Assembly: GCA_022813865.1 (NCBI GenBank) | Contig: JALDZX010000093.1 | Location: 1 to 47,366, forward strand | Length of the DNA: 47,366 bases | From: Xylographa opegraphella | Taxonomy: Eukaryota | Reading direction: 5' to 3' | Shown: piece after piece, positions 1 to 47,366 of the stretch | Numbering within the stretch: the first letter of the stretch is position 1 | Layout: every line of letters starts with the position of its first letter | Notes under the pieces: generated by a model | The model's database searches: none | What the model was told of the DNA's origin: nothing | The model's input: only the letters and a program-made list of their open reading frames with translations | Made by a program: the position numbers and the translations under genes

Positions 1-382
1 TTTTGGGTGGGGGAGAGCAAAGTTTGAGCGCCAAGAGAATGCAAGCCTTTTGCACATCGCAATAGCTCCTTTTGTGTCCCGTGTAGCTTAATCGATCGAC
101 AAATCCACATAAAACATCGAACTATTTAATATCTCTTGCAAAGAATAGATGGACGGTTCCCGTGTATGATTACTCAAGATTTTATTGTAGCTCATCAGCT
201 CCGACTTTCACCGAGTTCGGCTTGTACGCGGCATAGATACGCTCTTATCACTCAATAGGAAACCATCAAGTCAACGCTGTTCTCTCGTCTTTTTGCTTCT
301 CAGTTGAAGGATCGATCTATAGTAACGCGCAGTGCGTTTTCTTGAATTGTAGATAGAGCATCTAGTGCCATTGGAACAGAAG

Positions 383-3071
383 ATGGAGCTTTTGATTGAA
401 GCCGTTCAACGCACTCCTATTATAGATCATCATGCTCACAATCTGCTCCTCCCTGACGAGCTGTCGGCGCATGATATGCTTTCGATGACAACTGAAGCTA
501 CTGGTCCTGCGTTAGCACATACGCCATCCACGTTGGCACATCTACGCGCCGTCAAACAGCTGGCTCAGATTCTGAGCTGTAAGCCAACGTGGGATGCTGT
601 TCAGAAACGTATTGATGAAGAGAGGAGCAAGCCGGATGATGTCTGGGCCCGGAAATGCTTCGAAGGGATTGAGACCGTTTTGGTTGATGACGGCCTGGAT
701 GGGAACATCGTTCACCCTTATGAATGGCACGATCGTGAGTCTGGAAGATAGATTCCGATTGGGTAACGAGTATATTCTCATCTTTCTGCTAGGGTTTACC
801 CGGTCGAAGTGCAAGAAAATTGTAAGGATCGAAAAGGTGGCTGAAGAGGTTATCATGATTACTGCTGCTGTATTCCTTAGAAAATATGGTGGAAATTCGG
901 AGTCTATACGTGCAACAGATTTGTCGCATCTCGTGATGAAACATTTTACTGCTGCAATGAAGAACGCCGTGAAGAATTCAGAAGTCGTGGGCTTCAAGTC
1001 TGTCATATGCTACAGAACAGGTCTGGCTATCGGCGGGCGAAAGGATTACCAAGACGCAAACCAGCTGGGTAGCGCATGGGCTGCTGTTCTGCAGCAGATC
1101 TTGCGAAATGAATTCACCAGGCTAGAAGATCCGATACTGAGTCCATTCTTTCTGCATACCGCTGTTGAACTCATTCGGGATAGTGAAGGTCGACGCATCA
1201 AACCCTTGCAGTTTCATACTGGTCTTGGAGATAACGATATCGCCCTACGATTCTCTTCTCCATCTCATCTTCAACCCTTCATCAAGGAGTATCCGGATCT
1301 ACCAATCGTGCTCCTTCACGCAAGCTACCCTTTTACAAGGGAAGCAGGCTATCTTGCCAGTGTCTACGAGAACGTGTACCTTGATATTGGGGAAGTCTTC
1401 CCTATGATTAGCCAGGAAGGGCAAGAAAGGGTTGTGTCACAGGCATTAGAGCTATGTCCGTCTGAGAAATTAACATGGAGCACCGACGGACACTGGTTTC
1501 CCGAGACCTATCTCCTCGCCGTACTTCAAGTCCGGGAAGCGCTTCAGCAGGTCCTGGGGGAGTACATCCGTCGGGAAACGCTTGAAACCGTACAAGCAGT
1601 CCAAATAGTCGAAGATATTCTCTTCGAAACTTCAAATCGGCTGTATGACCTTCAGCTCGAACTATTACCCCTACCATCAACCAGCAAAGTCAGTGGACCA
1701 CCCTCCGTCATACCCGGCAAAACTTCGTGGCCACATAACTTAGCATGTCTCACCTCCTTCCTGGATTCCAACCCCGATATTGATTTCATCCGCCTTCAGT
1801 GGCTGGACTATACATCTACTCTCCGCACCCGGATTCTTACAACCACGCAAGCCCTCTTGCTCTTCTCTCAAGGAAAGTCTATCGCCCTCGTGAGTGCTGT
1901 CTTCGGGTTATTGCAAACAGATGTACCTACACCGGGTTGTGGTGGCCCTGTTGGTGAATACAGCCTCATGCCCTGTTTTGAGAGCCTACGCCGTGGGCCA
2001 AGAAACCCTAGCTACGCTATCGTGCAGTGCGAGTTCCGCGAAAAGGAGACTATGGCGCCGGTCTCCATCTGCCCACGTACCTGTCTACGGAACATTGTCG
2101 AGAGGGCAAAAGCGGAGAAAGGCATCGAGTTCCTTGTAGGGTATGAAACCGAAGTTGTCTTTATGCATTACTCCACCCCCGCGTCGCCCGAGGACTTCAT
2201 CCAATTCGGCACCTCCCCCGTGTCTCATGCTCACGCTTGGTCTGCCACACGCGCCCTGCACAATCCGAAAATGATGCACTGCCTCGAAGCTATCATCGTC
2301 GCCCTTAAAGAATCTAATATCACACTCCAGCAATTCCACCCCGAATCAAGTCTGGGACAATACGAATTTGTCACCACCCCCCTCCCACCCCTTGCCGCCG
2401 TCGACGCCCTCATTACCACGAGGGATATCATCCAAAACATTGCATCGCAATTCGAAATGCGTGCCACCCTCCACCCTAAACCTGTCCTGACGCAGCCTGG
2501 AAGCGGCCAACATATCCATCTTTCAATGACTCAAAATGGAGACGAGCCTGCCGAAGCAGTGTATAATAACTTGTACGCAGGCATCCTCAAGTACGCCAGA
2601 GCAATCTGCGCGATTACCTACCCTTTACCTGAATCCTACAATCGCACCGGCGACGGTGTCTGGGCCGGGGGCCGATACGTAGCCTGGGGCTCCATGAACC
2701 GCGAGACGCCCCTGCGCAAACTCGAGGGCTCGCACTGGGAAGTGCGGTTCGTGGACGGGTTTGCGAACAGCTACCTCGCGCTCGCGGCACTCTTGGGTGC
2801 TGGCTTGCAGGGCTCCGATACCATGCCGAAGGACTGTACGGACGATCCGGGCACGTTGAGCAAGGCGGAGATTGAGGCGTTGGAGATTCACGAGTTGATG
2901 CCTGTGAGTGTGGAGGAGTCTTGGGAGGCTTTGGAGACGAGTCGCGGGTTGAGGGACGTGTTGGGGGAGGAGCTGTGTGAGCATTTCCTGAAGGTTAAGA
3001 GGCATGAGGGGAAGTGGATGGGGAGTGTGGACGGGGAGAGGAGGAGGAATTGGTTGATTGAGAGGTATTAA
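383..3071 (+). CDS. fluG: FluG-like developmental protein (N-terminal amidohydrolase + C-terminal glutamine synthetase/gamma-glutamyl ligase domain); 2 exons
   Basis: ATG at 383 (MELLIEAVQRTPIIDHHAHNLL). Intron 735-792 (GTGAGT...TAG) joins WHD-R-FTRSKCKKIVRIE. Amidohydrolase motifs DHHAH, VGFKSVICYRTGL, QFHTGLGD, VLLHASYP, WSTDGHWFPE. GS motifs VGYETEVVF, FHPESSLGQYEF, RATLHPKP, GSGQHIHLS, WGSMNRETPLR, HWEVRFVDGFANSYL. Confidence 0.95.
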
Positions 3072-3832
3072 GAAGTGCTGGAGCTCGGATTCGGTGGTAT
3101 GGGGGGCATTGGTGGTGGGTGGGTTTATATATGAGTGGTTAAGAGCGGGGATAGTCGACTGCGATGTTGAACTGGATGCGTAGTAAATATAGGCTATATA
3201 TCCAGGAAATTATCGATGAACGGAATTATGCATATGACTTACGATATCGGCTGTGTATATCAACCTAAATTACCTGATCTAGCTGCGCTAAGAGCGCTCA
3301 ATTGGATGTGGGTGAATGATTGTGGGGGTCAATGGAAGTGCTTCACTCCACGATCCAGAGCGGAGGAAAGCTGCGCTTCCAAACGTAGACTACGCATGAT
3401 AAGATGCCAAATATTTATGTGGGCAACCCTGGTTCAGCCGGACTACTTGTAACCCCTTCGATCTAGTTCCACGGTAGAGCATTCGGTGCATGGGGTTTGG
3501 ATATCAGTACAGTCATGGACTTCCTCAACAATGAAGCAGCTATAGTTGTCGTTCTCGGTGGGAGCTGGAATGGGTAAGACTCTGGTTCTCAGACGAGTCA
3601 CAGAACTTGGAAGATGATTATCTCGGAAGGCATGCGCGAAATCAACAATCTATTCTCATTGTCTTCAGGAAGATGCTATTTCCCTGAAATAAAATGAGTA
3701 CGGTAGCTTAGTCTCTCCTTCGTTCTACCATGGACTGTGGAAACCCCGACAACATTCTATTCCTCGCTTCCGACTCCTCTCTTGTCAATCTACGACCTCA
3801 CCGGGTGTCCCCAGCTCGCGTCCCACAGAAAC

Positions 3833-4582
3833 TTATTTCCCATAATTCTTGTACTCGTTCAGTTTATCCTTAATCCTGCGAATCTGCTCCTCCTCCTCCT
3901 CCGGATCCAACTCTTCCTCCTCCTCATACTCGTCCGCCTCTTCCGCAGCTGACTGCTGATCCATCAACTCCCGCAGCTCGTCCTCGTCATACATGCGCGG
4001 ATGAGGTGTCGGATCTCTCGTCCTCGTCTGCGTCGCAGCTCGATCCCGCCCACGAGACTCTCTACGTTCGTCATCAGGGTCACTAGTGTTGACATATCCC
4101 TGACCACTCGTGTCAGCATATCTACCTGGCATGTAGTAACGAGTCCGGCGCCAATAATCCCCAGGGTCGCGGTATTCCTCCTCGTCGACATGTTCGACCG
4201 TGGTGTCGATGCGCGCTGATGGCCCATGGATGAGGTCTCGCTCTTCTCTCGTCAGCGGGATCGGCTGCAAGTGAGCTGGCCGGGCAGCGAGCAAGGATCT
4301 CATGTAGTTTTCGTCGTTGTACTCTTGATGTATGCGGTCGATGCGTGCGGCGTCCAAGCGGCGGCGGGCGGCGTAGCGATCAGGGTCGCCACGATCGAGT
4401 TCGCAGTGGAAGATATAGTCGCCAAGGGCTTGAGCGTGCTGTGGAAGGACCATTCCTTCGTTCAGACAGTGTGGGCAATACGGTACTGAGAAGTCCAGGT
4501 TGGAATTGGATTGGGGAAAGGGACGCTGGGTATCGAAGCGGATGTGGTGATGACAGACACCGGCGACAATGGAGTAACTCAT
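3833..4582 (-). CDS. Hypothetical protein (249 aa), member A of the three-gene paralog cluster; C-x2-H...C-x2-C motif, conserved YxPGRY motif, acidic tail
   Basis: Intronless ORF from ATG 4582 (MSYSIVAGVCHHH...VPYCPHC). Contains YRDPGDYWRRTRYYMPGRYADTSGQGYVNTSD, homologous to the ORFs at 5331 and 8069. Glu/Asp-rich C-terminus. TATA-like element about 145 bp upstream. Confidence 0.8.
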   Translation of the reverse strand: MSYSIVAGVCHHHIRFDTQRPFPQSNSNLDFSVPYCPHCLNEGMVLPQHAQALGDYIFHCELDRGDPDRYAARRRLDAARIDRIHQEYNDENYMRSLLAARPAHLQPIPLTREERDLIHGPSARIDTTVEHVDEEEYRDPGDYWRRTRYYMPGRYADTSGQGYVNTSDPDDERRESRGRDRAATQTRTRDPTPHPRMYDEDELRELMDQQSAAEEADEYEEEEELDPEEEEEQIRRIKDKLNEYKNYGK

Positions 4583-4723
4583 TCTGTCGGTTGTGAATAA
4601 AGCTAGTACAGAGAGAGCGATTTGAGACTTAGCTTCTTGTTCTTCGTGTTGCAAGATCTTTGTTGGTGACTTGAGTGTATAAAGTGAGAGAAAGGTTGGT
4701 GAAAGAAATGTCGAAGTCGGGGG

Positions 4724-4731
4724 TATATATA
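4724..4731 (-). promoter_or_regulatory. Candidate TATA box (TATATATA) upstream of paralog A
   Basis: TATATATA about 145 bp upstream of the minus-strand ATG at 4582; supported by position only. Confidence 0.3.
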
Positions 4732-4830
4732 GACAAGGGTGGTCCCAGACAAAGGGACTGTGTTGGGGGAGACACATGGCTATTGTTCTTATTGATTCTC
4801 GTCAGAGTCGTAGCTGTATCGGATCTTACC

Positions 4831-4920
4831 AAGACAATAACATCCGAGAAGACAATCACATTCGAGGAGACACTGATTTCTCAGAAGACAATAACATCCG
4901 GAAATACAATAACATACAGA
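4831..4920. repeat. Degenerate 18-bp tandem repeat, 5 copies (consensus AAGACAATAACATCCGAG)
   Basis: Units at 4831, 4849, 4867, 4885, 4903: AAGACAATAACATCCGAG / AAGACAATCACATTCGAG / GAGACACTGATTTCTCAG / AAGACAATAACATCCGGA / AATACAATAACATACAGA. Confidence 0.85.
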
Positions 4921-5330
4921 CGTTTCAACCGAAAGTCGGGTCCAGAAACGTCTTCAACTGCTAGGAAGTTTAAGGACATTATATATGATCGACTATCATA
5001 TTGTCGTGCTCTCGTACTTGCAGCGTCAGTCGTGTACCTGTACAGTAAATCTCAAAAATGGGTCGACTCGAGAAATTGCACCAAGCTTCATGAACACCAT
5101 CCCCTCGACAAAGCCAGAGTTTGACACACACGTTTCATTCCTCATTACCTTCTATCCATCCATAAATGTGCTGTTCACACCACAGACATCGATTTTCATA
5201 CTTTTGCTTGCGATTCTCTTTTGCCATACTAGATTTCCAAACGTCGAGTCCTTCATCACAATTCTGTATCTCTCTGCGCCGCCTTCAACAAATCTGTCCA
5301 CCCTAAGTCGATTTCAATACCCAAGACAGA

Positions 5331-6377
5331 ATGCATTTGCCACTTTCTTCGCCATTACCTGATTCAAACGTAAATAAGGAAGACGCTTCTGCCGGACAGA
5401 CTCCAGATATCGTCATTTCATCTGTCACAAAACAGGGCACCCCCTTCCCTGCCTCGGCTACTAGTTATGTCTTAAACGATAACAACAGGGAAGAGAAGGA
5501 ATACCTGCATGCTGATGAACGTGCTCGTGAGTCGATACCGCCTAAATCTGTCAACGAAATTGCCACAGCGGTGGATCAGGTAGCCTGCGTACCCAGTTCT
5601 TTGGCTCGCGAAGCTCCGGATTCCCCACTTCACGCTACCTCTCCTGACCATCCGGTAGCAAGATGTGACGCGAATAACCACCTAGAACCTTCCACCCTTA
5701 CCACTCTGAATCCCAACTCCTGCAATAGCCTCGCGCAGGTCCTGTCTCGCAAGCGAAAGAGAGATGTTGACACTTTATGGTCGACTGTTCGAAACGAAAC
5801 CTTTAGCGTCTTCATATCCGATCATCTAGGGAACGAGGAAGCCGGGCTTCCGATGCGGAAAAAGGTCCAGCTACACCACAAAAAACAGATTGTCACTGGA
5901 TCAGGAGATGTCGAATATTTTGACGTGGTTTGTCAAATCCACGACAGTCAAGATATCAGTCTTCCTATGTCACATTGCAGGGAGTGTGGTCGTGTTAATC
6001 GTATCATCAACGATGAAATCAAAGCGTACGAGGCCTGGCTACCCTTTCAGCACAAGGGTAACAAGGGCGACATTGTGTGGAAGCAGGCAATGCGCCGATG
6101 GTTGAAGACACGTCAAGCTCTGGCCAATCACAAGGTCGAGCTGGAGGATACACGGTCGACGACTCAAGCTCGACGATCAACTCCTCTTTGCTCTAATTCA
6201 TTCTCCGCAGCTGATTCAGCTCGTAAATCAGTCCGCTACGAGCCTGCCTGTTTGACAGATGAAAACGGGTATCGGAAGCAAGATCGATATAGGAGAAAGT
6301 CTCGGCACTATATTCCTGGTAGATATAGCGCACCCGAAGGCGAGACGTGGAAAAACACTAGTAACCTATATAAATGA
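5331..6377 (+). CDS. Hypothetical protein (348 aa), member B of the paralog cluster; basic NLS-like RKRKR, putative Zn-binding motif
   Basis: Intronless ORF. RKRKRDVDTL...VFISDHL...LPMRKKVQLHHKKQIVTGSG...VCQIH...SLPMSHCREC...ANHKVE...YRKQDRYRRKSRHYIPGRYSAPEGETWKNTSN aligns by eye with the ORF at 8069. Confidence 0.8.
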   Translation: MHLPLSSPLPDSNVNKEDASAGQTPDIVISSVTKQGTPFPASATSYVLNDNNREEKEYLHADERARESIPPKSVNEIATAVDQVACVPSSLAREAPDSPLHATSPDHPVARCDANNHLEPSTLTTLNPNSCNSLAQVLSRKRKRDVDTLWSTVRNETFSVFISDHLGNEEAGLPMRKKVQLHHKKQIVTGSGDVEYFDVVCQIHDSQDISLPMSHCRECGRVNRIINDEIKAYEAWLPFQHKGNKGDIVWKQAMRRWLKTRQALANHKVELEDTRSTTQARRSTPLCSNSFSAADSARKSVRYEPACLTDENGYRKQDRYRRKSRHYIPGRYSAPEGETWKNTSNLYK

Positions 6378-8068
6378 ATTCCACAAATGGCGAAAGGCAG
6401 CGATACAACCTCTGAACTCGACACTCGCGTCTCAGAGATCTTTAACTGCATAGTTTTCAAATCCGCCGCAGAATAGGGTGCCATAATAATTCAGCATAGA
6501 CAGAGAGAAGCCCTTACTAAGCCTTTTCATGGCCAGATCTCCGGACTTGATAATGCTGTGATAGTACTCCGGATAGCGTTACGCAAGGACAAGCAGGACC
6601 TTTTGACGCTCTTGCGCTACGGGCCTTCACAACGTGGTGATTGCAGCAGAGATTGGACACGGGGTCCACGTTGAAGACAATTGTGAGATGCGCCAGAGAT
6701 CGACGTATATATACTTGGGTAATAAGTTGAAGATCTAGAAAAGAACTCGTGTGAAGTCATGAATGACTTTTTTGATCGCTAAGTATAAGCACTATCGCGA
6801 TATCGTTCTGAAGGATGGTTTATTGGAAATTGAAGGTTGAAAACACGAGAATAAATAAGGAGTTCGGCTAAATTATCCGCCGATTCCCGACCGGAGAAGG
6901 ACTTTTATGCGGAGACTGACATGATTCATTGCAATGGCATTCTCCTACTTTCATCAGTGGCAAATGGTGAAGTCTGCAAGGCGGAATGCGATCTAGCAGC
7001 CATATGGAAGAATAGTCTACAGTCATCGTTGAATTCATGCTCTTGTCCAGTGTTTGTTGTTCTTTGCTGCCGTGCTCCATAGACACTCCTTATATATGTA
7101 TCAAATCTTCCTTTGTCCAACATCTGCACAATGAAAACTTGAAGTTGTTCATATCTAGAGTGAATTCGCGAAGATAGCTCTACGAATAATCTAGTAAATA
7201 CTGATGCTAAGAGTTTTATGTCCACATATATTACTAGTCGTGATCCTCAGCGTTGTTTATTGATGTTATCGTTCCTTCGTGAATTGTGTTTTACACTGGT
7301 AAATTTACCAATGATCTGTTTAGACCATAGTACCACGAGGCTCTACCCACTGTCGACATCTATTTATGCGGTATGTGTTATTTAATTTGTGAATGAACAT
7401 AATTGCGATCTTGTAGCCTGGCCTCGGTATTATGGCTTCGGAGCAAATATCTCATTAATTATCTCTACACTACCCAATTGTTCAGTGGTAATACAGCTTT
7501 GCATCAAGTAGCTAGCTCCATTCATCTGCTGCTTGGAGCGGCATAAGCAATAACTTTTGCACTCAATGTACAGTCCGCATGGTTGATAACCATGGAAGAA
7601 ATGACTGCCGACGGTAGAGCATCGCCCTGTGCTGCCACACCTCGCTGTGATAGTGTCGAATTGGACAGCATAATTGCTCTTGGTAATCTTTGCACCCGCG
7701 ACTGGACTAGAGCCGAAGACTTGTGGAAGAATATCCGAAAGTTTCAACACGTTGGAGCCCTAATCAACACCGATCGTCATTCACATGACCTATCAATAGG
7801 GTTGACATTTAGGGGATTACTCAGGCTCAATAACTTTCTTTCTTTCCATTGTCATTCATCATCTTCATAACGATAATATTCAGCTCCTACACCTGCGAGT
7901 CGAGACACAACGACTGCCTCCAACTGTATAGTTTAATTTCTCAACTGCTTACTACTCTTCATGCTTACTATTCTTCATACTCACTACAACTACGACTTTT
8001 CATCCCTAGTCTTCTTTTTACAATACTACCAGTTCCCGTGCTCAGATCCCTCGAAGCTTGAATTCAAA

Positions 8069-9244
8069 ATGCAGGCACTTTCATTCTCCCCCATACTTGT
8101 AGCTTCGAGCATGGATAACAGCGCACTCCCATGCACACCTAGTCAGAAATACCGAACAAACGAAGAAGAACGGGAACTGCAGACGCTGCCTCGAAATGTT
8201 GCCGACGAGGGCATTGTCTGCGTATCTCGCCCATCTTCATCCCATACCAGCAGCAACATAAACAACAAATTGGAATCAGCCTCTCCACTTTCACCTTCAT
8301 CAATCACCCGTGGTGGCTGCAACCCGTATCCCTCATGTCTCTCCTTTTCATCGACCAACTCTGAAAGGTACACCGACAGACGGCTACGAGCCGCCAAATA
8401 TTTAGAAGACTTCAAAAAGTATAAGTCGAGTTTTTCTCGCTCTCCGGCATGCTCCAAACCCATGTACATGCCTTTCAGCCTGTCCCCACCAAAGCGTAAG
8501 CGAGGAGTTGATACGCTGTCGTCGTACGTCAAGAACACTCGCTATACTGTGTACATCTCCGATCGACTTGCTGACCTCGAAGACAATGAAGAAGACATGG
8601 ACTTGCCATCAGCCAAAAGAATCAAGCTACACCACAAGACAAAAATCATCACGGCATCAGGCAACGAAGAGTTCCATTCGTCAGTCTGCCAATTACACGC
8701 GGGCCTGGACACTAGCCTCCCGGTGCGTGAATGTGAGGACTGCACTCGTGTTAACAAGATTCTCAGCCTGTACCTTGAGAAGTACCAGATATACCTCGTA
8801 AGCATCGTCAAAGAGGACAAAGCCTTGGAATGGACCTTACGCAAGGCATGGGACAAGTCGCGCTGCCAATTTGCCAACCACAGACTCGAGGAGGACAATA
8901 CTATCCAGGTACCGGCTTCGCCCCTATTTAGAGAGCGATTATCATCAAAGCGGCGCAAACGACCGGTGCGAATAAACCTCTCTGACATTTCCGAGCCAGC
9001 AGTATACCGGAGTCAGGTTGAATTCCGGCGCAACACTAAGAAGTACAAACCAGGCAAGTACGCCGACACGAGCGGCAGTGGGTTCCTCAACACAAGCAAT
9101 CCCGAGCAGCAGAGACTGGATGGGTGGAAATCACCATCACTGTTACCTCTTCGTCGGGTCAAGAACCCCTTGCGTTCTTGCCTCAAGCGTCGTCGTGATG
9201 AATGTTCAGGATCGTTTTCATATATAGCAGCATCACCTCACTAG
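8069..9244 (+). CDS. Hypothetical protein (~391 aa), member C of the paralog cluster
   Basis: ATG in CAAAATG context at 8069. KRKRGVDTL...VYISDRL...LPSAKRIKLHHKTKIITASG...VCQLH...SLPVRECEDC...ANHRLE...YRSQVEFRRNTKKYKPGKYADTSGSGFLNTSN. Confidence 0.8.
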   Translation: MQALSFSPILVASSMDNSALPCTPSQKYRTNEEERELQTLPRNVADEGIVCVSRPSSSHTSSNINNKLESASPLSPSSITRGGCNPYPSCLSFSSTNSERYTDRRLRAAKYLEDFKKYKSSFSRSPACSKPMYMPFSLSPPKRKRGVDTLSSYVKNTRYTVYISDRLADLEDNEEDMDLPSAKRIKLHHKTKIITASGNEEFHSSVCQLHAGLDTSLPVRECEDCTRVNKILSLYLEKYQIYLVSIVKEDKALEWTLRKAWDKSRCQFANHRLEEDNTIQVPASPLFRERLSSKRRKRPVRINLSDISEPAVYRSQVEFRRNTKKYKPGKYADTSGSGFLNTSNPEQQRLDGWKSPSLLPLRRVKNPLRSCLKRRRDECSGSFSYIAASPH

Positions 9245-10033
9245 AATTTCAAACCGTTCCAAGAGCACAACACAGAGACTCAGCGATCAATCGTCTGAGG
9301 GATAACAAGTATGGGAACGCCACCCTCGTGCGCGCCCACCTGACGAGAACGAAATCCCCCTACCTGAGACGCAAGATGCTCGAAGAGCACTTGCAATTGA
9401 ATCGCGGGGACAAAGGAAAATCGGGATTCATAGCGGATTTCGCCCGTACATAAGAGCATCCAAAACTGCGCAAAGATGGTATTCCCTGACCAGGCTGGAA
9501 GGGCTGCAGCTAGCAAGTGTGCTGTGAATGGTAATGAGGTACCTCAATGGAGGTTCATACCATCCATCGCCACTCCTCCTACCGAGACAACCTGCTAAAT
9601 CCACATAGCAGTTCCTCGTTATGGTCGATAGTTCCAGTTAGGAATTTGAGCTTTCTCTCATCGTTTCGCGAGCCCATTTGATCGATCACGATCTTAGGAA
9701 ACTTGTTGCTTTGGCGCCACACGGCTTACCTATCAGTCAATGGCACTCTCCCACCGATCACCAACCTCTCTCTTACCCACAGCACACCATCCTTCCCGCC
9801 CTTTCGCAGCGCTCTCGGCATTCGATTGACTTCGGTGTATGTCATGCCGATGGAGCAGGCGCGAACGGGAAGGATGTGTCGTACATCGTGGTTGTTTCAC
9901 AGTGGCTGAATACGTCGAATCTATGAGTGTAGGGGAAGTTCGACGGAGTGGAGAGTCCAGAGGTGACGACCGGCATCAGGATGTTTACTGTCCCGATTAG
10001 GGATTCGGGATGATGTCTTGTTTTCCAATACGG

Positions 10034-10091
10034 TTGAGTTTTGGTCCTTGCGTTAAGTTTGAGTTTTGGTCCTTGCGTTAAGTTTGAGTTT
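10034..10091. repeat. Perfect 25-bp tandem duplication (about 2.3 copies) TTGAGTTTTGGTCCTTGCGTTAAGT
   Basis: Identical units at 10034-10058 and 10059-10083, plus a partial third. Confidence 0.9.
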
Positions 10092-10711
10092 CGTAAGTGT
10101 CGTTCGATATCACAATGATTCCAGTATCGACCGAGCATTGGGTATACAGGTCTCAAATAAAGACTGCAGACCTTGGATGAATCAACGTAAGATACAGGAA
10201 TATATATCTACCTGAGAATTGTAGCACAGATTGCCTCGCAGGCAATAAGCATTACAGTAACTCCGATCTCGCGTTTATCACCGGTTAGGCGCACACCAGC
10301 CACAGCATCTAGCCACGAAGTCCCGGCCAAGCCGATCTCATGGGCGTGGTCCAGAGACGTAGATGATTCAGCTGCGACGGCTACACTCCCGAGTCAGCGG
10401 GAGTTGGTCTACATCTGGCTGTCTTTCACGGGGAAAGGATCTGGTGGTTTGCGGTCTTTTGCTCGTGTTTGGTGCCTGAGCTTCCAACAGTGGAGACGAA
10501 GTAAGCTGGCCGCCATCGATTACGTGGCTGTGATTGGTCAATGCGAAAGGACCCCTGTCAGGCTGAGGAGTCTGGACGGCGTAGTCACAAGCGTGTGTGT
10601 GAGTGCTTGGACTTCTATAAAAGATGGAGATCTCTTCTTTCCTCGATCGATTATCTTTCATTCTTTGTCTCTCCTACCTCGATTACTTGGAGGTTTCGGA
10701 TTGTGTAGACT

Positions 10712-12937
10712 ATGGGTGAAGCTGCTGCATCGACGGAAGAGGCCACCTCCACCTCCACCTCCGCCACCACCACCACCAACACCAATGGCGTCGTCGAGCC
10801 AGGTCAGAAGTGCGAGATCAAGGCCCTGGAGGAGCGCCACAACAAACAGGGCGAGCTCGAGCTCATCGAATGTGGGGCTTTCGCCAAAGGCTCCAAGGAA
10901 CGCTTCGAAGACTACGCGCTGGTGACGAAGCAGGTCTTCAACAAGGACAGCACCCTGCGGACCGCGAACCTGCAGGTCAACTCGCCGCACATCCTGCGCA
11001 TCTTGAGGAAAGTGGTGGGCGTCTACTCCACCCAGCCCGCGGGCTTCGATGTCCCCATCACTGAGGAGGCCCCCTTTGCTCTGTTCTACCACTACAAGGC
11101 CGAATTGGCCCGGTATGAAGGCCAGGACGAAGCCGTGAGACAGCACCATCGTATCCTGATAGATTGGATCGATGCCGAGCTCGGCCCCGTGTCCGCCGAC
11201 GCCGAGAAGCTGATTGCGAAGGGCTACATCACCTTCCCGCTCCTGTGGACGATCTTCAAGACCGGCGAGCTGCAGTTCGCGTCCCATCAGGGACATCCCC
11301 GCCTGTACAGGCTGGACACGGCCGTCTACAAGGAGACCGCGAACAAGGGCCAGATGTTCGAGGTGCGGTGCAGCTACGTCGACTACAACGGGACCGCGGT
11401 CGGCCGTGCCCGGGAGACGATACAGCTGTTTGACAGGATCCATTTCACGGGCAAGTCGCCGTCGAAGATCACCTCGCTGCCCGTGGCGCCGCGGAAGTTC
11501 GTCGGGAACGAGGACCTCGAGGCCGTGCTCGCGGCGCGGGGGCAGCGGATGCTTGAGTTTAAGGGCATCTTGGTCATGCAGTATGAGGGCCTGCTGGAGT
11601 ACCTGAAGATGCCGCCGTATTCGTGGTGGGGCCCCGCCTGCGAGCGCGACGGCGTGTGGACGCCCATCTCGGTGAGCAGATGATTCCTAGTCGGTGCGAT
11701 CCTCCGGCTGAGACTAGAACCCAGATCGCCGGCCGCGTCGTCGTCGACAAGAAGACTTTCTACGAAGACTTCGTCGACCAGTCCGAAGCCGTGGAAGCCA
11801 CCGACCCTCCAGCCAGCGAAGCTCAGAACGGTCTGTTGTCGTCCCTTCCCCCAACCGCGTTCCGAGCCACCAGTACTGACCCTCACTCACAGTCTACCTC
11901 CAATCCTCAGCGGCTCTATCGGCCGACGACACCGACTACACGGACCCCATGCTCTGCCCGCCCTTCACCCTGGGCTACGCGCTCGACCGCAAAGTGTGGT
12001 GCCGGCTGTTCATCGACAACCTGCACCCGATCGCCTGGGCGCCCGACCCGATGGCCAGCCTCATCCTGCCGGACACGCAGAAGCGCCTCCTGCGCGCGCT
12101 CGTGCGCTCGCACGTCTTCCCCACACAGGCGCGCGACGAGTGGGCGCTGAAAGGCAAGGGGCTCGTCATCCTCCTGCACGGCACGCCCGGCAGCGGCAAG
12201 ACGCTCACAGCAGGTAAAGGCCCTTCTCTCCCCCTTGAACGCAACTCTTCCTCCCCCACCCCAGCTGACGCCCTCTCTCCTCCATCCCCACAGAAACAGC
12301 AGCGGAGTACACGCACAAAGCGCTCCTCAAAATCTCCCTCAGCGAACTCAAAGACGACGAGCGGCTCGAGGAAAACATGATCAAATTCCAACGCTACGCC
12401 TCAACCTGGCAAGCCATCATCCTCATCGACGAAGCGGACGTCTTCCTCGAAGCGCGCACCAGCAACGGCCACGACTCCGCAGAGCGCAACGGCCTCGTCG
12501 CCGGTAGGCACCCTCCCTCCCTTTCATAATCCCTCATCCCCCCCACATTCCACCCCACTAACCCCCCCCGCCAACCAGTCTTCCTCCGCACCCTCGAATA
12601 CTCCCAAGGCATCATCTTCCTCACGACCAACCGCATCACCGCCTTCGACGCCGCCATCCGCTCGCGCGTCCACCTGGCACTGCAGTACCGCGCCCCGGAC
12701 ACCGACGCGCGCCGCCAGCTATGGCGCCAGCAACTAGCGGGCGGCGAGGACGCCCTCGTCGAGGAGCTGGCGCGCGCGCCCATGAACGGCCGCGAGATCG
12801 CCAACGGCATCCATACGGCGCGGACGCTGGCGCGCGAGGAGGGCGGGCCGTTGGGGGCGGAGCAGTTGCGCGTCGTGGTGCGGGCGTGGAGGGAGTTTGG
12901 GGCGCAGTTGGGGGAGGGGGGGGAGGGAGGGGGGTGA
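10712..12937 (+). CDS. Fungal AAA+ ATPase (long N-terminal domain + single AAA module); 5 exons
   Basis: Introns 11672-11724, 11831-11892, 12214-12293, 12504-12578. Motifs ITFPLLWTIFKTGE, LCPPFTLGYAL, GKGLVILLHGTPGSGKTLTAE (Walker A), IILIDEADVFLE (Walker B), RNGLVAVFLRTLEY, IFLTTNR, FDAAIRSRVHL, MNGREI. TGA at 12935-12937. Confidence 0.9.
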
Positions 12938-13163
12938 GGGTGAGGGTAGGGTAGGGTCGGAAGGTATCACAACACAACATCTTCACCACGACCACGACCA
13001 CGAAAATTGTTTAGACTAGACTGAACAACCCCAGCGAAGTAGCAAAAAACGATAGAGATATATATAAAACCGATCCACCCACCCACCAATCCTTCCCAAA
13101 ATCATGTCGACCATCCCATCCCTTCCCCCTACAAAACCATCAATCAATCAATCAAAAACGATA

Positions 13164-13193
13164 CCCCTACCCTACCCTACCCTACCCTATCCC
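13164..13193. repeat. (CCCTA)n microsatellite, about 5 copies
   Basis: CCCTACCCTACCCTACCCTACCCTATCCC read directly. Confidence 0.7.
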
Positions 13194-13230
13194 GACTTTT
13201 CCCACCCCCGCACACCCTCTCACCACGCAG

Positions 13231-13415
13231 GTAGTTATTCACCTACCTCCTAATAATTCACCCAGTTCTAAATAGCCGGTTAGTAGGGTTGTATAAATAG
13301 CCCGCGGTATATAACGTGCACTACCTAATAGTGTAGGATAGGATATGCTAGGTAATCCATTAGTCATTCCTCAGCGATCTTATAGGCGGGTTGGAATAAT
13401 ATTCCCTATTTTAAG
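13231..13415. other. Short TpA-rich island consistent with a RIP-mutated repeat remnant
   Basis: Abrupt switch to dense TA/TAG/TAA between C/A-rich 3' UTRs; no ORF. Confidence 0.4.
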
Positions 13416-14054
13416 GGGAGGGGAAAGGCGGGCACGGTGAGCGAGAGGAGTAGCTATCAAGACCTCAAGAAGGCTCACGATCACAATCACAATGACCACC
13501 AAGCACGGAAACCAAAGCTCCCAGAACAGCTATCATAACTATCAGACCACTACCAACTACCAGCACCCTACCTACATCACCACATTACACAAAAACACCC
13601 AACACCCACCAAATCGCCTCCCCATCACATCTCCCTCCCTCCCTCCCAAAAATCAAATCGAGTCAATCAAATCAATCAACCAATCAATCAATCAATCCAA
13701 TCCAATCAAATCAACCAATCAAAAAGTAAAATCTCCCTCATCGTTAAAAAAAAAAAAGTTATTACAAGAAATGAACCCAGCCCCCCACCCAGGAGCTTCA
13801 AAAGATCGCAAACAAGCGAGCTCAAACCCCCCTTGCCCTAACAAGACGAGGGGGGGGGGGGCATACATATGGAAGCACGACACCGCGCTGCGCAGCACTG
13901 CGCCAGCCAGAGCCCGAGCCGAAGTCGAGTCGTTAGATCAAAGGGGGATATCAATTCGTCGTGGAAGCGCAGTGCAAATCATTCCCTCCCCCCACTCTCT
14001 CTGTCTCTCACTCTCATTTCCACACACCTCCACCCACCCCCTAGGCCGTCCCCT

Positions 14055-17000
14055 TCACACCACGCGCGCAGTCCCCGACCGAATCACCCCATCGACAGAC
14101 CCCTCGACCTTCTGCACCACCCGACTCTCCCCCGCGCCCCCCTCCTCGCCCCTCTCGCTCTCATCGTCCCCCTCTGCGATCCGCGGCGTGAGGCCGTACT
14201 GCTGACTACTCCGATCGGGCGTCGTGCTGAAGCTATTGACGCTCATCGAAGTACTCGAGCGATCGTGGTCAAGGCTCGGGGTGGGCGGGATGCTGGAGTG
14301 GCTGCCGTAGGTAGGCGACAGGTAAGCGGGCTCGTCGTAGCCGGTCTCGGACGCGACCTCGCTGCCGTCGGTGCGCACGGACTGCTCCTCGTCCTCCGAC
14401 GGCGCGCCCGGCTGGCTGCCGTGCTTGGTCGTCTGGAGCGCCTCCTCCTCCTCCTCCTCGTGCTCGGCGTTGTGCGCCAGCTGGAGCCCTTCCACCGCCG
14501 CTGCGCACTGCTCCGAGATGTTGCGGATGATGTGCGAGATGGCGTCTGTCTTCTCGCGGAGGTGTCGGTCGGCAACGTCCGCCAGACTGACGTCGCTGAG
14601 ACGCTTGCTCCGCGCGCCGGCGGGCGAGTTGAAGAACCGGCTCTCCATTTCCGGAGTCACCTTCTCGCCTTCGATGGCTCGTCCGTCGAGGGTACTGGCG
14701 GGGCTGAAAGAGCGATGAGACTGTCGGGAAGAACTGCGGCGAAGGTTTGCGAGAGATCGTCGGTGGGTCAGTTTGGTCGATTCCCGTCGGGCCTCGCTCG
14801 GGGTCTTGGAGCGACCGGCGTCTTTCTCTTCTGCCGACGTCTCGGGCCCTTCCTCGATGTAGTCGGAGAGTTCGGGAGCCTTGGTGAGAGAACGCACGAT
14901 ATGTTCCATGTGATGCGTTTGTCCGCTGATGAGGCTGCGCAAATGAACGACCACCCTTTGAGCCTCTTCGCGCTGGCGAATGATGTTCTTGTTGGTGTGC
15001 TGAAGAGCGGATAATTCCTTCTTGTTCCGCTTGCGCTCCCGCTCGAGCTCTTCGGCAATTTCCTGCTGTAAGACCAGAGCCTCCAGTGCATCGTCACGTT
15101 GCTTCTCGGTCCCCGAGAGACGGAGAGTGAGTCGTGCCGTGTCATCTTTCTGTTGTTCAATGGCAACTGTAAGGCGTCGGTTCTCGCGCTTGTGGGATTC
15201 GATCTTGACCTTGAGATCCTGCGTCTCTTTGGTGAGTTGTTCAGCAAATGCTTGGAATTTGAGGAACTACATCTGTTAGTTTTTTTCTCATAAACTCTCC
15301 ACGAGGACATATACCTGTTGTTTCCAGCTTTCGAGTTCTTCCACCAAGAAGTTGTTCCTCTTCGCAATCTTGGACACTTCCGTGTCCATCCGACCTTTTA
15401 AGTTGATATAATCTTGCCAAGCCTCGACGGTGTCTCTGGAATATTGGTTCCGCTCCCGGACGATCTCGTTCAGATGCCTCATGGAAACCTTGGTCATCAG
15501 TGGTTTCTTGACGGAGCCGCCGAAAATGGCTTTCACACCGGTATTCCGGCCCTACCGATGTCAGCGAATATTGTTTGACTACGACACGCGCGGTCACTAC
15601 TCACAAGCTTCTCGCAAACATGATCCATCACACTCATGACATTGTCTTGATTCCACCACGCTGGATCTTGAACACTTTCCACTTCGCCACGCATCACGAT
15701 GATCTGACCGGCGGGAATCAGCTTCCCGCCTCCATACGCGGACCGAAGGTGAGTGGGAACGCCAGCGGGAGTCACATCTCCGTTAAGTGCTTGGGTCAGT
15801 CGGTTGATCATCTTCGTCCTCTGTCCCGCCGTGAGCGAGGCGGGTGGACTCGACGTCAGCACGAAGTTCCGATCCAAGTCAATCACCAGAGCGTCGACGG
15901 GTGCGGTGAAGAGACTTCGGCATTCAGCAGTCACTCCTAGGATATAAGGCCCCGGTTCCTGCACAAGTTCCTTGACATGACGCGCATGCACAACCGGCTC
16001 GTAGAGACCGCTCCATTCGTAGACCCGAACGCAAAAGCGGACGGTTTCGGCAGCAACCGTCAGCATGGCAGGGTAGTGGCTGATGAAAATGATCCGACGG
16101 GTCGGCGACACCGCGGCCTCGATCACACCCACGATGTTTGGAATCGACAGGCAGGTGAACAAGGGCCACATGGAGAAGTTCTGGAAGCCGGTGGGAGAAG
16201 ACGGAAATTGGTAGCACAGCGCATAATCTTTCATGTCGATCCGGACGAGATCGTTCAGTCGTGGCGCTGGGAAGCTGAGGATGCGGGAGACCTCTTCGGC
16301 GTGGAAGAGGTTGGTCGCCTTGTTCCAGTGAATCCACATCCCCCTCAGATAGTCTCCAAGCAGATCGTAGAGAGGGTATCTCGATAGAAAACTCAAACAG
16401 TACGGAATCCAGTAAGTCTCGTCGGCCGAATCATAATAGTCGGTCTCCGTTTTCTTGCGCAATTCGCGAATGGTCTCGGCACGCTTTTCATCCGCTCGTG
16501 ACCACACCCGAAGAGCGATGCCGTAGAGGGTGTGTGATGAATCCTGCTGAAGGACGAAGGAGTGATGGACACAATGAGGTTGGCTTCTGCCGGTGCAGAT
16601 TTCGACGTCGTGAGGGAAACAGGCCTGTGGCCAGTTAGCTTTGGAGTCTTTTGGACAATCACGAGCCCTTGATTGCTCATCGGTCGTCTTACCCTCATGG
16701 CAGCGTGAAGAGCACGGGCAATCTCGTTATCTTGTTCTAAGCGTGGGCTGCTCCCCAATATCTCTGGCAGCCAGAACTGCCCCACGGCACCCTTCATGTG
16801 CCCAATTTTGCCCTGGCTGGGAGCCGGAGCCTTCACCCACTGCGAGGGCTCTCGGCCAACGCCACAGACCATGTAGGCATGAGTCAAGGTCTTGGGCGTG
16901 CGTTGGGTGGGCTTCATGTTGAGGGTGGATGGGATGGGCTGAGTGATTCGCGAGTGAAGTGATGAGGTCCTGCTCGGAATGACGAGCGAGCTGTCGACCT

Positions 17001-17073
17001 GGTCCCGTGTGGTCGGTCGATCACGCGTGGCAGGTCGAACGAAGGCCGAATGGTCCCGCAGTGAAGGGCTCAT
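14055..17073 (-). CDS. DENN-domain (Rab GEF-like) protein with C-terminal coiled coil; 4 exons
   Basis: ATG 17073 (MSPSLRDHSAF). Introns 16625-16692, 15552-15604, 15267-15314. Motifs HAYMVCGVG, ACFPHDVEIC, HHSFVLQQD, LYGIALRVW, YWIPYCLSFLSRYP, WPLFTCLSIPNIVGVIEA, RRIIFISH, PGPYILGV, IDLDRN. Confidence 0.9.
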
Positions 17074-19448
17074 GGTGAACGGGGGGGGGGGTGGTGGAGA
17101 GGATAGGGATTCACCTGGGAGAGGAGGGTTGAAGGTTTCGAAGGCACCGCAAGTCGTGGATGTCGTGAGGAAATGAAAGGCCGTGTTGAAGAACGGGATC
17201 AGTTCGCGTTTGGGGTTCCCTGGCGACGGAATGATACCCGCGTGCAAACATACAAAAAATGTGACAAAGACCACAACAACAACAACAGCAGCAGCAGCAG
17301 CGATAAGGTGGTGCCAGACAGATGAGGGGAGATTGGCCCAGGTACCTTGGACGCTTGCCTGCAACACAAAGCGCGTTCAACACGAGCTGGTGCAGAGGAG
17401 AGGTGAATGAGTGCGGAGACGGAGGCAATTGAAGGTCAGGAGAAGAGCTCTTCGCCGGGGCAGTTGGCAGGCGTTCAAGATGAGCGGAGCTTTAGACTGG
17501 ATCGGCAAACGAGGAAAAAGCATGTTTGGCCAGGGATCAGGCGTCCCCTAAACCTCCACGCTGCCCACTAGAGCATCAACTAACAGGCCGCTGGAGCGGC
17601 CCCGGTCCCAGCAGACCTGACCCCGGGAGCAGGCAAGCGCAGCCGGAGAGAGACGGTGGGCGACAGGGGGGGGGAGGAAGAGAAGGGCTTTCGGGCTAGA
17701 ATCTCGGCAGGACCGCCCGCGGACGTGTAATTTATCGGATCGACTCGAGGTCTTTGCGTTGATAGCAGCATCACGGATTACCACACGTGTGAAGAAGCGC
17801 ATTGAATCATCACGAAAGCAAGTGTAGAAGTTTTACGACGACGTGCGAAGCGGGGACGTCGGTCTTCACCAGCTCGCTCTCCTGAGGCGCATCGACCTTT
17901 CTGCACCGTGTGCGTTTAAACCTTCGCGGATGCGGAAAACAGGGAATGGTGATATAGGCAATATTACTCTAGAATAATGTATAATATGCATTTGACAAGG
18001 ACATGCTTCACGGCCTCGCCATCGACGATGCCTCGATGTGTCGATGGCACGATATCATTACCCTGGACGACTTGACTAGCAATGTACTTTGTTGTAGTTG
18101 GCCTCTCGTAGAAGAGGGAATCATCATCCATTCTCCCTCATCCTTCATCGTACAGCGGACGTCTCAGCTGGCCTGATGCAGCTTAGACCAGACCAGACTA
18201 GACTGAACGCTCGGCATCAGGCGTCGACTGCCGGTCCGCTTCACAATAAAATACAGTAAAGAGAGAGAGATTATTGAGTGGACTCTCATCCCTACCCAAG
18301 ACTAACCCTCTAGCTGCCCAGCAAGCAGCCTACCTGATGCTCGTACCCATCAGCCCGTCATCGCCACGAGCTCATCGGACCACCGACTGCGAAACTCAAA
18401 AACACTTGGATCGCCGACGAGGCGCGATGAGGCTGGGAGGGAAGGAAAAAGGACTGACTCCAAGGGCGTCTCTCGTCCATGGCCGGTGGAAACGGTACGA
18501 GATGATGCAGTTCTCGCATTGAAATCCCAGTTGCTCTGGATAGGGAGCTGAGATTGCAATCATGGTGCTGCGAGCATCCGGTTGCAGGCGTGTGAACTGT
18601 GAACGGAGCTGCATGTTGTGTGCCTGCTGGGTCAGCAAGTTGTCTGTGATTGGACCACGCCCGCCGTTTCACCGCGAGGCCGAGGGCCCAGTGTCTCCGC
18701 ACGCTGCAGCCGGGGCATGTCACCCGGGCATCCGATCCTGCCCCCCTATCGCCCTTTGGAACATGGGGGGTGTGCGACGCTGGAGTTAGGGGCCTTTTTT
18801 CCCACGAGCCCGTAGTTTACCTTAGTTAGCGGCCATCAGCTTTTCCACCTCGGGCTCAGGTACAACAGTACACTTTCACTCCCGCATAAGACAAGGCACT
18901 GGTCCAAGGGTTTCACCAGTCTAGGTCTGGGGTTCGAGGGACTTCCGCATCCAGCCGGATGATGAAAAGCGACGCCAATCTAATCTCAGCTGGGGGAAGA
19001 CGGGGAGGAGATGAAGGTGCGTTAAAGCACGGGAGTCAAGGAACGGAGGACTGTACCTGATTGATGCCCGTTCTAGATGCCTCGCTAGCCGATGCGTGGC
19101 GGAGCGACGGCAATCTCCCAGCAGAAAGTGGCTGAACGAGAAGTTTTTAGCGTGCACGCTTGGAGGGCTCGCTTGGAGGAGTGGCGTGGCCATAAGGAGA
19201 CTAGGCTGACTCGACCGCGTATCTTATCGATAAAAAGCTTTTTGCTACTACGGAAAACGTCAACGGCGACGATCTACGAGTACCGTAGTCAGCAGGAGCA
19301 CTCAGTGCTCGACCATGAGAAACATCACCCCACACATGACTTCCGCACGCACTGTAGGGCCATGACCGCTCTCAAAGCCCAATCGAGCCACCCCGTATCT
19401 CTTGAACCGGTCACAACATCTCCACGCCCAAACAGCACCTCACCACCA

Positions 19449-20515
19449 ATGGCCGAAGCCCCTCTCCTCACCGACCTCTGCACCATCTGGTAACCACCCA
19501 ACTCCCCCCCCATCCGCCCCGCTGACCTCGCCCCACCAGCCACTCCACCCCCAAATACCGCTGCCCGCGCTGCTCGGCGCGCACCTGCTCGCTGGCATGC
19601 AGCCAGCGCCACAAGCAATGGACGCAATGCTCCGGCGTGCGCAACCCAGCCGCCTACCGCAAGCGGCACGAGCTCACCGACCCCAAGAACTTCGACCAGG
19701 ACTACAACTTCATCTCGGCCATCGAGCGGGGCATCGACAGCGCCGCGCGCACCGTCGCCGCCAGGGGCGTGCCGCTACCACCGACGAGTAAGAGGGACGG
19801 CCCGCTGAAGGGCGAGGTCAACCTCCGGCAGGCGCTGGAGAGGAGCGGCGTCGTCGTCGAGCGCGCGCCAGTGGGGATGGTGCGGAGTTTGCAGAATAGG
19901 ACGAGCTGGAATCGAAAGTTCGTAACCTCCGCCCCCCAACCTTCTTCCGTGCTGCAGCAGCAGCCGCTGACCAACCCCCCTCCCTTCAGCCAGCGCTGCA
20001 TCTCCTGGACGATCGAATGGATCACCGCCGACGGCAGCACCCGCCTAGGCACGTGCGCCGAAACGCAAACGCTCCCCCACGCCTTTGCCCAACACAGCGC
20101 GGCCGCGGCCCCGCCCGCGAAGAAGCGGAAGCCGTCGAAGCGGGACGCAGACCGCTGCGATACGATTGAGACGTCGAAGTCGGGGACGCGTACCTCGCCT
20201 CCGACCGCCCTCCCTTCGACGACCGCACCCCCACCCTCTGCTTCAAGCTCCGTCCTTCCGATGACCGCACCCCCCTCCTTCTCCTTTTACCTACACATCC
20301 CCTCCCCCCCCCCGCACCCTCCCCTCCTCCTCCTCCCCCTCTCCCCCTCCCGCCCGCTCGCCACCCTCCTCCGCGCCCGTCGCGTGCGCGAGTTTCCGAC
20401 CGTTTATGTCCTGCCCTACGCGCCGGAGGAGTTGCCGGAGGAGAGATATACGCTGTTGCGGGAGGGGGGGGGGGGTGGTGGATGGGGGGGAGGGGAGGGG
20501 GAAAGGGGAGGATAA
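19449..20515 (+). CDS. BCD1: zf-HIT protein, box C/D snoRNA biogenesis factor BCD1-like; 3 exons
   Basis: MAEAPLLTDLCTIC / intron 19490-19539 / HSTPPKYRCPRCSARTCSLACSQRHKQWTQCSGVRNPAAY...FDQDYNFISAIER. Probable in-frame intron 19918-19989. ISWTIEW and C-terminal VREFPTVYV are typical of BCD1. Confidence 0.85.
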
Positions 20516-20886
20516 GAGGGAGGGGAAAGGGCAAGGGGAGGATAAGAGGGACGCGCCCGTCGTCGTCGTTGCTACGGGCTCGGATGAACTGTTGTGGGTT
20601 GGGGGTGCGGTTGGGTAGTGAAGGGGTTTAATTTATAAGTCGATTGTCTCATCTCGATATTGATACGGAGTACCAAACTGCAATTCGATTCCGATGTCAA
20701 CTGTCACTCGATTCAAATGGCACCTGTCATTTCGATTCCAATAGCAACTGTCATCCGATGCACATCCGGTGTACATTCCACCTCAATATCATTCCCTTCG
20801 CTTTATTCCCTCCATTCCCATCCCCAATCCCCATCCACCCTCTTCCTTCAAGCGCCCCAACCTCAAGCAGCCAAACTCCCCTCCCC

Positions 20887-22493
20887 CTACGCCATCCCCA
20901 CATACGGCAACCCGGCACTCAACCCCCCATCCACACACCACGCCTGCCCATTAACATAACTCCCCTCCTCACTAACCAAAAACAGCGCCACCCTCGCCAC
21001 CTCATCCGCCACCCCGCCCCTCCTTAACGGATTCAACTGCCCAATCTTCCTCTCCGTGCCACGCACTCGCGCAGCCGCGTACAGAGGCGCCGTCATGCCC
21101 GTCTCGATGAGGCCGGGGCAGAGGGCGTTGCAGCGGATGCCGGTGCCGGCGAGCTGGTAGGCGGCCGTTTGCACGAGGGAGATGACGGCTGCTTTGGAGG
21201 CTGAGTAGGCGGATGAGCCGGCGTTGGAGCGCAGGCCGGCGATGGAGGCAGTGGTGAGGAAGGTGCCTGTGGGGAGGGGCTTGGTGGGGGAGGGGTGCAG
21301 GAGGGCGGGGGTGGAGAGGCGGAGGGCGAGGTGGACGCTGGAGAAGGGGGGGAGGAGGTTAGTTGGGGGGTGAGAAAGAAGGGGGGTGGAGAAAGAGGGG
21401 GGGGGGTCTGAGGAGTGTTGCGGAGGCTGAGGAGTGTCTGAGGAGTGTGAGAAGTGTAAGAAGAGTGTGAGGGACAAAGGGGAGGCTGTCTGAACGTGGG
21501 TCGGCAGAACGAGGACGTGCATGAAGCAGCAGAGGGCATGACGCTGTTGCTTGCCGGATCGGCAGCAGGAGAGACGCACGCTGCATGACAGGGCCATGAC
21601 ACAGGAGGCATCGCCAAGATCATGTCAAGCGCCAACTCAAACCGTTCGCAGGAGATGGTGGCGACAGGTAGCTGTCAGCCGGTGGAGGTGTGATCCGGCC
21701 AATGGATGACGGGATTCACGAGAATGCCCCCCATGCCCAAAGCCGATCAGGAATCACGAGAATGCCCCCCCCCCATGCCCCCAAAGCTGGTCAGGAAATC
21801 AAAGGAAAAAAACCGGTATCACGCACCTCAGCACGTTCGTCCGCATCGTCGCCATGAACTCGTCCCCTCCAATCTCCCCAAAGGCCTTGTGCGCGCCCAC
21901 GACCCCTGCGTTGGCGAACATGACGTCCAGCCTGCCATAGCGCTCTAGCGCCTCGTCCACAACGGCCTTCAGGGGCCCTTCATCCGAAGCGTCGAACTGG
22001 CGGGTGTGGATGTCGACATCAGGATACAAGGCCTCCAGCTCCCGCTTGTGCCGCGGCAGGTACTCGGCGCTGAGGTCGCAGAGGAAGATGGCCCGCGCGC
22101 CGTTCTGAGCGAACTGGTGGGCGCTGGCGCGGCCGATGCCCAGGGGCGAGTCGGTGCCTGTAGGGGACGATGGTTATTATGCTTTGGGAGAAGATCTCGT
22201 GGGAGTGGGGTGATGCGTGGTGCAGCGGCCTAGTAGTGTGGTCGGCGTACCTGTGATGATTACGACTTTGTCTTTCAGCCGTCTGCCATTGGTCACAGTT
22301 AGCTTTTTCGGGGCAGGCGGGAGGGGGGGGGGTTGGGGTCAGCGATGGTGGAAGGGAGGGGGGCTTACTGTCCGGTCGAGGGTCCCGCGACTTGTCGGAT
22401 CTTGGGCATGTCTTCGAAGGTGCCGGGGTCGGTGACGGGGACGGCGAGTTGCTGCGTGAGCTGCTGCAGACGGCGCTTGGGAGCATCGGCCAT
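20887..22493 (-). CDS. Classical short-chain dehydrogenase/reductase (FabG-like); 4 exons
   Basis: ATG 22493 ([12 protein letters not shown]). Introns 22283-22368, 22158-22250, 21338-21826. Motifs [40 protein letters not shown] (YxxxK), [26 protein letters not shown]. Confidence 0.92.
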
Positions 22494-24696
22494 GGTGGTG
22501 ATGGGGTGGGGGAAGAGAAGAGGGAGAGTGATAGAATGATAGAGTGATGCTACAACTGGCGAATGTGCGCAGCTGTCAAGTGTGCAGGACGAGGGAGGGA
22601 CATGCTAGGAAGCTGGCGGAGAAAGCTAGGGTGAAGGTCGATAGTATGGCCGAGGTCCAGGGCTTATCGCTTACGTTGCCTGTTTGGGAAGTGGGGGGTA
22701 AGATATAAGGTACGAGATCATAAAGTCAATTGCGTGGAGAGAGAGCTTGCACTTGCAGCAGTGTTGTCGTTCAATCGGACGCTTCATGAGCTAGAACTGG
22801 TCCATCTTGAAGCCGTCTGTCTCCCGATGTCGCCGTCAAAGCTATCCATTCCTGTTTGCACCAAAAAACCTACTCCTCTCTGATCCTCAGCCTGGTGGAT
22901 GAGATCACTAGCCTAGGCTCAGAAACTACCCGACTCGACTCTAGTCGTACGGCCGATGTGTCTCTAATATGTACGCTGCACCCGTCCCGTCACTATCACG
23001 GCGCAGTGGCGAGAAGTGTCGTCTGAACTTTGAAGCATCGTCTGATCTTTTCATTGATCGGGACTCGAACGTGCGTGCATTAGACTCGCTCGTCCCAGAG
23101 GCCGAGGCGGGGCGTTGGCCACTACCGATTGTTTCGATGTGCCTCGTGCATGCGGAGCAGTGTACGCTCTCTAAGGTACGGTAGACTACACTCGAGGTCT
23201 CTACGCTTTCGAGAACCACTACCGGAAGCTTGTTCGCAGCTGTCATGCAGGACGCAGCACATCATGGCCTTCTCGGACTCGCGGTGCAAACGAGCAATGC
23301 CGTCAACTGAGGATGCGCCGTCGTCGAGAACTATACCGTACCTGACCCGGGGGTCGACCAAGCCTCCGTATCCGCTGATGCTTTGATGTCGCAAGTACCA
23401 CGAACGCCTCTCAAGATCTGCCCCTTCATCGACCCTCAACTGTGGTCCGACGGAGTTCATCTGGACCAGGCATCTTCGACGAATCGCATGCAGCCTATTT
23501 GACCGGACGGTGGCTGTCTTTTGTTTCATTGAATCGGAAATCTTGCAGGCGGGCCGTTGGACGGCATGTGGCCATTGGCGCTAAACCCGATCGACGCAAG
23601 TGCCCGAGTACCTTGCAGACTAGCACGAAGGAGACTAGTGGCGGGCTTTGTTTGATTCCGGCCCTTGCCCCGTTGCGGGATGGCGTCGTCCTTTTCTTAT
23701 GTAGCGCCCAAATCAGGTTTGATCTGGCTGCATTTTCTGTCGATTCAGTCGTCGTCGTTGTAGCTGGTGAAGATTATTCTATTGTAGTTAGCAGTTGAAG
23801 TTTGAGACGACAGAATTCTCCTGGGCATTGCATGGTGCGGCGTACTCCGTAGAGAACGAAGTGAAGAATGTTCACCTGTAGCTCTCAGGGGTTGAGCGGC
23901 TTGCCGTAACAAATACATCACCATCTCGCTCTACGAACAATGGTAAGGTACCCGAGGGGAAAAGAGTCAGGGGGACGACGAATGTAAATATCAAGTGTCC
24001 CACTCCGCATTCCCCTGGCTATATTGTTATGATCCTGTCCACACACATCCTGCTCGGGCAAGGTATGTGGCTACAGATACAAGCTGTCCCTCTATCTGGA
24101 CAAAGAGTCTCCGCGCTCCTGAAGCGACGAGCAACGGCAGTAGAGATCGTACGGAGTACCTCCGTCCCGACCTGGGGACTCGAGAGTAGCGTGCCAGAGC
24201 AACTTCCAACTTTCCCACACGACGCTGACCATTGATTGACCACTTTAACGGGACCGGGATTGTCCTCCATCAGCCTCACCCCTGTCCCCTTTCTCGTCCA
24301 ACCCCTGCCTGTATCCTTTCGCCTACCTGCTTCACGGCCACCCCCCCGGCCACCGTCCATATTATTGGCACTCTCCACCACCACAAATGTCCGATGCTCT
24401 TCTCGTGCTCTGTTGCGCGCATATACATCCATCTTCCATTTCTGCTTCTCCCACGCCCTCAGCCACCCGCCCTCGCAGCACTGACCGGAGCGCGATCGCG
24501 TCGGGCCAGCGTCGTCCGTCCATCTTCGTATCACAACACGCCGCTTGGGACTCCGCATTCGCATGCGTGTCGCAAATTTCCCGGATCCCAAACACAAGCT
24601 GCTTTGATCTCGTAGCAAACATTCCTGCCCCGACAATCCGATCCATGTCACCACGACTGCCGTCGTGAAAATTTGCCGAGGGAGTCCTGCTCGACG

Positions 24697-27600
24697 ATGG
24701 CCAGCTCTCCACCCACCTCTCCTTCGGGAGCTTCACAGCGGCCCATGAGTGCCATCATCCGCCCGCCTCCACGGAGCAATAGTCGCATGAGCATGAGCAG
24801 CAGGCAAGGGGGCAGTCGAGCTTCGGACGACGAGACGAAAACCTCCGTCAAAGTTGGTATGTATCTTTCCGCTTTCCAGGAGCCTGAAAATTCCATTTCA
24901 AACGTGAGAGCTGACGATGCCTTCCTCCAGCGGTCCGCATTCGGCCGCCCTTGAACCCCTCCGATCCGGGCTTTGAGCTCATCCCGCAGCGCTTCCAACG
25001 TTCCATGGTCCAGGTCACCTCACCGACGAGCCTGGCCGTTGAGTCACCGCAAGGGCGCAAGCTCTTTGTCTTCGACAAAGTCTTTGGGGAAGACGTGTAT
25101 CAGGAAGGGGTGTGGGAGTATGTTTCCGAGTGTATTGGAGCATTCGTGCAAGGTTACAATGTTTCGGTCATGGCATATGGCCAGTCTGGGGCAGGAAAGT
25201 CCTACACGATGGGAACGTCCGGCCCGGCGGAGCAAAACGATACGAGTTTGATGGGTATGCAGGATTCTCGGGCACGCATTCATCTTACAGCGAGGCATGC
25301 TGACAATACTTCCAGGAGTCATCCCAAGAGCTGGTATCGCGCTGTTTGAAAAACTCGCTGGTCCGCCATCATTGAGCCGCGGCGGCTCCGGCATTAAATC
25401 CCCTGCTCGGTACTCGACTAACTCCGTTCATACTCTCCAAAGCCTGAGCAAAACCCCCGGCAACAAGGACTGGCAGATGAAGGCTACATACGTCGAGGTA
25501 ATTTGGTAACAAGGATAACAGCGAGTGTTACTGACACTAATCTAGATATACAATGAACAACTCCGAGATTTACTTGTGCCGGAGAATGTGCCTGCCACTG
25601 AGCGCAGCACGGTGACGATCAGAGAGGATACCAAAGGCCGGATCCTGCTCACTGGATTACAGCAAGTGACCATCAATTCGGTCGAAGATCTCCTCGATGC
25701 CCTCAATTTCGGCTCGCGGATTCGTCAAACTGATTCTACGGCTATCAATGCCAAATCATCACGCTCGCATGCCGTATTCAGTATCAACCTAGTCCAACGA
25801 AAGAGCAAGTCACAAGAGACTCCGACCCACATGAAACGGATGTCGGTGCCCTTGGAGGCGATGACCGGCAACGATGGCTGGATAACAGTCGACAGCAAAC
25901 TGCATTTTGTGGATCTGGCCGGTAGCGAACGTCTAAAAAATACTAACGCCTCGGGAGACCGTGCAAAGGAGGGCATCTCCATCAACGCTGGCCTTGCCAG
26001 CCTGGGCAAAGTGATCTCTCAACTCTCGTCTCGTCAGGCTGGATCGCATGTGTCGTATCGAGACTCGAAACTCACCCGTCTGCTGCAAGACTCGCTTGGA
26101 GGCAACGCGATCACCTACATGATCGCTTGCGTTACACCCGCAGAGTTCCACCTCAGTGAGACTCTGAATACCATCTCCTACGCTCAGCGCGCTCGTGCGA
26201 TTCAGAGTAAGCCACGCATACAACAGATTTCGGATGAGAGCGATAAGCAAGCTTTGATCGATCGTCTCCGAGCAGAAGTGTCTTTCTTGCGGGAGCAGAT
26301 TCGAAATGCTGAGCGCACCGATCGATTAGGGCTCCCGCCGCAGGATCGGCCAGAAAAACAAAATGAACGGGAGATGGAGTTGCACAATCATTTGCTCGAC
26401 ATCCAAGAGAACTATTCCGCCTTGAGCCAGCGTCATGCCAAACTCATCTCCGAGATTACCAAAGCTCGGGATAATGAGTCCAGCGAAACTCCGACCTTGA
26501 ATAGCGCCATTGGGGATAGCGCCGTGGAAAGACTGAAGCGCTCAAACTCCTTCGCCGAAGCGGTCGAGCAAGTGGTCCTCGAATACGAGAAGACTATACA
26601 AAGTCTCGAGACATCGCTCTCAAACACCAGAGCCTCACTATCATCGACGGAAAGCAGCTTACTCGAACGTGAAACTCAATGCGCATACACCGAGACAGTA
26701 AACCAGCAGCTACAGACCCGGATCCAGAAACTCATCGACCGGGAAACAAGCACTGAACAATACCTTCATGACCTCGAAGCCAAGCTTGATGGTCGTACGT
26801 CTGGCGAAGAGAAGAATTCCGTGGTCTTGACGGATCTGCGCAAAGAGTTAAGTCGTCTTCGAGAGAACGAAGTAACAAACGAGGACTACATCGCCACTCT
26901 GGAAGAAAGACTTGCTGAGGCCGATCAGGATATGGAACTGATGCAAAGAGAGATCAATCGCCTCGAGCACGTGGTGGAACGCCAACGCAGTTTAGGAAAG
27001 CTTGATAATCTGCTTTATGAGCTGGATCACATTCAACCGAAGTCCAAAAGCGACGATGCTGAACCGCAAAAGAATGGAAATAAGCAAAGCAATTCATATG
27101 GAGGCCGAAAGTGTGGGGTATCAGAGGCGACACTCAAGGTGGCAATGGAGACTGCGATTCCGGAATCTGATAACGAAGACGAAGACGACGGGGAACGGCT
27201 ACCACTAATGAGTCCCTATGGTAAGAGTCAAGTATCGGATGTCGGCTTCCAAAGTCCAGCTCAATCTGAGCTTGCGGCCAAGAAGCTGCAGTCTGTCAAA
27301 CAAGAATTATCTGACCTTCGGGTCGAACATGAATCCACTGTCAACGAATATGATCTTCTTTCCGCCAAGTACGAAGAGGCTCTACGGACGCTGGCTGCTC
27401 TGCAAGATGCGGTGGACGAATCTCGTCGTCCCTCGGCTCTGATGAGTGGTCCGACAGCTTTTTTAGAAGACGCGAGGGTGAAAGAACTCAAGGACGCTGG
27501 ACAATCTTCATCCTCGCGTTCTCTATTGTCGGAATTGTCCTCGGCTGGGGAATTGCCAGCCGCAACGGAACAGTCTGAAGCAGAGGTAGCTGCCAAGGTA

Positions 27601-30101
27601 GAAGCCGCCAGTCCAGCGGAGAAAACTACCACAGACGGTCAATTATCCTACGAAGTCGAACACCTCAAGGCCTTACATTCAGAACGAGAGCAGGGCATAT
27701 CTGAGCTCTCACTGAAGTATGCACAGCTTCAAGAACAACATTTGGACACCTTGGATCTGGTTGAAGAGCTCAAAGCTGAAGTCCAAAAAGCAAAACTGAG
27801 CGCGCCAGGCTCACCAACTTCCCCAGTGATCAGGCGCAAATCCAGCCAAAATATCATGACAATCGACAGAGCGCACCGATCTCTCGCTTCTCTGGGAAAC
27901 ATTGCGGGAGAGAACTTCGAGAATAACCCGGATACGATGCAAAATTTTGAGCTAAACCTTGGAGTTGTCATGCATGAACTTCATCAGCGCTCGGAAAGAG
28001 TACAAGTACTAGAGGCGGAGCTAGCAAGCGTCAAGAAAGAAATGGAAACTAAGATGACTATTATCAGCGGACTCACTCGAGAGCGGTCAAGTTTGAAAGG
28101 CCCTTTACCAATGGATATGTCCATGATTTCCGCAATGCGAGATCAGCTTCTGCATAGTGAAAATCAAATCAAGGTAATGCACGAAAGTTTCGCATCCCGC
28201 GAGAAAGGATTAGCGGACGAGGTGGAGTCGCTGAAAGCGTCTCTTGCAATGCAAAGCCAACGCAGCCGATCTGTCGCCATGCATGACTCTCCGGGACCGT
28301 TGGGTGGCGGACCAGGTCACAAGGATGAATTAAACGCTCGTGAGGTCGAGGATCACCAAGGACGAGACAAGCGGATCTCAGAGCTTCAAGGGGAACTGAC
28401 ACAGTGGCAACAGAAACATCAGGCTGTTGTCCACTCAATGGAAGCGTCAGAAAGGAAGTTCCTAGATACAGTTGCCGAACTTGAAGCTACTTTGGCGAAC
28501 ATTGCTACAATGCATGAGGAGAAGTCGGCCGAGTTCAATGCACAGACCAGTAGCATGTCTGCCGCCATTGCTGCATTCGAAGGAGAACGGGATGTGCATG
28601 CTGAGACCGTTGCCGCGATGAACAGAGAAATCGCAGACCACAAAGACACGATCAACGCTCATGCAGAAAAGATTGCTCGCCTTGAACAGTCGCAAGCCGC
28701 TGCCGAGCGCGAGCTCAACGAAGCAGATCAATTCAGGCTAGCTACGCAACAACACCTCGAAATCCATCGCGATCAGATCTCGCAACTGGAACAGCAGATC
28801 ATCGAACATCAATCTGCTGTAGAGTTCCACAAGCATGGTCTCAAATCTTTGCATGATTCTCACTCTCGCGAGCTTGAAGAAGCACGATCCTCAAGTCTGC
28901 AGCAAGCTGAAGCTGAGTCACAAGCTCGGATCGCCGAGCTCACAGCGCACCACACAGACGAACTTACAGCTCTACAAAGCGCAACAAACGAATTGGACCG
29001 CCAACTGCAGGAACATGAGGCTGCTCTTACGGAACACAAGCGTATTGTCAAAGAGCAGGATGCCATCATTGAGAAGCTACAGCAAGAGAAGGCTGGCCAC
29101 GGGACCTCCAAAGAGGCAGGCGAGAACAGTCTCGAAGAAGCGCAGGCCCAACTGAAGAAGGTGGAGAAAGCAAAGGTAGAGGCGGAGGCGTCTCATGCGA
29201 AAGCTCAAGCCAAGATCGAAGAGCTCACACGGGCTCAGACAGAGCTGCATGTGCAGCTTGCAGAGCTCAGCGAGAAAGAACAACGTGCAAGCCGCCTTGT
29301 CGAGGAACTCGAAGGACAACTCTCATCGACGTTTGAGGATAGCCGCGTCACGTCTGGGCGTTTTTCACTGATGCAAACTGCCCGCGATCAGGAGCTTATC
29401 GAGACCCGCGCTGCTAACCTCAAGGCTCAAGAAGAGATTGACTTCCTCAGCAAGCGACTTGATCAGCTAGAGGTATGAACCATCTCCCATACCGATCTTC
29501 TCTGTTCGAGCTAACAAGACTGCAGTCTCGACGTGGCAGCCCTACTCCCTACACCGACGGTCAGCAAGCCACTGACCGATCCAACTCGTTAACATCTGCG
29601 ATGCGTAAAAGCGCCGCTGTTACCGCGCTTCCCTCGCCACCACCGGCAATTCCACTGCCCCCACTACCAACCTCCCTCCCCAATATTGCCGAAGGCACTT
29701 CTGTGGCGCGCGCCTCGCCTCCACTGTCCAACCACATGGCCAAAGACTCCGTCAGCGCACAACTCGCCGAAGATCAAGAAGCTCGCATCAGCACCATTCA
29801 GAAACACCTGTTCGCCGAGAAGCAACTCACCGCCACGCTCGAAGAGGCACTCGTCGACCTGGAAACCCAAGGCAACAAGGTCAAGGCGGACGTGGAAGCG
29901 TGGAAGAAAAAGGCGTGGGCATACGAGGATGAGTTGACAGCGCTGCGGAAGGAACGCAACAGCAACCGCTACAGCCTGCAGGCTGTGGAGGAGGAGCGCA
30001 ACGCCCGCAAAAAGGCCGAGGCCGCGAGGGCGACGCTGGAGGAGAGGATGGCGCTGATGAATCATAGTAAGAAGAAGAAGTCGAACTTTAATTGTTTCTG
30101 A
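24697..30101 (+). CDS. Kinesin motor protein, kinesin-4-like (N-terminal motor, long coiled-coil tail); 5 exons
   Basis: Introns 24857-24930, 25255-25315, 25498-25545, 29473-29525. Motifs VKVAVRIRPP, FVFDKVF, AYGQSGAGKSYTM (P-loop), YVEIYNEQLRDLL, NAKSSRSHAVF, FVDLAGSER, HVSYRDSKLTRLLQDSLGGN. The subfamily is inferred from AGSERLKNT...RAKEGISINAGL. Confidence 0.93.
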
Positions 30102-31130
30102 GGAATGGATGGGGACGACTTTTTCCATTGTGACAGGGGTTCGGAGCTTGCTGTTTTGCAGGCACGGGTGTGGCGCTGTGGCACTTTCTCTCTTTTTCTT
30201 CCCTTGTTTTCTTCTTTTCATTGCCGGAGTGTGACTTTTGCGACGGGCCGTGGCATTCTGTTTCTTGGCCGACAAAGCTTGGGCGCGCGCATGCGGAACG
30301 ATGAGACGTCTGTTGCGGATACCCCCCTTTGTGGCGAGCTTTTGGCATGTTCTGATAGACGGTGAAGGGGACGGGTGATGATCCTGGTGAGGGCAGACGA
30401 GGGAAAAAGGAAATGAGGGTTGAGGTGGAAGTGAAGGGGGGGGGGGGGGTTTGTGTATATATTGTACGCTTCTTGTGTATAGTGGATCTGGTCTTTTAGA
30501 AGAGCGGTGGGCGACAGGTTACATTGTGCCAGACTACTGTGGGCTCGTGTTGCTTATAGGTCGTTTGCTCAATTCTTTTGCTCGGGGAGCGGCGGACGAC
30601 GATGGGGGGGATTTGGCTTTTTGTACGATTTCGCTTTTCACTGCTAGCCTAGAGAGCTCTTTTCTTCGGAGAATGCGAGATTGGGAGGTTGAGAATGCGG
30701 AGTTTGTGCTGGTGATGTGATCGTGTTTCGTGTGGATTCTTGCCCCTGCTGCTTTGACGCGTTCATGGCTCGCTACTTTACCTTGTAGACGTCCTAGGGG
30801 CTCGATGGTGGGGTGTGGTGTTCCCGGTTGAGGCCCGTTTCGCGGTCGACTATATATTGTAGACTTTGATGCGGAAGGATAAGTCACCGAGGCACAAGCG
30901 GTCGCTTGTGGCAAAGTGCTTCTTTAGGTTAGTCATCTACCTAGCGTGTCTCTGTCGCGTCCTCCGCGTCTACGGACGAACCACTCCCCTGGGACCCGGA
31001 TTGCCACGTTTTTTGGCAAGCACGGCGTAGCCCTTCCAGCTACCTTATTTACTCCCCAGGCTCGCCCGGGTTTCAAAAAGCGCCGCTGGTGGTGGTCGAG
31101 AGGTTTTTTCACGATTCGATATACACTGCC

Positions 31131-32594
31131 ATGGCTGCATTTGAGGTCATCGAGATCTCGAGTGGCGAAGAGTGGGAGGCGCCACTCGATCGCCCCTGCC
31201 CTGCGTCTGCGGTGCGCAAGGCTCGACCGTCGCTAGGGGGTTTCGTGGATCTCGGCGACGAGTTTGATTTTTCGGGCGATGCGCCTGTGGGAGGGGCGAG
31301 CGCGAGTCTCGTTTCGACGACGACTGTTGCTCGCGCGGTCGAATCCGATATCGGCGACTTTGGGTTTCCGGTTCCGAAGAGGCGGAAAGTGGTGGATGGG
31401 AAGGCGCTGGGGGATTCGATCGTTTTCACTTCGTCTCCGAGAGAATTGGTGCGGAAGGGTGTTGGTGAAGAGTGCCGGGCGAAGGGTCGAGAGGAGGAAG
31501 TGGATGGGGAGATTTCAGATACGGTGGGGGGGCAGTCGGTGGTTCTGGGGTCTCGGTTCTCGAGTCGGACGACTGCGTTGCTGTCGGAGATTGATGGCAA
31601 TAAGAACCGGGCACGGAAGAAAGAGGTGAAGGGTAGGAGGGAAGGTAAGATGCTGAAGAGGGGGACGGGTGATGGCGGCGCTGTTGCCAGGACCCAGAGT
31701 TCAGCGGTTTTGTCCACGGATGCCGAGAAGACGAAGGCGGCGGCGAGGAAGCCGCGGCTTGCGAGCGCTGAGAGGGGGTTGAAGGAGCGGGAAAGAGAGC
31801 AAGCGAGGGTACGGAAAGAACGGGAGAGAGAGGAGGAGAAGGAGAGGAGGGGATTGGCGAAGAGGGAGAAGGACATAGAGAAGCAGAGGGCGGCTGTCTT
31901 GGCCGAGGTCAACAGATCCAAGGTGGACAAGAAACTCTCGACGCCGGAAATGATCGTCGACCTCCCGGCGTCGATCGAGGGCCAGCGTTTGGATGTCCAG
32001 GTCCGAGAGTTCTTGAAGATCCTCGGCGTCGAGGTCGCGACCAAGGACACCCCCGTGCCCAACGTGATTCGCTGGCGGCGGAAAACCAAGTCTCGCTTCA
32101 ACGACGAGCTGGGCCACTGGGAACCGATGCCGGAGACTATCGTGGCGGAGAAACACACCATGTGCTTGCTCTCCGCCAAGGAGTTCGCCTCGCTGGCAGC
32201 GGCCACGGGAGCAGGCCACGCGGACGTGGAAGGGCATGTGCGGAGCCTGAAGCGCGCTTTCCCGGGCTGCATCCCCATCTACCTGATCGAAGGCCTGGAC
32301 GCCTGGGCACGACGAGCGAAGAACTCGAAGAACCGATCTTTCCAAGCGGCGGTGCAGAGGCAGATGGCGAACGTAGGCGAGTCCAGCGCCACGCCGCAGG
32401 CGAAAGCATCCAAAGCCAAGCGCAAACAGGCGGACGAGGCCTTTGTCGACGAAGACGTGGTGGAAGACGCGCTGTTGCGCCTGCAGGTCATCGAGGGCTG
32501 CCTGGTGCACCACACGGGCAGCGGCATCGAAAGCGCGGAATGGATCCAGAGCTTCACCGCGCACATCTCCACCATCCCGTACAAGTAAGTTGAA

Positions 32595-32667
<73 letters not shown>

Positions 32668-33155
32668 CAACTCGCCGGACACACTCACACACAGCGCACT
32701 TCCTCCTCGCTGACCGCGCGCGCTCCAAAGGAAACGGCGAACGAACTTCGAGGTCTCCTTCTGCATGGACGTCGGCCAGGTCAAGACGGGGGACGACAAG
32801 GACGACACGTTCGTCAAGATGTTGCAGGAGGTCAACCGCGTCACGACGCCGATCGCGTACGGCATCGCGGCCGAGTACCCCAGCGTCGTGAGCCTGGTGG
32901 CTGCGTTCAAAGAGCATGGCCCGTTGGCGCTGGCGGAGTTGACGGTGCGTGTTTCTTCTCTCTTTCTCTCTCTTTCTTTCTTTCTGTCTTGGGGTGTTTC
33001 TATGCGGGGGGCGAGGTGGCTGATTTTTTGGGGTGGTGGTGTAGAAAACAGCGAATAGTAATGGGGCGTTGACGGAGGCGCGCATCGGGCCGGCGGTGAG
33101 TAGGAGGTTGTTCAAGGTGTTTATGGCTGGGGATCCGACGTTGATGGATATATGA
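31131..33155 (+). CDS. EME1: Crossover junction endonuclease non-catalytic subunit EME1/MMS4 (ERCC4 domain); 3 exons
   Basis: Motifs EVNRSKVDKKLSTPEMIVDLP, NVIRWRRK, PIYLIEGL, VEDALLRLQV, ESAEWIQSFTAHISTIPY. Introns 32585-32730 and 32946-33043. FCMDVGQVKTG...TFVKMLQEVNRVT...IGPAVSRRLFKVF. TGA 33153-33155. Confidence 0.88.
32601..32664. repeat. (CT)32 microsatellite within EME1 intron 1
   Basis: Perfect CT dinucleotide run. Confidence 0.97.
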
Positions 33156-33535
33156 AAGCTGCTGGTCGTTGGTGTTCTAGAAGCGTCAGAGACTGGTGTG
33201 GATATATCCCACCGTTTACCATACTCACAACCCCATCCAAACGAAATACCCTCGCCACCCCTAATTCCAAGCACACCCATGTAACATCAACCCTAAATCC
33301 AAACCGCACCCACCTATAGTATGTACCCTCAGCCCTACCGAGCCCCTAGCCCCTGAATCCCACCCCATCCTTGGCGCTGTCATCCCAAACAAAGAAAACA
33401 TTTTGTTTCTTCAAACTGCCTCCCCCCACCAACTCTATCGCACGCGCATCCGCATTCGCATTCGCATTCATCGCTTCCATACATACCCCCCCATCCCACT
33501 TTTTCCACCGCATCATTTTCCACAGCAGCGCGATC

Positions 33536-34548
33536 ATGATCCTCAGTATTTCCTTGGCCCTGCTCGCTTTCCTCCTCCTGCCCGCGCTCGCCCACCGCGG
33601 CGGCAAGCTGCCCCCCCAAGCGGCCCTCTCGCCCGACACCGACTGGGCGACGAGACATATGGCAGGTTCGTTGTGAAATGTCTCCATCCTATGTGGAAGC
33701 AACGCCTGCAAATGCTTTATCCTTACATGATTCCCCAATCTCCCACGATCCCCAGCCTCACCCTCCCTCTCTCCCACCATCCCCCCTCTTCCCCAAACAT
33801 CCATTATCCCCGCCAAATCTCTCAAATTTCCAGCTAACACCCACCCCCTCACCCCCAGAAGAACACCACATCGCCAACTTCGACGCGGGCGCCTTCTTCT
33901 CGCTGCACGACTACGACTCCTCCGGCGGCTGGACGCCGGACGAGGTGCGGCGCACGTACGGGCTCGACGACGAGAGCGCCCGCGACGTGCGGCCCGACAA
34001 GCGCGAGGAGGTCACGCGCGAGGTGTACCGCCTCTTCGACGCGGACAAGAACGGCATCGTCGAGCGCGAGGAGTGGATGGGCGCGTGTGAGGAGGGGGTG
34101 CGGTTGCCGGATTTCGGGGTACGTTGGGGACTTTTTTTGTGTGTTTGGGAAGGGGGGGGTGGGAAAGGGGATTATGAGGGATATGAGTGAATATGTTTTT
34201 GGGCTGACAATTGGGGGTGATTGGGTTTAGTTGGGCCCAGGCCATCACGGCGACGACGAGTATGAGTACGAGATCCACCATTTCGAGAAGTTTCACGACG
34301 AGAGTACGTTCCCGGGTCCCTCTTGCCCACCCCACCCGCTTCCGTTCCTTCATGTCCTTACCGTCTGGGCTGTATTTCGCTAATTGCGTTTCCGCGCAGA
34401 TACCAAAGAAGAAGACCTCATCCACCCCGAAGACATCGCCCACTTCGCCAAACACGACCGTGAAGAGGCCGAGGCCGAGCGGCAAGAGGTGCTGAACCGG
34501 CAATCCATCAACGAGGCGAACATCCCCGCGAAGTTCAGGCGGCAGTGA
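33536..34548 (+). CDS. SSP120: Secretory-pathway EF-hand protein SSP120-like; 4 exons
   Basis: Signal peptide MILSISLALLAFLLLPALA. DWATRHMAEEHHIANFDAGAFFSLHDYDSSG; EF-hand FDADKNGIVEREE; RLPDFGLGPGHHGDDEYEYEIHHFEKFH; LIHPEDIAHF; NIPAKF. Introns 33666-33858, 34119-34230, 34304-34399. Confidence 0.92.
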
Positions 34549-34738
34549 CCACGGCTGAAAGCTTCTTGTATATTCTGCCCCGCAGGTTGGGTACTTTCAG
34601 CGTCGCAGCGAAATTCTGGGTTTTTCTGTGGCTGAGGTCTGTCTTGATGGGCTCATGGGTTACGGGGTAGTTTTCGGGTCGGTTATCAAGCAACACGGTT
34701 GTACATACGAGCATCGCGTTGCGGAGTGGCGTCAGGAG

Positions 34739-36280
34739 CTAGCTAGCGCGCGCTCTCTCCGCACAAGGCGCGATATGGATATCCAGCACGCAGTGGACGA
34801 CGCCCGGCGCGTACGACTTGACGCGCTCGAGGTGCTCGCAGCGGACGAGACGCGCGGCGTGCGCGGCATCGGGGGGGTTCGTGAGCGCATCGAAGCGAGC
34901 CACAATGGCGGCCTTCCGGCTTTCAATGTCCCCCACCGCGATGTTCTCGTGCGCGTGCACCCATCCGCCCAGCGCCGGGTCGAGCACCCGCACCGCGACC
35001 GGCCAGCTGGGAGCCGAGCTCGGCAGGAAGCCGCAGTTGACGTGCCGCACGGGCGGGACGCGGGTCCGCATGCCGTCCACGCGAGCGCCGGCGCGCTGGT
35101 TGTCTTCCTGGAAGACGAGCAGCCGTTCGTCCCCGTTCCCTTCGGCCTGCCCCACTCCTACACCCTGCCCGTCCTCCTCCTCCCCGCCCAACACGACCCT
35201 CACCCCCCACCCATTCATCCCCGCGCCCCTCCGCAGCCCCTCCACGCTCCACGGATTGATCTCCCACCCCAACACCCTCCCCACCCCGGCCCTCGCATAG
35301 CAAAACGCAAAGTACCCGATCCCGGCATACAGATCGACGGCCGTACACCCCCCCGGCCCGCAGCCCAGCCGCTCAGGCCTCAGCGCGCCCAGCCGCAGCA
35401 GCCGCGCCTTCTCGCGGACATTGCCGCGCGCGAACATGGTGTGCAGCGGGGCCCACGTCTGCTGCACGCCGTGCTGGGCGGCGCGGACCCAGAAGGCGCG
35501 CGCGAAAGCGGCGGCGGACGCGGGCTCGCGGGCGCCGAAGGGGCCGTACAGGGGTGTGAGGGCCGTGGGCGCGCGGAGGGTGTTGAGGGCCGCAGAGGGG
35601 GCGGTGTGGAGGGGGATGGGCGCGTTGAGCGCGATGTGTGTGACGGAGAGGGAGGCGCAGATGTGGGTGTGGAGGGCCGGGAGGTGGGCGGCGAGGGGGC
35701 CGGCGAGGAGGGCGGGCCAGGGGGGGGAGGTGAATGTGCGGGGGGGAAGGAGGAGGAGCGGTGGGTGGATTGTGTAGGTCCAGGGGTGGAGGGCGAGGAG
35801 GCTGGAGATGGGAGGGAGGGTGTGGAGGAGGGGAGCGGGGAGGGTGGAGAGCCAGTGCTGGATGGCGTGGCAGAGGAGGGAGTGGCGGTGCAGTTGTGGG
35901 AGGGCGGGCGGGAGGCTTTCGAGGTCGAGCGCGAGGTGGATGGCTGTGGGGTCTGGCGGGTGGAGAACGCGACTGAGGACGGAGGCGACAGCGTCGAGGA
36001 CGCGCTGGGCGCTAGGGGCGGAGTGCAGTGCGATAGCGTAGGTCGTCGGTATCAAGCAGGCGTCTGGGTGGGGTGTGAAACCCGATTGGAGGAGGTAGTT
36101 CTCCTGCGAGGCGGCGTCGGTGCGGAGAGGGCTGATCTTGCTGCTCTTGTCCAGCTTGCCCCGTAGCTCCAGAGCCGTTTTTATGGTCTTGGTCAGGGGC
36201 TTGGGTACGATGACGCAGAACCTGTATATTTGTGGCGGCGGCGGAACCATGCGCAGAGGACGTTGGTGTTGCTCGGTCAT
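34739..36280 (-). CDS. TRM12: tRNA wybutosine-synthesizing protein 2 (TYW2/TRM12, SAM-dependent aminocarboxypropyl transferase)
   Basis: Motifs QTWAPLHTMFARGNVREKARL, VDLYAGIGYFAFCY, WEINPWSVEGL, VRHVNCGFLPSS, GGWVHAHEN, ERVKSYAPGVVHCVLD. Start uncertain (ATG 36280 or 36250). Confidence 0.88.
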   Translation of the reverse strand: MTEQHQRPLRMVPPPPQIYRFCVIVPKPLTKTIKTALELRGKLDKSSKISPLRTDAASQENYLLQSGFTPHPDACLIPTTYAIALHSAPSAQRVLDAVASVLSRVLHPPDPTAIHLALDLESLPPALPQLHRHSLLCHAIQHWLSTLPAPLLHTLPPISSLLALHPWTYTIHPPLLLLPPRTFTSPPWPALLAGPLAAHLPALHTHICASLSVTHIALNAPIPLHTAPSAALNTLRAPTALTPLYGPFGAREPASAAAFARAFWVRAAQHGVQQTWAPLHTMFARGNVREKARLLRLGALRPERLGCGPGGCTAVDLYAGIGYFAFCYARAGVGRVLGWEINPWSVEGLRRGAGMNGWGVRVVLGGEEEDGQGVGVGQAEGNGDERLLVFQEDNQRAGARVDGMRTRVPPVRHVNCGFLPSSAPSWPVAVRVLDPALGGWVHAHENIAVGDIESRKAAIVARFDALTNPPDAAHAARLVRCEHLERVKSYAPGVVHCVLDIHIAPCAERARAS

Positions 36281-36766
36281 GATTGCTGAGAATGGCACGT
36301 GATGGGCGAAGCCCTAGCCCTGACTTTGATCGAGCGGCTGCAGGGGCGGGATGTATTTATTCGCACCGCGAAGGCACTAAGGAGATGTAGCGAATTCAGT
36401 CTGGATGGGTGTTGTATCTCGGTTTGCGGGACTGACTCGTGTGATCGCTCGCAAAATCGGTTACTGTTTCAGCTGGTAGTCGTGGTTTTGGATTGTCTGG
36501 ATGTCGGGGCTTAAAGGGTTTTCGACCCTGAATTTTTTGTTTCGTGGAGTAATTCGGCTAGGCGAGCTAGGCTACGCGGAACGGCTGGTGTCCAAGGTCT
36601 TGGCATCATCGAATAACGCTAAATCGCCGAATAACCCCCTTTTACATCGACCTTTTCGCTGCCGGCGAATCTACCGATTATATTGAAACTAATCACTAGG
36701 CGCAGGTAATGGCAGCAGGTAACAGTGCATTGCTTAATCACTAAGAAGGTGAAGAGTTCTTCTGGA

Positions 36767-36799
36767 NNNNNNNNNNNNNNNNNNNNNNNNNNNNNNNNN
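36767..36799. other. Assembly gap (33 N)
   Basis: Run of N; true size and content unknown. Confidence 1.
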
Positions 36800-37249
36800 A
36801 CTAAGCTAGGCCTAATCGGCTATAGTAAAGGACCAACAACACAGACTGCTAACGCCCTGATTTTCAACAAATTCCTTAATCCCGCTGTGGTGTTTTATCA
36901 AAGTGTACTCGGCAAAGGTTGTGCCAAGAAGACACAAATCTACCCTAAGGTCGAGCCCGATCGTATATCGGGTGAGCGCCACTTTACCTGTTCTCGTATG
37001 AGTCTGTGATCTTGGCACAATATCTTGCCGTGAAACGGTACAGATTCAAAACGCGGCACCTTGAGCATCCGATAGTGGTAGGCTGCCTCTTGATCAATGT
37101 ACCGTTGTTGATCCAGGTATTGAAAAATAGTCAAATCAAAAAGGTGATTGCAATAGAGACTGCGGAAGTTCGGATAAAGACGCAAGCGAGCGATCATCTT
37201 GTATAGAAATACTCCGTAACGTGATAGCATTCCCCCATGCAGCCCATCA

Positions 37250-38697
37250 TCAAAACCTCAAATAGCTATCAGCATCCTCGTCACTCTCCTCCTCCGAAGC
37301 CGATCGAGCCTCCTCTGAATCCTCGCTGTCGAAAACCAATTGACCAGACCATCGCGCTCTCAGATCATGTGGCAGAGCGTTCCTCTTCCCCTCGTCTTGC
37401 TTCCAAATGCGGATCGGGCCCGTGCCTATGCGGCGGACTTCAAATTTGCGGCTATTCGATTGCTTCATAAGTTCCGTGAGCCGAAGAAGAGTAGCGTGGA
37501 ATCGGCGAAGGAGAGGCTGGTTCTGCTTCTCCCACTCGGCAATCTCGGGCTCCACGTCTCGCACCTGAATGTCGTCGAAGTTGCCTGATTTGTGGTAGGC
37601 GATGATAAAGTTTGGGATTTGGCTAACCCATAGCCGGGGTAGCACTTCGTCCATTTTGATGACTGAGCGTGCGGCGCGGGTCTTGATGTCGAAAATGGCA
37701 GCTTGAGGAATTTGGCGGCCACCAGTTTCGAAGATCAGGTGGGAGGCGTGTTGGTTGGGAGATTTCTCGCTCACAGCAGCGGAATTGAGATCGGACAGGA
37801 GTGAGCCGATCTCTGTGTCCTTGGACGAAGAATCCCGGCCTGGTGACGGACGGCCTGGGCTATTGGCCATATCTGGAAGGTAGCCATCACTTTCGAAGCG
37901 TACATGACATTCAATACCGGCGAAAGAGTACTTGACGAGGCGTTGGTTGGAGACGGAATCTTTCACGCCTTTAGCCCACGTCGTATAGGCTTCCGGGAAG
38001 GTGTGGCCGTACCCATATACACCTGGTATGAGCTCTTGGGGCGAGTTTTCTTTTCGGACCATGAACACGGTATCTCCGATGAGTTCCACTTCGAAGCGGA
38101 ACGTCTTGTCGATCGAGCCTGCAAATCTGAGCAGGTTGCCCATTGTACTTCCACACGCGACTATGTCAGCCATGGAGGGGTCAAAATCAGGCTGCGTTGC
38201 GAAAGCAGCGCGAATGATGGGTTCGGTAGGGTACTTTGCGTAGCGGGCGGCGTTGGGATCTCTGAAGTAGGTGCCGCTATCTTGGTCAAGTTTCGGCACT
38301 GTAGCTGGAGGACTCCAGGCTGGTGGTTCCCCTGCATTGACTCAGCAAAGGAAAGGTACGTGTATTGAAGAGTGAACCTACCTGGGACTAAAATCGTTGG
38401 CTGTTTCCTATTCAGCCAGCTGTAGGATGCAACAAACTCGCAGTCTTCAATTCCTATAGGGTCCGTGACTCGGAGTGAGGACTGCAGATCCTTTGAGATA
38501 ATCTCACCTATGGAATAGGTGGATGGAAAAGCCTTCCAAGCATCATGCTCATGTCCAGCTACAGCCTCGTGATAATGATAGCCGCCTCGCGCTGTGGGTA
38601 GATTGCCCCTTGCGGTACCCATGCCCCTTCCACGACCAAACGGCCTAGCTCTCCAATTACCGCGTCCTATTCTCCGGAAGGAGTTGATCTCATCCAT
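37250..38697 (-). CDS. Putative DXO/Rai1-like PD-(D/E)xK nuclease (~465 aa) with RGG-rich N-terminus; 2 exons
   Basis: ATG 38697 (MDEINSFRRIGRGNWRARPFGRGRG). Intron 38332-38381 joins TILVPG-EPPAWSPP; the spliced length of 1398 nt is in frame. Ordered motifs DIVACGSTMGNLL, YGYGHTFPEAY, RFESDG, FDIKT, RLWVSQIPNFIIAYH resemble the DXO/Rai1 motifs. The gene is well supported; the fold call is inference. Confidence 0.75.
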
Positions 38698-39494
38698 GGC
38701 TTCAGGTCCAGGATCGTCGAGTTCTTGAATCGAAGTCGTGGGACAACTCTGTTTCAACACGGCTTGTGAAAGATACGGTGCGGATATTAAGAGACTCTTT
38801 AAATCATCACACCAAGAAGTCACGGTATGCTGTACAATACAGAAGGCCACAAATCGGGCTCATATGAATGGCTTGTAGCTCCAGCATGTAGCCAGAAGGG
38901 TTGTCTGAACGTGTACTGCGCGCAGCCACGGTCTCCGCCAATGGGAAATGCAGGAGTGCTGCTCAGCGTCTATGCGAGGTTTGTTCGCCATCATTATCAC
39001 ATGCAATCCACCGGATGATGAGACAGTCATGCAGGATAGCGAGCAATCGTGCATCGAACGGTAGCTGCACGGCGAGGTGAGAGGTGGAAGTGTCTTCGCT
39101 AGCGTGGTCGAAGCTTGGCCCACCTTCGGCTTACCGCCATGGATATTGTATGGAGCCTATCAGGCTGCGCTGCAGTGCACATTCGTGCCAGAAAGCCGGC
39201 CATGCTGATGTGTTTCATGTCACACAGCGCTCGATCAAAGTGGGGGATGGCTGGTGGCATCCCGGGTTCAACCCTCCCAGCCCATCTACCCCCATAATCT
39301 GTGAGCCGGCGATGCGTGTCTCTTTGATCTAGTCAGTTGCACGCGTTTTATGTAAAACACTGCTGCTCCTGTGGAGTTGATGGGCATGTGGACGTCTTTC
39401 TCATCTTTCTGCGCTGTTTTTCCGACCCTCTTTCCACGCTAAACTCGACGCTTTTCCTTTATTGCAGTCTGGAACTCCATCCGCTCCTTACTCT

Positions 39495-42400
39495 ATGGCA
39501 TCCGGTGCCTTAAGCCGTAGAGATGACCCCAGAAGCGGCAGACTCTGGGCTCTCTTCAATAAAGTCATCTGCGGTTCCCAGCCTCTCACTAGCTCTCCGG
39601 CCGCGACTCGATTCATCGAAGCTATCTGTGATCAATCTGATCCGGTGAAATGTATTGAGAAACTGATCAGCAGTAGCCATGGGATCTCAGCTTTGCAGTC
39701 CGCGCTTCGGGTCGATGTGTCTTCTCATTTCCTCAACTCCTCTGCTTCTTCCCTCCTGCGATATCTACAAGCCGAGCAATTGACAACCATTTGTGGCGGC
39801 GAGTTTTTACGGCGTATCGTGATCAACATTGTGGATCCTCCCATTTTTTGGAATGCATTGATCAATGCCCAAAAAACCAGTTGCCTGGATGATGAGGCTC
39901 TTCACGGCTTCTCGTGGCTTCTGCTGCAACTTGTTTTACTTCCTGAGAAGAAATCTTCGGAATACTACGGTGCCGCGAGTGATCCGATAATTCAAAAGGC
40001 TCTTCTTGGATCTTTGAACCTTGAGACACGAATCCTAGGCCAGAAATTAAAGCATATTGTCAGCACGGTCAACAATTCTGCACAATCTGAAAACAATGGC
40101 GCTGGTGGCCGTCACGACAACGACTTTGTCGACTTTCGCAAGATTGCTATCTTGCCTACTGCGGACGAGATAGCATCAGCAGATCCGCCTTTCCTCCGTC
40201 GAGCCACGGATATTGATGATCTGCCAGAATCAGCTCGTTTTGCGATTCACATTGACAATCATTTTCGTCTCTATCGGGAAGATATGCTCCGAGACCTACG
40301 GGAGGAGCTTCTTGTCGCGCTCGGTACAAAGACAGGACGTCGAAGGGGGCTGCACATCGATGGGCTGAATCTCGAAGGCATCGAATACAGTGAGCGTCAA
40401 CCGTGGGTACTGTGCCTGCAGTGCATGAACGGCATCCCCCAAATCCCCCAAACAGATGTACCAAAGCGCAAGAAGTTCATCGTCGAAAATCGCAACATTC
40501 TTAAGCACCAGTCTCTTGCTTGCCTCGTTTCCGACGGGGACGTCATCGCGTTGGTTACTCTTCATAGGAATGAAGACCTGCTTGCACAGTACCCACCGAC
40601 TTTATGTGTACAAATTTCAGCCGATTCACAATCTTCTATCACAGCCCTCGTCAAGCTCAAATTGGCAAATAATGTTCAGCTTATCCAGCTGAACACTGCA
40701 TTCTTCGCTTGTGAACCTGTTCTCAAACAGCTACAAGCTATGAAGCGGATGCTCTTAAGCGACCAGATTGTTTCCTGGAAAAAGGGAGATACTTTAGAAT
40801 TAGTCTCGACTCTCGCAACTCCGTCGATTGTGAAATTGGTGGATATGTTACGAGACAACCCATCTAGTGATCTTAAAAATGCCTTGGACCTTTCTAAAGT
40901 GACCGAACTTGACCCATCTCAAGCTGAGTGTTTTCGAGCAGGTCTTATGCAACGTTTAAGCCTAGTACAAGGGCCTCCAGGTTGGGTTTTATAACTGGTC
41001 GTGATTGCACTTCAGCTGGCTTACGGTAATAGGGACCGGAAAATCCTTCATAGGCGCTTTGATTGCAAAGGCAATCTTTCGCTATACATTCAAGAATATC
41101 CTAGTGGTCTGTTACACTAATCACGCTTTAGATCAATTCTTAGAAGATTTACTAAAAATAGGTATACCTTCGAAAGAGATTGTTCGCTTAGGGTCTGCTT
41201 CCAAATCAAGTTTGAGTACCAAGCCTTTGCTTCTGTCAGAACAACAAAGCAGTTACAAACTGAGGCAGGCTGAATGGGAGATTATTAACATGCGTAAGTC
41301 AGAAGTTACTGATGTGGGTAAGAGGCTCCGAACAGCTTTTAAAGACTATCATGCCAAGGCTGCCTCCAAGTCTGACATAATGGAGTATCTTGAGTTTGAA
41401 GGGGCCGATTTCCATGATGCATTTCTTCTACCTGATGACGAGAACGGTATGACGAGAGTCGGCAAAAAGGGGAATGCAGTGAACAAGTACTATCTTCTCG
41501 ATCGTTGGGCTCGTGGTCAGGATGCTGGGATGTATTCCGCTACCGCATCTGAATTTCCCCAAATCTGGAAGATGTCGGCTCTTGAAAGGACTACAGTAAT
41601 GCGACGGTGGAAAGCAGAAATTCTGCGAGAGCGTGCTAGCAGACTCTATGAATATGGGTCTCTGTTTAATAATGCATTGACCGACATAAATGCTCTTTTT
41701 AATGAAAGAGACCGACGCGTTATTCAAGATAAACGTATCATTGGCTGTACAACCACAGCGGCTGCTAAGTACGTACAATATATTCAGTCTGCGTCACTTG
41801 ACGTTCTTTTGGTCGAAGAAGCTGGTGAGATCCTGGAAAGTCACATCATTACTGCCCTTGGACCAGATACCGAGCAGCTAATTCTGATTGGAGACCACAA
41901 ACAGTTGCGGCCAAAAGGTCATTATGATCTTAGCGTCGAGAAAGGTGATGGATATGATCTCAACAGGTCTCTCTTTGAGCGGCTTGTTCTCAAAGGCATC
42001 CCTCATCAAGTGCTCTCTAAGCAGCACCGTATGAGGCCCGAGATCTCGAGCCTTGTTCGCCATCTTACATATCCGGAACTAGTTGACGCGCCCGGTACGA
42101 AATCTCGACCCAATCTAAGAGGCTTCCGGGATAACCTGATCTTCCTCAGTCACAATACTCCGGAAGAAGAGACACAGGACGCTCCCGACTTCAAAGACGG
42201 TAACTCGATGTCATCCAAGAAAAACCTTTTCGAAGCTAAAATGACGCTCAAGTGTATTCGCTACCTGGGTCAACAAGGGTACGGTACAGATCACATGGTT
42301 GTTTTGACACCTTATCTTGGTCAGCTTCGCCTCTTAATGGATGTCCTTGGTAAAGAGAATGATCCCATTTTGAATGATCTAGACTCGTATGACTTAGTTC

Positions 42401-45400
42401 GTGCTGGGTTAATGCCCGCAGCAACCGCACAACTTCAGAAGCGCAGACTTCGAATCTCGACTATTGGTAAGACACGATCTACTATCTCCCCAAAGCGAAG
42501 TCATAGGCTTAAACTTGTTGCCCCTCGCTTTGTTTGCTTGCAAAGTATTGTATTATGTCACAGGAAGGGTAGTGTTACAGACTCCTGAACCGTTTATGCT
42601 AACACCATTAGATAATTATCAAGGTGAAGAGTCCGAAATCGTGGTAATAAGCCTAACGCGAAGCAATCCTCGACACGATATTGGGTTTATGTCATCTCCT
42701 GAACGGCTCAACGTCCTTCTATCCCGCGCCCGCAACGCAATGATTATTATAGGTAATCCGACTACATTTCAGAATGCTCGCAAAGGAAAGGAGCTGTGGC
42801 AATCATTTATGAAGCTGCTAAAGGATGGGTCTCATGTCTATAATGGATTCCCTGTTCGATGCGAAAGGCACCCAGACAGAGAGTCCCTGCTTCAGGTTCC
42901 TGAAGACTTTGATCAGTGTCCGGATGGCGGGTGCAATGAACCTTGGTAAGCAGCTCTTCCTAGGTCACTAAGTTGCTAATGGGGTGTTCTCAGCAATGTC
43001 GCCCTTCAGTGCGGGCTGCATCCTTGTCCGCAGCGATGCCACCAACTCTTCGACCACACCAAAATGCCTTGCGATCAAGTCGTGAGATCAAAGTGCGACC
43101 AAGGCCATGCTCTGACTTGGAGGTGTCACAAGGGGAAGCCTGCTTCCTGCCGTGCATGCGAAAGAGCGAAACAGGACAAAGAAAGAAAGGAGCGCCAGGA
43201 TTTCGAGCGTCAGCAAAAGCGAGAGCAAGAACGGCAAGAGCACACTGCTCAACTAGAAAAGATTGATGACGAGATGAGAAAGATTAGAGAATCCATTGCA
43301 GACCTTCAAGAATCCGAAGAAATGAAGAATACTTTAGCGCAGAAGAAGCGAGACGTAGAAAACGCTCGAGGTTTGGCAGAACGCTTGACGCGGCTCCAGA
43401 TCGAGCATAACGGGGTCTCTGCCACTGTTATCGCTCCTCCGCCCATGGATGAATCTTTGCTTTGCCGGGACAAGGCCACAGAAACCCCAAACAGATCCAG
43501 CGCGGATAGTGTGCAAGCGCCTCTGCTTGGGACATCTCTAGCTGAGCCTACCCAATCGCCTGCTGAGCGTGAGTGGGAACGCCAGAAACGGATGGAAAAT
43601 GTGCTGAACGATTCGATTGACTCACTGATGGAGATGACAGGCTTAGAACAAGTTAAGGCACAGATGTTGACGATCAAGGCAAGAATAGACACAGCATTAA
43701 GACAAAATACAGACATGAAGAAGGAGAGATTTGGCATAGTTCTCTTAGGCAATCCTGGGACAGGCGAGTTTATGTCGGCTACACACGGTGGACAGCTGCT
43801 AATCGCTGTGCAACAGGGAAAACAACTGTAGCGCGCCTGTATGCAAGCTTCCTCACATCACTCGGTGTTTTACCGGGCAGTGAGTTTATTGAGATCACAG
43901 GGTCCCGGCTGGCGAGTGAAGGAGTTGCAAAGGCAAAAGCCCTTGTTGAGACTATGCTAAATGCAGGCGGAGGGGCCTTTTTCCTGGACGAAGCTTACCA
44001 ACTCGCCCTAGGGCATAATTACGGCGGTGCATCAGTTCTTGACTACCTGCTTGCGGAAATCGAGAACCAGGTAGGAAAAATAGTGTTCATTCTTGCGGGA
44101 TATAACAAACAGATGGAAAATTTCTTTGAACACAATCAGGGATTTGATAGTCGCATACCGTATCGTCTTCAGTTTGTGGATTATAATGACCAGGAGCTCC
44201 TTCAGATGCTTGGTCAGCTAATCAAAAAGAAGTACCAGGGTAAAATGAAGCTTGAAGATGGCGCTGCGGGATTATATGCACGAATCGCTGTTCGACGCCT
44301 TGGAAGAGGTCGTGGACGAGAAGGATTTGGCAACGCTCGTGCTCTTCAGAACATGCTAGCTAAAATTTCAGAACGACAGGCAGATCGTTTACACCGTGAA
44401 CGTGTGGCTGGTGTCAAGCCTGACGATTTCGTCCTGACAAAGGAAGATCTTATTGGTCCAGATCCTTCCAAAGCAATCGTGAAAAGCGCGGCATGGAGAG
44501 AAATACAGGATCTGATCGGGCTAAAGATGGTCAAGGAGTCTATTCAGAGCCTATTGGACCGGATTCAAACAAACTATCAGCGCGAACTGTTAGAAAAATC
44601 ACCCATTGAGATCAGTCTCAATCGTGTATTCCTCGGTTCACCAGGAACAGGAAAGACTTCCGTTGGCAAATTCTACGGTCAAATTCTAGCAGATCTTGGT
44701 CTTCTTTCAAACGGCGAAGGTAAGTTGTAGGTCATTCTCGCCTCTTGGTTATTACTAAGCCTCAATCATAGTGGTAACAAAGAATCCATCCGATTTTGTT
44801 GGGAGCGTCTTGGGAGAGTCGGAAAAGAATACGAAGGCGATCTTGAAGTCATCCGAAGGGAAGGTCCTGATCATCGATGAGGCTTATATGCTGTATTCTG
44901 GTGCAAGTGGTGTGGGAAATACGTCGGATCCGTATAAGACAGCTGTGGTTGACACCATCGTCGCTGAGATACAGAGTACTATAGGAGAGGACCGATGTGT
45001 TCTCTTGCTTGGCTACAAGGAGAAGCTAGAGGAAATGTTTCAAAACACCAACCCTGGCTTGTCCAGAAGGTTCCCCTTAGATGACGCGTTCCATTTCGAA
45101 GACTTTGACGACGATCAACTTCGATCGATTCTAGACTTAAAGCTTCGAAAGCAAGACTTGAGTGCAACAAAGGAGGCCAAAGATATCGCCATAGCGATGC
45201 TCGCTCGATCCCGACGCCGCCTTAACTTTGGTAACGCTGGAGAAGTTGAGAACATGATAAGCCATGCCAAAGCAGCATATCAGAAGCGAGACTCGGCCAA
45301 GCCGCAAGTCGAACGTTCTATCAATATTGTCTTTGAGCCACAAGACTTCGATGAGAAGTTTGACAGAACTTCGAATGCATCTGTCAGTTGCAGAGACATA

Positions 45401-46888
45401 TTCAAGGACGTCGTTGGCTGTGACGAAGTGGTCAATAAACTGGAAGGATATATATTGACTGCATCAAACATGAGAGCTCATGGTATAGACCCGCAGGAAC
45501 ACATTCCGTTTAACTTTATCTTCAAAGGCCCTCCAGGTAAGTACAACATCGGCGCCATACTAGTACTTCTCGAGTAACATCCTTTCATGACAGGCACCGG
45601 CAAGACCACTACTGCACGAAAGATGGGCCAGGTCTTTTATAACATGGGATTTCTATCCGCGCCGGACGTTCATGATTGTTCTGCTACAGATTTAGTAGCT
45701 GGGTATGTAGGACAAACAGGCAAAAAGACGATTCAGCTACTAGAGAAGGCGCTAGGACAAGTTTTGTTCATAGACGAAGCTTATCGTCTTGGTGAGGGTG
45801 GCTTTGCAGCAGAGGCTATCAATGAGTTAGTCGACAGTCTTACTAAGCCTCGCTTTATGGGTAAGATCGTTGTTATTCTCGCAGGTTACGAAGGCGATAT
45901 GAACAGATTATTAAGTACCAATCCTGGCTTGTCAAGCCGTTTCGCAGAGGAAGTCATTTTCAGGAACATGGAACCGGCGGCTTGCATGACGTTACTTGAA
46001 CAGAGACTTTTTAAGACAGGAATCACAGTCGAAAAGGCGAAGGCAGACGAAGGGATTCCTGTAGTTATTGAATTGTTCAAGGAGCTGTCAGATCTTCCTG
46101 GATGGGGAAATGGCCGCGATGTGCAAACTTTGGCGAAAACGATCTCGGGTGCAACGTTTCGGTCTGCTAATGGTGCGGAAGTCGTGCTGTCCTTATCCAT
46201 CGAGAAATTAATCGGATACCTCCGGGACTTTCTAGCGGAACGGAGAGCTCGTACGGTCATGACCACACCAAAGATGATACATAATGAGAGCATATCTAAA
46301 GCTGCACCGGAAATGGCACGTGACGCGCCATCCGCAACCGCACTGCGAACCCTGCAGTCCACCAAGTCTGCAGAACCCGAGATTCTCATGCCAGAAGTGC
46401 TTCCTCATATAGCTGTACCAGCTTCCACAACAGCAGACGAACGGGACGATGGTGTCTCGGACGCTATCTGGGCCCAGCTTCAGGCTGACAAAGCTGCGCA
46501 AGAGTATATCGAACAACAGCAAGCCATCGCGATTGCTACTGCTAAGGCACAGGCTCAATCGGATAAGCTGCAAGAAGAAGCTCTGCAGCGAGATGCGGCG
46601 AACCTAGCAGCACAGAGAGTCCGAGACGAAGAAGCTCATGAGCTGAAACGTAAGCACGAGGAAGCAAGATTGAAATACATCGCGGCGCAACGAGCGCGAG
46701 AGGAGGCGGAAGCACAGCTTGCCAGAGTGCGAGAAGAGGCTGAACGGAGGCGAAAGGAGGAAGCGAAAGCGCAGCAGAAGCTGAGAGACATGGGCGTTTG
46801 CGTGGCGGGTTTTCGGTGGATCAAGCAGGCTGAGGGATATCGTTGTGCGGGTGGCTCGCACTTTGTATCTAACGAACAGTTGAGATAA
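39495..46888 (+). CDS. ZNFX1-like SF1 (Upf1-like) helicase / NFX1-type Zn finger / triple CbbX-SpoVK-type AAA+ fusion (~2328 aa); 7 exons
   Basis: Exons 39495-40980, 41033-42466, 42612-42945, 42994-43763, 43817-44719, 44772-45536, 45594-46888 total 6987 nt, in frame. Helicase motifs GRHDND..DFR.I.ILPT, QGPPGTGKS, CYTNHALDQFLE, VEEAGE, LIGDHKQLRP, SLFERL, QHRMRPEI, LTPYLGQ, TIDNYQGEE, RLNVLLSRAR. Zn finger C..LQCGLHPCPQRCH. AAA modules GNPGTGKT/FLDEAY, GSPGTGKT/IIDEAY, GPPGTGKT/FIDEAY, each followed by LxGY, NxG.xxR and GN[AG] motifs. Confidence 0.9.
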
Positions 46889-46917
46889 CTCTACTGAATA
46901 TCCATTATCTATGTCTC

Positions 46918-47366
46918 TGTTACGAAATATATTGAGCACGAACTATTATTAAATTTATTATAATAATTTAATATCATTTATATTAAAAGGCACGTGTATT
47001 TGGATCAGGGCGGGGGCAACAGTAATCGTATATTCGGTGAAGTTCGGTATAGGCCACGAGAACGTGACATATACCTCCTACGCTAGTACAGTACTACGCT
47101 ATACATAAATAGAACTAGCCTTCAGGTATTCCTTTATGCCTACCAGCAATTGATGCTTCTACCAATTAACAATTTATATTGTGGTGGATTCGGGGCGGGT
47201 CTTTTGGACGCTTTTTTATTTCGAGCTTCCACTACAGATAGCGATAGAGCAGCAGAGCGACAACGGCAATTAATTCATTTTTTCTTCTTTTCACTCTCTG
47301 TCGGTGTGACGGCTATAACATCAGTCACAGGTAATAGGGGTCGGGCTGGATCAGGACTAGCACCTT
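46918..47366. mobile_element. Possible degenerate (RIP-like) repeat or LTR remnant
   Basis: TGTTACG at 46918, CGTGACA at 47063-47069 and TGTGACGG at 47305 resemble fungal LTR termini. AT/TpA-rich stretch at 46940-46990. No target-site duplication found. Confidence 0.2.

Follow-up and report, generated by a model that had tools for sequence, protein, structure and literature searches.

The window analysed here comprises the 47,366 nucleotides of Xylographa opegraphella contig JALDZX010000093.1 (GCA_022813865.1), and its right part contains a divergent gene pair: a 465-aa gene on the minus strand and, on the plus strand, a gene for a giant protein of about 2328 aa (Table 1). The initial annotation described both genes as intact and diverging from starts at 38697 and 39495, and this holds, as our gene models reproduce the deposited proteins. 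The smaller gene begins with the ATG at 38697 and consists of two exons (38697-38382 and 38331-37250, including the stop codon), which are separated by an intron of 50 nt with GT..AG borders (38381-38332); its product is identical to the deposited P0001. The giant gene is composed of seven exons (39495-40980, 41033-42466, 42612-42945, 42994-43763, 43817-44719, 44772-45536 and 45594-46888), and if the last one is ended at 46849, as deposited, the deposited P0121 (2316 aa) is obtained exactly. Since the frame stays open for 12 codons past 46849 until a stop codon at 46886-46888, the end coordinate of the initial annotation is right and the deposited model, designated 'partial', lacks the last C-terminal residues. 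From this stop, 478 bp remain to the end of the contig. The pair had also been regarded as set off from its neighbours by a gap and by decayed sequence: the scaffold gap does exist (33 N at 36767-36799, outside the pair), with housekeeping-like genes to its left (kinesin, ERCC4, BCD1, DENN, glutamine synthetase), but the decay was not borne out, the region 36000-37250 containing only short ORFs at lower GC with unremarkable RIP indices (TpA/ApT 0.87).

Table 1. Features of the divergent gene pair in the X. opegraphella window
Feature	Position	Strand	Remarks
Gene of the predicted DXO/Rai1-fold protein (P0001), 465 aa	37250..38697	-	gene model equals P0001; AF2 model, fold matches, residue conservation
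Regions of P0001: aa 1-50 RG-rich, disordered; core aa ~51-440; disordered insert aa 264-293; acidic tail			
Divergent spacer between both start codons, 797 bp	38698..39494	.	presumed bidirectional promoter
Giant gene, seven exons	39495..46888	+	deposited 2316 aa; ~2328 aa to in-frame stop
N-terminal region, aa 1-495	39495..40980	+	ZNFX1 homology
SF1 Upf1-like, ZNFX1-type helicase core, aa 472-1023	40908..42760	+	AAA_11, AAA_12; spans two introns
Cys/His-rich region, aa ~1057-1140	42860..43159 (approximate)	+	position of the NFX1-type zinc fingers of ZNFX1
AAA+ module 1, CbbX/SpoVK type, aa ~1296-1553	43625..44451	+	AAA_lid_6 lid; CbbX 2.3e-30
AAA+ module 2, aa ~1580-1835	44530..45349	+	AAA_lid_6 lid
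AAA+ module 3, aa ~1853-2030	45401..45991	+	Pfam AAA 1892-2020
C-terminal Cys/Gly motif MGVCxAGFRWIKQxxGYRCAGGSHFVSxxQL	46787..46888	+	conserved; deposited model ends inside, at 46849

As proposed earlier, the giant unites a ZNFX1-type helicase with three AAA+ modules; these are of the CbbX type. No Pfam family matched its N-terminal region (aa 1-495); residues 212-496, directly preceded by an invariant or nearly invariant GGRHDNDF motif (aa 204-211), align with the pre-helicase residues 418-709 of human ZNFX1 (9q9z_A, E 4.2e-9). The helicase core carries the Walker A motif GPPGTGKS and EEAGE as motif II, and is recognised by the Pfam models AAA_11 (2.6e-28) and AAA_12 (2.2e-37). Human ZNFX1 (9q9z_A) is its best match among the PDB sequences (E 1.5e-47), with Aquarius at 1e-15 and UPF1 at 1e-10, and the MkoA model of PADLOC matches it at 4.8e-68. 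The Cys/His-rich region, matched by no Pfam zinc-finger model, shows conserved Cys and His columns from C1057 to C1140 in the giants (CGLHPCPQRCH in the window sequence) and passes into a charged, coiled-coil-like linker. All three AAA+ modules resemble CbbX (2.3e-30) and EccA1 (8e-24) in comparisons with the PDB, and the NCBIfam models TIGR02881, TIGR02880 and TIGR03922 (SpoVK, CbbX, EccA) each match three stretches of the giant, with total scores below their equivalog cut-offs. A further charged, coiled-coil-like stretch precedes the C-terminal Cys/Gly motif. Across 33 aligned giants, whose mean column identity is 55%, the Walker A residues are invariant in module 1 (G1337-T1345, 33/33), module 2 (G1615-T1622) and module 3 (G1895-T1902); the acidic pair is invariant in module 3 (D1958/E1959) and present in at least 90% of the sequences in modules 1 (D1399/E1400) and 2 (D1678/E1679). 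Judged from the sequence, all four NTPase sites of the giant are intact.

The small protein is hardly accessible to sequence comparison. No Pfam family was found for P0001 up to an E value of 10, no NCBIfam or PADLOC model matched, and the PDB sequences yielded no match at all, neither DXO nor Rai1 being detected with the single sequence (phmmer) or with the family profile. As no sequence profile places it in RAI1, its membership of that family rests on the predicted structure (AF2; pLDDT 77.6, pTM 0.76, from an alignment of 40 sequences). Among the Foldseek matches listed for this model in the PDB, ranks 1-28 are all Rai1, DXO or Dxo1 (E 2e-13 to 1e-10), the best with a probability of 1.0. 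VIA-align, run over 48,161 chains, likewise returned AtDXO1 at Z 25.9 (298 residues aligned, rmsd 3.4), Rai1 at 23.6-25.2 and mouse DXO at 24.0; the DXO/Rai1 range as a whole is Z 20.5-25.9 over 271-313 residues with an rmsd of 3.4-4.4, values that refer to a predicted model, and the next unrelated fold is found at 4.9. The cap-binding domain of eIF3d, a cap binder and not a nuclease, also shows this fold (Z 15-17 and, in Foldseek, E values of 1e-9 to 1e-10), but scores lower than the enzymes, and the small protein differs from it by conserved residues of catalytic type; no eIF-3_zeta Pfam match was obtained. Language-model neighbours of P0001 outside its own family point in the same two directions (a nematode RAI1 cluster, 0.89; eIF3d, 0.82). 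The DXO/Rai1 likeness claimed by the initial annotation is thus supported at the level of the modelled fold, although sequence profiles are blind to it, and on the basis of this model the small protein belongs to the DXO/Rai1 structural family, from which it has diverged in sequence. The label "geranylgeranyl pyrophosphate synthetase", under which the family is found in databases, is a misannotation. The family is large, with 2895 representative clusters at E<=1e-3, and a pattern scan revealed no relatives in prokaryotic genomes.

The conservation pattern within this family resembles that of active PD-(D/E)XK enzymes. In 120 members, D254, K322, R198 and H215 are present without exception, followed by Q343 (119), D320 (118), E219 (112) and E252 (103), so that E219 is replaced in 8 and E252 in 17 of them. 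The catalytic motifs GxxxE, ExD and ExK of DXO/Rai1 coordinate metal ions, and in the AF2 model E219, E252-x-D254 and D320-x-K322 fit the GxxxE / ExD / (D/E)xK layout both in their order and in the secondary structure that carries them, one helix and two strands; the equivalence of the motifs is presumed from this arrangement. Invariant motifs specific to the family are GxGHxFPE, SxxHQR and FDxKTR, which we take to differ from the motifs of DXO. With the DXO/Rai1/Dxo1 enzymes (Pfam RAI1, PF08652) the small protein would share the fold over ~300 residues, the E...ExD...(D/E)xK order and ~350-400 folded residues; it differs from them by the absence of detectable sequence similarity and by the addition of an RG-rich N-terminal extension (RG/RGG-rich also in many relatives), a disordered insert of ~30 residues and an acidic tail. 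Its gene is paired with that of a helicase, in place of a partnership with Rat1/Xrn2. Most likely, it is an active metal-dependent enzyme of the PD-(D/E)XK type that acts on RNA 5' ends and carries an RG-rich RNA-binding N-terminus.

The initial annotation had suggested testing whether adjacency and orientation of the two genes are conserved, and the outcome was strongly positive. A scan of fungal metagenomes yielded 144 relatives of the small protein, of which the best 80 loci were grouped into 49 clusters (at least 90% nucleotide identity), 36 of them offering at least 1500 bp of upstream sequence. In 32 of these 36 dereplicated lineages the giant is the next gene upstream, encoded on the other strand and with its N-terminal end facing the small gene, whereas the small gene stands without a giant nearby in the remaining 4. 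Such solo copies are derived and dispersed over the tree, where three of the four that were confirmed stand next to a paired relative. Besides the pair, any one family of flanking ORFs is shared by at most 4 of the 38 representative loci, and none of the loci examined for flanking ORFs showed a link to an RdRP. The distance between the ends of the tblastn matches of the two genes, which may contain unaligned N-terminal coding sequence, is 358-1078 bp (median 681) in 34 related loci and the window. The locus tags of the pair are consecutive in X. soralifera, a sister species. Duplicated, solo and transposase-flanked copies exist as well, some transposase genes adjoining broken copies. The adjacency is far beyond chance, and we regard the pair as a two-gene module, divergently transcribed and conserved among filamentous ascomycetes. 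Basidiomycota (Mycena, Armillaria, Athelia) also encode giants with this architecture, and no basidiomycete is found among the 120 organism-named small-protein relatives listed; the giant may therefore be able to function alone. The size and conservation of the family agree with a conserved core module no less than with a patchily distributed defence island; giants with a mean column identity of 55% and 2895 clusters of the small protein resemble a core function more than a fast-evolving, patchily distributed immune gene.

Expression data come from a like-named pair in Cryphonectria parasitica, which we equate with the present one by annotation name and consecutive JGI identifiers only. In the induction data given in PMC6530638, model 342243 ('putative geranylgeranyl pyrophosphate synthetase protein'; log2FC 5.92 and 6.19) and model 342244 ('putative aaa family'; 5.74 and 5.41) belong to the genes that respond most strongly, by induction, in two cell-wall-integrity MAPK mutants. 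Listed with them are dcl2 (2.49 and 2.74), an argonaute-like gene, Sir2 and HET genes, together with RAD50 and RAD5-like genes, and for model 342244 an effect of hypovirus infection, upward or downward, is indicated (PMC6530638). The pair so identified by name is co-induced ~50-fold together with the Dicer gene dcl2. For the genes themselves, one wood-decay metatranscriptome contains four short contigs of 95-100% identity, lying on both genes, which possibly stem from library DNA.

Several known systems resemble the pair in part. The ZNFX1 family comprises the human dsRNA sensor ZNFX1, ZNFX-1 of C. elegans, Hrr1 of S. pombe and SAD-3 of Neurospora; the giant shares with human ZNFX1 the helicase core, ~290 homologous residues before it and a Cys/His-rich region after it, and differs by the three added CbbX-type AAA+ modules and the conserved C-terminal Cys/Gly motif. 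With CbbX, SpoVK and EccA it has in common the individual modules, two of which possess AAA_lid_6, but here a single chain strings three of them together and joins them to a helicase. Mokosh is a bacterial defence system consisting of the helicase MkoA and a PLD nuclease, and the logic of a large RNA-type helicase plus a nuclease is shared; the pair was nevertheless rejected as a Mokosh system, its small protein having no PADLOC match and a DXO instead of a PLD fold, and its arrangement being a divergent pair in a fungus and not an operon. A functional analogy only is offered by C. elegans, where EOL-1, a member of the DXO family, is described as acting with the RIG-I-like helicase DRH-1 in an antiviral or RNAi-enhancing manner (PMC7735679 and a preprint). 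There too a DXO-family protein is combined with an RNA-sensing helicase, but the nematode helicase is an SF2 RIG-I-like and the giant an SF1 ZNFX1-like one. As far as we know, the nematode genes eol-1 and drh-1 are not linked.

We came across no published account of the pair, and its retention by many filamentous fungi points to an undescribed two-protein machine of RNA surveillance or antiviral defence. The initial annotation had seen in it a helicase/AAA protein and a nuclease forming an RNA module, of which the folds and the linkage have stood (Z 20.5-25.9; 32/36); beyond that, we infer foreign-RNA sensing, an antiviral or surveillance role, an RNA substrate, chemistry at its 5' end and physical cooperation of both proteins. 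Both genes would be co-expressed from the shared spacer of ~0.4-1.1 kb within a stress- or virus-responsive programme including RNAi genes. The giant would bind, unwind or remodel aberrant or foreign RNA or RNP, with the helicase serving recognition and translocation and the three AAA+ modules as a remodelling motor, possibly as a six-module ring in a dimer, and the DXO-like enzyme would strip 5' ends that are non-canonical or lack protection (5'-ppp or pp, metabolite caps), thereby committing the RNA to decay. That the DXO-like enzyme and the ZNFX1-AAA giant form such a co-expressed machine for RNA 5'-end surveillance or antiviral action is a reading to which we would give an even chance. The more specific version, an ancient RNA-immunity module of Pezizomycotina co-regulated with Dicer and Argonaute, in which the sensor giant hands the uncapped or foreign 5' end of a captured RNA (e.g. 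of a mycovirus or retroelement) to the DXO-fold nuclease, is put forward tentatively and should be regarded as possible, but doubtful.

Other explanations have to be weighed against these. The pair could serve housekeeping RNA processing or quality control (maturation of rRNA, snoRNA or mRNA 5' ends, remodelling of RNPs), with a promoter shared for stoichiometry and no role in immunity, as both families are large and strongly conserved, the pair occurs in most sampled lineages and the window neighbours across the scaffold gap are ordinary genes; moreover, DXO/Rai1/Dxo1 enzymes are described as contributing to the maturation of rRNA and to general quality control of 5' ends (PMC9014881; PMC11571810). 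Near-silence of the like-named C. parasitica pair in the wild type relative to the mutants, and its ~50-fold rise there in the company of dcl2, an argonaute and Sir2 and HET genes, is however not the behaviour of a housekeeping gene, and duplicated, solo and transposase-flanked copies as well as a helicase closest to the defence-linked ZNFX1 and bacterial MkoA speak against it too, which renders a pure housekeeping role rather unlikely. Not being a nuclease at all, the DXO-fold protein might instead act like eIF3d as an adaptor, binding the 5' end or cap and recruiting or regulating the helicase-AAA+ machine. The eIF3d matches to the model and the replacements of E252 and E219 are in favour of this; considering that invariant D254 and K322 with a nearly invariant D320 are typical of active PD-(D/E)XK enzymes, and that DXO/Rai1 enzymes outscore eIF3d, we hold it to be improbable.

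We assign a similarly low probability to an action on DNA or DNA-RNA hybrids (transposons, foreign DNA, replication or repair stress) by a DNA nuclease and a DNA-translocating SF1 helicase. The PD-(D/E)XK fold chiefly is one of DNA nucleases, weak structural matches to RecE, lambda exonuclease and Cas4 were obtained (Z 3.6-4.9, VIA-align), RAD50 and RAD5-like genes are in the co-induced list and transposase genes lie beside broken copies at some loci; yet DXO, Rai1 and eIF3d, which all handle RNA 5' ends, score ~15-20 Z units above the DNA nucleases, the nearest helicases (ZNFX1, Aquarius, UPF1) are RNA helicases and the N-terminus of the small protein is RG-rich. Head-to-head pairs are common in compact fungal genomes and a scaffold gap lies nearby, but the recurrence of the same arrangement among lineages whose other flanking genes all differ, the consecutive locus tags in X. 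soralifera and the position of the gap outside the pair leave a practically negligible probability to a coincidental or artefactual adjacency (from assembly or annotation) of functionally unrelated genes.

To our knowledge, what is understood of antiviral defence in fungi concerns RNAi almost exclusively. Dicer of C. parasitica is described as also turning on many host genes with unknown roles (PMC11194562), and the pair, if the proposed role is true, would provide a concrete and testable effector for a Dicer-dependent second layer of defence. Fungal DXO-fold proteins are stated to have 'typically one member' per genome (PMC11571810), to which the small protein would add a second DXO-fold lineage, and correction of its misleading label would reach thousands of fungal proteins. 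If true, the pair would also be a rare eukaryotic case of conserved adjacency predicting a two-protein machine, as defence islands do in bacteria. Should the RNA-immunity reading prove correct, the pair would represent in fungi what ZNFX1 is in animals and DRH-1/EOL-1 in nematodes, with a mechanistic kinship to bacterial Mokosh, and RNA defence by a helicase plus a nuclease would be conserved across the domains of life.

Both products of the head-to-head gene pair in the lichen-forming ascomycete Xylographa opegraphella, a small protein (P0001) and a giant one combining a ZNFX1-type helicase with three AAA modules (P0121), match proteins deposited for this species at 100% identity. The start codons and the intergenic region of about 800 bp proposed in the initial annotation were confirmed. 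The frame of the giant remains open for 12 codons beyond the deposited end at 46849, up to a stop codon at 46886-46888, and the added stretch 46850-46888 finishes a C-terminal motif (…GYRCAGGSHFVSxxQL), which is conserved across the family and corresponds to no Pfam family. This points to a true product of about 2328 aa, the deposited entry (designated 'partial') being slightly short.

Features of the gene pair and of its left flank in the X. opegraphella contig
Feature	Coordinates	Strand	Remarks
Small-protein gene	start 38697, stop 37250-37252	-	465-aa translation, P0001
Intron of the small-protein gene	38381-38332	-	single; 50 nt, GT..AG
Giant gene	39495-46888	+	seven exons; deposited 2316-aa P0121 reproduced exactly
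Spacer between the two start codons	38698-39494		797 bp
Scaffold gap	36767-36799		33 N

The pair had also been described as a block set apart by a gap and by decayed sequence, which holds true in part: the gap is present and ordinary, housekeeping-type genes follow past it (kinesin, ERCC4, BCD1, DENN, glutamine synthetase), but the RIP indices left of the pair are unremarkable and do not support decay. The stretch around the gap is AT-richer (GC 0.37-0.47 at 36601-37200), no long ORF lies between gap and pair, and on the other side the contig ends 478 bp beyond the giant. Farther left, a very GC-rich block (34559-36313, GC 0.69-0.77) carries long ORFs at 34559-36166 (plus strand) and 34739-36313 (minus strand), of which only the latter gives a weak TRM5/TYW2 methyltransferase match (5.4e-5, below the Pfam cut-off).

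P0001 has no match in Pfam even at E 10, none in NCBIfam and PADLOC, and none among PDB sequences, whether searched as a single sequence or as a 40-sequence profile. A word-indexed search returned 817 relatives, all named ones belonging to Pezizomycotina, and an exhaustive profile search 2895 representative clusters at E<=1e-3 (893 at E<=1e-30). UniRef and several genome projects name these relatives 'geranylgeranyl pyrophosphate synthetase', which is supported by no result of this analysis. Structure prediction by AlphaFold2 with 40 homologues yielded a model that is confident across residues ~51-440 (pLDDT 77.6, pTM 0.76). When this model was compared with the PDB by Foldseek, all matches listed down to rank 28 were Rai1, DXO or Dxo1 (E 2e-13 to 1e-10). 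In a second, independent structural search (all-against-all, 48,161 chains), Arabidopsis DXO1 was matched with Z 25.9 (298 residues aligned, rmsd 3.4), Rai1 proteins with Z 23.6-25.2, mouse DXO with Z 24.0 and K. lactis Dxo1 with Z 20.5, the best unrelated chain reaching Z 4.9. The call of a DXO/Rai1-like protein, originally made from sequence alone, was therefore right at the level of the fold. By protein language model, a nematode RAI1 cluster and eIF3d lie closest to P0001 once its own family is set aside.

Among 120 family members, D254, K322, R198 and H215 are kept in all 120, Q343 in 119, D320 in 118, E219 in 112 and E252 in 103, and the model places the kept residues on one helix and two consecutive strands. 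Their order, E...ExD...DxK, is that of the metal site of DXO/Rai1 enzymes, to which these motifs may be equivalent. The N-terminal ~50 residues, RG-rich in P0001 and in many relatives, would fit RNA binding. At the other end, many relatives carry a Cys-rich tail (…DFTACSxxxCGYCGHCSY), in place of which P0001 and its close relatives have an acidic tail with …DxYL(K/R/N)F. Only two longer proteins containing the DXO-like domain were found, neither of them a helicase fusion: a chimera with a P450, which probably stems from merged gene models, and a protein of 834 aa from Colletotrichum that is annotated as '3'-5' exonuclease' and matches no Pfam family. A pattern scan, which detects only relatives with two short motifs, found none in viral contigs or prokaryotic genomes.

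Pfam assigns to the giant an SF1 helicase core (aa 472-1023; AAA_11, AAA_12), three AAA and two AAA_lid_6 domains, and among solved proteins human ZNFX1 is by a wide margin the best match of the helicase exon (E 1.5e-47), ahead of Aquarius (1e-15) and UPF1 (1e-10). The likeness to ZNFX1 also includes the ~290 residues ahead of the helicase, which align to the human protein (E 4e-9). A Cys/His-rich stretch after the helicase sits where ZNFX1 has NFX1-type fingers, but is matched by none of the Pfam finger models. The AAA modules belong to the CbbX/SpoVK/EccA type, and the helicase matches MkoA of the bacterial defence system Mokosh (4.8e-68). Across an alignment of 33 full-length relatives, the helicase Walker A and motif II vary little or not at all, and the same holds for the Walker A/B pair of each of the three AAA modules; all four NTPase sites are thus probably active. 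The same architecture is found in many Pezizomycotina and also in Basidiomycota. A predicted full-length giant deposited under the whitefly Bemisia tabaci (P0201, 55% identity over the helicase exon) may represent fungal contamination or gene transfer. Complex prediction with aa 1-470 of the giant and the DXO-like core (51-440) returned 'no answer' with a score of 0.00 and is uninformative on binding.

Scanning public metagenome contigs with the small-family alignment gave 144 relatives, and the best 80 of these loci were searched with P0121 (tblastn, E<=1e-5). Dereplication at a nucleotide identity of the small gene of at least 90% resulted in 49 clusters, 13 of which have less than 1500 bp upstream and were set aside (the start of the giant still being visible in two). 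Among the best 80 of 144 loci, the conserved adjacency and orientation for which the initial annotation proposed a test were recovered in 32 of 36 clusters, where the giant lies directly upstream in opposite orientation, its N-terminal end facing the small gene. The matches of the two genes end 358-1078 bp apart (median 681), and by nearest named homologue, an approximate assignment, the loci include relatives of Leotiomycetes, Eurotiomycetes, Dothideomycetes and Lecanoromycetes. X. soralifera has the pair on one contig with consecutive locus tags. Outside the pair, no flanking gene is conserved in 38 representative loci, the commonest family of flanking ORFs occurring in 4 loci and all others in 2. 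Between classes of filamentous ascomycetes, gene order has been extensively reshuffled; that this single adjacency has persisted therefore points to selection acting on the two genes as a pair, most simply through shared regulation, joint function, or both.

Two of the paired clusters hold a variant form only. In L062 the giant comprises residues 1-519, and in L019 the partner (5596-9236), still head-to-head with the DXO-like gene, consists of the first ~75 residues, a coiled-coil and three AAA modules, the whole helicase missing; it may be either a genuine short form or the result of a deletion. Another paired cluster is mixed, with intact pairs (L063-L066), a solo copy lacking the giant (L060) and near-identical extra DXO-like copies in L070 and L074, where the giant is reduced to a 95-residue fragment. 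In the scanned locus L070 (2051-3631 and 6513-7121), a DDE_1 transposase and an ankyrin-repeat ORF lie beside the extra copies, which suggests a transposon-associated duplication of part of the module. The L009 group, L040, L057 and L020, the last with an upstream flank of only 1530 bp, are unpaired. When the small protein was placed in a quick maximum-likelihood tree, four separate changes were needed to account for the four solo copies that were confirmed, and all of these except L009 adjoin a paired relative; on this tree pairing is therefore ancestral and the solo copies are secondary. Related ORFs were observed at two loci with the DXO-like gene but without the giant (L009:12697-13833 and L060:318-965), the one in L009 containing a SIR2 domain (8e-23), with an SNF2 fragment upstream.

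The 8-mer CAAGGCTG, often in the extended form CTCAGCCTTG, occurs in either orientation in 14 of 35 spacers (L014, L015, L021, L029, L033, L034, L038, L044, L045, L049-L051, L062, L067; maximum 8 in 30 shuffles), in 12 of them ~200-360 nt from the start of the giant, and may be a candidate regulator-binding site in some lineages. It is absent from the X. opegraphella spacer, so no claim is made for this locus and the element was dropped from its description.

In one wood-decay metatranscriptome, 7% of the sampled words were present, and four contigs (192-345 nt, 95-100% identity) cover 37305-37702 of the small gene as well as 45973-46311 and 46657-46883 in the 3' part of the giant, which is weak evidence for expression of both genes because DNA carry-over is possible. 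More telling is an RNA-seq study of C. parasitica (PMC6530638), in which two genes rank within the top ten or so induced over wild type: JGI 342243, 'putative geranylgeranyl pyrophosphate synthetase protein' (log2 fold change 5.92 in delta-CpBck1, 6.19 in delta-CpSlt2), and JGI 342244, 'putative aaa family' (5.74 and 5.41), DCL2 (JGI 276559) being induced by 2.49 and 2.74. JGI 342244 is flagged there as affected by the hypovirus CHV1, too, with qRT-PCR validation. The delta-CpBck1 list also contains an argonaute-like gene, several Sir2-family, HET and NACHT genes and an FtsJ-like methyltransferase, and in supplementary Table 1 three further genes are co-induced with the pair: another model annotated 'putative aaa family' (345956, log2FC 6.04), an FtsJ-like methyltransferase (5.90), and a gene for an adenine phosphoribosyltransferase (5.51) (PMC6530638). 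The two C. parasitica genes are assigned to the present families by their characteristic misannotation and consecutive identifiers alone. FtsJ-type enzymes include cap 2'-O-methyltransferases, and the co-induced member would fit a 5'-end theme. In the same fungus, DCL2 is described as transcriptionally inducing many host genes on virus infection, some of them forming a further defence layer (PMC11194562).

Our literature searches returned no paper that describes the pair, assigns the so-called 'geranylgeranyl pyrophosphate synthetase' proteins to the DXO fold or likens them to DXO, or describes or characterises the fungal ZNFX1-AAA giants. Eukaryotes are reported to have typically one DXO/Rai1 family member (PMC11571810). 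The parts of the module belong to known superfamilies; neither the module as a conserved unit nor the cryptic DXO lineage seems to have been described before.

A conserved two-gene module is supported, made up of a giant that would be a four-site NTPase machine of ZNFX1 type and a probably active DXO-fold enzyme with a putative RNA-binding tail. There are three main rival readings. The module might be a housekeeping RNA-processing pair, for which its high conservation and the large family size speak, or have a DNA-directed role; the small protein might also be a non-catalytic 5'-end binder similar to eIF3d, whose cap-binding domains come after Rai1/DXO/Dxo1 in the Foldseek search and reach Z 15-17 in the second one.

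In worms and fission yeast, relatives of ZNFX1 function in small-RNA pathways. Known DXO/Rai1 enzymes are described as stripping caps that are incomplete or consist of metabolites, as well as 5' phosphates, and as degrading RNA 5'-3'. Human ZNFX1 is described as a dsRNA virus sensor (PMC11574294). The three AAA+ modules per chain might, speculatively, form a six-module ring in a dimer. Following the known roles of both families, the giant would recognise and remodel aberrant or foreign RNA or RNP and the small enzyme would process the RNA 5' end for decay, both genes being switched on together from their shared spacer.
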